Of a stretch of DNA of 64,000 nucleotides, positions 1 through 64,000 are shown piece by piece (the stretch's first letter is position 1; each line of letters starts with the position of its first letter). Made by a program: the position numbers and the translations under genes. The notes beneath the pieces are model-generated. The model ran no database searches, was not told the DNA's origin, and saw only the letters and a list, made by a program, of their open reading frames with translations. This DNA comes from an uncultured delta proteobacterium (GTDB lineage: Bacteria; Myxococcota; Myxococcia; Myxococcales; Myxococcaceae): positions 64,001 through 128,000 of the forward strand of contig CAVZMH010000018.1 in NCBI GenBank assembly GCA_963776345.1, written 5' to 3'.

Positions 1-1458
1 GACCTGCGGGCGGTGATGGAGCACGTCCCCGACGGGCTGCTCACGGTGAGCGCCGGCGGGATGCTGGTCAGCATGAACCCCGCCGCGGAGCGCATCTTCG
101 GGGTCCAGGCCTCGGAGGTGGTGGGGCGGCCGGCGGACGAGTTCCTCCCTCCCGGCTTCCAGGGCTACGTGGGTCAGGGGAGCCGCTCCAGCGAGGCCCG
201 CCGCCGCGACGGCACCATGGTCCACCTCGAGCTCGCGGTGGCCGAGGTGCCGGGGGGCGACCAGCGGCTGGTGGTCAGCGTGCGCGACGTCACCGAGCGC
301 AAGCGGCTCGAGGCCGAGGTGCAGCGCACCCAGAAGATGGACACCGTGGGCATGCTCGCCGGCGGCGTGGCCCACGACTTCAACAACGTGCTCACCGGCA
401 TCCAGAGCGCCGCAGCGCTGGCCCGGCTCGACCTCCCGGTGGACCACTCCGCCCAGACCGACCTCGCGGAGATCGAGCGGCAGTGCCAGCGCGCCGCGGC
501 GCTGGTGCGGCAGCTCCTGGCCTTCGCCCGCCGTCAGCCGCTGGCCCAGCGCTCGCTCAGCCTCAACCAGGTGGTGCTCGACGTGGAGAGCCTGCTCCGC
601 CGCGTCATCGGCGAGCCGGTGAAGCTGGTGACCGAGCTGGCCGAGGATCTCTGGACCATCTCCGGGGACCCGGCGCAGCTGGAGCAGGTGCTGATGAACC
701 TCTGCGTGAACGCCCGCGACGCCATGCCCGAGGGCGGGACGCTCACCGTCCGGACCCGCAACCTCGAGGTGGATGCCGAGTTCGCCACCCGCCACGGCAC
801 CGTCCCGGGGAGGCGAATGGTCGAGCTGTCGGTGAGGGACACCGGCGTGGGCATCCCCGCCGGCACGCTGGAGCGCATCTTCGAGCCGTTCTTCACCACC
901 AAGGCGCCGGGCCGGGGCACCGGGCTCGGCCTGGCGGTGGTGCACGGCATCGTCCGCCAGCACCAGGGCGTGGTGGAGGTGTCGAGCGCGCCGTCGCGGG
1001 GCTCGACCTTCCAGATCCTCCTCCCGGCCGTGGAGGGGCTCCCCCTGGAGACCGAGCGGCGCGCCCGCCCCCCCGCGCCGCGCACCGGGGGCACGGTGCT
1101 GGTCGTCGAGGACGACGCCGCCGTCCGGCAGGGGCTCGCCCGGCTCCTCGAGCGGAGCGGCTTCCGGGCCCTCACCGCGGACGACGCCGAGTCCGCCCTG
1201 GCCCTCCTCGGCGGCGTGGCGGTCGACCTGGTCATCCTCGACGCGGTGCTGCCGGGGCTGAGCGGGCTGGCCGCCTACCGCACCATCCACCAGCGCCACC
1301 CCGGGGCGCGGGTGCTGGTGGTGAGCGGGTACGGCGAGGGGCAGATGGACCCGGAGCTGAGGCGTGACCCCGGGACGAGCTTCCTCCAGAAGCCCTTCAC
1401 CCACCTCGAGCTGCTGGAGGCGGTGCAGCGGGTGCTGGCGCCGAGGACCGGGACCTAG
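1..1458 (+). CDS. Hybrid sensor histidine kinase (PAS-HisKA-HATPase-REC), probably 5'-truncated by the window edge
   Basis: Frame is open from base 1. H-box [11 protein letters not shown]-box [11 protein letters not shown]-boxes DTGVGI and GTGLGL, C-terminal receiver VLVVEDD...DAVLPG...KP. Confidence 0.93.
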
Positions 1459-2642
1459 GGAGCCCGTCGCAGCCGCTCGGCCACCGGGGGCGAGTTCAGG
1501 ACTGGCGCGGGCGCGTCCAGCTGCGGGAACGCGTGCCGGAGATCCTCCAGCAGCTGGGACCGGGTCTCCGACGGCGGCCCCGAGCGGATTCGCTCCACCT
1601 GCTCCAGCCCGCGCCGGAGGTTCCCCGCGGCGAGGTGCGCCCGGGCGCTCCAGGCCAGCAGCCGCACGTTGTCCGGATCCGCCGAGAGCGCCTTCTCGAA
1701 CCGCAGCGCGGCGGTGGAGAACGCGCGGGCGTGGTACGAGCGCATCCCCTCGTTGAAGTTCCACGCCGGCTCGTCCTCGAGCAGCTCCCGCCCGCGCGCC
1801 TCGAGCGCGCTGGCCATCGCCTCGTCGCCGAGCCGCCGGGCCGCCTGCACCGCGTTGGCGAAGAGCGGGCGGAAGTGGGGGAAGCGCTCCACCGCGGCAT
1901 GGAGCAGGTCCATCGCCTCGCGGTCCCGTCCGGTCTGCATCAGGACCAGGGAGAAGTTGTTGGGAAGCTCCGGCGCGTCGGGCGCGCGGTCCTCGAAGAA
2001 GCGGAAGATGCGCTCGGCGGTGACCACGTCGCCGGCGAGCATCCGATGCACGGCGACGTTGTTCTGGAAGAGGACGAAGGCCTCGTCGTCCGGCACGTCG
2101 TCGTACAGCGAGAAGCGCCAGGGCGAGGTGTGCACGTTGCCGAAGTCCACGATGACCGCCTGGTCCCAGGAGGCGTCGCGTCCGAGGGCCACCGCCATGT
2201 GCGAGGACTCGAAGAACCGTCCCCCGGCCTCCCAGGTCACCGGGAGCTGGGTGATGCGCACGTACCGCACCGGCACGTCGAGCGTCCGCGCCAGGGCGAC
2301 CAGGAGGTTCGCGTAGCTCATGCAGTCGCCGCGTCGGGCGGCGAAGGCCTTCTCCGCGGTGAGCGAGCTCTGCGTCTGGTACTGGAAGCCGAGGCCGTCG
2401 GCCTCGCCCATGAAGCGCACCAGCTTCAGGAGGCGGGACTTCTCGTTCCCCGCGTAGCCCACCTTCTCCCGCACCAGGGACCTCACCTGTGGCGAGACGC
2501 GCAGCGGCTCCTCGAGCACCAGCCCCTCGGCGCGGGCCTGGTCGATCCACTGATCGGTCAGGGAGTGACGGCCGGCCGAGGTCGATGCACACCCCGACGC
2601 GAGGACCAGAACGACGGCGACGGCCAGCGACTTGGCCACCAC
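1455..2642 (-). CDS. Transglutaminase-like domain + TPR lipoprotein
   Basis: Lipobox LASGC; GDCMSYA, SHMAV and IVDF give a Cys-His-Asp triad pattern; helical TPR-like C-terminus. Confidence 0.75.
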   Translation of the reverse strand: MVAKSLAVAVVLVLASGCASTSAGRHSLTDQWIDQARAEGLVLEEPLRVSPQVRSLVREKVGYAGNEKSRLLKLVRFMGEADGLGFQYQTQSSLTAEKAFAARRGDCMSYANLLVALARTLDVPVRYVRITQLPVTWEAGGRFFESSHMAVALGRDASWDQAVIVDFGNVHTSPWRFSLYDDVPDDEAFVLFQNNVAVHRMLAGDVVTAERIFRFFEDRAPDAPELPNNFSLVLMQTGRDREAMDLLHAAVERFPHFRPLFANAVQAARRLGDEAMASALEARGRELLEDEPAWNFNEGMRSYHARAFSTAALRFEKALSADPDNVRLLAWSARAHLAAGNLRRGLEQVERIRSGPPSETRSQLLEDLRHAFPQLDAPAPVLNSPPVAERLRRAP

Positions 2643-2740
2643 GGAACTCCTCCGGCTCCCCTCGACCTTCCGCTGGAAGTCTAGGTCCAGGCGGGGGAAG
2701 GACGCGAATCGCGCAGCGGGCGGGGCCAGGGACGCAGCCG

Positions 2741-2770
2741 TTGACTCACAGCGGCACGGGTGGTTATACG
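2741..2770 (+). promoter_or_regulatory. Sigma70-type promoter of tRNA-Lys
   Basis: TTGACT (2741-2746), 18 nt, TATACG (2765-2770), ~28 nt upstream of the tRNA. Confidence 0.55.
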
Positions 2771-2797
2771 CGCGGACCCTCGCGCAGCCGGGCGAGC

Positions 2798-2870
2798 GGG
2801 AGCGTAGCTCAATTGGCAGAGCAATGGACTCTTAATCCATAGGTTGTGGGTTCGATTCCCTCCGCTCTCA
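2798..2870 (+). tRNA. tRNA-Lys(CTT), CCA not encoded
   Basis: Acceptor GGGAGCG/CGCTCTC, D-arm TAGCTCAATTGGCAGAGC, anticodon arm ATGGA-CT-CTT-AA-TCCAT, T-loop GGTTCGATTCC. Confidence 0.96.
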
Positions 2871-2945
2871 CTCACGTTGTTGACGGACGATGACGCCGGT
2901 CAGGCCCTTGCCAGCCTGACCGGCGTCCTTGTTTCCGGACCGGCC

Positions 2946-3809
2946 TCAGAGGCCGTCGTAGTGGATGGACCCGGCGTCGGTGACGTCGTAGCCCGGGACG
3001 CGCGCCGCTTCGGTGCGGAACCGGCTGCTCTGCGCGGCCTCGCAGAGGGCGACCAGCGCCGGATGGCCCAGCTTCGCTGCACGGACCACCAGCCCGTAGG
3101 CCTCCTCGGCCAGCGGCCGGAACCGGAGCCCGAGCCACTCCGCCCAGGCGCGCGAGGCCACGCCGACCTGGGCACGCCCCTGGAGCACCTGCGCGCAGAC
3201 CTCCAGATGCGACGCACAGAGCACGGCGGTGCGGTGGACCGCTGCGGGATCCATCCCGGCCCGGGTCAGCGCGGCGTCGAGGTGCACTCGCACCCCCGCC
3301 GTCGGCGGCCGCGAGGCGAGGATGGACGCCCCCAGCGCCTCGAGCGCGGGTGGAGGGTTCCGGGCGACGAGGCCGATCTCCCGCCGCACGAGGTGGATGC
3401 GCGCCACCCGTTCGGCTCCCACGTGGGTGGGGAAGCCGCCGGCGTGGTTCCCGGTGGCCAGCACCGCGGAGCGGGCCAGGAGCGCCAGACCCTCGGCCTG
3501 GTCGGCCTGGACCAGCCCCACCGGCGCGCCGCGCTCGAGCGCCACCCGGAGCAGCAGCAGCACCACCCGGTCGCCGTTGGCGGCCACCAGCGGCGGGGCG
3601 TCCGGAGCGGCCGCCTCGGCCTCCGCCACACCGCCCTGGCCGCCGCGGGTCCAGCGGGCCACCTCGGACGGGTCGAACCGCCACTCCCCGCCGATGCGCC
3701 GCGCCGGCAGCCCGCGCCGGAGCAGCCGGTAGACGTGCTTCGGGTGGACGGAAAGGAGTTCGGCCACCTCGGAGGTGGTCAGCAGGGAAGGCGCGGCGGG
3801 CCTGCGCAT
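2946..3809 (-). CDS. Excisionase-like HTH_17 regulator fused to a periplasmic-binding-protein-like (molybdate-binding type) domain
   Basis: N-terminal LLTTSEVAELLSVHPKHVYRLL...LPARRIGGEWRF; C-terminal REIGLVA, FRPLAEEAYGLVV, PGYDVTDAG typical of PBP_like. Start ATG 3809 or 3824. Confidence 0.82.
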   Translation of the reverse strand: MRRPAAPSLLTTSEVAELLSVHPKHVYRLLRRGLPARRIGGEWRFDPSEVARWTRGGQGGVAEAEAAAPDAPPLVAANGDRVVLLLLRVALERGAPVGLVQADQAEGLALLARSAVLATGNHAGGFPTHVGAERVARIHLVRREIGLVARNPPPALEALGASILASRPPTAGVRVHLDAALTRAGMDPAAVHRTAVLCASHLEVCAQVLQGRAQVGVASRAWAEWLGLRFRPLAEEAYGLVVRAAKLGHPALVALCEAAQSSRFRTEAARVPGYDVTDAGSIHYDGL

Positions 3810-3850
3810 CGCGGCCGGGAGCATACCCGGGGTGCGGCTCACCTGATTGG

Positions 3851-3910
3851 GCTCAAGAGGGCACGACAGGTTACTAAAAGCCACCACAAGCCACCAAGAG
3901 ACACGATAGG
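3851..3910. repeat. Phased 10-bp degenerate direct-repeat array (candidate operator)
   Basis: Consecutive decamers gcACgAcagG, ttACtAaaaG, ccACcAcaaG, ccACcAagaG, acACgAtagG (3861-3910), preceded by the weaker gctCaAgagG; includes exact AAGCCACCA twice (3878-3886, 3888-3896). Confidence 0.6.
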
Positions 3911-3958
3911 GTCTCTCGCCTGTCCCCTCGGCAGGGGGGCGCACGGGAGGGGACACAC

Positions 3959-4831
3959 ATGGTCAGTCGTGGCGCTCGCGCACGGTGGCTCTGGTTCTTT
4001 CTTGGAGGCCTTCTGGTGGGCACTCAGGCCCGGGCGGAAGACGACCTCGGGCTCGGGAACTTCTTCACCAAGGGCTGGAACGAGGAATGGCACATCCGGA
4101 CCCGCCGGACGCCGGACATGGCGATCCTCCGGGCCACCACCAACTTCCTCGAGCGGGAGCTGCGGCTGGACTACGTGCTCACCGACCTGCGCACCGGGAA
4201 GTTCGAGGCGCAGCACCTCGCCCAAGGGCTCATTGCATACGGAACGAGCCGCCGGCTGATGCTCGAGGTCATCACCAACTACCAGTGGAACACTCCCGCG
4301 CAGGGCTCGCCTCAGCACGGCGGCGGCGGTGGCGGCCTGGTCCGGATACAGCTCGTGGAGAACGACACCCAGTCCTACGCCTTCCAGGCGAAGCTGGCGG
4401 TGCCCAACCGGGGCCTCGGCCAGACGCAGACCTCGATGGCCTACACGCTCACCGGCTGGCAGGACCTCCAGGCGGTCGTCCCCTTCCTGGACCGGGTCGG
4501 GCTCTACTTCTCGTTCACCTACGAGAACCTGCTCGGGTCGCACGCCAGCGGCGCGCGCGAGAACGACATCTCCTACGACGTCTCGCTGGCCAAGACCTGG
4601 ACCCGGGCCACCCAGCCGGTGTTCGGGAAGCTCACCACCTTCCTCGAGCTCTACGCGACCACCGACCTCGACGGCGCCCACTCCGGCTGGACGGTGGCCA
4701 CCCTCACTCCCGGGATTCGCTTCTGGTTCATCCCGGAGAACTCGCTGATCGCGGGGGTGGACTTCCCCATCAGCGCGAACCCGACCTTCGCCGCCATCTA
4801 CCGGGTCACCTACATCCTGAACTTCGAGTAG
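3959..4831 (+). CDS. Secreted putative outer-membrane beta-barrel protein
   Basis: Signal peptide ending ARA-E, amphipathic beta strands, C-terminal YRVTYILNFE, SD GGAGG upstream. Confidence 0.7.
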   Translation: MVSRGARARWLWFFLGGLLVGTQARAEDDLGLGNFFTKGWNEEWHIRTRRTPDMAILRATTNFLERELRLDYVLTDLRTGKFEAQHLAQGLIAYGTSRRLMLEVITNYQWNTPAQGSPQHGGGGGGLVRIQLVENDTQSYAFQAKLAVPNRGLGQTQTSMAYTLTGWQDLQAVVPFLDRVGLYFSFTYENLLGSHASGARENDISYDVSLAKTWTRATQPVFGKLTTFLELYATTDLDGAHSGWTVATLTPGIRFWFIPENSLIAGVDFPISANPTFAAIYRVTYILNFE

Positions 4832-4832
4832 G

Positions 4833-7800
4833 TCAGGCCGGCGCGGCGCTCCCGTGGTCGACCGCGCCGTGGGTCGCAGGGATGGTCGCCTCCGCCGCAG
4901 GCCGCTTGGCGAGCACCATGAACATCGACGGGACGAGGAACAGCGACAGCACCGTCGACGACATGAGCCCGCCCACCACCGCCAGCGCCAGCGGCCGGTT
5001 GGCCTCGGTGCCGGCCTCGAGCCCGAGCGCGGTGGGGAGCAGCCCGATGATGGTCGCGAGGCTGGTCATGGCGATGGGGACGAACCGGATGCGCGCCGCC
5101 TGGATCATCGCCTCGGCCTTCTCGGTCCCGGAGAGGAAGCGGTGGTTGGCCTCGTCCACCAGGAGGATTCCGTTGGACACCGCGATGCCCACCACCATCA
5201 GCAGGCCCATCAGCGCGGTCACCGAGAAGCCCTGGCCGGCGGAGAGCAGCGCGAGCACGATGCCGATCAGGGTGCAGGGGATGGTGAAGAGCATGATCAG
5301 CGGCAGCCGCAGCGACTTGAACTGCGAGGCCATGATCATGAACACCACCATGACTGCCAGCGCCACGGCGACGCCCAGGCCGCCGAACGTCTTGCGCATC
5401 AGCTGCACCTGACCGACGAAGTTGAAGTCCAGCCCGCGGGTCCTCGGGTCGGTGTGCAGCCGCTGCTCCAGCTCCTCGGCGGCGCTGCCGATGTCCCGCC
5501 CCTCGGTCTGCATCAGGATGTGGGCCGCCCGCTGGAGCTGGTTGCGCTCGACGAGGATGGGACCCACCGAGCGGCGGATGTTTCCGTACTGGCCCAGGGT
5601 CACCGCCGCGCCGCGATCGTTCACCCGCAGCGGCACCCGCGCCAGGGCCGCGGCGTCGGGGATCGAGCTCGGGTCGTACGAGGTGACCACGTAGTAGGTC
5701 TGCCCGTTGGTGCTGTCCACCCAGACGCTCGGGGTGTTGATGTTGCCGAGCGTGGCCTCCAGGGTCGCCTGGGCGGCGGTCCGCGCGCTCACCCCCACCA
5801 GGCCGGCCTGCTGGCGATCGGTGTCCACGCGCACCTCCGGGTAGTCCACCTGGAGGGTCGGGTAGACGTCGCGGATGCCCTGGACGGTGCGGGCCACCTC
5901 GGCCACCGCGAGCGCCTGCTCGTTCAGCCGCTCGAGGTTCTCGCCGCGCAGCTCGATGACCAGCGGAGCGTTGTAGCCGTTGGCGAAGACGGCGGCGACG
6001 AGCCCGCCCGGCTTCTGGAGAAACTCGATGCCCGGGTAGTCGTGCGCCAGGATGGCCCGCGCCCGGTCCGCCACCTCGCGCTGGCTGAGCTTGCGCTTCT
6101 CCGGGTCCGACAGCTGCAATTTCAGAAATCCGGTGTGGGGCCCGGAGTTCGGGCTGGTCATGGCGCTGCGGACGTTGGTGGGCGAGCCGATGTTGGTGAG
6201 CGCCAGCTCCACGGTGCCCGGAGGGAGCTTCTTGACCAGATCTCCCGCCATCTCCTGGATCTGCCGCGAGGACTCGGTGAGCGGGATGCCGGCCGGGAAG
6301 CGCACGTAGACGCGGGCGATGGACTCGTCGATCTCCGGGAAGAAGGTGCTCGGGAGGCGGCTGGCGGCGAACACTGCCGCCGCGACCAGCGTCACCGCCG
6401 CGGCGATGAGCCAGCCGCGGAAGGGGAGCACGCGGCGGAGGAGCGCGGCGTAGGACTCGGCCACCCGGATGATGCCGTGCTCCACCCGCTTGGCGAGCTT
6501 CCCCGGCTCCTTGTTGGTGAGGAAGTAGCGGCAGGCCACCGGGGTGACGCACATGCTGACGATGTACCCGGCGAACATGGCGCAGGCCACGGTGAGGGCC
6601 AGCGGCGCGAAGAGCTTCTTGGCCAGTCCGAACAGCAGCAAGCACTGGCAGGAGCACCGCCACCGTGGTCAGGGTCGCGGCGAGCGCCGGCACCGCCACC
6701 GCCTCGGTGCCCTCGCGGGCGGCGATGGCCGGGTCCCCGGAGGCGTGAAGCCGCCGGTGCACCGATTCGAGCACCACCACCGAGATGTCCACCAGCGGGC
6801 CCATGGAGAGCGTGAGCCCGCCGAGGGTGAAGGCGTTGAGGGTGTTCCCGGTCGCGTAGAGGACGATGAGGATCGCGGCGAAGGAGATGGGGATGGCGAT
6901 CGCCGCGATCAGCACCGCCCGCACGTTCTGCAGGAAGAGCAGGATGACCAGCGAGATGAGCACCAGCGCCTGCAGGATCTCCTGCTTCAGGCCGGCGTAG
7001 CTGGTCCGGACGAAGGTGCTCTGGTCGAACACCGCCTCCACGTGCAGACCGGGCGGCAGGTCCTTGAGCTCGCGGACCGCCTTCTTCACCGCGTCCACGA
7101 TCTGCAGGGTGTTGCCGCCGGGGACGCGCAGCACGTTCAGGTACACCGTGTCCTGGCCGGCCACCGAGACCGACTGGGTCGCCGGCGAGCCCGAGTCCTC
7201 GACCCGCGCGATGTCGCGGATGAGCACCGGACGGCCCTGGCTCTCCTTGACGAAGGCGTCGCCGATGTCCCCGACCTTCGCCGCCACCGCGTTGGTGTAG
7301 ACGTTGGCGTCGAAGGTGTCGGAGATGAACTCGCCGGAGGGGAGCAGGGCGTTGGCGTGGGACACTGCCGTGGCCACGTCCTCCGAGGTGACTCCGCGGG
7401 CCTGGGCCTTGGGCAGATCCACCACCACGTTGATCTGCCGCTGCGTGCCGCCGTTGAGCGCGGCGCTGGCCACGCCCGGGATGCCCTCCAGCACCGGCTC
7501 GATGTTGTTCAGGGCGTAGTCGTACAGCTGCGGCCCGGTGAGCCCCCCGCCGTAGACCGCCACCTGCACCACCGCGGCGTTGGAGGGGTCGTACTGGAGC
7601 ACGAACGGCGGGAGCACGCCCAGCGACTTCGGGACCGCCGACATGGCGAACGCCGTCTGCTGCTGCACCAGCGTCTGGGCCGCGCTCAGGTCCGTGCCCC
7701 ACTGCAGCCAGACGTAGACGATGCTGAGGTTGTTGCGGGAGAGGCTCTCCACGTGCTCCACGCCCGGCGTGGCGCTCACGTACTTCTCGATGCGCCAGGT

Positions 7801-7983
7801 GATGGTCTTCTCCACGTCCTTGGGCCCCAGGCCCGGGGCCAGGGTGCCGACCACCAGCACCGGCGGGGTCAGCTCGGGGAAGGTGTCGATGCTCATCCGC
7901 GGCACCACCACGGCGGCGAAGACCACCACCCCGATGCACACCATCAGGATGGCGATGGGGTTCCGGAGCGAGACCCGGGTCAC
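4833..7983 (-). CDS. RND efflux permease (AcrB/CzcA-like), one frameshift near 6640
   Basis: ORF 4810..7983 gives the N-half (IDTFPELTPP, FDQSTFV, NAFTLGGL); ORF 4833..6641 gives the C-half (GIAVSNGILLVD, RFVPIAMTSLATIIGLLP). Confidence 0.9.
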
Positions 7984-9206
7984 TGGCGGCCCTCCGCGGT
8001 CGAGGCCTGGACGCTGCTCGGCGCCAGGTCGGACGCGGCGTCCGCCCGGGCCGAGCGCTCCACCGCGGTGACCTTGTCGCCGTCAGCGAGCAGGGTGCGC
8101 CCCTGGGTCACCACCAGGGTGCCGGCCGCGAGCTTGGGGTCGAGGAACAGTGTCCCTCCCTGCTCGCCGAGGACCGGGAGCGTCTCGCGCTTCACCTTGT
8201 CTCCCTGGACCACGAAGATGTCCGCCTTCTTGCCGCGCACGGTGGCCGCGGTCAGCGGGATGCGGGTCGCCGGCATCGGCTTGCCGACGTCGATGCCCAG
8301 GAGCGCGGTGGTGTTCACCGGGAAGCGGTGGTCGGCGTTGGCCAGGTCGATCTCCACGTGCACCGTCCGGGTCCCCAAATCGGCCGCGGGCGCCCGCCGG
8401 GAGATGACCCCTTGCGTCTTCTGGCCGGTGGAGACGACCTCGATCTGCACCACGGTCTCGGGGGCCACCGCGCCGAAGTCCTCCTCCGGCACGTCGGTGG
8501 TCACCCGCACCACGTTGCGGTCCACGATGGTCACGATGGCGCTCCCCGGACGGGCGAAGGAGCCGGGGTCGGCCGTGCGCTCGGAGATCTCCCCGTCGAA
8601 CGGGGCTCGCAGCACGCAGTCGTCGACTTGAAGTGCGCTGCCCATCATCTGCGCCTGGAGCGCCAGCAGCTGCGCCTCCTTGCTCGCGCTCTCCGCCTGC
8701 CGCTGATCCACCTCGTTGGGCGAGACGAAGCCGCCGTCCAGCATCTTCGAGACCCGGCCGGCCTGCTTGGCCAGGGCAGTCTCCATCGCCTCCACCGCGC
8801 GGGCCTGCATGGCCACCGACTTCTGCGAGGCGCTGGTGTTGCGGCAGTCGAGCGTGGCCAGCACCTGGTTGCGCTTCACCACCGCGCCGGGCCGCACCAG
8901 CACCGTGTCCACGTAGGCCGAGACCAGCTGCGGGCCGACCTGGGCCTGGATCCACGGGGCCATGGTGCCCACGTACCGCCGCGAGGGCTGGTACTGGGTG
9001 GACACCGCCCGCTCGACCGTGACGCCCTTGGGAGCGTCGGCGAGCGCCACGTGGTTGTTGTGCGCCACCGCACGCCAGTAGAGCAGCCCTCCGAAGAGCA
9101 GCACGCCCACCACCACCGCGGCGATGGTCAGAGGAATCCGCCGGCCCTTGCCGCCGCCGGCGCCACCACCACCGCCACTCGTTCCCGTCTCCATCGTCGT
9201 GCTCAC
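7980..9206 (-). CDS. RND periplasmic adaptor (membrane fusion protein)
   Basis: GTG start overlapping the TolC stop; one TM helix; VLVRPGAVVKRNQVLA and LRAPFDGEI lipoyl half-motifs. Confidence 0.9.
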   Translation of the reverse strand: MSTTMETGTSGGGGGAGGGKGRRIPLTIAAVVVGVLLFGGLLYWRAVAHNNHVALADAPKGVTVERAVSTQYQPSRRYVGTMAPWIQAQVGPQLVSAYVDTVLVRPGAVVKRNQVLATLDCRNTSASQKSVAMQARAVEAMETALAKQAGRVSKMLDGGFVSPNEVDQRQAESASKEAQLLALQAQMMGSALQVDDCVLRAPFDGEISERTADPGSFARPGSAIVTIVDRNVVRVTTDVPEEDFGAVAPETVVQIEVVSTGQKTQGVISRRAPAADLGTRTVHVEIDLANADHRFPVNTTALLGIDVGKPMPATRIPLTAATVRGKKADIFVVQGDKVKRETLPVLGEQGGTLFLDPKLAAGTLVVTQGRTLLADGDKVTAVERSARADAASDLAPSSVQASTAEGRQ

Positions 9207-10651
9207 AGTCCCTCCGCGATGACCCGGCCGAGGTACGCGCGGGCGCGCGCCACCTCGAACCGGCCCACGGCCAGCTGAATCTCTGCATCGGTGCGAAGCG
9301 CCTCGGCGTCGGCCAGCTCCACGCTGGTGCCGAGCCCCTCCCGGAAGCGCGCGTCCGCCTGGGCGCCGTTGGCCACCGCCGCCTTGAGCGCCTCCGCCAG
9401 GCCGGGCAGTGCCGCCTGCGCCACCTCCAGCGAGGCGTAGGCCTGCTCGATGGCGGTGGTGGTCTGCTGTCCGGCCTCGACCAGCTCGGCCTGTCGCGCC
9501 CGCTCCTGGCTCTCGGACGCCGATTTCTGGGCGAAGACGCCGAAGTCGAGGATCGGCCAGCTCAGGACGATGGCCGCATCCCAGTTGGGCACGTTGGGGA
9601 CGTAGCCGCTGCCCGAGGGCACCGCGCCGGTGGGCGTGGGTGCCCCCCCGGCGCGCCCGCTCAGGGTGCCGGTGATGAAGAGCTCGGGGAGCAGCGCGCT
9701 GGTGAAGACCCGGGTCGTGGCCTCCTGGGCGGTCAGCCGAGCCTGGGCCGCGCGCACGCTCGGGGCCTTGGTCGCCAGGTCGTGCAGCACCTGGTCCATC
9801 GCCGGCACCGGGGCCACCGTCGTCTCCACGTCCGGGACGTCGGCGGCGTCGAGGCGCGACTCGTCCACCCCCACCGTGGCGGCGAAGACCGCCTGGGCCT
9901 CGATCAGGCCGCCCCGGGCCCGCGTGCGCAGCACGTCCGTCCGGGCGAGGTCGGCGGCGGCGCGCGTCAGCTCGATGGGCGATCGCATCCCCTGGGCCAC
10001 CCCGACCTGGGCGAAGTCGCGGTGGGCCAGCGAGCGGGTGTACGCGGCCTCGGAGGCCCGGAGCACCGCCTTGGCGGCGAGCACCGCGAAGTAGGACTGC
10101 TCCACCTGGAAGCGCACCGCCAGCGTGGCCAGGCTCGATCGTTCCTTCTCCGCCGCGGCCTCGGAGTCGGCCAGCGCCGAGAGCGCCGAGATGCGCCCGA
10201 AGTCGAAGAGCTCCTGCCGGAGCCCCACCGCCGCGAGGCTCGACCCGTTCGGGTCCCAGGTCCCGGTGGTCCCGGCCGTGGTGCCGCCGATGCGAGGCAG
10301 GTCGAGCGTGCCCACCGAGACGTAGCCGGCGGTGGTGTTGTTGCTCGTCCCGATCATCTCCTGGGCGGTCACCCCGAGCCGCGGGAGCCAGAGCGCGCGC
10401 GGCACGCGGGTGGTCGACATCGCCGCCTCCAGCCGTGCGCGGGCGGCGAGCAGGGTGGGCTGGTGCGCGGTGGCGTAGGTCTGCGCTTGCTCCAGCGTGA
10501 AGACCTGGGATGTCCCGGGCAAGACGGCGCTCATGGGCTCGGCGGTCGCGCCAGTGGGAGCCAGGGGAGGGGGCCGCTGCTGCCCCAGCGCGGGAAGCGC
10601 CAGGACGAGCGCGAGCCAGCAGCCGGGCCAGCGTGGGCGGAGGTCGGGCAT
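9203..10651 (-). CDS. TolC-family outer membrane efflux protein
   Basis: Signal peptide; LRQELFDFG; ARFREGLGTSVELADAE; SD GAAGGAG before ATG 10651. Confidence 0.9.
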   Translation of the reverse strand: MPDLRPRWPGCWLALVLALPALGQQRPPPLAPTGATAEPMSAVLPGTSQVFTLEQAQTYATAHQPTLLAARARLEAAMSTTRVPRALWLPRLGVTAQEMIGTSNNTTAGYVSVGTLDLPRIGGTTAGTTGTWDPNGSSLAAVGLRQELFDFGRISALSALADSEAAAEKERSSLATLAVRFQVEQSYFAVLAAKAVLRASEAAYTRSLAHRDFAQVGVAQGMRSPIELTRAAADLARTDVLRTRARGGLIEAQAVFAATVGVDESRLDAADVPDVETTVAPVPAMDQVLHDLATKAPSVRAAQARLTAQEATTRVFTSALLPELFITGTLSGRAGGAPTPTGAVPSGSGYVPNVPNWDAAIVLSWPILDFGVFAQKSASESQERARQAELVEAGQQTTTAIEQAYASLEVAQAALPGLAEALKAAVANGAQADARFREGLGTSVELADAEALRTDAEIQLAVGRFEVARARAYLGRVIAEGL

Positions 10652-10668
10652 GTGGGCGGGCTCCTTCA

Positions 10669-10781
10669 GCAGGGACCGTACCAGCGGGGTGCTCGCCCGA
10701 GGACGCGAGGGGCACCGTCCCTCCACCCGGGAATCGTTCCGGGGCGCCCCGGAATCCTTCCGTCCCCGCGGGAAGGCGGCC
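10669..10781 (-). promoter_or_regulatory. Sigma54 promoter with upstream GGAA-N3-TTCC sites for the TolC-MFP-RND operon
   Basis: Minus strand TGGTACGGTCCCTGC (GG-N10-GC, 10683-10669); palindromes GGAATCGTTCC (10730-10740) and GGAATCCTTCC (10751-10761), a third half-site at 10771. Caveat: the predicted start site falls very close to the SD. Confidence 0.55.
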
Positions 10782-10887
10782 CGAGGGGCGGCCTGCACAC
10801 CGGGTCGGTGGTCCGGGGCTTGCTGCTCGGGCTCCCATCGTGGAGTCCAGTCTGGTCAACCCGCGCGCCAGTCGCGAAGATGGTCAG

Positions 10888-12399
10888 GTGATCCGGCAGC
10901 CTCGCCTGGCCCTCCTGATGGCCCTGGCGCTCGCGGCGGTGACGGCCCTTGCCTTCTGGGACGAGGAGCGCGAGTCCGCCGCGGCGTTGAACGACTTCGC
11001 CCAGGAGCAGGGCCGGGCCAGCAAGATGATCGCCGCCGAGCTCGCCGGCCGCCTGGAGTACGCGGTCCGCGACGCGCGCATGCTCGCCGCCGAGCTGGCG
11101 CAGCCCGGCGAGCCGCCGACCCTCCCCACCACGTACCGCGGCTACCGGGTCGAGGGCGGGCCCTCCACCGGAGAGCCGCCCCACGGCACGCTGGCCATCG
11201 ACGTGACGCTGGCCGACGGCCGGCACGTCGAGCTGTTCGCCGAGACGGGGGTGATCTTCGCCGGTCTGCGGCGGCTCGAGCGGCCGGGGTCGCTGGAGAT
11301 CCTCGTCGCCCGTCCCGGGGACCCGCGGCTGTGGACCACCGACGGGAGCGCCCGCCCGGTGCCCTTCCTGGCGGCGGCCCTGGAGGGCGGACTGGGCAGT
11401 CTCCGCCTCAAGCCCGGCGAGGCCGCGAGCCTGGGGCTTCCCGCCCGCACCGCCTTCGCCGGCCTCAGCACCCACAGCGTCGATGGCGCCGGGACCTGGG
11501 GCGCGGTGGTGGTGGCCACCGCCGAGCGCGAACGCGACCGCGAGCGCCGGGCCCGCTGGCGGCTGGTGCTGGCGGTGGGCATCGGCTGCGGCCTGGTGCT
11601 GGCGTTCGGGGGGGTGGCGCTCCGGAACCAGCGCCGCGAGCTGGAGCTCGCCCGGGAGCTGGAGGTGGCCAGGCTGGTCCGCGAGCGGGACGAGCGGCTC
11701 GAGCGCGAGGGGCAGGCGGCGACCGTCCTCACCCTGGCCGGCGGCGTGGCGCACGAGATCTCCACCCCGCTGGCGGTCATCGTCGGCCGCTCCGAGCAGC
11801 TGCTCGAGCGGTTCGAGGGCGACGAGCGCGTCCGCCGCCCGCTCCAGGTCATCCTCGACCAGTGCCAGCGGATCAACGCGGTGGTGCGCGGTTTCCTCGC
11901 GCTGGCCCGGGGCGGCACGCCGGAGCTGAGCGACACCGACCCCGCGGACGTCGTGGCGGGCGCGGTGACCCTGGTCGAGCACCGGTTCCGCCGCTCCGGC
12001 GTGGCGCTGGCGTCGGAGATCTCGCCCGGCCTGCCCCACCTCCGCGCCAACCACCGGCTCCTGGAGCACGCCCTGGTGAACCTGCTCCTCAATGCCTGTG
12101 ACGCCTGCGCCCCGGGCGGCCGGGTGGTGGTGAGCGCCCAGCAGCGAGGCGAGGAGGTGACCCTCGACGTGCGCGACGACGGGGCGGGCATCCCGCCGGA
12201 GGCGGTCACCCGTGCCACCGAGCCCTTCTTCACCACCAAGAAGCCGGGGCAGGGGACGGGGCTGGGCCTGGCCATCGTCAGCGAGATCGTGAAGACCCAC
12301 CGGGGCTCGCTGGTCATCGGCTCGGCGCCGGGCCGGGGCACCCAGGCCACCATCACCCTGCCGGCAGGCCCGGAGGTGCTCCGTGCCGCGCACGCCTAG
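10888..12399 (+). CDS. Membrane sensor histidine kinase
   Basis: Two TM segments around a periplasmic domain; AGGVAHEISTPL; NLLLNACDA; GTGLGL. Confidence 0.9.
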   Translation: MIRQPRLALLMALALAAVTALAFWDEERESAAALNDFAQEQGRASKMIAAELAGRLEYAVRDARMLAAELAQPGEPPTLPTTYRGYRVEGGPSTGEPPHGTLAIDVTLADGRHVELFAETGVIFAGLRRLERPGSLEILVARPGDPRLWTTDGSARPVPFLAAALEGGLGSLRLKPGEAASLGLPARTAFAGLSTHSVDGAGTWGAVVVATAERERDRERRARWRLVLAVGIGCGLVLAFGGVALRNQRRELELARELEVARLVRERDERLEREGQAATVLTLAGGVAHEISTPLAVIVGRSEQLLERFEGDERVRRPLQVILDQCQRINAVVRGFLALARGGTPELSDTDPADVVAGAVTLVEHRFRRSGVALASEISPGLPHLRANHRLLEHALVNLLLNACDACAPGGRVVVSAQQRGEEVTLDVRDDGAGIPPEAVTRATEPFFTTKKPGQGTGLGLAIVSEIVKTHRGSLVIGSAPGRGTQATITLPAGPEVLRAAHA

Positions 12400-13741
12400 A
12401 CCGGCCAGGGTCCTGGTGGTGGACGACAGCGCCGAGCTGGCCTCCACCGTCGCCGACGGGCTGGAGGACCGGGGCTACCGCGCCCGGGCCTGCGGCTCGA
12501 GCGTGGAGGCGCTCCAGCTGCTCGAGGCCGAGGACTTCGACGCGCTGGTGACCGACCTCCGCATGCCCGAGGTGGACGGGCTGGGGCTCCTGGCCCACTC
12601 GCGCCGGCTCCTGCCCGAGCGGCCGGTGCTGGTGATGACCGCCTTCGCGGCCATCGACACCGCCATCGAGTCCATCCGGCGGGGCGCCTACCACTACCTC
12701 ACCAAGCCGTTCACCGTGGAGGAGCTGGCGCTCTTCCTCGGGCGCGCCCTGGACGAGGCGGCGGTGCGGCGCGAGGCGCGGGCTCTGAAGTCGGTGCTCG
12801 GAGAGCGCTTCGCCCCGGGCCAGTTCGTGGCCGAGAGCCCGGGGATGCGCAGGGTGCTCGAGGTGATGGAGCGGGTCGCCGACGCCGACGCTCCGCTCCT
12901 CATCCTCGGCGAGACCGGGACCGGCAAGAGCCTGGTGGCGCGCTCGCTCCATGCCGCGAGCCGTCGGGCCGCTGCGCCGTTCGTCACCCTCAACTGCGCC
13001 GCGGTGCCCGAGGCGCTTCTCGAGTCCGAGCTCTTCGGCCACGTGCGAGGCGCCTTCACCGGCGCCCTCGTGGACCAGCGCGGGCTCTTCACCGAGGCCG
13101 ACGGGGGGACGCTCTTCCTCGACGAGATCGGCGAGATGTCGCCCGCGCTGCAGGCCAAGCTGCTCCACGTGCTCGAGACCGGCCAGGTCCGCCCGGTGGG
13201 CGCGGCGCGCGAACGGGTGGTGGACGTCCGGGTCCTCGCCGCGACGCACCGCGACCTGCGCGAGCAGATCGCCAAGGGCGCGTTCCGGCAAGATCTCTTC
13301 TACCGGCTCGAGGTGGTCACCATCGAGCTGCCGCCGCTCCGGGCCCGGCGGGACGACCTCCCCGGGCTCATCGAGCACTTCTTCCGCGCCGCGCTGGCCA
13401 AGCACCCCACCTCCCCGGTGCGCTCGCTCTCGCCGGACGTGGTGCGGCAGCTGCTCGAGCACCGCTGGCCGGGCAACGTCCGGGAGCTGGCGCACGTCCT
13501 GGAGCGGGTGGTGCTACTCGGACGCGGCCCCGAGGCCGTCCCGGCCGACCTGCCCCCGCTGGTGGACGACCGCGAGCCGCCGCCCAACCGGTTCGGGCTC
13601 CCGGTGCGCTCCATCCGGCAGCTCCAGCGCGAGTACGCGTCCTGGGCCCTCGAGCAGCTCGGAGGCCACCGCGGACGGACCGCCGAGCAGCTCGGGGTGG
13701 ACGGGAAGACGCTGGCCAAGTGGCTCTCCGAGCCGGGCTGA
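12383..13741 (+). CDS. Sigma54-dependent NtrC-family response regulator
   Basis: REC domain, Walker A GETGTGKS, GAFTGA, FLDEIGE, WPGNVREL, C-terminal HTH. Confidence 0.95.
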   Translation: MPRTPRPARVLVVDDSAELASTVADGLEDRGYRARACGSSVEALQLLEAEDFDALVTDLRMPEVDGLGLLAHSRRLLPERPVLVMTAFAAIDTAIESIRRGAYHYLTKPFTVEELALFLGRALDEAAVRREARALKSVLGERFAPGQFVAESPGMRRVLEVMERVADADAPLLILGETGTGKSLVARSLHAASRRAAAPFVTLNCAAVPEALLESELFGHVRGAFTGALVDQRGLFTEADGGTLFLDEIGEMSPALQAKLLHVLETGQVRPVGAARERVVDVRVLAATHRDLREQIAKGAFRQDLFYRLEVVTIELPPLRARRDDLPGLIEHFFRAALAKHPTSPVRSLSPDVVRQLLEHRWPGNVRELAHVLERVVLLGRGPEAVPADLPPLVDDREPPPNRFGLPVRSIRQLQREYASWALEQLGGHRGRTAEQLGVDGKTLAKWLSEPG

Positions 13742-13744
13742 GCG

Positions 13745-13851
13745 GCCGCCTTCCGGCGACGACACCGAAACGTTTCCCAGGGCCGCCCGCCTTCCCTGAA
13801 GTGTCACAGAACGGTCGCAGGGGTCGTCCGCACGGCTGGTACATCGGCCGC
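13745..13851 (+). promoter_or_regulatory. Possible sigma54 promoter and activator sites for the downstream porin
   Basis: TGGTACATCGGCCGC (GG-N10-GC, 13837-13851, weak -12); upstream GGCCGCCTTCC and CGAAACGTTTCCCAG resemble the sites upstream of tolC. Confidence 0.4.
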
Positions 13852-13901
13852 GCCTCGGACACGCACACCCCGAAGGCCTCCCAGAGGAGGGGTCACTCAC
13901 A

Positions 13902-15355
13902 ATGTCTCGATCCAGGCCTTGGCTCGTCGGCGCGCTCCTGTTCGCCGGCGCCGCTCTCGCCCAGTCGTCACCCGCTCCCGCGACCGCGGGGACCGACGCG
14001 CAGCCCGCCGCTGGCGTGACGTCACCGCGGCTCCAGCCGGATCGCGCCTCGGCACCCGAAGCTCGCCAAGCCCCCGCCGCCGACGCAGGAGTTCATGAAG
14101 ACGAAGTGGGGCACCGAGTTCTACGGGTTCGTGGAACTCGATTCCATCTACGACAGCACGCAGAGCTTCAGCGACCTGCAGGGCAACGGGAACATCGTCC
14201 GGCCTGGCTCGTACGGCTACGTCCACCACCGGGTGCAGTTCACGCCCCGCAACTCGCGACTCGGCTTCCGGCTCAGCGCACCCGAGTAGAACGGGATCCG
14301 CGCCTCCGCCCTGGCGGAGATGGACTTCTTCGGCAACCAGCCGCCGGGTCCCCGTCGAACGCCAGCACCGCGGTCGGTGAGGGCGCGTTCTTCCAGAACC
14401 CCACCTTCCGGATCCGCCACTTCATGTTCAAGGCCGAGACGGACTACGTGGATCTCATGATGGGGCAGTACTGGAACCTCTTCGGCTGGCAGTCGTACTT
14501 CCACCCGAACTCGGTCAACCTGCAGGGCCTTCCGGGGCAGGTGTACTCCCGCAGCCCGCAGATCCGCCTGTCCCACACCTTCAAGTCCGACGCCGTTGAA
14601 CTTGGAGGTCGCCGTCGCTGCGCCGCGTCCGCCGCAGCGCGATGCGGGCCTCCCCGACGGTCAGGCCGGCCTCCGCTTCTTCCTGAACGACTGGAAGGGC
14701 TTCCACACCGCCGGCGGCACCGGCACGGCGCTCGACTCGGCAGCATCGGAGTGTCCGGCATCCTCCGGAAGTTCGAGCTTCCGGTCTACTCGGCCAGAGC
14801 GGGCGCGGCGACACGTCGACCTACGGCTGGGGCGTCTCCATCGACGGGCTCATCCCGATCATCCCGGCCAGCAAGACCGACCACGGGAACGCGCTCACCC
14901 TGACCGGCTCCTACGTGCGCGGCGCGGGCATCGCGGACATGTACACCGGCCTGACCGGCGGCGTGGCCGGCGTCGGCAACGCACCGGTCGGACGGCGGAC
15001 CTACACGTACACCGGCATCGACTCCGGCCTGGTCGGCCTTCGACAAGCAACGGCAACCTGGAGGCCATCAAGTGGACCACCTTCATCGTCGGCGCGCAGT
15101 ACTACCTGCCCACCAGCGACAACCTCTGGGTCAACGTCGTCTACTCCCGGAGCGTCTCGTACAACGAGCCAGCTCTACGGCGCGGCGACATCGGTGTGCT
15201 ACAACCAGTCGCAGTACGTCGAGGGCGACATCTTCTACGACCTGACCAAGGCCGTGCGCCTCGGCCTCGGGTACATGTACACGCGCCAGGAGTACGTGGA
15301 CGGCGCAGTCGCCGAGAACCACCGCGTGCAGCTCTCGGGCTGGTTCATCTTCTAG
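13902..15355 (+). pseudogene. Outer-membrane porin-like (DcaP-like) gene broken by several frameshifts and an in-frame TAG (14287-14289); may be sequencing error
   Basis: Fragments across frames: signal peptide; FYGFVELDSIYDSTQSF...RNSRLGFRL; RIRHFMFK...MGQYWNLFGWQ; YSRSPQIRLSH; C-terminal NHRVQLSGWFIF. Confidence 0.7.
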
Positions 15356-15454
15356 TCAGTCGACCGTTCGCTCGGGCCCCGTCCGGCATCCGCCGGGCGG
15401 GGTTCCGCGTCTCCCCGGGAACGTCTGGAGAACGCAGCGCGTCACGCCGGCCTG

Positions 15455-15557
15455 CGTTACCGAACGTAACGGGGCGTTACGCATTCACACGCGTCCCACG
15501 TGGTGGCGAGTGCAAACCCCTCGATTTCAGAGGCTTTTCCGATGGAACGTACCTTGC
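15455..15557 (+). promoter_or_regulatory. Activator site CGTTAC-N5-GTAACG plus sigma54 promoter of the porin gene
   Basis: CGTTACCGAACGTAACG (15455-15471), extra GTTAC (15476-15480), TGGAACGTACCTTGC (15543-15557). Confidence 0.8.
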
Positions 15558-15638
15558 CTACAGCGGGGTCGGAAAATGCCCATCTATGTCCGCTCGCCGG
15601 CGGGGGCGGGCGGCGCAGTCACACGGGAGAGGGGACGC

Positions 15639-16926
15639 ATGAAGCTCAAGAGATGGTCGTGGTGTCTCGGAGTCCTATGCGCGCTGGTGGCCGTGCGCGC
15701 TGAGGCGGCGAAGTTCTCATTCAGCGACAAGGGCTTCATCGACGTCGGCACGCTGATTCAGGGGCAGTACCGGATCGAGCAGGACGCGGCGCCGTCCGGC
15801 AAGGATCCATCGAACGACTTCCTGCTCCGTCGTGGCCGCATCATCATCTCGGGCCAGTACGACGAGCACATCGGGTTCTTCTTCGACACCGACGTGAGCT
15901 ACGGCCCGATCTCGACCGCCGTCGGAAGCAACTCGACGGCTGCGTCGACCGCGGCGGGCTGGAACATGAACATCTACGTGCTCGACGCGGTGGCCATCTA
16001 CAAGGTCAGCCGGTCGCTGATCATCGACGCCGGCCTCACGCTGCTCCCCTACAGCCACAACTCGCTGACCAACCCGGCAACCCTGGCCGGCATCAACGGG
16101 ACGTTCACCCCCTACTGGGCGCCCGGCAACCAGCGTGGCATTCCGGGACGCGGGCCTCGTCATCCGCGGCCTGATCCTCGATGATCGCCTCTACTACCGC
16201 CTGGGCGTCTTCAACGGCGTGCAGGGGGTGAAGAACACGGCCGCGGTCGGGGCGCCTTCGAACGGGAACAACCCCGGCGACGCGCCGAACTTCGCCGGCA
16301 TGCTCCGCTTCAACTTCGCCGGGAAGGAGGAGGGCTACGGGTTCTGCCAGATGTGCTTCGCCGCGAGCCCGATCATCAGCCTCGGCGTTTCCGCCGACGT
16401 CCAGCCCAACAGCTTCCGGGCCGTCGCTCCGACGGGTGCCACCACCGCCGCCACCCAGCTGGGGAGCCAGGCCTGGGCCAACTACAACGTCGATTTCTTC
16501 ATGGACGTCCCCTTCGGGAACGACATGGAGCTCTCGCTCGACGTGGTGGGCCAGCTGGTGAAGGCCGGTGACGGCGCTCCGCAGAGCGGCAAGAGCGTCA
16601 ACGGCATCGTCAGCTTCCGCTTCGGGCCGATCGCGCCCTCCTTCCAGATGGAGTGGTTCGACTCGGATTCCAACTACGTCGGCTTCACCACGCGTGGGCA
16701 CGACGCACCACCGGGTACACGGCGGGCGAACGTCACCACCTACCGCGGCGGCCTGACCTGGTACCTCTCCAAGCACAACTACAAGATTTCGGCGGAGATC
16801 GCCTTCCAGGACAAGGAGAACGCCGGCGCGTGGCCACGCACCCTGGGCCCCCCGGCGACCGTCACCATCGGCACCGTGCCGACCAACCACTGGGTCGGCA
16901 CGCTGCAGTTCCAGTCGTACTTCTAG
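15639..16926 (+). CDS. Porin (OprO/OprP-like), frameshift near 16140
   Basis: Signal peptide AEA-A; DFLLRRGRIIISGQ; RDAGLVIRG...YRLGVFNG; C-terminal LQFQSYF; joins ORFs 15510..16184 and 16135..16926. Confidence 0.8.
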
Positions 16927-17575
16927 ACGCTGCGGCGTAAGAGCACTCGAGGGCCGGATTCCCGCGCAGGGGTCCGGCCCTTCGTGCGTCCGCGGGCCAA
17001 GCGCAGGTCGACTGGCGACCCGGTTCCAGCGCGTGCGGGCCAGCCTGGCGGGCCTGCGCGGCACGGGGCTGGGGTTCGGGGTCGGGCGAAACACACTGCT
17101 CGAGCAGGGCCTACGAGCAGCACTGCGCGAGGAGGAGCTTTCAGCGCGCCGAGCTCGGCGTGAGCCCGAACGAGCCGAGCTCGCGCCGATGCTCGCACCC
17201 ATCACGCCCACCTCCCTGGGCGGCGCCTGGAGCTGAACGCGACCAGGAACCGCTCCATCAGCGTGCTCGAGAGGGAGGGGTGCTCGAGGAGGGCTCGGGC
17301 TGAGGCTCGGGCGGGGTGCACGAGAGGTTGCTCGGCACGAGTGCTCGGGAAGAGTCCTCGGAAGGAAGCCGGCCGGGCCTCGGGACGCCTCGCCCGGCGT
17401 GGAGCGGTCCCCGTGCCACCCGCCTGGATCGACCGGTGCCGTCCATCGCGGCTCGAGCCCCCAGCTCGCGCGCCGCCGGGCCTGCTCCGCTCGCGTCCCT
17501 CGGGACCCCGCCGCCCCTGAATCGCCTTCGCCCCCCCCGCATTGACCGCGGCGGCGAGCCCGTTCGCACCACGAC

Positions 17576-17624
17576 AAACGAACCGGCCGGCACCGCGCTC
17601 CGGGGGGAAGCGCGGGCCGGCCGG
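17576..17624 (-). terminator. Possible terminator hairpin after the MFS gene
   Basis: Long GC stem CCGGCCGGC...GCCGGCCGG followed on the minus strand by TTCGTTT. Confidence 0.35.
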
Positions 17625-17659
17625 CGATCGGGGAAGCACCCCGGGACGGCAGCTGACCG

Positions 17660-19295
17660 CTAGATGACGCCGATCTTGTGGTCCTTGGTCTCGCGAACGG
17701 CGATCGACCCGACGACGAAGGTCATCGCCGCCACGATGATCGGATACCAAAGGCCGTAGTAGATGTCCCCGGTGGTCGCCACCAGCGCTGCGGCTGTCAG
17801 CGGGAGCATGCCCCCGAACCATCCGTTGCCGATGTGGTAGGGCAGCGACATCGATGTGTACCGGATCCGGGTGGGGAACAGTTCCACCAGGAACGCGGCG
17901 ATGGGCCCGTACACCATGGTGACGTAGATCACCATGATCACCAGGATCAGCAGGACCATCGGCCAGTTCAGCCCCGCCGGATCGAACTTGGCCGGATAGC
18001 CGTGCGTGGCCAGAGCGGCAGCGACCTTGCCCTCGTAGGCCTTGATGGCGGCCGCATCCATTCCGCTGGTGGCCGGGATCTCGGTGTCGTTGATCCGGAG
18101 CAGCGGGGCCGCGCCGGGCGCGGCTTCGATGTTGGTGTAGCTCACGCTTCGCGAGGTCAGGACGTTCCGCACCCGGTCGCAGTCGCTGTACCGGGTGGTG
18201 GGCAGGGCGAAGATGTGGACCTGGCAGTCGGTGGCGGTGAGCGTGATCTTGTTGCTGGCGTTGAACCGCTCCAGCGCCGGGTTGGCGTAGTGGGTCAGTC
18301 CCTTGAAGAGCGGGAAGTAGGTGACCACCCCGAGGAGGCAGCCCACCATCATGATCCACTTCCGGCCGATCCGGTCGGAGAGCCGGCCGAAGACGATGAA
18401 GAACGGTGTGCCGATCACCAGGGAGGCGGCGATCAAGCAGATACACCGTCTCGAACGGGACCTTGAGCGTCGTCTGGAGGAAGAACAGTGCGTAGAACTG
18501 GCCCGTGTACCAGACCACGCCTTGCCCGGCGGTGGCGCCGATGAGGGCGAGGATGACGATCTTCAAGTTCGCCCACTGGCCGAAGCTCTCCGACAGCGGC
18601 GCCTTGCTCCCCTTGCCCTCCGCCTTCATCCGGCGAAACATCGGTGACTCGTTCAGCTTGAGCCGGATGTAGATCGAGATGACCAGCAGGATGATCGAGA
18701 GGATGAAGGGAATCCGCCAGCCCCATCTCTGGAAGTCCGCGGGGGCCATCACGTATCGGCAGATCCAGATGACCACCAGCGCCAGGAACAGACCCACCGT
18801 GGCGGTGGTCTGGATCCAAGCGGTGTGTCCGCCGCGCTTCTCCTCCGGGGCGTGCTCGGCGACGTAGGTGGCCGCGCCTCCGTACTCACCGCCCAGGGCC
18901 AGGCCCTGCGCCAGTCGGAGCAGGAGGAGCAGCGCTGGCGCCGCCATGCCGATGGCAGAGTAGGTGGGGAGGAAGCCCACCAGGGCCGTGGAGAGACCCA
19001 TCACCGTGATGGTCACCAGGAAGGTGTATTTCCGGCCGACCAGGTCACCGATGCGTCCGAAGAAGAGCGCGCCGAACGGACGCACCAGGAAGCCCGCCGC
19101 GTAGTTCACGAACGCGTTGAGGAGCGCGGTGGTCTGGTTGCCCGGGGGAAAGAACACGACGGCGAAGAACGGGGCCAGCACTGCGTAGATGTAGAAGTCG
19201 TACCACTCGAAGACGGTACCCAGGGACGACGCGAAGATGACGCGACGCTCTTCGCTCTTGTCGACCATGGGCAGGGACGATGCGGCGACGGCCAT
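17660..19295 (-). CDS. MFS transporter, metabolite:H+ symporter (MHS) family, frameshift near 18435
   Basis: ASSLGTVFEWYDFY, RPFGALFFGRIGDLVGRK, GGEYGGA, ELFPTRIRYTSMSLPYHIGNGWFGG. Confidence 0.92.
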
Positions 19296-19340
19296 CGGCT
19301 GCCTCCTTCAGGAAAGACGGGTGGGCATCTTCCGTAGACC

Positions 19341-19447
19341 GCAACATTCAAGCCAAGTTGCACACATCAACTCTGTCACCCGGTTCGAAGTTGACGCGTC
19401 GCACTAGCCGCGCAGAACGGTAACAGTCGACGTTACCTTCGGTAACG
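19341..19447 (-). promoter_or_regulatory. Sigma54 promoter plus CGTTAC-N5-GTAACG site of the MFS gene
   Basis: Minus strand TGGCTTGAATGTTGC (19355-19341); palindrome CGTTACCTTCGGTAACG (19431-19447); extra half-site at 19420-19424. Confidence 0.8.
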
Positions 19448-19633
19448 CCCTCCACCATCTCATGGCATCACGCGCGCCCCATCGAGCCCTCGATGGGGAA
19501 GACGTTGCTCGGCGTCACCGCACCGAACGGGGCGAGGCCGGTCATCGAGAGGCTCCCGTCGCCGAGCTCCAAGCTGCACGCCGCGTAACCGTCGGCAGAG
19601 AGTCACCATCCAGTGGCCCGGTCCGCCCTGATC

Positions 19634-19695
19634 GGTAACAGGTCCGTTACCTTCGGTAACACCTCGGCGCGCAGTCCTACTGCAATCCGATTGCA
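19634..19695. promoter_or_regulatory. Second copy of the activator block plus a separate palindrome
   Basis: GGTAACAGGTCCGTTACCTTCGGTAACA (19634-19661) mirrors 19419-19447; TGCAATCCGATTGCA at 19681-19695. Confidence 0.65.
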
Positions 19696-19738
19696 CGAAA
19701 ATAGGGCCAGTGGACCTCCCGAGCCTGGTGCTCGATGG

Positions 19739-21067
19739 TCAGCCCAAGAAGGCCCGGCTCACCGCGTAGTAGAGGGGCAGGAGCGTGACCGCGCTGTAGC
19801 CCAGGTAGCGGAAGAACCCCGGCATCCGGACGCCGGCGTGCTCGGCGATGGCCTTCACCATGAAGTTGGGCCCGTTGCCGATGTACGTGTTCGCGCCCAT
19901 CAGCACCGCGCCCAGGGAGATGGCGGTGAGGAGCTCCGCACCGCGTTCGCTCGCCACGAGCTGACCCAGGTTGGTGGCATCGGTGCCCATCTGGCCGCTG
20001 GCCGCCGAGGCGAACACCAGATAGGTGGGCGCGTTGTCCAGGAAGGAGGAGAGCGCGCCGGTGGCCCAGAAGTACTGCCACGGTTGGTGGAGCGCGAGCT
20101 CACCCCCTCGGGCATTGAGGATGGCCAGCGGAGGAATCATGGTGGCGAAGATCCCGGCGAAGAGGATCGCCACCTCCACGATGGGATGCCAGCTGAAGGA
20201 GTTCTCGGTGCGGAGCGCTCGCGGGGTGGTCAGCCAGCAGAGAGCGGTCACCAGCAACATCGCCCCGGTCTGCACCAGGACCGGAAGCCGCAGGGTGCCC
20301 GACACCAGCAGCACCGCCAGGAGTCCCCCGAGGTAGGCCAGGCTTCCCCAGCCGGCGATGTGGATCGGGATCTGGTGGGCCACGGCGATCTCGTCGAGGT
20401 CCCCCGGCCGCTCCAGATCTTCCCGGCGGAAGACCGTGGAGTCGACGATGTAGAAGACGACCAGCAGGGCGCCATTGACCAGGAGCCACGGCTTCCACAG
20501 CCCGAGGGTCCAGGTGAAGGGGACACCGCGAAGGTAGCCCAGGAACAGTGGCGGATCCCCCAGCGGTGTCAGAAGACCCCCGGCGTTCGCCGCCATGAAG
20601 ATGAAGAAGACCACCACGTGGGACTTCCGCAGCCGGACGGAGTTTGCCCGGAGGAGTGGACGGATCAGCACCATCGACGCGCCGGTGGTCCCGATCAGCG
20701 AGGCCAGGACGGCGCCGCTGCCGAGGAGGACCGCGTTCAGCCCGGGCGTCCCGGCCAGTGTGCCGCGAACGACCACCCCGCCGGCGATGACGAAGAGCGC
20801 CCCGAGGAGGACGATGAAGGCCAGGTACTCGCTCGCCGTGTGCAGCAGGGCTCCGGTGTCGAGCAGTGCCGTCCAGATCGCCACCGGTGCCCCGAGCGCC
20901 ACGCTCAGGAAGGCCTTGTTGCGGTTCCGCTCCCAGGTCCGGCCGGCGACCAGCGGCAGCACGGCGATGGCCAGAAGCATCAGGGCAAAGGGGATGATGC
21001 TCCAGGCGGGGAAGCGGTGACCGAGCTCTGAGGTCGAGGCGACCGCAACGACGACCGGACGGTGCAT
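19739..21067 (-). CDS. Putative sodium:proton antiporter (ion transporter superfamily, CitMHS_2-like)
   Basis: About 12 TM segments; IGTTGASMVLIRP, ANAGGLLTPLGDPPLFLG, LSSFLDNAPTY, TYIGNGPNFMVK. Confidence 0.85.
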   Translation of the reverse strand: MHRPVVVAVASTSELGHRFPAWSIIPFALMLLAIAVLPLVAGRTWERNRNKAFLSVALGAPVAIWTALLDTGALLHTASEYLAFIVLLGALFVIAGGVVVRGTLAGTPGLNAVLLGSGAVLASLIGTTGASMVLIRPLLRANSVRLRKSHVVVFFIFMAANAGGLLTPLGDPPLFLGYLRGVPFTWTLGLWKPWLLVNGALLVVFYIVDSTVFRREDLERPGDLDEIAVAHQIPIHIAGWGSLAYLGGLLAVLLVSGTLRLPVLVQTGAMLLVTALCWLTTPRALRTENSFSWHPIVEVAILFAGIFATMIPPLAILNARGGELALHQPWQYFWATGALSSFLDNAPTYLVFASAASGQMGTDATNLGQLVASERGAELLTAISLGAVLMGANTYIGNGPNFMVKAIAEHAGVRMPGFFRYLGYSAVTLLPLYYAVSRAFLG

Positions 21068-21168
21068 CCGGCGGACGTTAGTCGGGGCATGGCCGGTGTT
21101 GCATCGGGATGGCGCGACGGGCTGGAACCTGGGAACCTCTCCCGGCCCCAGACCTGGCGCTCTCAACG

Positions 21169-22632
21169 ATGCCGGACGCTCGCCTCGAGACCGGACTGCA
21201 CCGCCTGCGGGCCAGGGAGCTGGTGGCCCGGCCCCCATTCCTCACCGCGCCCACCGAGGCCGTCGCTGCCGTGGCCCGCGCGATGGCGGAGCGCCACATT
21301 GGCTCGGCGGTGGTCGCCACCGGCCGAACGCCGGTGGGCATCGTGACCGATCGTGACCTCCGCTCCAGGGTCGTCGCCGGCGGGTACCCCCCCTCGGGGC
21401 CGGTGTCGGGAATCATGTCCGCACCGCTGAAGACCGTCCGAGCCGAGGACTCGGCCTTCACCGCGCTCCGGGAAATGACCCGCTCCGCCATCCACCACCT
21501 GGGGGTGGTCGATGGCGAAGGTCAGCTGCTCGGCGTCATCTCCAGCAATGACTTCCTGGCCCTGGAGAGAGGGCATCCGGCCTCGCTGGTCAAGGAGCTG
21601 GACGCGGCGACCTCCCTGGACGGGGTCCGTGCCGCAGCAGGACGCCTCCCCACTCTGGTGCAGGGGCTCCTCCGCGCGGGTCTCCCGGCCATCGAGGTGA
21701 CGCAGCTGGTCGCCGAGGTCCACGACCGGACTCTGCGGCGGGTGGTGCAGCTTGCCGAGGAGGGCCTGGCCAGCGAGGGGCAGGGTCGGCCGCCGGGGCC
21801 GTTCGCCCTGGTGGTCGGAGGCAGCGAGGGTCGGCGCGAGCAGACCATGGTCACCGATCAGGACAACGGGCTGGTCCACGCCTCCGTCCCCGAGGAGGTC
21901 GCCGGGACGGCAGGGGACTACTTCCCGCGTCTGTCCGAGGCGATTGCCTCGCGGCTCGCCGCGCTGGGCGTTCCCTCCTGCCCGGGCGGGTTCATGGCGG
22001 TGAACCCCCGTTGGCGTCTCGACGTCGGGCGGTGGAAGGAGCGATTTCTCCAGTGGATGGAGCGGCCGGAGGGCCACGCCCTGGTCGAGGCGAGCGTGTA
22101 CTTCGACTGGCGGTTCGTCGCCGGCGACGAGGCGTTGGCAAGCGAAGTGTGGAACTGGGTGTGCACCGAGGCTCCCCGGCACGCGCCCCTCCACCAGGCT
22201 CTGGCGCGCGAGGCCCTGCGCCGGGATCCTCCGCTCGGGCTCTTCGGACGTTTTCGGGTGGCCCACCACGGCCCGCATCGGGGGCGCTTCGACGTCAAGG
22301 CGCTGGGGCTCTTCCCCCTGGTGCACGGGATGAGGACTTACGCGGTGCAGCTTGGCCTGAAGGAGACCGGGACCTCCGCCCGCATCGCCGGCGCGGTGGA
22401 GGCCGGGGCCCTGGGCGCGGGGGAGGGCCGCGACCTGAGTCATGCCCTGGAGACGGTGCTCCGGGCGCGCCTGGAGGCCGAGCTGGGCGGAGCGGTAGGG
22501 CAGCCTCCCTCGACCCAGCTCGACCCCGCCCGTCTCGACGCCATCGATCGGGCCGCCCTCCGCCAGGCATTCCGGACCATTCGCCTGTTCCAGCGGGGAC
22601 TGGCCGAGCGGTTCCGCACCCAGCTCTCCTGA
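21169..22632 (+). CDS. CBS-CBS-DUF294 putative nucleotidyltransferase, copy 1
   Basis: CBS pair GIVTDRDLR; GSEGRREQTMVTDQDNGL; CPGGFMAVNPRW; DUF294_C-like FDVKALGLFPLV. Confidence 0.9.
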   Translation: MPDARLETGLHRLRARELVARPPFLTAPTEAVAAVARAMAERHIGSAVVATGRTPVGIVTDRDLRSRVVAGGYPPSGPVSGIMSAPLKTVRAEDSAFTALREMTRSAIHHLGVVDGEGQLLGVISSNDFLALERGHPASLVKELDAATSLDGVRAAAGRLPTLVQGLLRAGLPAIEVTQLVAEVHDRTLRRVVQLAEEGLASEGQGRPPGPFALVVGGSEGRREQTMVTDQDNGLVHASVPEEVAGTAGDYFPRLSEAIASRLAALGVPSCPGGFMAVNPRWRLDVGRWKERFLQWMERPEGHALVEASVYFDWRFVAGDEALASEVWNWVCTEAPRHAPLHQALAREALRRDPPLGLFGRFRVAHHGPHRGRFDVKALGLFPLVHGMRTYAVQLGLKETGTSARIAGAVEAGALGAGEGRDLSHALETVLRARLEAELGGAVGQPPSTQLDPARLDAIDRAALRQAFRTIRLFQRGLAERFRTQLS

Positions 22633-22633
22633 T

Positions 22634-24094
22634 ATGCCCGAAGCTCGCCTCCAGACCTGGCTGCACCGCCTCAGGGCTCGGGAGCTGCTGAGTCGCCCCC
22701 TGGTGACCGCAGCTCCGACCGAGGCCGTGGCGGCCGTGGCCAGGGCGATGACCGAGCGACACACCGGCGCGGCGGTGGTCGCTAACAAAGGAACCCCCAT
22801 CGGGATCGTCACCGACCGGGACCTTCGCTCCAAGGTCGTCGCCGGCGGGTATCCACCCTCGGGGCCGGTTTCGGGGATCATGTCCGCCCCGGTGAAGACG
22901 GTGCGCGGCGAGGACTGGGCCTTCACCGCCCTCCGGGAGATGACCCGCACGGCCCTCCACCACCTGGCGGTGGTTGACGGGGACGGTCAGCTGATCGGCG
23001 TGCTCTCCACCGACGACTTCGTTCCGCTCGAAGCGGGGCATCCGGCCTCGCTCACCCAGGCGGTGGACGCCGCGGCCTCCCTGGACGGGATTCGCGCCGC
23101 CGAGTCGCGGCTCCCTCCGCTGGTTCGGGGCCTGGTCCGCGCCGGCCTCCCGGCGATCGAGGTGACCGAACTCGTTGCCGAGGTCCACGGCAGGACCCTG
23201 CGCCGGGTGACGCAGCTTGCCGAGCAAGCGCTCGCTGCCGAGGGGCACGGACGACCGCCGGTGCCGTATGCCCTGGTGGTGGGAGGCAGCGAAGGCCGCC
23301 GCGAGCAGACCATGGTCACCGACCAGGACAACGGGCTGGTGTACGCCCTCGGCGCAGACGACGGCGGGGCCAGGGAGTACTTCACTCGACTGGCCGAGGG
23401 CATCGCCCAGAGACTCGCGGCACTGGGCGTTCCCCACTGTCCCGGGAATTTCATGGCGACCAACCCCCGGTGGCGCCTCGACGTCGGGCGGTGGAAGGAG
23501 CGATTTCTCGAGTGGATGGAACGGCCGGAGGACCATGCCCTGGTCGAGGCGAGCGTGTTCTTCGACTGGCGGTTCGTCGCCGGTGACGAGGCGGTGGCAA
23601 GCGAGGTGTGGACCTGGGCGTGCACGGAGGTTCCCCGGTACGCGCCCTTCCACCAGGGTCTGGCGCGCGAAGCCCTGCGGCGGGATCCGCCTCTGGGGCT
23701 CTTCGGCCGTTTTCGGGTGGCGCACCGTGGCCCCCATCGGAGGTGCTTCGACGTCAAGGCGCTGGGGCTCTTTCCTCTGGTGCACGGGATGCGGGCCTAC
23801 GCGGTGCAGCTGGGCCTGAAGCACACCGGGACCTCCGCCCGCGTCGCCGGCGCGGTGGAGGCCGGGGCCCTGCGCGCAGAGGAGGGGCGTGACCTGACTC
23901 ACGCCCTGGAGACGGTGCTCCGGACGCGTCTCAATGCCGAGCTGGGCGCGGTCATGGAAGGCCGGTCTCCCTCCAGCCAGGTCGACCCTTCCCGCCTCGA
24001 CGCCATCGAGCGCGCCGCCCTCTACCAAGCATTCCGGACCATTCGCTTGTTCCAGCGAGGACTGGCCGACCGGTTCCGCACCCAGCTCTCCTGA
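22634..24094 (+). CDS. CBS-CBS-DUF294 putative nucleotidyltransferase, copy 2
   Basis: Colinear paralog of the preceding gene with the same motifs and the same end RFRTQLS. Confidence 0.9.
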   Translation: MPEARLQTWLHRLRARELLSRPLVTAAPTEAVAAVARAMTERHTGAAVVANKGTPIGIVTDRDLRSKVVAGGYPPSGPVSGIMSAPVKTVRGEDWAFTALREMTRTALHHLAVVDGDGQLIGVLSTDDFVPLEAGHPASLTQAVDAAASLDGIRAAESRLPPLVRGLVRAGLPAIEVTELVAEVHGRTLRRVTQLAEQALAAEGHGRPPVPYALVVGGSEGRREQTMVTDQDNGLVYALGADDGGAREYFTRLAEGIAQRLAALGVPHCPGNFMATNPRWRLDVGRWKERFLEWMERPEDHALVEASVFFDWRFVAGDEAVASEVWTWACTEVPRYAPFHQGLAREALRRDPPLGLFGRFRVAHRGPHRRCFDVKALGLFPLVHGMRAYAVQLGLKHTGTSARVAGAVEAGALRAEEGRDLTHALETVLRTRLNAELGAVMEGRSPSSQVDPSRLDAIERAALYQAFRTIRLFQRGLADRFRTQLS

Positions 24095-24169
24095 GCTGCC
24101 GTCGCTCGAGAGAAACGGGATTGGCCGCGAGGGCCAACGAGGACCGATCAACCAGGCCGGTTTCCGCTG

Positions 24170-26370
24170 TCAGTACTTCAGGCGCGCGGCCCAGGTCCGC
24201 TGCGATGCCTCCCTGGCCTCGCGGAGCGTCTCGATGCCCCGCGCCCTCAGCAGGGGGACCATCCTGAGGAAGATCTCGCCGGTCATGATCGCGTCGCCGA
24301 GCGCGGTGTGCCGCCCGAGCACGGGAACGCCGAACCGTTCGGCGATGCCCTCGAGCCCGGTGGGGGGGAGGTCCGGCTGGATCAGCTCGGCGAGGAGCAG
24401 GGTGTCGAGCACCGGGTGCGTGAAGCGGACCCCCGCCACGGCTTCCTTGAGCTGGAGGAAGCGCAGGTCGAAGGCGCCGTTGTGCGCGACGAGCACGGTG
24501 CCCTCGCAGAAGCGATGGAACCGGGGGAGGACCTCCTCGATCGGCGGCTTGCCCCGGAGGAGCGCAGGATCGATGCCGGTGATCCGGACCGTCTCCGGCG
24601 ACACGGTCCTCCTGGGGTCCACGAACTGCTCGAAGGCCTCCTGGTGGAGCAGCCGCCCGTTCACGATGCGCACCGCGCCGATGGAGATGATCTCGTCGCC
24701 GCCGGAGGGGGAGAGCCCGGTGGTCTCGGTGTCGAAGGCGGTGTACTCGAGCGCCGTGAGCTTCCGCTCGTCCAGCTCCCGGGTCTGCCCCGCCTGGTGG
24801 AACAGGTCGAAATCGTAGAACTCGGGCCGGCCGCCCGTGAGGGGGAGGCGAGCGTCGCCTGCTCCGCCTCCGCCACCGGGAGGACCAGCCGGATGAATCC
24901 GGGCGCGGAGGGACGGTCCCCCTGGGACCAGACGGCTCCGTCGTGGCGCTCGACCACCGCCCTCAGCGTTGGCGGCATGGGCTCCCCGTCGACGTCGGGG
25001 GGTTCGTCCTCCCAGCGAGCGATGACCTCGGTCGGCACGTCGGCGCCGGACCAGGTGACGTCGAGATGCGCCCGCCGGCCGGCCCGCCGGAGCGCAAGCC
25101 GCAGCTCCCGGACGCCCCGGCGCTGGAGCCGGCTCCCGATCGAGGCGACGGCCCGCACCAGGGAGTAGCTCTCCACCTTGAGCCAGAGCCCGGGATCGAT
25201 CTCGTCGAGGGTCGTGGACAGGCCGAGGGTGCCCTCGATGCGCGAGCGCGCCGCCGAGAGGAGGTCGGCTCCCTGCATGTTCTCGAGGAGCCACTCGGCC
25301 CGCAGCGAGGTGAGCTCGGGTGCGGCGCGATCGAGGGTGGCCGAGAGGGCCGACGCCTCGTCGTGGATGACCCCGACGAACGCGGCCCGCCGCTCGACCT
25401 CCAGGCCCGGGTGGGCGAGGAGCGTCTCCACCGCCGCCCGGATGTTGGCGAGCGCACGCCGGCTCGCGTCGGTGAGCGCCTGAAGGGCGGCCTCGGTGCG
25501 GCTCCCCGCCTGGAGCGGCCGGGTGACGTCGTCGATGCGGAGCACGAACCCACTGATGACGCTCGTCCCGGCGCCGCGCGGGGCGGTGTCTTCCCCCTCC
25601 TGCGTCGCGCGCCCGCCGCGCAGGACGGGCGAGACGTGGACGCGCAGGAACCGACCGCCGCCGGCGGTGACGAAGCTCGCCACGGGATGTTGCGTCCCCT
25701 TCTCCAGGCGCGCCTGGATCGTCTCCAGGGCGTGGGCGACCTGGGCCCGCTCGAGGATCACGAACACCGACCGCGCCAGCCCCACCAGGCCGGCCCCGCC
25801 GTCCGGCGGCGTCCCGTCGGTACAGTCGGTCGTCCTCCCGTGGAGCTCCCGCGCCTTCAGGTTGTAGAGGAGGATACGCCCCTCGAGGTTGCAGACGAGC
25901 ACCGCCTGCGACGACTCGGCGATGATCGCGGCGAGCCGATCGCGCTCCTCCCCCAGCCGCTGCTGCGCCTCCGCCACCCTCGCCTCGAGCTCGCCGCGGA
26001 GCGTCTCGTGCTCGGCGGCGAGCGCGTTGATCGCGTCCGCCAGCTCCCGGAGCTCCGCTCCGCCGAGCGGCTCGAGCCGGTGGGAGGCGTTCCCGTGGGT
26101 GACGAGGCGGGTTCCCTGCGCGAGCGCGAGGGGGGCGGCCACGTGCTGCTGGACGAGCACCCAGACCAGGAGCCCGTGGCCGGCGAGCAGGCCGACCCCG
26201 AGACCGACGAGCAGCGGGGCCCGCTCCGTCACGCCGGCGGCAAGGGCGGAGCGCTCGTCGGGCCCGAGCGCGGCCCACACCCCCGCGCAGACCAGGGCGG
26301 CGGCGACGAACGCGAGGGCCTGGGAACCCACGAGGACGAGCGCGAACCTGGCCTTGGCGAGCCTCGCCAT
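24170..26370 (-). CDS. Membrane HAMP-PAS-pseudo-kinase protein with a C-terminal DEDDh (DnaQ-like) 3'-5' exonuclease; frameshift near 24843
   Basis: ORF 24661..26373 gives 2 TM, HAMP, PAS and a DHp-like helix; ORF ending 24170 gives [33 protein letters not shown]. Confidence 0.85.
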
Positions 26371-26741
26371 CACCCGTCGCCGAGCAACGCCTTCACCGTG
26401 GCCACCAGCTCCTTCGTGGCGAACGGCTTCGTGACGTAAGAATCGGCGCCGAGAGCGAGCCCCTTCTCGGCGTCGATGTCACGCCCCTTCGCGGTCAGCA
26501 TCACCACCTTGATCCCCGCCAGGCCGGGCGTCTCGCGCACGGCCTGGCAGATCTCGTAGCCGTTTCGCTTCGGCATCATCACGTCGAGCAGGACCAGGTC
26601 GGGACGGAAGTCGCGGAGGATCTGGAGGGCCGTCTCCCCGTCGGCCGCGGTCCGCACCTCGTACCCCTCGAACTCCATGAGGAACTGGAGTGACATGACG
26701 ATGTTCGGCTCGTCGTCGGCGATCAGGACTCTCTTCTTCAT
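26370..26741 (-). CDS. Single-domain response regulator (REC only)
   Basis: [14 protein letters not shown]...LLDVMMP...LTAK...KPF; 123 aa with no output domain. Confidence 0.92.
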
Positions 26742-26752
26742 GCTGGCTCCGT

Positions 26753-29575
26753 TCAGCTGGCACCGGCCCCCGTCCCGGACGCGCCGAGCGCAGCGGCGCG
26801 ATCGTCCCGCACGTCGCCACCGCCCACCTCCGCCGGACGGCGGAGCGGGATGACGAACGAGAACGTGGCTCCCCTCCCGGGCTCGCTCTCCACCCACAGG
26901 CGCCCCCCGAAGTGGTGGATGATCTCGCGGCTGATCGGGAGCCCCAGGCCGGTTCCCCTGGGCTTGGTGGTGAGGGTGTCGCCGCCCTGGCGGAACTTCT
27001 CGAAGATGAGCTCCTGGTCCTTCGCCGCGATTCCCATCCCGTTGTCGCGCACGTCGACGCGGACCCCCCCCGGCTCCGCGCGCAGCGAGATGGAAACCCG
27101 GCCGCCCGGGTCGGCGCAGAACTTGGCCGCGTTGGAGAGGAGGTTGATCACCACCTGCACGAGGCGGTCCCGATCGGCGAGGATCCGTGGGACCTCCGCC
27201 GGCACGTCGACCTCCAGCGTCGCCGCCTTCTCGGCGAAGAGCTGGCTCGTCGCCGCCACGGCGTGCTCGACCACCTCGCGCGGGCTCACCTCCCCGATCC
27301 GCCAATCGACCCGGCCGGCCTCGATCTTCGAGAGGTCGAGGACCTGGTTGATCAGGCGGGTGAGCCGCTCCGCCTCCTGGATGACGACGGACAGGTACTT
27401 GGTGCGGGTGGCGGCATCGAGCTCGGGATGGTCGTGGAGAATCTCGGAGGCCGAGCGGATGGAGGTGAGCGGGGTGCGGAGCTCGTGCGAGACGTGGGAG
27501 ACGAAGTCGTCCTTCATCCTGTCCAGCTCCTTCAGCTGCTCGTTCGCGCTCCTGAGCTCCGCGTACGCGCTGGTGAGCTCCCGCGACGTCTTCTCCAGCT
27601 CCCGGCTGTACTTCATGATCTGCGAGGCCTCGTCGAGGATGGACATCACCTCGTCCATGGTGAGCGGGGCCTCCTTCACGACCGACGCCACCATCGCGTG
27701 GGCCGACGCTCCGCCGATGGCGCCGGCCAGCTTCGTCTCGGCGAACTGGATGAGATTCGCGTCGGCGTCGACCTCCCACGCCGACCGCACGCGACGATCG
27801 CGCGCGTAGCTCTCCAGCACCTCGTCGGCCTTGTCCGCCCCGAGGAAGCGCGAGAGGAGCGCGCGCAGCTCCTGGACCGACACGCCGCCCCGCCAGAAGA
27901 GCGACCCGGTGCCGGCGGCGGAGTGCTTGAACACGTCCACGAACAGCGTCGCCTGGCTGTGCTCGACCGCGCTCTGGGTGGTCGACAGCGAGAACGCGAC
28001 GTAGGCGCCCACGTTGGCCAGCATGGACCAGATCATCCCATGGGTGATCTGGTCGAGGCCGGTGAGCCCGAAGAGCTGCAGGGGCCTCAGGGCCTCGATC
28101 CCGAACGGCCCCGCCTCGACGATGGACATGGGCACCCAGCCTGACCTCGCGAACGCCGGGACGAGGAGGGTGTAGAGCCAGACCAGGAATCCGGCGGAGA
28201 GGCCGGCGAGGGCGCCGGCGCGCGTACCGCCCTTCCAGAAGAGCCCACCCAGGCAGGCGGGCGCGAACTGCGCCACCGCGGCGAAGGAGATGAGGCCGAT
28301 CGACACCAGCGCGTAGGCCTCCCCCGCGATCCGGAAGTAGAGGTAGCCGAGGAGCAGCATCACCAGGATCGCCCCGCGCCGGATGCCCAGCAGGAGTCCG
28401 GTGAGATTCTTCCGCTCGTTCAGCCGCAGCGCGCGCCAGCGGAGCAGGAGAGGCATGGCGAGGTCGTTGCAGACCATGGTGGAGAGCGCGATCGTCTCGA
28501 CGATCACCATTCCGGTCGCCGCGGAGAGCCCTCCGATGAAGACCAGCAGCCCGAGCCCGTTCTGGCCCCTGGAGAGCGGCAGGGTGAGCACGTACGTGTC
28601 CGGATCGACCGGGGTGCCGGCGAAGTGGACCATCCCGCCGAAGGCGATCGCCGGCACGAAGAGGTTGATGACCAGCATGTAGAGCGGGAACAGCCAGATC
28701 GCGGTCTTCACGTGGTCGACGTCGACGTTCTCGACCACCGCGACCTGGAACTGCCGGGGCAGGAACATGATCGCCAGCATGGCGAAGAAGGTCGCGGAGT
28801 AGAGCGAGGCCAGGACGCCAGTTTGCCCATCGCCCGTTCCCCCGATGACGAAGAGGGCCTGGACCCCGGGCAGCTCCCGGGCGCGGGTGAAGACGTCCCG
28901 GAACCCGTCGAACATTCCCCAGGTCACGAACCCGCCCACCGCCAGGAAGGCGACGAGCTTCACCAGCGACTCGAAGGCGATCGCCGCGACCATCCCCTCG
29001 TGCCGCTCCGAGGCGTCGAGGTGGCGGGTCCCGAACATGATGGTGAAGGTGGCGAGGATGAGCGCCGCGTACAGCGCGGTGTCGCCGAGGAACGGCCCGC
29101 CGTGGCCCGCGCCGACGGCCTCCACGTCGTGCGAGTGGACGATGGTGAAGGCGGTGGAGATCGCCTTCAGCTGCAGCGAGATGTAGGGGAGGATCCCGAT
29201 CACCGCGATGACGGTGACGAGCCCCGCGACGAGGCCGCTCTTGCCGTACCGGGAGGCGATGAAGTCTGCCAGCGACGTGATCCGGTGGACCTTGCTGATG
29301 AGGATGATCTTCCGCAGCAGGATCCACCACAGGAGGCACATGATCGTCGGGCCGATGTAGATGGGCAGGAACCCGATGCCGGTGGAGACGGCGCGCCCGA
29401 CCGAGCCGTAGAAAGTCCACGCGGTCGCGTAGACCGCGAGCGACAGTGAGTAGATGTACGGGTTCGCGATGAGACTCCGCCCGCGGTCGGCGCGCCGGTC
29501 GGCGTAGTAGGCGATCGCGAAGAGGAGCCCCAGGTAGGCGCAGGCGACAGAGATGACGACCCAGTCCCGGAGCAC
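26753..29575 (-). CDS. SLC5 (sodium:solute symporter)-STAC-histidine kinase, CrbS/MxtR/PrlS-like, without REC
   Basis: YSLSLAVYATAWTFYGSVG, AIAFESLVKL, LPRQFQVAVVE, LAGAIGGASA, SHELRTPLTSIR, GTGLGL. Confidence 0.92.
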   Translation of the reverse strand: MLRDWVVISVACAYLGLLFAIAYYADRRADRGRSLIANPYIYSLSLAVYATAWTFYGSVGRAVSTGIGFLPIYIGPTIMCLLWWILLRKIILISKVHRITSLADFIASRYGKSGLVAGLVTVIAVIGILPYISLQLKAISTAFTIVHSHDVEAVGAGHGGPFLGDTALYAALILATFTIMFGTRHLDASERHEGMVAAIAFESLVKLVAFLAVGGFVTWGMFDGFRDVFTRARELPGVQALFVIGGTGDGQTGVLASLYSATFFAMLAIMFLPRQFQVAVVENVDVDHVKTAIWLFPLYMLVINLFVPAIAFGGMVHFAGTPVDPDTYVLTLPLSRGQNGLGLLVFIGGLSAATGMVIVETIALSTMVCNDLAMPLLLRWRALRLNERKNLTGLLLGIRRGAILVMLLLGYLYFRIAGEAYALVSIGLISFAAVAQFAPACLGGLFWKGGTRAGALAGLSAGFLVWLYTLLVPAFARSGWVPMSIVEAGPFGIEALRPLQLFGLTGLDQITHGMIWSMLANVGAYVAFSLSTTQSAVEHSQATLFVDVFKHSAAGTGSLFWRGGVSVQELRALLSRFLGADKADEVLESYARDRRVRSAWEVDADANLIQFAETKLAGAIGGASAHAMVASVVKEAPLTMDEVMSILDEASQIMKYSRELEKTSRELTSAYAELRSANEQLKELDRMKDDFVSHVSHELRTPLTSIRSASEILHDHPELDAATRTKYLSVVIQEAERLTRLINQVLDLSKIEAGRVDWRIGEVSPREVVEHAVAATSQLFAEKAATLEVDVPAEVPRILADRDRLVQVVINLLSNAAKFCADPGGRVSISLRAEPGGVRVDVRDNGMGIAAKDQELIFEKFRQGGDTLTTKPRGTGLGLPISREIIHHFGGRLWVESEPGRGATFSFVIPLRRPAEVGGGDVRDDRAAALGASGTGAGAS

Positions 29576-29584
29576 GTGTGCGCC

Positions 29585-29842
29585 TCAGCGTGGCGGCGGC
29601 GGCCGTCGCGCCCCTCCTTGCCCGCCGCGGAGGTTTCCGTCGTCGGATCCGCTCACCTGGAGGACCAGGGCGGCTCCCAAGATCACCACCGCCCAGGCGA
29701 CGAAGAGGTACAGGTAGAGCTTCGGCATCCCCAGCACCAGCGTGGGGGCGTTGAACATCTGGAGGAGCGGGTAGTTGAAGAGGAGCAGACCGAACAAGGC
29801 CAGGGCGACAAGTCGTTCGTTCCTGACATTGGTTCGCTTCAA
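29585..29842 (-). CDS. Small 2-TM protein preceding the SLC5 kinase
   Basis: TTG start with GGGAG; RLVALALFGLLLFNYPLL...GMPKLYLYLFVAWAVVI. Confidence 0.8.
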   Translation of the reverse strand: MKRTNVRNERLVALALFGLLLFNYPLLQMFNAPTLVLGMPKLYLYLFVAWAVVILGAALVLQVSGSDDGNLRGGQGGARRPPPPR

Positions 29843-30023
29843 CTGGCCGCTCCCGCCATCGCGTGGCGCATCGTAATCCCCTCCCGCGTCCTCGCGTCCA
29901 CCCGGGTCCATGGCCCGACGCGGCGGGTGCAGGCGCATCTCCTCGGAGTGCACCTCTTCGGACCCTTGCTCCAGGTGCCGGATCGGCTCCAGCGCGCGGC
30001 GCGGTGACGGCCAGCGCCTCCGC

Positions 30024-30311
30024 TCAGCGCGGAGCCTGCGCCCCAAACTTGAGGTCGAGCACCACCGTCACCACCCACACCGCCACCGCCAGGGCAAACG
30101 CCACCCACCGCACTTTCCGCTCCGACGCGCCGGAGCCGGCAAGCGCTCGGGCGGGCCGGAGAAGCGGCGAGGCGACCAGGGCGAAGAACCCCAGCACCTT
30201 GCTCTCCGGATTCTTGGCCAGTCCCGTCGCCGCGATGTAGAGGCCCACGTAGCAGACGGCGATGAACGCAACCGTGCGGAGAATCAGCAGCACGCCGGGC
30301 AGCACTTCCAT
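30024..30311 (-). CDS. Small membrane protein, function unknown
   Basis: 95 aa with hydrophobic segments, GGAGG SD, downstream of the symporter. Confidence 0.65.
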   Translation of the reverse strand: MEVLPGVLLILRTVAFIAVCYVGLYIAATGLAKNPESKVLGFFALVASPLLRPARALAGSGASERKVRWVAFALAVAVWVVTVVLDLKFGAQAPR

Positions 30312-30406
30312 CGCCAGGGAACCTCCGGAAAGCGGAGGGGCCCAGGAGGTCTCGCTCGAGCTTCGAGCGAGACGCCCCGGGCCCCGTCAGGCAGCAGTGG
30401 CCTCCG

Positions 30407-32337
30407 CTAGTGGGCGAATTCCGCCGAGGAGACGGTCGCCTTCGGATAGCGGACGCTGCTCACCAGTTCCTGGACCCGCTCCGGGGGAGGCGCGGTGAGG
30501 AGAGAGACCACCCAGATGGTGACGAAGCCGAGCGGGATCCCGAAGACCCCCGAGGCCACGGTGGCCGTGCCCCACCAGGTCATCCCGTAGAAGCGCGAGC
30601 CGACCATGTAGATGAGCGTGGTTGCCAGGCCGATGCCACATGCCGGCCACGGCCCCTGGGCGATTCGCCCGCTTCCACCAGATGCCCATCACCAGCGCCG
30701 GGAAGAAGCTCGCCGCGGCGAGACTGAAGGCCCAGGCCACCAGCTCGACGATGATCGCCAGCCGGAAGGTGGCGACGCTCGCCGCGATCAGCGCGGTGGC
30801 GATGAGGAGGATCTTGGTGATGGTGAGCCGGCGGATCAGCGGCGCCTTCGGGTCGATGATCTTGTAGTAGAGGTCGTGGGAGATGGCGTTGGCGATGGTC
30901 AGGAGCAGCCCGTCGGCGGTCGAGAGCGCCGCGGCGAGGCCGCCGGCCATCACCAGCCCGGTGATCACGAAGGGCAGGCCGGCTATCTCCGGCATCGCCA
31001 GCACCACGAAATCGGAGCTTTTGATCACGAAGTCAGCGAGCTGCACCACCCCGTCCCCGAGCTTGTCCACCACGTCGAAGAGGCCGGCGGGTTTCCACAG
31101 CGTCACCCACCGCGGCAGGTCGGCGATCTGCGTTCCGACCAGCCGGGTGTAGACCACGAACCGGGCGAAGGCGGCGTAGGCCGGGGCCGTGAAGTACAGG
31201 AGGAAGATGAAGAACAGGCCCCAGGCGACGGAGGTTCGCGCTTCCTTGACCGAGGGTGTCGTGTAGTAGCGGGTCAGGATGTGGGGCAATCCAGCCGTGC
31301 CCACCATCAGGCAGAAGGTGAGCGCGAGGAAGTTCCACATCCCCACGCCCTTGGGGACCGTCAGGTAGTTTCCGATGGTCGCGCCCGGGGCGGCGGGCGG
31401 CTTCGCCTGCACTACCGCCGTCTTCTGCTGGGCGGTCAGCTTCTCCCGCTCGGCGTCCGACAGCGCCGGGTGCTTTCAGCTTCGCCGTGGCCGCGTCGGC
31501 GTCCCGTTTCCACGCTGCTCGCGTGGCCGCCTCCTTCGGATCGTTGGTCACCTGGATTGCCGCGGCGTTGTTCCGCTGCAGCAGCTGGCCGTAGGTGAAC
31601 TGGGGGAAGGGGAAGGTGAAGAGCTGCCAGCTCAGCACCACCACCGGGACCAGGTAACTGATGATCAGGATGATGTACTGCGCCACCTGGGTCCAGGTGA
31701 CCGAGCGCATGCCTCCCAGCACCGAGCAGAAGAGCACGCCTACCAGTCCCACGAAGACCCCGATGTTGAAGTCCAGGCCCAGGAAGCGGCTGACGATCAG
31801 CCCCACCCCGGTCACCTGGGCGATGAGATAGGTGAAGGAGCAGAGAATGGCGGCGAGCACACCCACCAGCCGCGGCGCGATCCCGCCGTAGCGGCCCCCC
31901 AGGAAGTCAGGGATGGTGTAGGCCCCGAACTGCCTGAGGTAAGGACCGAGGAACACCGCCAGGAGCACGTACCCGCCGGTCCAGCCCATCACGTATGCCA
32001 GCCCGCTGAACCCCTGGACCGACAGCGCTCCGGCCATGGAGATGAAGGACGCCGCCGACATCCAGTCGGACCCGGTGGCCATGCCGTTGTAGAGCGCAGG
32101 CACACCCCGGCCGGCCACGTAGTACTGGTCCGAGTCCGAGGTACGGGTGATGACCCCGATGACGATGTAGATGCCGAGGCTCAGGGCCATGAACAGCCAG
32201 CCGATCCATCGGTTGGGCAGGCCGAGGAACTGCTCGGCGAGCCCGATGAGGATCGTGACGCCGAGGAAGGCGACGGTGTAGAGGCCGAAGATCTTGGCCA
32301 GGCTCCACCGGAACGGTTGCTGGGTCGTGGTGGCCAT
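30407..32337 (-). CDS. Cation/acetate symporter ActP-like (SSF); frameshifts near 31473 and 30637
   Basis: NGMATGSDWMSAASF, TWTQVAQY, GTAGLPHILTRYYT, GGLAAALSTADGLLL, VSSVRYP across three ORF fragments. Confidence 0.9.
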
Positions 32338-32624
32338 CACGCAGCCCTCGGCGTGGTCGGGCGCTCATCGAGCCCGAACTCGTGGTCCTTCTTGTTCATC
32401 AGTCGCGCGTACACCGCGATCTCGATGACGAAGATCGCCAGGGAGCCCTGGGCCGCGGTGTAGTAGCCGAGCGGGAATCCGAGGACGGTGATCTTGTTCA
32501 GCTCGCCGGCGAGCAACCCGCCCAGGCCGTAGGTGACGAAGGCCCAGATCACCAGCAGGATCACCGTGAGTTTGATGTTGTATCGCCAGTATTCGTTCTT
32601 CTGTGCTTCGGTGAGCTCGGCCAT
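32337..32624 (-). CDS. DUF4212 small membrane subunit of the symporter
   Basis: YWRYNIKL...GFPLGYYTAAQGS...YARLMN; its stop overlaps the symporter start. Confidence 0.88.
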   Translation of the reverse strand: MAELTEAQKNEYWRYNIKLTVILLVIWAFVTYGLGGLLAGELNKITVLGFPLGYYTAAQGSLAIFVIEIAVYARLMNKKDHEFGLDERPTTPRAA

Positions 32625-32673
32625 GGGTCCGGTCTCCGGGGCAAGCGCGGGTTCGGCGCGAGACACTCACACC

Positions 32674-32782
32674 GCAAGAGACGTACCGATTCTGTTCACC
32701 TTTGAAATGATTGGATGACGCAGCGCGATTGCATCTACACCACCGCTACAAAAGGTAACGCCTCTCGTGGCCCCCGGTAACA
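32674..32782 (-). promoter_or_regulatory. Sigma54 promoter plus two variant GTTAC-N5-GTAAC sites of the DUF4212-symporter operon
   Basis: Minus strand CGGTACGTCTCTTGC (32688-32674); sites CGCTACAAAAGGTAACG (32744-32760) and CGTGGCCCCCGGTAACA (32766-32782). Confidence 0.7.
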
Positions 32783-32812
32783 CCGGAAGCCGGGCCCTCC
32801 CATCAGCAACCC

Positions 32813-34241
32813 TCATGCGCGTCCGACCGGGCGCTCGAGCGGAAAGACGTTCGCCAGGTCGACGCCGGTCATCTCCGCCGGTCCGGTGGGGTGAAGGCTG
32901 CCGTCGTCGAGCTGCCGGCAGTCGCAGGCCGGTGCGGTACAGCCCCGGGAAGCGCTCCAGGCGCTGCGAGACGAAGCCGGCGTGGTCCTGCTCGAGGCTC
33001 CGGGGCTGCGCGGGCCAGGAGCGCTTGACGCAGAGCTCTCCCTCGGCGGCGGCACCGCTCGCGCGCCGGCCGACGGGGTCGACCAGCACCGGGTCCACCC
33101 CGAACAGCGGGGTGCCGCCCAGGTCCCCGAACCGCGCAGCGAGCATCCCCCCGCCCTCGGGGCTCCACACCGGCGCCACCGCCGCGTCCGAGCCGTCGAG
33201 GGACGCCCCGAGCACCCCGGGGCCCGCGGCCGCCAGCGCGGCCCTCGGCCCGAGGAGGTGGGTGACGCCCAGCGCCCGGGGCCGCCGCGCGCCGTCGCCG
33301 CGCTCGTCGAACACCAGCGCCCCGCCGAGCACCCAGGTGCCCCAGAGCACGTCCACCCGGGGGCCGGAGAACCCCTCGGTGCACAGCACCTGCGCGCCGG
33401 GCCCCACGCCCGCGGCCTCGCGCAGGCCGAGCGCCGAGCAGAGGAGGAATCCGGCCAGGGCGTGCACCACCGGGGGCCCGTCCTCGGGCCGCGGCACGAG
33501 CAGGAGCGGGTCCTCGCCGTCGCACGGACGGAGCGAGCAGGTCGGCCGGGCGCGCTGCAGCGCCGTTCCCAGCTCCTGGTCGCGCCCGTACACCAGGCTC
33601 ACCGGCGCCCCGGTGCGGCGCTCGACCAGGACCGACTCCACCCGACCGAGCCCGCCCAGGAGCGCCTCCACCCGCTCCCAGAGCGGGAGCCGTCCCTCGG
33701 GCATGGGAGCCTCGTCGGCCGTCACCAGCACCCGGGCCCGGGTGGCGCGCAGCACCGGCCCGAGCGCCGCGCCGGACCGCGCCGGCACCGTCACCGGCAC
33801 CGCGCCGATGCGGGCGCACCCCAGGTGGAGCATCGCCAGGGTGGGCGCCTCCGGCAGGTGGCCCACCACCCGGTCGCCCCAGCGGACGCCCTGCGAGAGC
33901 AGCACCTGCGCCATCCGCGCCGACGCCTGCCGCAGCTCGCGGAAGCTCCAGGACACCACGTCCCCCTCGGCCCGGGCCCAGACCAGCGCCGTCCGCTCCG
34001 GGGAGGTGACCGCGTGCCGGTCCACCGCGTTCCAGGCGGCGTTGAGGAACCCGCCGGCGAACCAGCTGACGTCCCCGTGCCTCATCTCCCCCACGAAGGC
34101 CTCGTTCGGAGCCCGCACCCAGTCCAGCAGGCCCGCCTCGCGGAGCCAGAACCGACGCGGGCTCTCCAGGCTCTCCACGGCAAGACGCCGGCAAGCGTCG
34201 AGCCGCTCCTCAAGACTGCATTCGACGAGGCTGCTGGACAC
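32813..34241 (-). CDS. Degenerate acetyl-CoA synthetase-like protein (AMP-binding motifs lost, no C-terminal domain); frameshift near 32920
   Basis: Acs-like FWLREAGLLDW...WFAGGFLNAAWNAVDRH, GCARIGAV, EGELCVKRSWP, FPGLYRTG. GTG 34241 follows GGAG. The end DDGSLHPTG...GRA is in the 32813 frame. Confidence 0.75.
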
Positions 34242-34261
34242 GGGGGAAGACTCCGCGGCAG

Positions 34262-34355
34262 GCAAGCCACACGCCAGCCGGCGGGTCACGTTCCCTTGCG
34301 GACTTCGCCCGGGCCCGGCGTGTCGTTCCGGAACAGGGCGTTACCGAACGTAACG
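34262..34355 (-). promoter_or_regulatory. Sigma54 promoter plus CGTTAC-N5-GTAACG site of the Acs-like gene
   Basis: Minus strand TGGCGTGTGGCTTGC (34276-34262); CGTTACCGAACGTAACG (34339-34355), identical to 15455-15471. Confidence 0.82.
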
Positions 34356-34369
34356 GCCGGGGATCAGGC

Positions 34370-35718
<1,349 letters not shown>

Positions 35719-35722
<4 letters not shown>

Positions 35723-38691
35723 GCGCGTGCTCCCCCGAGGGCCTCGGCCACCCTCGTCCCCGGAGCCACCGGGTCCGCTCCCGGCAGCTCCACCTCCACG
35801 GTCGTCCCTGCACCGGGCCTGGTCTCCACCCGGAGCGTGCCCCCGTGCTCGCGGACGATCGCCGCGACCAGCGGAAGCCCAAGCCCGGTACCCTGCCCCG
35901 GCGGCTTCGTCGTGTAAAAGGGTTCGAACATCCGAGCGCGGGTCGCCTCGTCCATTCCAGTGCCACGGTCCTCGACCGCGACCTTGACGCCCTGCGTCGT
36001 GGCCGCCGCCCCGACCGTCACCAGGGCGCCGGGGGGGCTCGCGTCGCAGGCGTTGGAGACCAGGTTGACGAAGACCTGGATCAGCCGCTGGCGGTCCCCG
36101 GAGACGTGGAGGCCCGCCGTCACCCGGTTCTCGCAGGGCACGGCCTTCGCCTGGCGCGACAGGCGGACCAGGGTGATGGCCTCGCCGACGCAGGCATGGA
36201 GGTCCACCGGCGCCCGCTGCATCCCTTCCGGCGCGCCGGCGTGGCTGTAGCCGAGCAGCACCCGCACGATGGCGTCGATGCGCTGCGTCTCCCGGAGGAT
36301 GAGACCCACCCGATCGCGCAGGTCGGGCTCGCCGATCTCGGAGACGAGATTCTGGGCGAGGCAGGCGATGCCGGTGAGCGGGTTGCCGATCTCGTGGGCC
36401 ACTCCCGCCGCGAGCCGCCCCACCGACGCCAGTCGGTCCTGGTGGGCCACCTGCGAGGCGAGGAGCTTGCGCTCGGTGAGGTCCTCCACCAGCACCACCA
36501 GACCGGCGGTCTCCCCGGTCGTGCTGCCGGGCTCGCTCACCTGGCTGCGGGAGAGCGAGAAGGCGCGCTCGCTCCCCCCGAGCTGGACGTGGACCTCCTC
36601 CTGTGTGGCCACGCCCGAGACGAACGAGCGCAGCGAGGCGGGCAGCAGCCCCGGGAGCGCCTCGAGCCGCGTGCCGATGGCGTCGTGGGCGCTGAGTCCG
36701 CTCGACTGCTCGAGCGCGCGGTTCCAGATGACCACGTCGCGGTCCGGCCCCAGCGCGCAGACGCCCAGCGGGAGGTCCTCCAGCAGGCGCCGGAGATAGC
36801 GGCGGTACGCCTCGAGCTCGGCCGGGGCGCCCTGCAGCTGGGCGCGGCTGGCCCGGAGCTGGTCCTCCAGCGCGCGGATCCGGTCGCTCAGCGGGGCCCG
36901 CGCCCCGTGGTTGATGCGGATGCTCCGGTCCACCACCCAGCGGGCCACCAGCGGCCCCATCAGGCCCGAGAGGTTGCGCTGCAGCCGGTCCCGCAGCTGC
37001 CCGAGCTGGGCCGGGCGCCGCTCGCCGGGCACCATGTTGAGGTCGGCCAGCGCCTGGGTCAGCTCGGTGGAGGCGGCGTCCGCGCCGAGCAGCGGGGCCA
37101 GGCGCGCCTGGAACTCCTGGGCAGACGACGGCTCGAGCATCCACGGCCCCGGCGCTGCCCCCCGGGTGCAGGCCACCGCCGCCTCCTCCTCGCGGGCGGT
37201 GGCGCGGGTGACGAGCGACACCCCCCCGAAGAGCAGCGCGTTCAGGAACAGCGACCAGAACGTCGAGGCGCTCCAGGGCTCCACCCCCGGCCGGATGCCG
37301 AAGACCCAGGCCAGGTCGAACGCCGCCGGGAGCAGCCGGCCATGGGCGAGCAGCGGCAGGAAGAGCGTCACTGCCCAGACCCCGACGCCGGCCGACAGTC
37401 CCACCAGGAACCCCGCCCGCGTGGCGCCACGCCAGAAGAGGAGCGCCAGCAGCCCGGGGAGGACCTGGGCCACCGCGACGAAGGAGGTGAGGCCGATCTC
37501 CACCAGCCCCTGCCGCGTGGCGAGCAGCCGGCTGAACGCGTAGCCCAGCGCGAGCACGGTGACGATGAGCGCCCGGCGGGCCCAGAGCAGCCCGGCGTAG
37601 AGGTCTCCCGAGCGGGCCAGGTCGGTGCGGGGGAGCACCAGGTGGTTGAGGCACATCGCGGCCAGCGCCAGCGTGTCGACGATGAGCATGCTGCTCGCCG
37701 CCGAGATCGCGCCGATGAAGGCCAGGGCCACCACCAGCGGGTGGCCGCTGCTGCGCGCCAGGGCGAGCACGTGGTCGTCGGGGTTCCCGTCGGGGAAGCG
37801 CACCATGCCGCTCCAGAGCAGCGGCATCACCGCCACATTGAGGAGCAGCAGGAAGAGCGGGAAGGCCCAGGCCGCCACCCGGAGCGCGCGCCCGTCGAGC
37901 GACTCGGTGAAGGCCATGTGGAACTGCCGGGGCAGGAGGAACCCCGCGGCGAAGGAGAGGAGGAGCAGGGTGAACCAGGGCCCGCTCTGCACCTGGCCGT
38001 ACGCGCTCTGCAGCGCCTGGGGATGCGCGGCGAGCCAGTGCGACAGCCCCGACAGCCCACCGAAGACGCTGGTGACCGCCACCGCGGCCACCGTGAGGAG
38101 CGCCAGGAGCTTCACCAGGGACTCGAAGGCGATCGCCACGCCGAGGCCCGCGTGCCGCTCGCGCGGGGTGACGTGGCGCGCCCCGAACAGCAGGGCGAAC
38201 AGCGTCACCAGGGCGCAGAACATCAGGGCGATCACGCTCGGCGGCGAGGCCTGCGCCAGCACCTTGAACCCGGCGGTCACCGCGTGGATCTGCAGCGCCA
38301 GGTACGGGAGGTTGCCGGCGAGCATGAACACCGTCACCAGCACGCCCGCGCTCTGGCTCTGGAAGCGGAAGGCGAAGAGGTCCGCCAGCGAGGTCAGCTG
38401 GTGCTCGCGGCACAGGCGCAGCACCGGCTCCCAGAGCACCGGCACCAGCAGGCACGCCAGCGTCACCCCCAGGTAGATGGTGAGGAAGGCATAGCCATGG
38501 CTCCGGGCGAACCCCACGCTCCCGGAGTAGGTCCAGGAGGTCGCGTACACCCCCAGCGAGATCGAGTAGGTCAGCGGGTGCCGGACCAGTCGGACCGGCA
38601 CGAGGCCCCGCTCGGTCGCGTATGCCACCCCGAAGAGCAGCAGGAGGTACGCGACGGCCACCCCGAACAGCGCGCCGATGGGAGCGCTCAC
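35719..38691 (-). CDS. cbrA: SLC5-STAC-PAS-histidine kinase, CbrA-like
   Basis: YSISLGVYATSW, LPRQFHMAFTE, NLSGLMGP, PAS (WNRALE), AAGVAHEIGNPL, GTGLGL. Confidence 0.88.
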
Positions 38692-38885
38692 GGAGGCGCG
38701 CTCGCGCGGTGGACGGCCCAGACCCCCAGCCCGATGACCAGCCCCCAGACGACGAAGGGCGCGGCCCAGCCCCGCTCCGGTGCCGCCCAGAGGACGCGGG
38801 CCGGGCCCGCCAGGAGCACCAGCGAGACGGCGAACGCCCAGAGCGCGGGCTCGGCGGCGCGGCTCTTGTCCGGCGGCGGTGCCAT
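38688..38885 (-). CDS. CbrX-like small membrane peptide coupled to cbrA
   Basis: 65 aa, two hydrophobic stretches with W...GWAAPFVVW; GTGA overlap with the kinase start. Confidence 0.7.
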   Translation of the reverse strand: MAPPPDKSRAAEPALWAFAVSLVLLAGPARVLWAAPERGWAAPFVVWGLVIGLGVWAVHRASAPP

Positions 38886-39023
38886 GTCCTCCCCTTCTGC
38901 TCCGGGGAGGGACAGTAGACGCCCCGGGGCTCGATGCGAAGAGGACCGTTCCAGGGGGGCGGGCCCGCGCCGAGTGCGCTATTCAGCGGGCTCGCCGCAG
39001 CCGGCGGAGACGAGGGGCGAGCG

Positions 39024-39818
39024 ATGAGGGCGCTGCTGTCGATCTGGGCCTGGGTGGAGGTCGCCCTCGTGGTCCTCCTGGGATTCTTCGTCCAGGCGGT
39101 GCTCTGGGTGCTGTGCCTGCCCTTCGACCGACGGCGGCTGGTGGCCGGCCGGACCTTCCGGCTGATCGGGGTCACGGCGGCGCGGCTGAATCCGTTCTGG
39201 CGCTTCCACGTGTGGGGGCCGCCGGCGGGCAAGCCGCGGCGGAAGACGGTGGTGGTGAGCAACCACGAGTCGAACGCCGACCCGTTCCTGGTGTCCTTCC
39301 TGCCCTGGGAGATGAAGTGGCTCGGGAAGGCCGTGCTGTTCCGCATCCCGGTGGTGGGCTGGATGATGCGGATGGCGGGGGACATCCCGGTGGAGCGCGG
39401 GGACAGCGACTCGGCCAAGGAAGCGATGGCAACCTGCGCCCGCTGGCTGGAACGCGGGGTGCCGGTGATGCTCTTCCCCGAGGGCACGCGGAGCAAGGAC
39501 GGCCAGCTGCTCCCCTTCAAGGACGGCGCGTTCCGGCTGGCCATCGAGACCGGGGCGGACCTCCTGCCGGTGGCCCTCGCCGGGACGAGGACCGCGCTCC
39601 CCAAGAGCAGCTGGCTGTTCGGCCGGTCCGAGGGGCGGGTCACGGTGGGGACGCCCATCTCCACCGCCGGGATGACCCTCGCGGAGCTAGAGCCGCTGAA
39701 GGCACGGGTCCGTTCGGAGATCGAGTCGCTCCGGGCACGGCTGGCCACGGCCGACGGCCTCACACGGGCAGCGGCGACGGCCGGCGGCGGCAGCTCCGGC
39801 GGAGCTGCGACGGGGTGA
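39024..39818 (+). CDS. 1-acyl-sn-glycerol-3-phosphate acyltransferase (PlsC family)
   Basis: NHESNAD and FPEGTRS motifs. Confidence 0.92.
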   Translation: MRALLSIWAWVEVALVVLLGFFVQAVLWVLCLPFDRRRLVAGRTFRLIGVTAARLNPFWRFHVWGPPAGKPRRKTVVVSNHESNADPFLVSFLPWEMKWLGKAVLFRIPVVGWMMRMAGDIPVERGDSDSAKEAMATCARWLERGVPVMLFPEGTRSKDGQLLPFKDGAFRLAIETGADLLPVALAGTRTALPKSSWLFGRSEGRVTVGTPISTAGMTLAELEPLKARVRSEIESLRARLATADGLTRAAATAGGGSSGGAATG

Positions 39819-39917
39819 AGCCGGCGGGGCGGGCGGTGGCTGGCGGTCGCCGCGCACGTGACGCGCTGCGGAGGCGCTCGATCTGTACAGGTCGGAGCGA
39901 GGCATCATGCTGTCCAC

Positions 39918-40394
39918 GTGCTCTCGCTCCGGCCCGCCACCCGCGCCGACGTGCCGCTCATCCTCTCGCTGATCCGGGAGCTGGCGACGTACGAGCGCGC
40001 GCCCGAGGCGGTGGTGGCGACCGAGGAGGCCCTGGCCCGCGACGGCTTCGGCGAGCGGCCGCTCTTCCAGGTCACCATCGCCGAGTGGAGCGGCGAGCCG
40101 GTCGGCTTCGCCCTCTGGTTCTTCGCCTACTCCACCTGGCGCGGGCAGCCCACGCTCTTCCTCGAGGACCTCTTCGTGCGCCCCGCGGCCCGGGGGCGCG
40201 GCATCGGCAAGGAGATGATGCGCTTCCTGGCCCGGACCGCAGTGGAGAGCAACTGCGGCCGGTTCGTGTGGCAGGTCCTGGACTGGAACACGCCGAGCAT
40301 CGAGTTCTATGAATCGCTCGGCGCCGAGGTGGTGCGCGAGTGGCTGACCTGCCGCCTCGATGGCGAGGCCCTCCGGGCGCTCGCCGGGCGATGA
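39918..40394 (+). CDS. GNAT N-acetyltransferase (SSAT-like)
   Basis: YSTWRG, LEDLFVRPAARGRGIG, VLDWNTPSIEFY. Confidence 0.9.
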   Translation: MLSLRPATRADVPLILSLIRELATYERAPEAVVATEEALARDGFGERPLFQVTIAEWSGEPVGFALWFFAYSTWRGQPTLFLEDLFVRPAARGRGIGKEMMRFLARTAVESNCGRFVWQVLDWNTPSIEFYESLGAEVVREWLTCRLDGEALRALAGR

Positions 40395-40437
40395 GCTGGA
40401 GACTGCAACCGGGGCGTCCCGGGGTGTCCCCCCGGGC

Positions 40438-43400
40438 GTGAGCATCGTGTCGTCGGCATCGAAAGACTGGAATCGCATCGCCGAGCTGGTGGACGAGGGC
40501 CTGGCGCTCGTGCCCGCCGCCCGCGCCGCGTGGCTGGACGCGCTCGCCCGGAGCGAGCCCGCCCTGGCGCCCGCGGTGCGCCGGCTGATCGAGGTCCGGG
40601 CCGCGGAGACCGACACCCTCGCCACCGCGCCTTCGCCCGGCGCCTCCCCCGGGCACCGTCCCGGAGACCGCGTCGGCCCCTACCTCCTGATCGAGCTGCT
40701 GGGCAGCGGCGGGATGGGAGAGGTCTGGCTCGCGCGGAGGGACGACGGAGCGCTCCGTCGCGAGGTGGCGCTGAAGCTCCCGCTGCTCGACCCGCGCCGT
40801 CAGGACGTCGCGATGCGGTTCGCCCGTGAGCGCGACATCCTCGCCCGTCTCGAGCACCCGAACATCGCCCGGCTCTACGACGCTGGCGTCGCCCAGGGCC
40901 AGCCGTTCCTGGCGATGGAGCGGGTGCACGGCCAGAACATCACCGCCTACGCCGACGCGCACCGCCTGGACCTCGAGGGCCGTCTGGAGATCTTCCTCCA
41001 GGTGCTCGCCGCCGTGCAGTACGCGCACGGCAACCTGGTCCTGCACCGCGACCTCAAGCCGTCCAACATCCTGGTCACGGACGGGGGGCAGGTCCGGCTG
41101 CTCGACTTCGGGGTGGCCACCCTGCTCGAGCCGGAGGGTCCGGCGCAGGACACGCCGCTCACCCGGGCCAGTGGCCGCGCGCTCACCCCTGCCTACGCGA
41201 GCCCCGAGCAGATCCTCGGGACGCCGCTCAGCACCGCCAGCGACGTGTACTCGCTGGCCGTGGTGCTGTTCGAGCTGCTCACCGGCGCCCGCCCGTACCG
41301 GCTCGAGGGTGGCTCGCCGGCGGAGCTCGCCTCGGCCATCCTCGCCGCCCAGCCCCGGCGCCCGAGCGAGTCGGTGAGCGAAGCGGCGGCCGAGGCGCGC
41401 GGCACCACCTCGGCGAAGCTCCGGCGGCGGCTGGCCGGGGATCTGGAGACCGTCCTGCTCCGCGGCCTGGCCAAGCAGGCCGCCGCCCGGTACGCGAGCG
41501 CTGGCGCCTTCGCCGAGGACCTCCGGCGCTCGCTCGACCGCGCGCCGCTCCAGGCGCGGTCCGGCTCGCGCCTGTACCGCCTCGAGCGCTTCGTCTCCCG
41601 GCACCTCTGGGGGGTCCTCGGCTCGGTGGCGGTGGCCTGCGCCCTGGTGGCCTCGACCACCTTCGCCGTCGTGCAGGCTCGCCGGGCGGGCGCCGAGAGG
41701 CGGCTGGCGGAGGCGGAGACCCGGAGCGCGCGGGCGGTCCGTGACTTCCTCACCGAGGTGCTCTCCGCCGCGGACCCGGCGAGCCCCCGGAAGAAGCCGC
41801 CCCGGGAGACCACCGTGCAGGAAGCGGTGGACGCCGCGGCGGCGCGGATCGGCTCGGCGCTGGACGACCAGCCCCGGGAGAAGGTCTCGGTCCTGGTGAC
41901 GCTCGCCGGCATCTACTCCTCCCTGGACATGGCCGACCGCAGCATCGCCCTGCTCCAGCAGGCCCTCGCGGTGGCCGAGAAGTCGGAGCCGGTGCCCAAC
42001 CCCGAGCAGGCCGCGGTCCTGGTCCATCTGGCGAACGCGGCGATGTTCGCCGGGAGGTTCGATGAGGCGAAGACGTGGATGGACCGGGTGGATCCGGTCT
42101 TCGCCGCGCTCGAAGACCAGGGCTCGGAGTCCTTCGCCCAGGGGCTGAAGATCCGCGGGAACCTCGTCCGCCGAGGCAACACGCCGGACCTCCGGGCCGG
42201 AGCAGAGCTGCTCGAGCGCTCGACGGCGCTCTTCCGGGAGCGGTACCCGGAGAGCGACGGGCGGCTCGGGGCGCTCTTCTATCTGGCCCAGACGCTCCGG
42301 GCCTCCAACGCGCCGCTCCGGGCGGAGGCGATCGCCGACGAGGCGGTGGCCGTGGCCACCCGGCGCAGCCGGGTGGGGTACGAGCTGCCCAACGCCTACT
42401 CGCTCCGGGCGGTCGTCCGGGACAGCAACGGCAAGCTCGCCGAGGCCGACGCGGACTTCGGCGAGGCCCAGGCGGGCTACCTCCGGACGACCGGGCCCAC
42501 CCACTTCCTCACCTTCCAGAACGAGGGGCTCCGCGGGACGACCCTGCTGGAGATGGGCGGTCGGCGGGAGGAGGCACTGCGGCACCTCGAGGCGTCGGCC
42601 GATGCGCTGAGCCGGGGGCGGCGCGGGAGCAACACCCACGCGCAGGCGGTGGAGCGGCTGGGACTGGCGTACCTTCGCGTGGGCCGCTTCGAGCGCGCCG
42701 TCCCGGTGCTCGAGGAGTCTCGCGTCCTGTGGGCCCAGCGCGGCGAGACCGTGTATCGCGTCGCGCCCACCCTGGCCCTGGCCGAGGCCCGCGCCGCGCT
42801 CGGACAGGACGCCGCCTCCCGCGCGCTGCTCGACGAGGCGCTGACCGTGCTCCAGGGGAGCCCGCGCACCGCGCTCCTCCCGGAGGGCGACGTGCACCTC
42901 GTGCGGGGGCTGATCGCGGTGGACCGCGGCGAGACGGCCGAGGCCCACACCGCGCTCGCCCAGGCGCTGACGGTCTCGGGCTGGGAGACGCGGGGAGACC
43001 TGACCCGGCGCGTGCTGGCGGGCGCCGGGCGGGCGCGGCTGGCCCTCTCGGCGGGGCAGGTGAGCGAGGCCCTCGCCGCGTCCGACCGCCTTCTCGAGCT
43101 CGTCCGGATGCCGCCACTGGTCCAGTCGCCGCGGGTCCGCGCGGCCGCGCTGGAGGCGCGTGGCGCGAGCCTGTGCCGGGCAGGGCGCGCCGCCGAGGGT
43201 GAGCCGATGCTGGCCGAGGCCGTGACCCTCCTCTCGAGCGTCATGGACCCGGACAGTGCGCCGGTGGCCCGGGTGCAGCTCGGACACGCCGCATGCCTGC
43301 ACGACCGGGGCAGGAAGGCCGAGGCGATGGCGCTCCTCGAGGATGCTCGCCGCGCTCTCCAGGCCGCCGGTCCGGCGGGCGCCGCGCTCAGGCCCACGGC

Positions 43401-43443
43401 GAGGGCGATCCAGGAGAGGCTGGGCACGGCCGCGGCTCGCTGA
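40438..43443 (+). CDS. Ser/Thr protein kinase with TM and TPR region
   Basis: LGSGGMGEV, VALK, HRDLKPSN, DFG, YASPEQ; TM helix followed by helical repeats. Start uncertain (40360-40447). Confidence 0.92.
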   Translation: MSIVSSASKDWNRIAELVDEGLALVPAARAAWLDALARSEPALAPAVRRLIEVRAAETDTLATAPSPGASPGHRPGDRVGPYLLIELLGSGGMGEVWLARRDDGALRREVALKLPLLDPRRQDVAMRFARERDILARLEHPNIARLYDAGVAQGQPFLAMERVHGQNITAYADAHRLDLEGRLEIFLQVLAAVQYAHGNLVLHRDLKPSNILVTDGGQVRLLDFGVATLLEPEGPAQDTPLTRASGRALTPAYASPEQILGTPLSTASDVYSLAVVLFELLTGARPYRLEGGSPAELASAILAAQPRRPSESVSEAAAEARGTTSAKLRRRLAGDLETVLLRGLAKQAAARYASAGAFAEDLRRSLDRAPLQARSGSRLYRLERFVSRHLWGVLGSVAVACALVASTTFAVVQARRAGAERRLAEAETRSARAVRDFLTEVLSAADPASPRKKPPRETTVQEAVDAAAARIGSALDDQPREKVSVLVTLAGIYSSLDMADRSIALLQQALAVAEKSEPVPNPEQAAVLVHLANAAMFAGRFDEAKTWMDRVDPVFAALEDQGSESFAQGLKIRGNLVRRGNTPDLRAGAELLERSTALFRERYPESDGRLGALFYLAQTLRASNAPLRAEAIADEAVAVATRRSRVGYELPNAYSLRAVVRDSNGKLAEADADFGEAQAGYLRTTGPTHFLTFQNEGLRGTTLLEMGGRREEALRHLEASADALSRGRRGSNTHAQAVERLGLAYLRVGRFERAVPVLEESRVLWAQRGETVYRVAPTLALAEARAALGQDAASRALLDEALTVLQGSPRTALLPEGDVHLVRGLIAVDRGETAEAHTALAQALTVSGWETRGDLTRRVLAGAGRARLALSAGQVSEALAASDRLLELVRMPPLVQSPRVRAAALEARGASLCRAGRAAEGEPMLAEAVTLLSSVMDPDSAPVARVQLGHAACLHDRGRKAEAMALLEDARRALQAAGPAGAALRPTARAIQERLGTAAAR

Positions 43444-43506
43444 GCGAATCTCCCTGGTGGTCAGGGGCCGCCCGCGGTGTCAGGCTCGTGCCTCACGTCG
43501 TCGTCC

Positions 43507-43588
43507 GGGCAGATGGCGAAACTGGTAGACGCGCTGGACTTAGGATCCAGTCCCGAAAGGGGTCCGAGTTCGACTCTCGGTCTGCCCA
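43507..43588 (+). tRNA. tRNA-Leu(TAG), CCA not encoded
   Basis: Acceptor GGGCAGA/TCTGCCC, anticodon arm CTGGA-CT-TAG-GA-TCCAG, long variable arm, T-arm CCGAG-TTCGACT-CTCGG. Confidence 0.95.
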
Positions 43589-43603
43589 AACCTGGGTGGT
43601 GCC

Positions 43604-43924
43604 TCAGGCGCGCCGCGAGGGACGCCCGTCCGGCGCGAGGTCCGCGCACTCGCTGGGCCAGCGCGGGTCGCGCTGCGCGGCGTGGGCCAGCACCTCCCAG
43701 CGGATCTGCCGGTACGCCGCATCCAGGCTCCTCGTCCTGACGAGGCCCCGCAGCCAGTCCCAGAAATATGTCGCGTAGAACGTCGCGAGCCCCACGCGGC
43801 GGGCCTGCGCGACGTGCTCGGCCTCGTGCCGGCGGGTGAGCGGGTCCACGTCCTTCGCCGCGTCCCGGTACAGGATGAAGAACGGCGCGAGCGTCAGCGC
43901 CGAGAAGCGCCTCAGGAACGGCAA
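43604..43924 (-). CDS. Small HEXXH (zincin-like, DUF4157-like) protein; start uncertain
   Basis: ALTL...RRHEAEHVAQ...FYATY...AYRQIRWEVLA pattern. Confidence 0.6.
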   Translation of the reverse strand: MPFLRRFSALTLAPFFILYRDAAKDVDPLTRRHEAEHVAQARRVGLATFYATYFWDWLRGLVRTRSLDAAYRQIRWEVLAHAAQRDPRWPSECADLAPDGRPSRRA

Positions 43925-44080
43925 CCGGGAAGGCGGGATGGCGGTCGAGCTCGCGCACGGGGATCACCTCTGCCACGGCCCGGCCCGCACGCCTGCCCGC
44001 GCCATCCATGCCCACTCGCCGCGCCACCGAAGTCCGCATTGACACGGGGGGACCGGGGCTCTTAAGGCCCTGTCCTCCCG

Positions 44081-45361
44081 ATGAAGGTCCAGGTCGAAGA
44101 GCTGTCCCCGGTGGAGCGCAAGCTCTCCATCGAGGTTCCCCCCGAGCAGGTCCAGGCCGAGCTTGGCCGGGCGTACGCCCAGCTCGGACGCCAGGTGCGC
44201 CTGCCTGGCTTCCGGCCGGGCAAGGTGCCCCGTCGGATTCTAGAGGCGAAGTTCAAGGGCGAGGTGGAGGACGACGTCGCCCGGCGGCTGGTGGAGCGGG
44301 CTTACCTCTCCGCCATCTCGGAGCACCACGTCGACGCGGTCGGCGCGCCCCAGCTCACGCCAGTGCGCCTCGACCAGGAGAAGCCATTCGCCTTCGAGGC
44401 CCGGGTCGAGGTCCGGCCGAAGGTCGAGGCCAAGGACTACCGCGGGCTCCCGCTGAAGCGAGTGCAGGCCACGGTGATCGACGCCGAGGTGGACGAGCGG
44501 CTCGAGGCCATGCGCCAGCGCGTCGCCCGGCTCGAGCCGGTGGACGGGCGCACCGCCACCGAGACCGGCGACTTCGCCATCGTCGACTACGTCGGGACCA
44601 TCGACGGCCGGCCGTTCGTGGGGAGCAAGGCCGACGACGTCACGGTCGAGGTCGCGGCCGGAGATCTCCTCCACGGCAACGTGCCCGAGCTCGCGGGCCT
44701 GGTGATCGGTCAGAGCCGGGAGCTCGACCACGCCTTCGCCGCGGACGACCCCGAGCCGAGCCGGGCCGGGAAGACCGCCCACTTCGCCTTCACCCTCAAG
44801 GGCCTGAAGCGGCAGCTGATCCCCGCGCTCGACGACGACTTCGCCAAGGAGGTCGGCGGAGGAGAGACGCTGGCCGAGCTGAAGGCAAAGGTCCGGAGCG
44901 ACCTCGAGGCGGCGGCGAGGACCCGGAGCGCGCAGGACGAGCGCGACCAGCTGGTGAAGGGTCTGGTGGAGAAGAACCCCTTCGACCTCCCCAGGGCGAT
45001 GATCGAGCGCGGGCTCGACGCGATGCTCGACGGCGCGCTGCGGATGATGGCCCGCCAGGGGGTCGATCCCTCGAGGCTCAACCTGGACTTCGCCTCGCTC
45101 CGGGAGGAGATGCGGCCCAAGGCGGAGGCGGAGGTCCGCGGAGCTTTGCTGTTGGCGGCGGTGGCGGAGAAGGAGGGACTCTCCGTCAACCCCGACGAGG
45201 TCGAGGCGCGCATTGCCCAGTATGCGACCGAGAGCGGAGCGCCCCTCCACCAGGTCCGCAAGGCCTTCAAGGAGCCGGACCAGCGCCGGGCGCTCGAGCA
45301 GCGGCTCCGGGAGGAAAAGACGGTTGAATTCTTGAAGGCCGCCGCGAAGGATGAAGGCTAG
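44081..45361 (+). CDS. tig: Trigger factor
   Basis: PGFRPGKVP signature; upstream of clpP-clpX; TTGACA at 44039. Confidence 0.96.
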
Positions 45362-45372
45362 GAGTTCCCGAG

Positions 45373-45993
45373 ATGCCTCTCATCCCCTATGTCATCGAGC
45401 AGACCCACCGCGGCGAGCGCTCGTACGACATCTACAGCCGCCTCCTGAAGGACCGGATCATCCTCCTGGGGACCGAGATCCACGACGAGCTGGCCAACGT
45501 CATCGTGGCCCAGATGCTGTTCCTCGAGTCCGAGGACCCGGACAAGGACATCAACCTCTACATCAACTCGCCGGGCGGCTCGGTCACCGCGGGGATGGCC
45601 ATCTACGACACCATGCAGTACGTGCGGCCGGCGGTGTCCACCATCTGCGTGGGTCAGGCGGCGTCGATGGGAGCGGTGCTGCTGCTGGCCGGGGCCAAGG
45701 GCAAGCGCCAGGCGCTGCCCAACGCGCGGATCATGATCCACCAGCCCATGGGCGGCGCGCAGGGCCAGGCGACGGACATCGAGATCCAGGCCAGGGAGAT
45801 CCTCCGGATGAAGGGCCGGCTGAACGAGATCATCGCCCGGCACACCGGCCAGCCCCTGGAGCGGGTCGAGAAGGACAGCGACCGCGACTACTTCATGGGC
45901 GCCCAGGAGGCGCGGGCATATGGCATCGTGGACGAGGTGGTCTCGGTGAACCGGAAGAGCCTCAAGCCCGCGGAAGAGCGGCGCGATCGCTGA
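45373..45993 (+). CDS. clpP: ATP-dependent Clp protease proteolytic subunit
   Basis: [22 protein letters not shown]. Confidence 0.98.
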
Positions 45994-46078
45994 ACTTGCC
46001 CCGGGGCGGGCTGCATCCCGGCGCCACCGGCTGTTAAGAACGAAAAAGCGGGACTAGATTCGGCAGTCGAGGGCTTCG

Positions 46079-47350
46079 ATGGCAGGGAAGAACGTGGAGA
46101 AGTCCAACCAGACCCTGAACTGCTCCTTCTGCGGCAAGTCGCAGAAGGAGGTGAAGAAGCTCATCGCTGGGCCCACGGTCTACATCTGCGACGAGTGCAT
46201 CGGCCTCTGCAACGACATCATCGCCGAGGAGATCGACCGGGAGGAGACCAAGGACACCAAGCTCCGCATCCCCCGGCCGAGCGAGATCAAGTCGATCCTC
46301 GACGAGTACGTGATCGGGCAGGAGCGGGCGAAGAAGGTCCTCGCGGTCGCGGTCCACAACCACTACAAGCGCATCGAGTCCAAGGTCGCGATGGACGACG
46401 TGGAGCTGCAGAAGAGCAACATCCTTCTGCTCGGCCCCACCGGCAGCGGCAAGACGCTCCTCGCCCAGACCCTGGCCCGCATCCTCAACGTCCCCTTCAC
46501 CATCGCCGACGCCACCTGCCTCACCGAGGCCGGCTACGTGGGCGAGGACGTGGAGAACATCATCGTCAACCTGCTCCAGGCCGCCGACCACGACATCGAG
46601 CGCGCCCAGCGGGGCATCGTCTACATCGACGAGATCGACAAGATCGCCCGGAAGAGCGAGAACCCGAGCATCACCCGCGACGTCTCCGGCGAGGGCGTGC
46701 AGCAGGCCCTGCTCAAGATCATCGAGGGCACGGTGGCCAACGTCCCGCCCAAGGGCGGACGGAAGCACCCCCAGCAGGAGTTCCTGCAGGTCGACACCAC
46801 CAACATCCTCTTCATCTGCGGCGGCGCCTTCGGCGGGCTGGACCAGATCATCGAGCGGCGGCTCGGTGGGCGGTCGCTCGGCTTCGGGGCGGACATCAGG
46901 GAGAAGAAGCAGCGGAACCTGAGCGAGCTGCTCCAGCACGTCGAGCCGGAGGATCTGCTCAAGTTCGGGATGATCCCCGAGTTCATCGGGCGGCTCCCCA
47001 TCGTCACCGCGCTGGAGGAGCTGGACGAGGGCGCGCTGACCAGCATCCTCAGCCAGCCGAAGAACGCGCTGGTGAAGCAGTACCGGAAGCTGTTCGACCT
47101 CGACGGGGTCGCGCTCAAGTTCACCGACGGGGCGCTGAAGGCCATCGCCTCCGAGGCGATCCGCCGCAAGGCCGGCGCGCGCGGGCTCCGCTCCATCCTC
47201 GAGAGCGCGATGCTGGACGTGATGTACGACATCCCGTCCCAGAAGACCGCGCGCGAGGTGGTGATCTCCGAGGAGGTCATCCTCAAGAAGAGCGAGCCGG
47301 TCATCCTGCACGCCACCGACAAGGAAGAGCTGCAGAAGGAATCGGCCTGA
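46079..47350 (+). CDS. clpX: Clp protease ATP-binding subunit ClpX
   Basis: CSFCGK zinc finger, [19 protein letters not shown]. Confidence 0.98.
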
Positions 47351-47352
47351 GC

Positions 47353-47799
47353 GTGGCGGTCGGGCTCCGCGCCCGGCTCCTGTCCGAGCTCGAGCGGTAC
47401 CTCCCGGAGGAGTCGCTCCGGTCCTTCGCCTCCGGCGAGGCGCTCACCCCCTCCATGCTCGCCGACCGGGCCGTCCGCTCGCTCGCCGCGCGCGCCCTCG
47501 AGGTACGCCAGGCCACCGACGCGTCCTCGCGCATCCGGGCGCTTCCCGCCATCGGGGGCGCGGAGGTGGCGCGAGACATCATGCCCGCGCTGGAGCGCAT
47601 CGGCCGGGCGACGGACGCGCCGGCCGACCTCATCCGCCCTGCCTCCCAGACCGCGGGAGCGCTCCTCCGGCTGGAGAGCCCCGGGGGCGAGGACGCCGGC
47701 ACCGAGCAGCTCCTCGCCGCGGTGGTTCGCCTGGCGGCGGTGTCGGTCCGCTCGGGGCTCCCGGCCGGCGAGGTCCTCCGGCTCCTCCTCGAGGCCTGA
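47353..47799 (+). CDS. Hypothetical protein
   Basis: Helical 148-aa reading frame with GC3 bias immediately after clpX. Confidence 0.55.
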
Positions 47800-47972
47800 G
47801 GCGCGCCGCGGGGCGCCCGCTCGGTGCCGCGCCGCCGTCGGCTTCCACTGCTTCGACGCATTGCGTCCGGACGGAGACCCGGCTGCAGCCCCCGGTTTCG
47901 CTGGACAGAGCACGCGTCCTCGGGTCCGCTCTGCCCAGGCCGTGCCGAAGCGGGCGCGCCCAGGGGGAGATC

Positions 47973-48458
47973 ATGCGACGGCTGCTCTCGTCTGCGCTGG
48001 CCGCGGGCTGCGCGCTGGCGTGCAGTCACGGCTCGGACGCGGTCGCGCCCTCGCCACAGGCGTCGTCCGAGTCCGTTCGCGCGGCGATCGCCGCGAACAA
48101 CGCCGAGTTCGCGCGGGCGATCAAGGCGAAGGACACGGCCGCGCTGACCCATCTCTTCACCGAGGACGGGATCCTCATCTCGCCCGGGGGCGGCTTCGTG
48201 AAGGGTTGGGCGGCGCTCGAGCCGCTTTGGGTCGATCGCCTCTCCAAGGCCACGTTCCTCGACGGGGGCATCACCACCGAGGCGCTCGAGATCCGCGGCG
48301 ACATCGCCGTCGAGGCCGCGCGGTTCGCCTGGACGATCCAGCGCGGCGACGCGGCGCCAGTCGCTCGCACCGGCCGGGCGCTCACGGTGTGGCAGCGTGG
48401 GACGGACGGGCGGTGGCGGATGCTCGCCGATCACCCGGAGTACGACCCGCTCAAGTGA
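47973..48458 (+). CDS. NTF2/SnoaL-like (DUF4440) lipoprotein
   Basis: Lipobox ALAC; LFTEDGIL; VWQRGTDGRWRMLADH. Confidence 0.85.
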   Translation: MRRLLSSALAAGCALACSHGSDAVAPSPQASSESVRAAIAANNAEFARAIKAKDTAALTHLFTEDGILISPGGGFVKGWAALEPLWVDRLSKATFLDGGITTEALEIRGDIAVEAARFAWTIQRGDAAPVARTGRALTVWQRGTDGRWRMLADHPEYDPLK

Positions 48459-48515
48459 GGCGCGCGCCGAGAACGGGTTGCGCGATCGACCGACGGACGG
48501 CGGCTCTCCGGCGCC

Positions 48516-48791
48516 TCAGCGGCGGATTGGCACGGGCGGCGCGAGGTCGGAGGTCGCTGCCACCGTGGCGCCGGTCGAGAGATCCTTCACCTCGTGCTCC
48601 AGCGCCTCGATGCGCATCTTCAGCCCCTCGAGGTCCCCGGGACGCGCGCCCTGGCCCTTGCCGGCGACCAGCGCGTCCACCACCGGCCGCGCGGCGAAGC
48701 GAATCGCCAGGCCGAGCACCGGGATGAGCACCAGCAGCGACCCCATGATCGCCGCCACCATCTGCACCAGATCGATGGGCAGGGTATCCAT
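48516..48791 (-). CDS. Small TM + coiled-coil protein
   Basis: TM ending RFAARPVVDAL, then heptad LKMRIEALEHEV. Confidence 0.75.
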   Translation of the reverse strand: MDTLPIDLVQMVAAIMGSLLVLIPVLGLAIRFAARPVVDALVAGKGQGARPGDLEGLKMRIEALEHEVKDLSTGATVAATSDLAPPVPIRR

Positions 48792-48812
48792 CGCTCGCTC
48801 GACGCTCGTCGG

Positions 48813-49103
48813 CTAGCGCCGCAGGCGCAGCGCGCTCCCGGGCTCCAGGGCCGGAGCGCCCGAGCCCTGGGTCGCGCGCAGCCGGAGCACCTCCTGCTCC
48901 AGCTCCAGCACCCGGCGGCCGAGCACCTCCAGCTCCCTGGCCGGCGCGCCGTTCTCCCGCAGCTTCCCGAGCGCCTCCACCAGCGGCTTGGCCGCGAAGC
49001 GCATGGTGATGCCCACCACGAAGATCAGCGGAATCATGCAGCCCAGGGCCACCGCGACCAGCTGGGTCACGTCGACCGGCAGGAACTCGACTCCAAGCGG
49101 CAT
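48813..49103 (-). CDS. Small TM + coiled-coil protein, paralog of the neighbouring gene
   Basis: SD GAAGGAG; RFAAKPLVEAL; LGRRVLELEQEV. Confidence 0.75.
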   Translation of the reverse strand: MPLGVEFLPVDVTQLVAVALGCMIPLIFVVGITMRFAAKPLVEALGKLRENGAPARELEVLGRRVLELEQEVLRLRATQGSGAPALEPGSALRLRR

Positions 49104-49345
49104 CGGACGGTGTCTCCTTCCCCCGCCACACGGGCGCGCCGGGAAACGATTGCACACATCGGAGCCCCGCGGGGCCGATTGGACCGCAGGGTGGGGCGTG
49201 AGCTGCCCCCGGAGGCGAGGGCCCCGAAAGCAGCGGGGTAGGGCCCGAGGGTGTATCCTCCCAGGCCACCAAAGGACGGCCCGTGCCCCGGTCGCCTCCG
49301 GGGTCCGGTGGTGACTCCCCCCCCGGGCCGTAGACACGTCGACAC

Positions 49346-51802
<2,457 letters not shown>

Positions 51803-51849
51803 GGAGGGGCCCCGGCGCAGCGGCGCTCCTGCTAACGTCGGTTTCGGCG

Positions 51850-52872
51850 TTAGGTGCAGTCGAACAGGATCTTCCCCACGTTCTTGTGTTCGTGCATCCG
51901 CCGATGCGCCGCCACGCCCTCGGCCAGCGGGAACACCTGGTCGATGCGCGAGTGCACCTTGCCCTCTCGCCACAGCTCCATCAGCGCGTCCAGCGTGGCT
52001 CGCATCATCGGCGCCTCGCCCCAGAGGTGGCCCACGTTCACCCCGGAGACGGTGATGTTCTTTCCCATCAGCTCGAGCGCATTCCAGCGCTTCATCGTCG
52101 CCAGCCCGCCGGCGACCTTCAGGAGATTCCGTGACTCGCCCGAGGTCGCGTTCGCCCACCCGAAGCAGATGAGGTGACCGACCGGCGCGAGCACCGAGGA
52201 GTCCCGCGCCCACTCGGGGCCGCCGAGCGCGTCCAGCACCATGTCCACCCCCCGTCCGCCGGTGAGGCGCTTCACCTCCTCGACGTAGTCCTGCGTCCGG
52301 TAGTCGATGGGGTGGTCCACCCCCGCTTCCCGGAGCACCGGGTGCTTCGAGGCCGAGGACGTCCCGAAGATCGTCACCCCACCGATGGCCCGGGCCAGCG
52401 CGATCGCCGCCAGGCCCACGCCCCCGGCAGCCATGTGCACCAGGAGCGTCATGCCGGGACGCAGTCTCCCCACGCGGTGCAGCATGTGGTGGGCCGTCAG
52501 CCAGTTGACCGGGAGCGCCGCGGCCTGGTCGAGGTCCATTCCCTCGGGCAGAGGGAGCACGTACCGCGCGTCGGCCAGCGCGTGCGTCGCCTGGCCACCG
52601 AACCTGGTCATGGCCACCACCCGGGTGCCGACCGGCGGCCCGCTCACTCCCTCGCCGAGGGCGGCCACCGTCCCGCTCACCTCGTACCCCATCACCATCG
52701 GCGGACGGGGTGCGTCCGGGTACAGGCCGACCCGCGCGCTCACGTCCGCGAAGTTCAGCCCTGCCCGCGCGACCCGGATGCACGCCTGTCCAGGGCCCGG
52801 CACCGGGTCCGGCACCTCCCGGACGGCGAGCACCTCCGGGAGACCGTACCGGGTGATGGTCAGCGCACGCAT
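51850..52872 (-). CDS. MDR-family oxidoreductase (VAT-1/quinone oxidoreductase-like)
   Basis: GLNFAD, GYEVSG, HMAAGGVG, NVGKI. Confidence 0.9.
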   Translation of the reverse strand: MRALTITRYGLPEVLAVREVPDPVPGPGQACIRVARAGLNFADVSARVGLYPDAPRPPMVMGYEVSGTVAALGEGVSGPPVGTRVVAMTRFGGQATHALADARYVLPLPEGMDLDQAAALPVNWLTAHHMLHRVGRLRPGMTLLVHMAAGGVGLAAIALARAIGGVTIFGTSSASKHPVLREAGVDHPIDYRTQDYVEEVKRLTGGRGVDMVLDALGGPEWARDSSVLAPVGHLICFGWANATSGESRNLLKVAGGLATMKRWNALELMGKNITVSGVNVGHLWGEAPMMRATLDALMELWREGKVHSRIDQVFPLAEGVAAHRRMHEHKNVGKILFDCT

Positions 52873-52925
52873 GCGGGGGCTCCTAGCACACGCCCTGGGC
52901 CGGGCGAGTTGGTAAGGTCGGCGAG

Positions 52926-53486
52926 GTGGAGACGCTCGCTCCAGGATTTCTGATCGCCATGCCCCAGCTCGGCGACCCCAACTTCCACCGGGCGGTGGTG
53001 TTCGTCTTCGAGCACGGCCCCGAGGGCGCGCGAGGCCTGGTCCTCAACCGGCCAGGCCCCTTCACCCTGAGCCAGGTCGCCGAGGGGCAGATCGTGGACG
53101 GGCAGCCCCTGTCCGTCGCCTCCCACCTGGCCTCGCAGAAGATCTTCGTCGGTGGCCCGGTCGAGCCCCAGCGGGGGTTCGTCCTTCACGACCGCACCGC
53201 GTTGGACGACAAGCAGCCCATCTCCGACGGCCTCTTCCTCTCGGAGACCGTGAACGCGCTCAAGGTCCTCCTCGCCGACTCCGACGGGAACATCCGCTTC
53301 TACCTGGGCTACAGCGGCTGGGGCCCCGGCCAGCTCGAGCGCGAGCTCGCCGCCGGCGCCTGGCTCTTCACCGAGGCCGCCCCCGCCGCCGTCCTCGGCG
53401 GCTCGCCTCAGACCCTGTGGGGCGACACCCTGCGCACGCTCGGCGTGGACCCGGCCATGCTCCAGCCGGGAGGAGGAATGAACTGA
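52926..53486 (+). CDS. YqgE/AlgH family protein
   Basis: LIAMPQLGDPNF, GGPV, GYSGWGPGQLERE. Confidence 0.93.
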   Translation: METLAPGFLIAMPQLGDPNFHRAVVFVFEHGPEGARGLVLNRPGPFTLSQVAEGQIVDGQPLSVASHLASQKIFVGGPVEPQRGFVLHDRTALDDKQPISDGLFLSETVNALKVLLADSDGNIRFYLGYSGWGPGQLERELAAGAWLFTEAAPAAVLGGSPQTLWGDTLRTLGVDPAMLQPGGGMN

Positions 53487-53749
53487 TGCTGGACCCTGCC
53501 GTCCTCGAGTCGCGCATCAAGGGCGCCCTGCCCGACGCCCAGGTCACCATCCGGGACCTCACCGGGACCGGAGACCACTTCGAGGCCCGGGTCGTCTCCC
53601 GGGCCTTCGAGGGCAAGAGCATGGTGGACCAGCACGCCGCGGTGTACGCCCCGCTTCAGGACCTCCTGGACTCGGGCGAGCTGCACGCCCTGGCGTTAAG
53701 GACCTACTCCCCCGAGCAGTGGAAGAAGCTCGGAGCCCCGAGGACCTGA
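53486..53749 (+). CDS. BolA family protein
   Basis: GDHF, FEGKSMVDQH, LHALAL. Confidence 0.92.
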   Translation: MLDPAVLESRIKGALPDAQVTIRDLTGTGDHFEARVVSRAFEGKSMVDQHAAVYAPLQDLLDSGELHALALRTYSPEQWKKLGAPRT

Positions 53750-53753
53750 ACGA

Positions 53754-54077
53754 ATGACCCCCGATCTCAAGGCGCGCTTCGACCGGGAGATCCAGTCGCA
53801 CCCGGTCGTGATCTTCATGAAGGGCAACCCGCTCTTCCCTCGCTGCGGCTTCAGCGCCGCCGCGGTGCAGATCCTCCAGTCCTACGGCCCGGTGCACGGG
53901 GTGGACGTGCTCGCCGACCCCGACGTGCGCGATGGCATCAAGGAGTACACCCGCTGGCCCACCATTCCCCAGGTGTTCATCCACGGGAAGTTCGTGGGGG
54001 GCTCGGACATCGTCCGTGAGCTCGAGGAGCGCGGCGAGCTGAAGGCGCTCATCGACGGCCAGGCCTCGGCGACCTGA
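53754..54077 (+). CDS. grxD: Monothiol glutaredoxin (Grx4 family)
   Basis: FMKG, CGFS, WPTIPQ, GGSDI. Confidence 0.95.
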   Translation: MTPDLKARFDREIQSHPVVIFMKGNPLFPRCGFSAAAVQILQSYGPVHGVDVLADPDVRDGIKEYTRWPTIPQVFIHGKFVGGSDIVRELEERGELKALIDGQASAT

Positions 54078-54080
54078 GCC

Positions 54081-54893
54081 GTGAGCGAGGACGAGAAGCA
54101 GCCCCCCGCACCAGGGGGACGCCTGACGAGCGGCGCAGAGGCGCCGCGCGACGAGGCTCAGCCCCCCGCACCAGGGGGACGCCTGACGAGCGGCGCAGAG
54201 GCGCCGCACGACGAAGCTCAGCGGCGCATCGTCGAGGCGCGGATGAAGCTCCGCGGCCGCTTCCTCGACAAGATGAGGTCCACCCCGGCCGCCTCCGACG
54301 GGAATCCGCTGGGGAGCGGTCCGCCCAACCGACACGGGATGCCGCAGGTGCCCGTCGGGCAGCATGTCACCGACGGCTGGCCGGTCCTCGACCTCGGCAC
54401 CAAGCCCGACATCTCCACCGACCGCTGGACCCTCCGCGTCGACGGCGCGGTCGAGGCGCCCCTCACGCTCGGGTGGAAGGACTTCCTCGCCCTGCCGCAA
54501 GTGACCGAGGTGAGCGACTTCCACTGCGTCACCACCTGGTCGAAGCTCGACGTCGAGTGGAAGGGGGTGGCGTTCGCCACCGTCGCCGCCCTGGTGCGGC
54601 CGCTCCCCACGGCCACCCACGTCCTGGTGCACGGCCACGACGGCTACACCGCCAACCTTCCGCTGGAGGAAGCGCTGAAGGACGACGTGCTCCTGGTGCA
54701 CACCGCGGAGGGCCGGCCGCTCCCCCGGGAGCACGGCGGGCCGGTGCGGATGATCACGCCGCAGCTGTACGCTTGGAAGGGCTCCAAGTGGATCAAGCGC
54801 CTCGAGATCCTCACCCATGACCGACCCGGCTTCTGGGAGACCCGCGGCTACAGCAACACCGCCCATCCCTGGCGGGACGACCGCTACTCCTGA
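54081..54893 (+). CDS. Molybdopterin-dependent oxidoreductase (sulfite oxidase-like, cytoplasmic)
   Basis: DFHCVTTWS, EHGGPVR, YAWKGSKW, GFWETRGY. Confidence 0.9.
   Translation: MSEDEKQPPAPGGRLTSGAEAPRDEAQPPAPGGRLTSGAEAPHDEAQRRIVEARMKLRGRFLDKMRSTPAASDGNPLGSGPPNRHGMPQVPVGQHVTDGWPVLDLGTKPDISTDRWTLRVDGAVEAPLTLGWKDFLALPQVTEVSDFHCVTTWSKLDVEWKGVAFATVAALVRPLPTATHVLVHGHDGYTANLPLEEALKDDVLLVHTAEGRPLPREHGGPVRMITPQLYAWKGSKWIKRLEILTHDRPGFWETRGYSNTAHPWRDDRYS
54090..54222 (+). repeat. 60-bp tandem repeat (about 2.2 copies), in frame
   Basis: CAGCCCCCCGCACCAGGGGGACGCCTGACGAGCGGCGCAGAGGCGCCGC occurs at 54099 and 54159. Confidence 0.92.
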
Positions 54894-56025
54894 GCTGACG
54901 CAGCTCACCGCCGCTCCGCCCGCCCGGAGCGGGCTCCGCGAGCGGGTCCGGGCCTTCCGGGTCCGGCACGCCCGCGAGGAGGCGATCTCCTTTTTTGCCG
55001 GCGGCTTCCTCTTCGACGCGGTCATGGTGGGCCGCATCGACGAGACGCCCATGCTGGTGCAGCAGGCGGCCTACCTCCTGGTCACCGGGCTCCTGCTCGG
55101 CGCCATGCTGCGCTTCGAGTTCCTCCACCTCGAGCCGCGCAGCTGGCTGAGGCGGCCCTGGCGCTACGTCGAGCACGCGATGCACTTCATGCTCGGCACG
55201 CTGCTCAACGCCTTCATCCTCTTCTACGTGAAGAGCGGCTCGGGCGTGACCGCGGTGCTCTTCCTGGTGCTCATCTCGCTGCTCCTCCTCCTCAACGAGC
55301 ACCCCCGCTTCCACCGGCTCGGCCCGGTGGTGCTCTGCGGCCTCTACTCCTTCGCCCTCACCAGCTACCTCGCATACCTGCTCCCGGTGCTCGCCGGAAG
55401 CCTGAGGGCGTGGATGTTCTTCGCCGCCTCCCTCCTGTCGCTCCTGCCCATCCTCCTCCTCGCGAGGCTCATGGCCCGCTGGGGAAAGGACCCCCGGCGC
55501 GCGTTCCGCCAGGCGCTGGGACCGGCGGTGGGCGTCCAGGCGCTCTTGCTCGTCCTGTTCGTGCTCCACCTCGTCCCGCCGGTGCCGCTCTCGGTCCGCT
55601 CCCTCGGGGTCTGGCACCGGGTGGAGCGCGAGGCCGGCGAGTTCAAGCTGAGCCGGCTGCCCCGGAGCCGCCGGGCGGACCTCTGGCGCAAGGACGAGCG
55701 GGTGTTCCTCGCCCGCCCCGGGGACCGGGTCTTCGTGTTCACCCGCATCTTCGCCCCGCACAACTTCCGGGACGAGGTGCGCGTCCGCTGGGCGAGGTGG
55801 GACCCGGCGCGTGGCGCCTGGGCGGAGAGTGACGCCATCCCCCTGCGCATCGTCGGCGGACGCGAGGAGGGCTTCGGCGGCTACGCCTACAAGCAGAACT
55901 GGTCGGCGGGCGACTGGCGCGTCGCAGTCGAGACCGAGGACGGCCGGGAGATCGGCCGGACCCGCTTCGAGATCCGCGCCGACCCGGAGACCACCGAGCG
56001 GGTGTTCGACGTGCTCACGAACTGA
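54817..56025 (+). CDS. DUF2914-domain membrane protein; start uncertain
   Basis: FFAGGFLFD, several TM segments, GGREEGFGGY...GDWRVAVETEDGREIGR. Confidence 0.8.
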   Translation: MTDPASGRPAATATPPIPGGTTATPELTQLTAAPPARSGLRERVRAFRVRHAREEAISFFAGGFLFDAVMVGRIDETPMLVQQAAYLLVTGLLLGAMLRFEFLHLEPRSWLRRPWRYVEHAMHFMLGTLLNAFILFYVKSGSGVTAVLFLVLISLLLLLNEHPRFHRLGPVVLCGLYSFALTSYLAYLLPVLAGSLRAWMFFAASLLSLLPILLLARLMARWGKDPRRAFRQALGPAVGVQALLLVLFVLHLVPPVPLSVRSLGVWHRVEREAGEFKLSRLPRSRRADLWRKDERVFLARPGDRVFVFTRIFAPHNFRDEVRVRWARWDPARGAWAESDAIPLRIVGGREEGFGGYAYKQNWSAGDWRVAVETEDGREIGRTRFEIRADPETTERVFDVLTN

Positions 56026-56049
56026 CGGCGGCGGCCGGCCGGCCCGGGG

Positions 56050-56793
56050 TCAGTCCGGCTCGGCGCGGGCGTGCGAGGGCAGGTTGGGGTGGCGGAGGAT
56101 GAGCATCTTGACCTGGGGCTGGTTACGCACCACCGCCTGCTTCAGGAGGTGGGCCAGCACCGACGGCGGCGTGCCCGCCCAGCGCGCCAGGTTCTGCACC
56201 AGGAGCAGCGAGCCCACGGTGCGGTGGCAGAACAGCGCCGCGCTCTTCTGGTCCATCGCCAGTCCCACCAGCTGGGCCAGGATGCGCCCCTCGGTGCGGA
56301 AGAGCGTGTCCACCTTCTCCTCCGAGAGGCCGGAGCTCCAGCGCACCCGGAAGGCCTCGCGGCTGGCGATCTTGTTCTTCTCCGGCATCTCCCGGCCGAC
56401 GCTGAGCTGGAAGAGGTCGATCAGCCGCCGCTGGTGGAAGATGCGCTGGAGCAGCGCCGGTGGCGACTGGACGTTCCGGAGCAGCATCCGCTGCACCTCG
56501 GCGTCGCGCAGGAACGCGTCCTTCTTGGTCAGGGCCCCGAGCCCGGTGGGGTGAGGGTGGTGCGCCGCGAGGAGCCGGGCGTGCACCAGGCCGAACCGCG
56601 GGTTCTCCACCAGCGCTCGGGCGACGTTGGGCAGCGGGTCGAAGCACAGCGCCTGGAGCTCCGGGTCGCCCAGCTGCCCGGCCAGCCGGGTCCGCGAGTC
56701 CGCCGGGAACTGGGACAGACGCTCCTCGAACAGCCGCCGGAGCACCAGGCGCTGCGGTTCAGGCTCGGGGGAGGGCGACTCGTCGGAGGCCAT
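56050..56793 (-). CDS. Hypothetical alpha-helical repeat protein
   Basis: ALVENPRF, LLRNVQSP, ILRHPNLP repeats; strong GC3 bias. Confidence 0.7.
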   Translation of the reverse strand: MASDESPSPEPEPQRLVLRRLFEERLSQFPADSRTRLAGQLGDPELQALCFDPLPNVARALVENPRFGLVHARLLAAHHPHPTGLGALTKKDAFLRDAEVQRMLLRNVQSPPALLQRIFHQRRLIDLFQLSVGREMPEKNKIASREAFRVRWSSGLSEEKVDTLFRTEGRILAQLVGLAMDQKSAALFCHRTVGSLLLVQNLARWAGTPPSVLAHLLKQAVVRNQPQVKMLILRHPNLPSHARAEPD

Positions 56794-56872
56794 CGCTGGA
56801 CACCCCCGAGTCTCGCCCAGCCCGGGGGAGGCATGCACGGAACCCACCCCCGCCTACACCTCCCTGGGGGGC

Positions 56873-59347
56873 TCAGCGGCGCCCGCGGACGTTCTGGGTG
56901 AGTCGAAGGACGTCGGCGAGCACGCCCGCGGCGGTGACGTCGCCCCCGGCGCCCGCGCCGCGGACGATGAGCGGGTAGTCCTGGTAGCGGGCGGTGGTGA
57001 ACGCCACCAGCGCCTCGGCCCCGCGCAGCGGCACCGCGGGGTGCCCGGCGTCGACCGCCACCGGCCCGACGTGCACCCTCGGTCCCTCCGCCCCGGGGAC
57101 GATCTGCACCAGGTAGCGGAGCGTCCGCCCCGCGGCCGCGTACCGGGCCACCTGCGCCGCGAAGGCCTCGTCGTGCGCCACGAGCTGCCGGAGGAAGCGC
57201 TCCGGATCGTCCTCGACCAGGAGCGCCGCGTCGACGAACGGCTCGACCGCCACGTCCGCCAGCTCGATCTGGAGCCCGAGCTCGCGCGCGAGGATGAGCG
57301 CCTTCCGGGCCACGTCGAGGCCGGACAGGTCGTCGCGCGGGTGCGGCTCGGTGTAGCCGCGGTCGCGCGCGGTGCGCACCGCGACCGAGAGCGGCGTCCC
57401 GGCCATCACCTGCTGGCAGAGGAAGCCCAGCGTGCCGGAGAGGCTGCCGTCGATGCGCTCCACGACGTCACCGGTGGCCACCAGGTTCTTCAGCGTCTCG
57501 ATGACCGGCAGGCCCGCGCCCACCGTCGTCTCGTAGTGCCAGGCCCGGAAGTGCTGCCGCGCGACGTCGAACACCTCTGCCCGGCGCCCCGCTGGCAGCG
57601 CCAGCGGCTTCTTGTTCGCCGCGACCACGTGGATGCCGCGCCGGAAGGCCTCCACGTACAGCGCCTCCATGCCGTCGGCGGCGGTGCAGTCCACCAGCAC
57701 CGGCACGGGCAGGCGCGACAGGCGGTCCAGGAGCTGCGCCATGACGGGCGGGGAGGCGGTCGGCGCGCTGGAGCGCGGTGGGAGCTGGGAGGGGATGAGC
57801 CCCCGGGGGTCGACGTGCGCCCCGTGGCGATCCACCACCCCGAACAGCCGGGTGGCGACGCCCTGGCGAGCCCGCAGCGACTCGCGCGTCGCCTCGAGCT
57901 GGGCCAGGAATCGCCCGCCCACCGTGCCCCGGCCGAGCAGGAGCACGTTCACCTCGGTCTCGGCGAGGTTGAACGCCGCGTGCACCGTCCGCACCGCCTC
58001 CGCGGTGTCGGCGGCGTCCACCACGCAGCCGATGCTCCGGGAGCTCGCACCCTGGGCGATCGCCCGCACGTTGATGCCCACGTTCCCCAGCGCGCCGAAG
58101 AAGCGGCCGGCGACGTTCGGCCAGTGCCCCATCGCCTCGGCCACCAGGCTCACCAGGGACACCGGCTCGCGGGCTGGGGGCAGCTCCACCTCCCCCCCGG
58201 CGAGCAGGTCGGCCAGCGCCGTCTCGAGCACCGTGCGCGCGCGCCCCGCCTCCGCGACGTCCACCACCGCCGCCAGGCTCTGGCCGTGGCCCGACTGGGT
58301 GACCATCCAGACCCGGATCCGCCCCTCCTCCAGCGCCGAGAGGACCCGGACGGCGAGCGACGTCTCGGGCGCCGGCAGGCGCGACTCCACCGCCAGGAGC
58401 GCCAGCTCCTCGAGACTCGTGACGCAGGTGGGCCGGTGCGGATCCGGGTTCCCCTGCGCGTCGATGACCGTGCCCTCGCCGCCGTCCACCGTGCTGCGGA
58501 TCCGCAGGCGCGCCCCGCTCTGCTCGAGCGGGAGCACCGTGCGGCGGTGGAACATGCGCAGCCCGAAGTGCGCCAGCTCCTGCGCCTCGTGCCAGGTGAG
58601 CCGAGGCACCGGGTAGGCCTCCTCGACCAATCCCGGGTCGGCGGTCATGACGCCCGACACGTCGGTCCAGATGGTCACCTCGGCGGCGCCGAGCAGGGCG
58701 GCCAGCGTGGTGGCGGCGTAGTCCGAGCCGTTTCGCCCCAGGGTGGTCGTGGAGCCGTCCGGCGCCCGGCCGATGAAGCCGGTCACCACCGGGATCTGCT
58801 GCTCCCACTGCGCGCGGCGCTCGAGCACCGGGCGCAGGCTGGCACCGAGGTCCACGCTCGCGTCCCCGTGCCGGTCGTCGGTCCGGAAGACCTCGCGTGC
58901 GTCCACCGCCAGCCCGGGCAGTCCCGCCGACCGCAGCGCCGCGGCCACCAGCCGCGACGACAGCCGCTCCCCCACCGAGAGGAGCAGATCGAGCGCGGCG
59001 GGCGAGGGGGCGCGGGCTGCGACCAGGGCGGAGAGCGCGCCGGCGCCGTCGGCGGCGATCTCACTCCAGGGCCGCTCCAGCTCGGCGAGCGCCCCGGGAG
59101 CGAGCACCTCGGCGCCGCGCGTGCGGGCCAGCTCGAGCGCCCGCTCCAGCCCGGCGCGCGCCTGGACCTCGTCGCCCCCAGCGGCGGCCCGGCCTGCCTC
59201 GAGCAGCCACTCGGTCGTGTCGCCGAGCGCGCTGACCACCAGGGCCAGCGGCCGCTCGGCCTCGGCCACCCGGCGGAGCACGACCGGGAGCCGGCCGGGT
59301 GCGCCGAGCGACGAGCCGCCGAACTTGTACACCTGCCACGGACTCAT
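56873..59347 (-). CDS. Bifunctional aspartokinase/homoserine dehydrogenase (ThrA/MetL-like)
   Basis: KFGGSS, LGRNGSDY, ACT domains, GRGTVG, ANKK, YETTVGAGLP, EPHPRDDLSG, GAGAGGDVTA. Confidence 0.95.
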   Translation of the reverse strand: MSPWQVYKFGGSSLGAPGRLPVVLRRVAEAERPLALVVSALGDTTEWLLEAGRAAAGGDEVQARAGLERALELARTRGAEVLAPGALAELERPWSEIAADGAGALSALVAARAPSPAALDLLLSVGERLSSRLVAAALRSAGLPGLAVDAREVFRTDDRHGDASVDLGASLRPVLERRAQWEQQIPVVTGFIGRAPDGSTTTLGRNGSDYAATTLAALLGAAEVTIWTDVSGVMTADPGLVEEAYPVPRLTWHEAQELAHFGLRMFHRRTVLPLEQSGARLRIRSTVDGGEGTVIDAQGNPDPHRPTCVTSLEELALLAVESRLPAPETSLAVRVLSALEEGRIRVWMVTQSGHGQSLAAVVDVAEAGRARTVLETALADLLAGGEVELPPAREPVSLVSLVAEAMGHWPNVAGRFFGALGNVGINVRAIAQGASSRSIGCVVDAADTAEAVRTVHAAFNLAETEVNVLLLGRGTVGGRFLAQLEATRESLRARQGVATRLFGVVDRHGAHVDPRGLIPSQLPPRSSAPTASPPVMAQLLDRLSRLPVPVLVDCTAADGMEALYVEAFRRGIHVVAANKKPLALPAGRRAEVFDVARQHFRAWHYETTVGAGLPVIETLKNLVATGDVVERIDGSLSGTLGFLCQQVMAGTPLSVAVRTARDRGYTEPHPRDDLSGLDVARKALILARELGLQIELADVAVEPFVDAALLVEDDPERFLRQLVAHDEAFAAQVARYAAAGRTLRYLVQIVPGAEGPRVHVGPVAVDAGHPAVPLRGAEALVAFTTARYQDYPLIVRGAGAGGDVTAAGVLADVLRLTQNVRGRR

Positions 59348-60492
59348 GGGGTGCTCCCGACGGCCAGGCGGACCAGCGGATCCAGCGCGTCCCACTCGAT
59401 GAGGAAGGCGTCGTGCCCGTGCGGGCTCCGCACGGTGGCCCGGCGCGCCTCGGCGCCGTGCGCGGTCAGCCAGTCGGCCAGCACGTCGACCTGGGCCGGG
59501 GTGAAGAGCTGATCGGTGTCGATGTCCACGCAGAGGGCGAACGCCCCCAGCGGCCCGCCCGGCGTCCCCGGCGGGGGCGCGTCGAGGTCGTGGGTGTCCA
59601 TCGCCTCGAGCTGGAGCAGGTAGGCCCGGGCGTCGAACCGCCGCCGGAGCTTCTTGCCCTGGTGCTCGAGGTAGCTCTGGACGGGCAGCGTCCAGGGCGC
59701 CTCCGGAGGCCGTCCGGCGCGCCGGTGCTGCCGCGCATCGAGCGACGGCTCGGCGCGGTAGGTCAGCATCGCCAGCTGGCGGGCGAGCTCCAGGCCCCGG
59801 CTCACGTCCGATGGCCAGCCCGGGTCGAGCCGGAGGATCTGCCGCTGCACGTGGTTCCACCCGGTGACCCAGGCGCTCGAGGCGCTCGAGGTGCCGATGG
59901 GCAGGAGGCGCTCCACCGCCCCCGGGCGGAGCACCGGGAGGCAGAGGGCGATCATCCCCCCGAGCGACGCGCCGGTGGCGAGGCGGAGCCGGGGAACCCC
60001 GAGCACGTCCAGGAGCGCCCACAGCGCCCGGGTCTGGTCCCACGGCGTGAGCCGCGCGAGGCCGTCCGGCCAGCCAGCGTCGAGCGGTCCCGAGCTCCCG
60101 TAGCAGCTGCCCAGGTTGTTGGCGCAGAGCACGCGGACGCGCGCCGGGTCGAGCGGCCGGCCCGGGCCGATGAGCGGCGCCCACCAGCCGTCCGGGCCCG
60201 CGGCCCGGGCGTCCCCGGTGAGCGCGTGGATGACCAGCACCGTCGGGACCGCTGGATCCAGCCCTGCGCCGGCCCCCGCCCGCAGCGGCACGGAGCGCGC
60301 CACCGGCTCCGCGGCCTCCGGGCTCACCTGCGTTCCCAGGCGCTCCAGGACGGGGAGGTCCGTCTCCGGCCCCCACCACTGCACCCGGGCGTGGTGGGGG
60401 TCCACCGTGGCCCCGCCGAGCAGGGTCAGCGGCGGAAGCCGCAGGTCGAAGAGCCGCGGGGAGGCCGCGGCGCTGGGGCGGGCGCCGGCCAT
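59344..60492 (-). CDS. metX: Homoserine O-acyltransferase (MetX family)
   Basis: HALTGD, LGSCYGSSGP, GASLGGM nucleophile, GHDAFL. Confidence 0.9.
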   Translation of the reverse strand: MAGARPSAAASPRLFDLRLPPLTLLGGATVDPHHARVQWWGPETDLPVLERLGTQVSPEAAEPVARSVPLRAGAGAGLDPAVPTVLVIHALTGDARAAGPDGWWAPLIGPGRPLDPARVRVLCANNLGSCYGSSGPLDAGWPDGLARLTPWDQTRALWALLDVLGVPRLRLATGASLGGMIALCLPVLRPGAVERLLPIGTSSASSAWVTGWNHVQRQILRLDPGWPSDVSRGLELARQLAMLTYRAEPSLDARQHRRAGRPPEAPWTLPVQSYLEHQGKKLRRRFDARAYLLQLEAMDTHDLDAPPPGTPGGPLGAFALCVDIDTDQLFTPAQVDVLADWLTAHGAEARRATVRSPHGHDAFLIEWDALDPLVRLAVGSTP

Positions 60493-60496
60493 CACG

Positions 60497-61864
<1,368 letters not shown>

Positions 61865-62003
61865 TCACTCGACGGCAGAAGAAGGAAACGTCAGCGAGTC
61901 TTCGTTGCGGGACTCAGGGACGCCGCTTCGACCCCGGGGAGGAGACCACCGTCTCCAGTCGGCCCCGGGCGTACGCCCCTGATCGTTCGGGAGAGGAGGT
62001 CGG

Positions 62004-62114
62004 TCAGCAACAGCACCGACAACAACACTCCCCCGCGACGGAGCGTCCGCCCGGGCCACGCATGGGCGTGGCCCCGCCGCGAATTCGCCCCATCTGGGAA
62101 GTGCTCTTCCTCAC
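62004..62114 (-). CDS. Poly-cysteine leader peptide (36 aa, ends ECCCRCCC), candidate attenuator uORF
   Basis: GTG AGG AAG ... GAG TGT TGT TGT CGG TGC TGT TGC TGA read on the minus strand; in-frame ATGs at 62093 and 62063; lies between the promoter and metY. Confidence 0.72.
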   Translation of the reverse strand: MRKSTSQMGRIRGGATPMRGPGGRSVAGECCCRCCC

Positions 62115-62122
62115 GGGCACGG

Positions 62123-62152
62123 ACGGTAATGACCGCCCGCGTCAGCTGTCAA
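62123..62152 (-). promoter_or_regulatory. Sigma70-type promoter of the leader-metY operon
   Basis: TTGACA (62152-62147), 18 nt, TACCGT (62128-62123). Confidence 0.65.
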
Positions 62153-63660
62153 GCGCGGGCCCGCTTGCCCCGGGATTTCCACACCTTCGCCATCCAGCGC
62201 TCGACGTCCGACGCCTCGCTGGGGATGTCGGCGGAGAGGTTCCGCACGCCCCGGGGGGTGACCACGACGTCGTCCTCGATGCGCACGCCGATGCCCCGGT
62301 ACCGGGCAGGGACGGTCAGGTCGTCGGTCTGGAAGTAGAGGCCCGGCTCCACGGTGAGCACCATCCCGGGCTTGAGCTGACCGAGCTTGTAGGCCTCGGT
62401 GCGGGCCTGGGCGCAGTCGTGCACGTCCAGCCCGAGCATGTGGCTCACGTTGTGGAGCGAGTAGCGCTTGTAGAACTGGTTCTGGTCGGCCAGCGCCACC
62501 GCCGCGTCCTCGAGGATGCCCAGGCGCTCCAGCCCCTCCGCCAGCACCTTCATCGCCGCGCGGTTCGGGTCGAGGAAGTCCTTCCCCGGCTTCACCTCGG
62601 CGAAGGCCGCGGCCTGGGCCGCGTGCACCAGCTCGTAGATCTCCCGCTGCTCGCGGCTGAAGCGCCCGGAGACGGGCAGAGTGCGGGTGATGTCCGCGGT
62701 GTAGAGGGAGTGCGCCTCGACACCCGCGTCGAGCAGGAGCAAGGTCCCTGGCCGCACGTCTCCCTCGTTCTTCACCCAGTGGAGGATGCAGGCGTGCTCG
62801 CCGGCGGCGGCGATGGTGTTGTACCCGATGTCGTTGCCCTCCACCCTGGCGCGCAGGTTGAAGATGCCCTCCACCTCGCGCTCGTGGCGGGCGGTGCGCA
62901 GCCCGGCGATGACGTCCTCGAAGCCGCGCTTGGTCGAGGCGATGGCCGCGGACAGCTCGCGGACCTCCTGCGCGTCCTTGATCAGCCGCATCTCGGAGAG
63001 CGCCGTGGCGAGCTCCTTGTCGCGCAGGGTCTCCTCCAGCGCCCTGTCCGCCGCAGGGCTCATGCCGCGAAGCACGCGCACCGGCCGGGTCGCTGGACCG
63101 CGCAGCGTCGCCAGGGCCGCCGGGAGCTCGGCCAGCGCGCGCGCCTGGTGCACGTCGAAGCGGGCCTGGCTCTGGGGGACGCCCAGACGCGGGCCCACCC
63201 ACAGCTCGCCCTTGTTCCGGTCGGTGAAGAACGTCGAGTCGCTCTTGCCGGGGTTGGGCTCGACGAAGAGCACGTCGCGGTGCCCGCCGCCGGCCTCCGG
63301 CACCATCATCAGCACGCAGTCGGGCTCGAGGTTGCCGGTGAGGTAGTAGAAGTCGGTCCCCGGGCGGAACCGGTAGAAGGTGTCGTTGGCCCGCACCTTC
63401 TCGTGCCCGGTGGGAATGACCAGCGTCTCGCCGGGGAAGAGCTGCGAGAGCGCGCGCCGCCGGGCGGCGAAGGCGGCCGCGTTCCGGATCTTCGGCGGCA
63501 TCCGGGTGCTGGCCGGCTTCCAGTCCCGCACCATGAACTCGAGCAGCGCCGGGGGTGGCGCCGTGTCGTGCGTCGCCGGCTTGGCCGCGGGCTCGGCAGG
63601 AGCCGGCTCCGCGGTCCGCGAGCGGGCGACCTCGGCGGGAGTGGTCGGGGGGTGTGCCAT
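62149..63660 (-). CDS. pepP: Xaa-Pro aminopeptidase (M24B)
   Basis: LLDAG, ADITRT, HMLGLDVHD, TVEPGLY, GVRIEDD. Confidence 0.95.
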   Translation of the reverse strand: MAHPPTTPAEVARSRTAEPAPAEPAAKPATHDTAPPPALLEFMVRDWKPASTRMPPKIRNAAAFAARRRALSQLFPGETLVIPTGHEKVRANDTFYRFRPGTDFYYLTGNLEPDCVLMMVPEAGGGHRDVLFVEPNPGKSDSTFFTDRNKGELWVGPRLGVPQSQARFDVHQARALAELPAALATLRGPATRPVRVLRGMSPAADRALEETLRDKELATALSEMRLIKDAQEVRELSAAIASTKRGFEDVIAGLRTARHEREVEGIFNLRARVEGNDIGYNTIAAAGEHACILHWVKNEGDVRPGTLLLLDAGVEAHSLYTADITRTLPVSGRFSREQREIYELVHAAQAAAFAEVKPGKDFLDPNRAAMKVLAEGLERLGILEDAAVALADQNQFYKRYSLHNVSHMLGLDVHDCAQARTEAYKLGQLKPGMVLTVEPGLYFQTDDLTVPARYRGIGVRIEDDVVVTPRGVRNLSADIPSEASDVERWMAKVWKSRGKRARA

Positions 63661-63732
63661 GTCGAGCGAGCCTCCGGTCGGGGGCAGGAAACTAGCGCCG
63701 GCCCGCGCCGAGGTACAGGCGCAGTCCGGTGC

Positions 63733-64000
63733 TCAGCGCCGGCCCGTCGCCCACCCGAGCGCGAACGGGACGACGGTCTCGCTGCGGAGCGTCCGCGGCC
63801 CGAAGCCCAGCGGACGGAACCCGCGCGCCTCGAGCAGCGTGCGCTCGAACGGCACCCAGCCGCCCTCCGGGCCGATGGCCAGCGCCAGCCGTCCCTCGGG
63901 CGATGGGCGCCGGGGCCCGTCGTCCCCCGGATGCAGGAGCCAGCGTTCACCCGGGCCGAGCAGCGCGTCCATCCGGTCCTCCACGAAGGGGCGGAACCGC
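63733..64000 (-). CDS. rsmE: 16S rRNA m3U1498 methyltransferase RsmE, 5'-truncated by the window edge
   Basis: IGPEGGW and GPRTLRSETV motifs. Confidence 0.85.
   Translation of the reverse strand, partial: RFRPFVEDRMDALLGPGERWLLHPGDDGPRRPSPEGRLALAIGPEGGWVPFERTLLEARGFRPLGFGPRTLRSETVVPFALGWATGRR

Follow-up and report, generated by a model that had tools for sequence, protein, structure and literature searches.

Leader peptides such as trpL, hisL, thrL and ilvL are the classical transcription attenuators, and thrL senses two amino acids. Methionine genes are, by textbook account, controlled by SAM riboswitches, T-boxes and repressors. The accessible text of PMC4239095 describes MetJ, MetR, SahR, SamR, riboswitches and the metXZ RNA as regulators of these genes and mentions neither attenuation nor the Myxococcales; metY is absent from the accessible text of PMC2965389. 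For Actinobacteria, leaders with runs of cysteine codons were predicted by comparative genomics in PMC1262725; according to its accessible text, methionine operons are not preceded by a conserved RNA element. The closest described systems are the mycobacterial polycysteine sORFs (Ms5788A, Rv2334A), which according to the accessible part of 10.1101/834739 are short 5'-most ORFs with an RUG start near the -10 box, as is the leader ORF described here. In the literature searched, Cys-run leaderless attenuators were demonstrated only in mycobacteria, and ribosome attenuation on Met codons, or on Met and Cys codons together, was not found. A Met/Cys leader upstream of metY was likewise not found; subscription papers and supplements lay outside this search. 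A 2010 attenuation survey from the Lyubetsky group could reportedly hold such predictions.

The window, by which we mean the whole 64,000-nucleotide stretch analyzed, belongs to a myxobacterial genome of the family Myxococcaceae. An original prediction had placed a probably leaderless poly-Cys uORF upstream of a metY-metX-AK/HSDH operon in this window and had interpreted it as a ribosome-stalling cysteine sensor. Comparison with related leaders suggests that the conserved uORF is likely a ribosome-stalling attenuator, which would report shortage of methionine and cysteine to the operon.

The leader ORF in the window

The minus-strand layout TTGACA-N18-TACCGT, 8 nt and GTG was borne out (62152-62147, 62128-62123 and 62114). 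The GTG opens a 36-codon ORF, MRKSTSQMGRIRGGATPMRGPGGRSVAGECCCRCCC, spanning 62114-62004 with a TGA stop at 62006-62004, and a second in-frame GTG is located 5' of it, at 62120. The C-terminus reads ECCCRCCC, encoded in the tail by TGT TGT TGT CGG TGC TGT TGC; six of the final seven codons are Cys (four TGT, two TGC), as had been noted. In a six-frame census of the whole genome, comprising 99,290 stop-preceding frames of at least 7 codons, six Cys in the last seven codons occurred in the uORF alone, five in none and four in 8 frames, so this is the sole frame with at least five. The statement that TGT stands out in this GC-rich DNA also held, TGT representing 9.4% (682/7,250) of the Cys codons in 1,381 long ORFs of the genome. 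The poly-Cys observation is thus confirmed and goes beyond chance. In total, the window allele contains six Cys and two internal Met codons, one core Met having been replaced by Thr. The features of the locus are summarized in Table 1.

Table 1. Coordinates of the leader ORF, the putative regulatory elements and the downstream genes in the window
Feature	Position	Strand	Remark
-35-like TTGACA	62147..62152	-	overlaps TGA stop of upstream Xaa-Pro aminopeptidase gene; putative promoter element
-10-like TACCGT	62123..62128	-	8 nt 5' of GTG; TAnnnT context common to second poly-Cys uORF
Met/Cys leader ORF (GTG...TGA)	62004..62114	-	36 codons; conservation, in-frame gaps
Met8 codon	62091..62093	-	ATG in 10/12 same-genus uORFs
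Met-x-Met core, here Thr-Pro-Met	62061..62069	-	M-x-M in 68/69 family uORFs
Arm 1 (G-P-G codons), outer stem with arm 2	62048..62057	-	pairs invariant, 21 distinct rows; predicted
Cys tail and stop	62004..62027	-	Cys codons mostly in predicted loops round short stop-spanning stem
C-rich post-stop strand	61988..62003	-	3' side of inner stems; possible Rho loading site
Arm 2	61961..61971	-	pairs with arm 1, local hairpin or arm 3b; predicted
Alternative local hairpin	61914..61982	-	minimum-energy structure; predicted to capture arm 2 when uORF is covered
Pyrimidine tract, anti-SD candidate	61878..61889	-	complementary to metY ribosome-binding site
Arm 3b	61846..61858	-	alignment conservation; putative partner of arm 2 or post-stop strand
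metY Shine-Dalgarno GAAGGAG	61797..61803	-	read from sequence
metY, O-acetylhomoserine/O-acetylserine sulfhydrylase family	60497..61789	-	TIGR01326 654.6 bits vs cut-off 495.1
metX-like acyltransferase (HALTG)	59344..60495	-	TIGR01392 230 bits, cut-off 500
Bifunctional aspartate kinase/homoserine dehydrogenase	56873..59347	-	NF006959 675.6 bits (cut-off 726); TIGR00657 over cut-off

The promoter is a putative one, and the overlap of TTGACA with the aminopeptidase stop makes read-through from the aminopeptidase gene possible. A consensus promoter scan left the window promoter uncalled, TACCGT giving 3/6 matches. Of the 69 family members, 68 have a TTGAC 37-41 nt before the uORF start and the remaining one has it at 45 nt; the start codon follows TAnnnT after 8 nt in the window and after 8-11 nt across the genus. 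Such spacing implies a putative leader of 0-2 nt here and of up to about 5 nt in relatives. The RNA evidence comprised 24 runs, all in the form of contigs with RNA shares of at most 0.15; four were compared with 61300-62300, where the only coverage of the leader came from one low-depth relative's contig near 61980-62047, and assembled contigs cannot reveal starts. An imperfect inverted repeat, a possible operator, was observed astride the -10 box (62120-62139, minus strand). Some relatives, such as L009 and L010, have perfect 8-bp arms in this repeat.

The uORF stop is separated from the metY start by 214 nt. The assignment of the operon as metY-metX-AK/HSDH stood for metY, which scored over the TIGR01326 cut-off; the metX-like and AK-HSDH (NF006959) matches remained below theirs. 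The metX-like protein contains HALTG, which we take to be the mark of homoserine-type MetX. The uORF heads a methionine operon in which MetY is of the OAH/OAS sulfhydrylase subfamily, and cysteine may be made via homocysteine. PAPS reductase gave no match in the 98%-complete window genome and no CysE scored over the cut-off (best 33.6 vs 210 bits); the genome seems to lack both CysE and sulfate reduction. MetH, a CBS-like protein and a cystathionine synthase/lyase-family protein are present, as is Rho. The metH model match is split (model positions 2-87 and 86-1182, C20:63609-67038), possibly by a frameshift. Homocysteine from MetX/MetY could supply both methionine and cysteine, which would make sensing of both amino acids meaningful.

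Conservation of the leader in the genus and the family

A metY orthologue was identified in all 13 genomes of the genus, the window genome included, and the uORF in 12 of them. The one locus without it (L017, from a genome that is 68% complete) has a different context. The 12 uORFs are 34-37 codons long and start with GTG (7) or ATG (5), 38-41 nt from TTGACA. All four gap blocks inside the uORF were 3 nt long, as compared to multiples of three in only 4 of 26 gap blocks 3' of the stop. The tail consists of ECC, then R, C or V, then C-C or C-R, with 3-6 Cys per uORF, and its codons display synonymous TGT/TGC swaps and also TGT/CGT (Arg) swaps. Replacement of Cys by Arg (CGT/CGC) is frequent and has left some relatives with only two adjacent Cys; the window allele has the most Cys and the longest Cys run of its genus. 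The Met positions are kept as well as the Cys positions, with Met8 in 10 of 12 uORFs, Met16 in 11 (Thr in the window) and Met18 in all 12. The uORF is probably translated and putatively near-leaderless.

In the family Myxococcaceae, metY matches of E 1e-45 or better were obtained in 84 of 208 genomes; with the contig-end hits of G096 and G088 left out, the leader analysis covered 82 loci. A Met-rich uORF was present in the same slot in 69 of the 82, representing 12 genera; since kin are non-independent, these are counts and not tests. This tally required at least two internal Met, and three g34 loci and one TTG start were re-picked. When the first ORF of 15-45 codons located 36-42 nt after TTGAC was taken irrespective of composition, at least two internal Met were found in 65 of 74 ORFs. 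The nine other picks comprised six ORFs of genus g12, which contain neither Met nor Cys, and three ORFs that had been assigned wrongly because of a more distant TTGAC. The g12 ORFs serve as a negative control, showing that a start codon at the right spacing is not sufficient.

The composition of the 69 uORFs is strongly shared. M-x-M is found in 68, the sole exception being the window allele, and the pair sits just 5' of the pairing arm. Cys is represented at least once in 66 and absent from three, and 21 have a CC run at the C-terminus. ATG and GTG starts interchange, and the stops are TGA in 61, TAG in 7 and TAA in one. Met and Cys contribute 9-13% and 6-15% of the uORF codons, as compared to 1.4% and 0.9% genome-wide, an enrichment in pathway-product codons of the kind that classical attenuators require. 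The Cys run expected in relatives was found within the genus (12/13, with TGT/TGC swaps) but not family-wide, where the tail occurs in only 21/69. In four genera with differing flanks (ECCRRCC, ECCCGC, ECCPSCC and GCCCCCCC), the first two Cys are retained.

Two types of leader were distinguished. Type A has 22-25 codons, e.g. MFVTSAMCMCSMPVPGG or CRMxMPSGG, and is followed by a hairpin of -22 to -28 kcal/mol, the 3' arm of which repeats the GGTGGGC arm of the ORF. Type B, which includes the window, has the pattern AMxMRGPG...ECC. At locus L071 (G100), the type A uORF is kept and the whole hairpin is gone (about 53 nt shorter), through natural deletion or assembly error. Among 160 genomes from outside the family, four reached the metY threshold of E 1e-52, one with a Met/Cys uORF (L271) and three with short leaders without one (L272-L274). 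In the more distant leaders L128, L129 and L271, the Cys/Met uORF precedes a U-tailed terminator with a run of 5-7 T, a homologue of the type A hairpin; in type A itself, the terminator is degenerate. In the U-tailed layout, which is that of a classical attenuator, a stall would prevent termination. Met/Cys-rich short ORFs were also observed before metY at L142, L147, L150 and L154, e.g. MSMWMCMMIPLGS. U-tailed hairpins are present at the first three, which are Ignavibacteria or Acidobacteriota records; L154, of the Eubacteriales, is Met-rich.

The 13 family leaders without the uORF include three with a SAM-I/IV riboswitch and eight, from g12 and g6, that are short. RF01725 (SAM-I/IV) was located in the uORF slot at L048, L054 and L057 (L013/L057). 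At these three loci, the riboswitch is followed by GGAGA and a tiny ORF, read by eye as MCRCYLP, MCCCRPPQR and MMCHPLN before the stop, possibly representing a SAM switch and a Cys/Met sensor in tandem. Several of the short g12 and g6 leaders carry ATC-N10-GAT-like palindromes. Palindromes of 16 bp that fit ATC-N10-GAT were observed upstream of metY at 16 family loci, e.g. L056, L059, L058, L094 and L102, in genera g6, g12, g30, g34 and g40, with or without a uORF. The accessible text of PMC4239095 gives this motif as the common SahR/SamR consensus, and the palindromes suggest an extra repressor layer. An operator scan of the window genome for such palindromes gave seven scattered near-matches.

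Leaders of other sulfur genes

The window genome contains a second poly-Cys uORF (G000:C16 463992-463915, minus strand) of 25 codons, which ends in CCCCR and is free of internal Met. Its layout is TACCGT, 9 nt, GTG and MPRPSASACSLPGTGRAPARCCCCR up to the stop. It lies 87 nt 5' of a cysM-like gene (248 bits, under the cut-off) and a sulfurtransferase gene, and thus heads a cysteine-metabolism gene, as the polycysteine attenuator class requires. A blind scan for TAnnnT, a start codon and a short ORF returned 86 candidates, of which three were kept by composition; two of these were the metY and cysM-like leaders. At E 1e-90, the cysM-like gene was found in 19 of 208 genomes, only in the window genus and g44, the two main Cys-tailed genera. 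Its uORF (L278, L292-L309) is in frame in 18 of the 19, the Cys run of L292 being out of frame, and 17 of the 18 in-frame uORFs have no internal Met. Short inverted repeats were likewise observed around the -10 box of the cysM-like leaders.

A pattern scan of metagenomes, keyed on the Met core and not on Cys, identified 81 loci. Twenty of these precede MetY (79-96% identity), with 2-5 Cys after the core in all, and include several duplicates. No metY-family gene was found downstream within the available DNA in 59 others, among them L192 and L258, which represent the same leader and have downstream DNA that is too little or unmatched. At L208 and L270, an M-x-M leader with 0 and 1 Cys, respectively, precedes a cystathionine gamma-synthase-like gene, which at L270 is a fragment too short to score. 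The codon content of the uORF thus tracks the downstream gene, with Cys before cysM-like genes, M-x-M before cystathionine-synthase-like genes and both before metY.

Predicted RNA structure

RNAalifold predicted pairing between the 3' half of the uORF and the 45 nt that follow the stop. Over 21 distinct rows, this long hairpin was 92.6% paired; changes on both sides of a pair were seen 8 times, at only 2 of the 31 pairs. This covariation was reached by 0 of 500 shuffles but is inflated by relatedness. In alignment A1, rows L094 and L105 are offset by 26 nt and the consensus fold was used qualitatively only. Duplex z-scores were -2.0 to -4.2 in 22 genus-like leaders and weak, -0.9 to -1.8, in g44. 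The alternative local hairpin was 98% paired and is essentially invariant, and thus has no covariation support. The G-P-G codons, which are paired with arm 2, show no variation at third positions, and the 214 nt 3' of the uORF stop are highly conserved. ATGC...GCAT within the uORF is able to form a small hairpin. The models thus predict mutually exclusive hairpins that overlap the uORF, with thin covariation.

In 19 of 22 genus-like leaders, the sequence that pairs best with the Shine-Dalgarno (SD) region was located at -92 to -122. The anti-SD changes with the SD, GGAG being found with CUCC or UUCC in the genus and GGAC with GUCC in g44. Anti-SD z-scores were below -2 in just 12 of 34 leaders, and the window value of +0.7 is not significant. 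L107 and L208 were left out of the duplex and anti-SD scan and included in the SD-opening model. On the minus strand, a terminator scan detected no U-tailed intrinsic terminator in the interval from the uORF stop to metY; its one weak minus-strand hairpin lies inside the ORF. The post-stop C-over-G skew is only within the top 10% of genome windows, indicating a mildly C-rich spacer. The Rfam covariance models gave no match on the leader, only three chance-level hits with a best E of 0.99, and a known Rfam riboswitch was rejected for the window leader.

To model the ribosome, only the RNA ahead of it was folded. In 13 non-genus type B leaders, opening of the SD cost on average 5.1 kcal/mol when the ribosome was placed on the first core Met vs 7.7 kcal/mol when it was at the stop; the cost was lower by more than 1 kcal/mol in nine and reversed in none. 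L270, a compact switch with an 86-nt spacer, gave 3.3 vs 11.1 kcal/mol. The corresponding values for 20 leaders of the genus were 8.3 vs 9.3 kcal/mol, five being lower by more than 1 kcal/mol and two reversed, with 8.0 vs 8.8 in the window. A ribosome on the Cys tail resembled one at the stop (8.6 vs 9.3 and 7.5 vs 7.7 kcal/mol in the genus and non-genus sets). In the equilibrium models of the metY leaders, outside which kinetics and Rho fall, SD release by a Cys-tail stall was not observed. Neither did the cysM-like leaders display an SD switch in the folding model, and equilibrium folding with a ribosome block was flat for five of five genus sequences. Type A leaders showed dips of 1-3.5 kcal/mol near the Cys or first Met codons (14 leaders). 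Terminator-probability folding was uninformative, as the equilibrium favors the completed hairpin in almost every case. Overall, the models give modest structural support for a Met-core stall as the 'on' signal and suggest no clean switch in the genus of the window.

Proposed mechanism and alternative explanations

In the mechanism that we propose, the transcript would start 0-2 nt before the GTG and be translated from its 5' end. A shortage of charged tRNA-Met would cause the ribosome to pause at Met8 or at the Met-x-Met core, freeing the 3' half of the uORF to form the long hairpin with the 45 nt past the stop; this hairpin would capture arm 2 and make the metY ribosome-binding site more accessible. 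Under a shortage of tRNA-Cys, the ribosome would sit on the Cys run, covering the inner stem and the beginning of the C-rich strand, and the operon would likewise be turned on, more likely by Rho exclusion or kinetic folding than by an equilibrium SD switch. Rho exclusion is our preferred guess for the Cys route because Rho is present and the spacer is mildly C-rich. If neither amino acid is in short supply, the ribosome would clear the ORF, arm 2 would fold locally, and the SD would be paired or the bare leader terminated.

The signal is where our reading departs from the original prediction, which was partly supported: it appears correct in invoking a ribosome sensor and too narrow on what is sensed. 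In favor of the sensor are the conserved, coding-like uORF, Cys codons that look sensory and the second poly-Cys uORF. That cysteine and not the end product is the signal was not sustained, as M-x-M occurs in 68/69 family uORFs, the Cys tail in 21/69, and three lack Cys; the signal is probably methionine plus cysteine. A Cys-only attenuator as in mycobacteria, with Met codons as passengers kept by RNA pairing, is therefore unlikely. It would account for the window allele, with its six Cys, two internal Met and lost first core Met, for the single internal Met of the close metagenome relative L225, for the potential ATGC...GCAT hairpin and for the sister poly-Cys leader in the same genome. Besides the family counts, the lack of Met in the cysM-like leaders argues against it, and the modelled SD opening is cheapest at or before the Met core. 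The converse, a Met-only attenuator in which the Cys run would have arisen incidentally, from a GU-rich strand or from general pausing at slow codons ahead of the stop, is decidedly unlikely. The TGT/CGT swaps, that is rare third-position T codons for Cys and Arg alike, are in line with it, as is the same anatomy with 0-1 Cys at L208 and L270, but the first two Cys are kept in four genera, with synonymous TGT/TGC changes and mostly unpaired. A further arrangement, in which a Met stall is on and a stall at the Cys tail blocks the 'on' hairpin and spares scarce sulfur from methionine, is quite unlikely. The tail does lie within the long hairpin, and a ribosome on it mimics the off state at the stop in suffix folding, so that a Cys stall may be repressive. 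However, the same tail geometry is found before the cysM-like/sulfurtransferase pair, which is expected to be induced by Cys shortage, and Cys and Met codons are intermixed 5' of the antiterminator arm in type A and the U-tailed homologues.

Two explanations dispense with codon sensing. One is a nascent-peptide sensor, with R-G-P-G acting as an arrest motif like RAPG or RGPP, or with the Cys cluster sensing thiols or metals in the exit tunnel. MRGPG is near-invariant in the subtype of the window, and RAPG, RAPP and RGPP are known arrest cores in the accessible text of PMC12992588, which does not contain 'RGPG'. Replacement of Arg by His in L004, absence of the motif from type A and the invariant, arm 2-pairing third positions of the G-P-G codons, indicative of an RNA constraint, make this reading highly improbable. 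An arrest peptide of the RAPP type was rejected, since RGPG is not RAPP, RGPP, RAPG or RAGP and is absent from type A. Just as improbable is an untranslated structured RNA, i.e. a riboswitch for SAM or a sulfur metabolite, or a leader bound by a protein, the ORF being fortuitous. The high conservation over 214 nt past the stop, the g12 ATG at the same spacing without a conserved ORF and the riboswitches that occupy the slot in relatives fit such an RNA, but it is opposed by the lack of an Rfam match (best E 0.99), the in-frame indels, the start and stop codon swaps and a codon composition that fits the downstream gene.

An attenuator responding to both amino acids thus remains our preferred explanation. 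We extend it, tentatively and with some doubt, to a scheme in which the Myxococcaceae would control sulfur amino-acid synthesis through a whole family of ribosome sensors, near-leaderless and sharing a readable codon code. The same Met core would be coupled to three outputs (intrinsic terminator, SD sequestration and Rho) and be interchangeable with SAM-I/IV riboswitches; the window leader would be a two-input gate, with Met and Cys stalls at opposite hairpin ends and possibly of opposite signs. The natural variants, with Met only, Cys only or both, with or without a terminator, and with a riboswitch in the slot, make this logic testable. A puzzle is that a Met-sensing uORF itself has to initiate with methionine. 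Such a leader would explain the control of met genes in a family without an annotated element at this slot.

Comparison with known systems

The RF01725 riboswitches, the SahR/SamR operators and the metXZ RNA control the same genes, as far as the accessible sources describe, and the window leader has no Rfam match. As in the classical attenuators, the cognate codons precede an arm for which there is a competitor in pairing with a strand farther downstream. The U-tailed terminator of those systems is found in L128, L129 and L271 but not in the window or its subtype, and the window uORF differs further in having no Shine-Dalgarno sequence and in the sensed pair, which would be Met/Cys. The Cys-run leaders predicted in Actinobacteria likewise have Cys near the stop, no intrinsic terminator and polypyrimidine tracts as Rho sites, according to the accessible text of PMC1262725, in comparison to which the leaders described here add conserved alternative hairpins and Met codons.

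The mycobacterial sORFs, as described in the accessible part of 10.1101/834739, share with the window uORF the consecutive Cys codons adjoining the stop and the pairing of the ORF with downstream RNA. Several leaders before sulfur genes in one genome are also common to mycobacteria and the window genome, and the cysM-like and sulfurtransferase genes of the second leader resemble the mycobacterial cysK1 and cysA2 (10.1101/834739). In contrast, the leader described here is from Myxococcota and precedes a methionine operon, and the word 'homoserine' is absent from the accessible text of 10.1101/834739. It also differs in the more widely conserved Met-x-Met core, in the 214-nt spacer, in having an anti-SD candidate only, and in the start codon 8-11 nt from the -10 box, because of which some members may not be strictly leaderless. 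Two Cys-run leaders in one Gram-negative genome would extend the 'ribulon' idea to another phylum. By analogy, the metY Met/Cys leader may best be viewed as a variant of ribosome-mediated attenuation that combines features of the mycobacterial sORFs with those of dual-amino-acid leaders.
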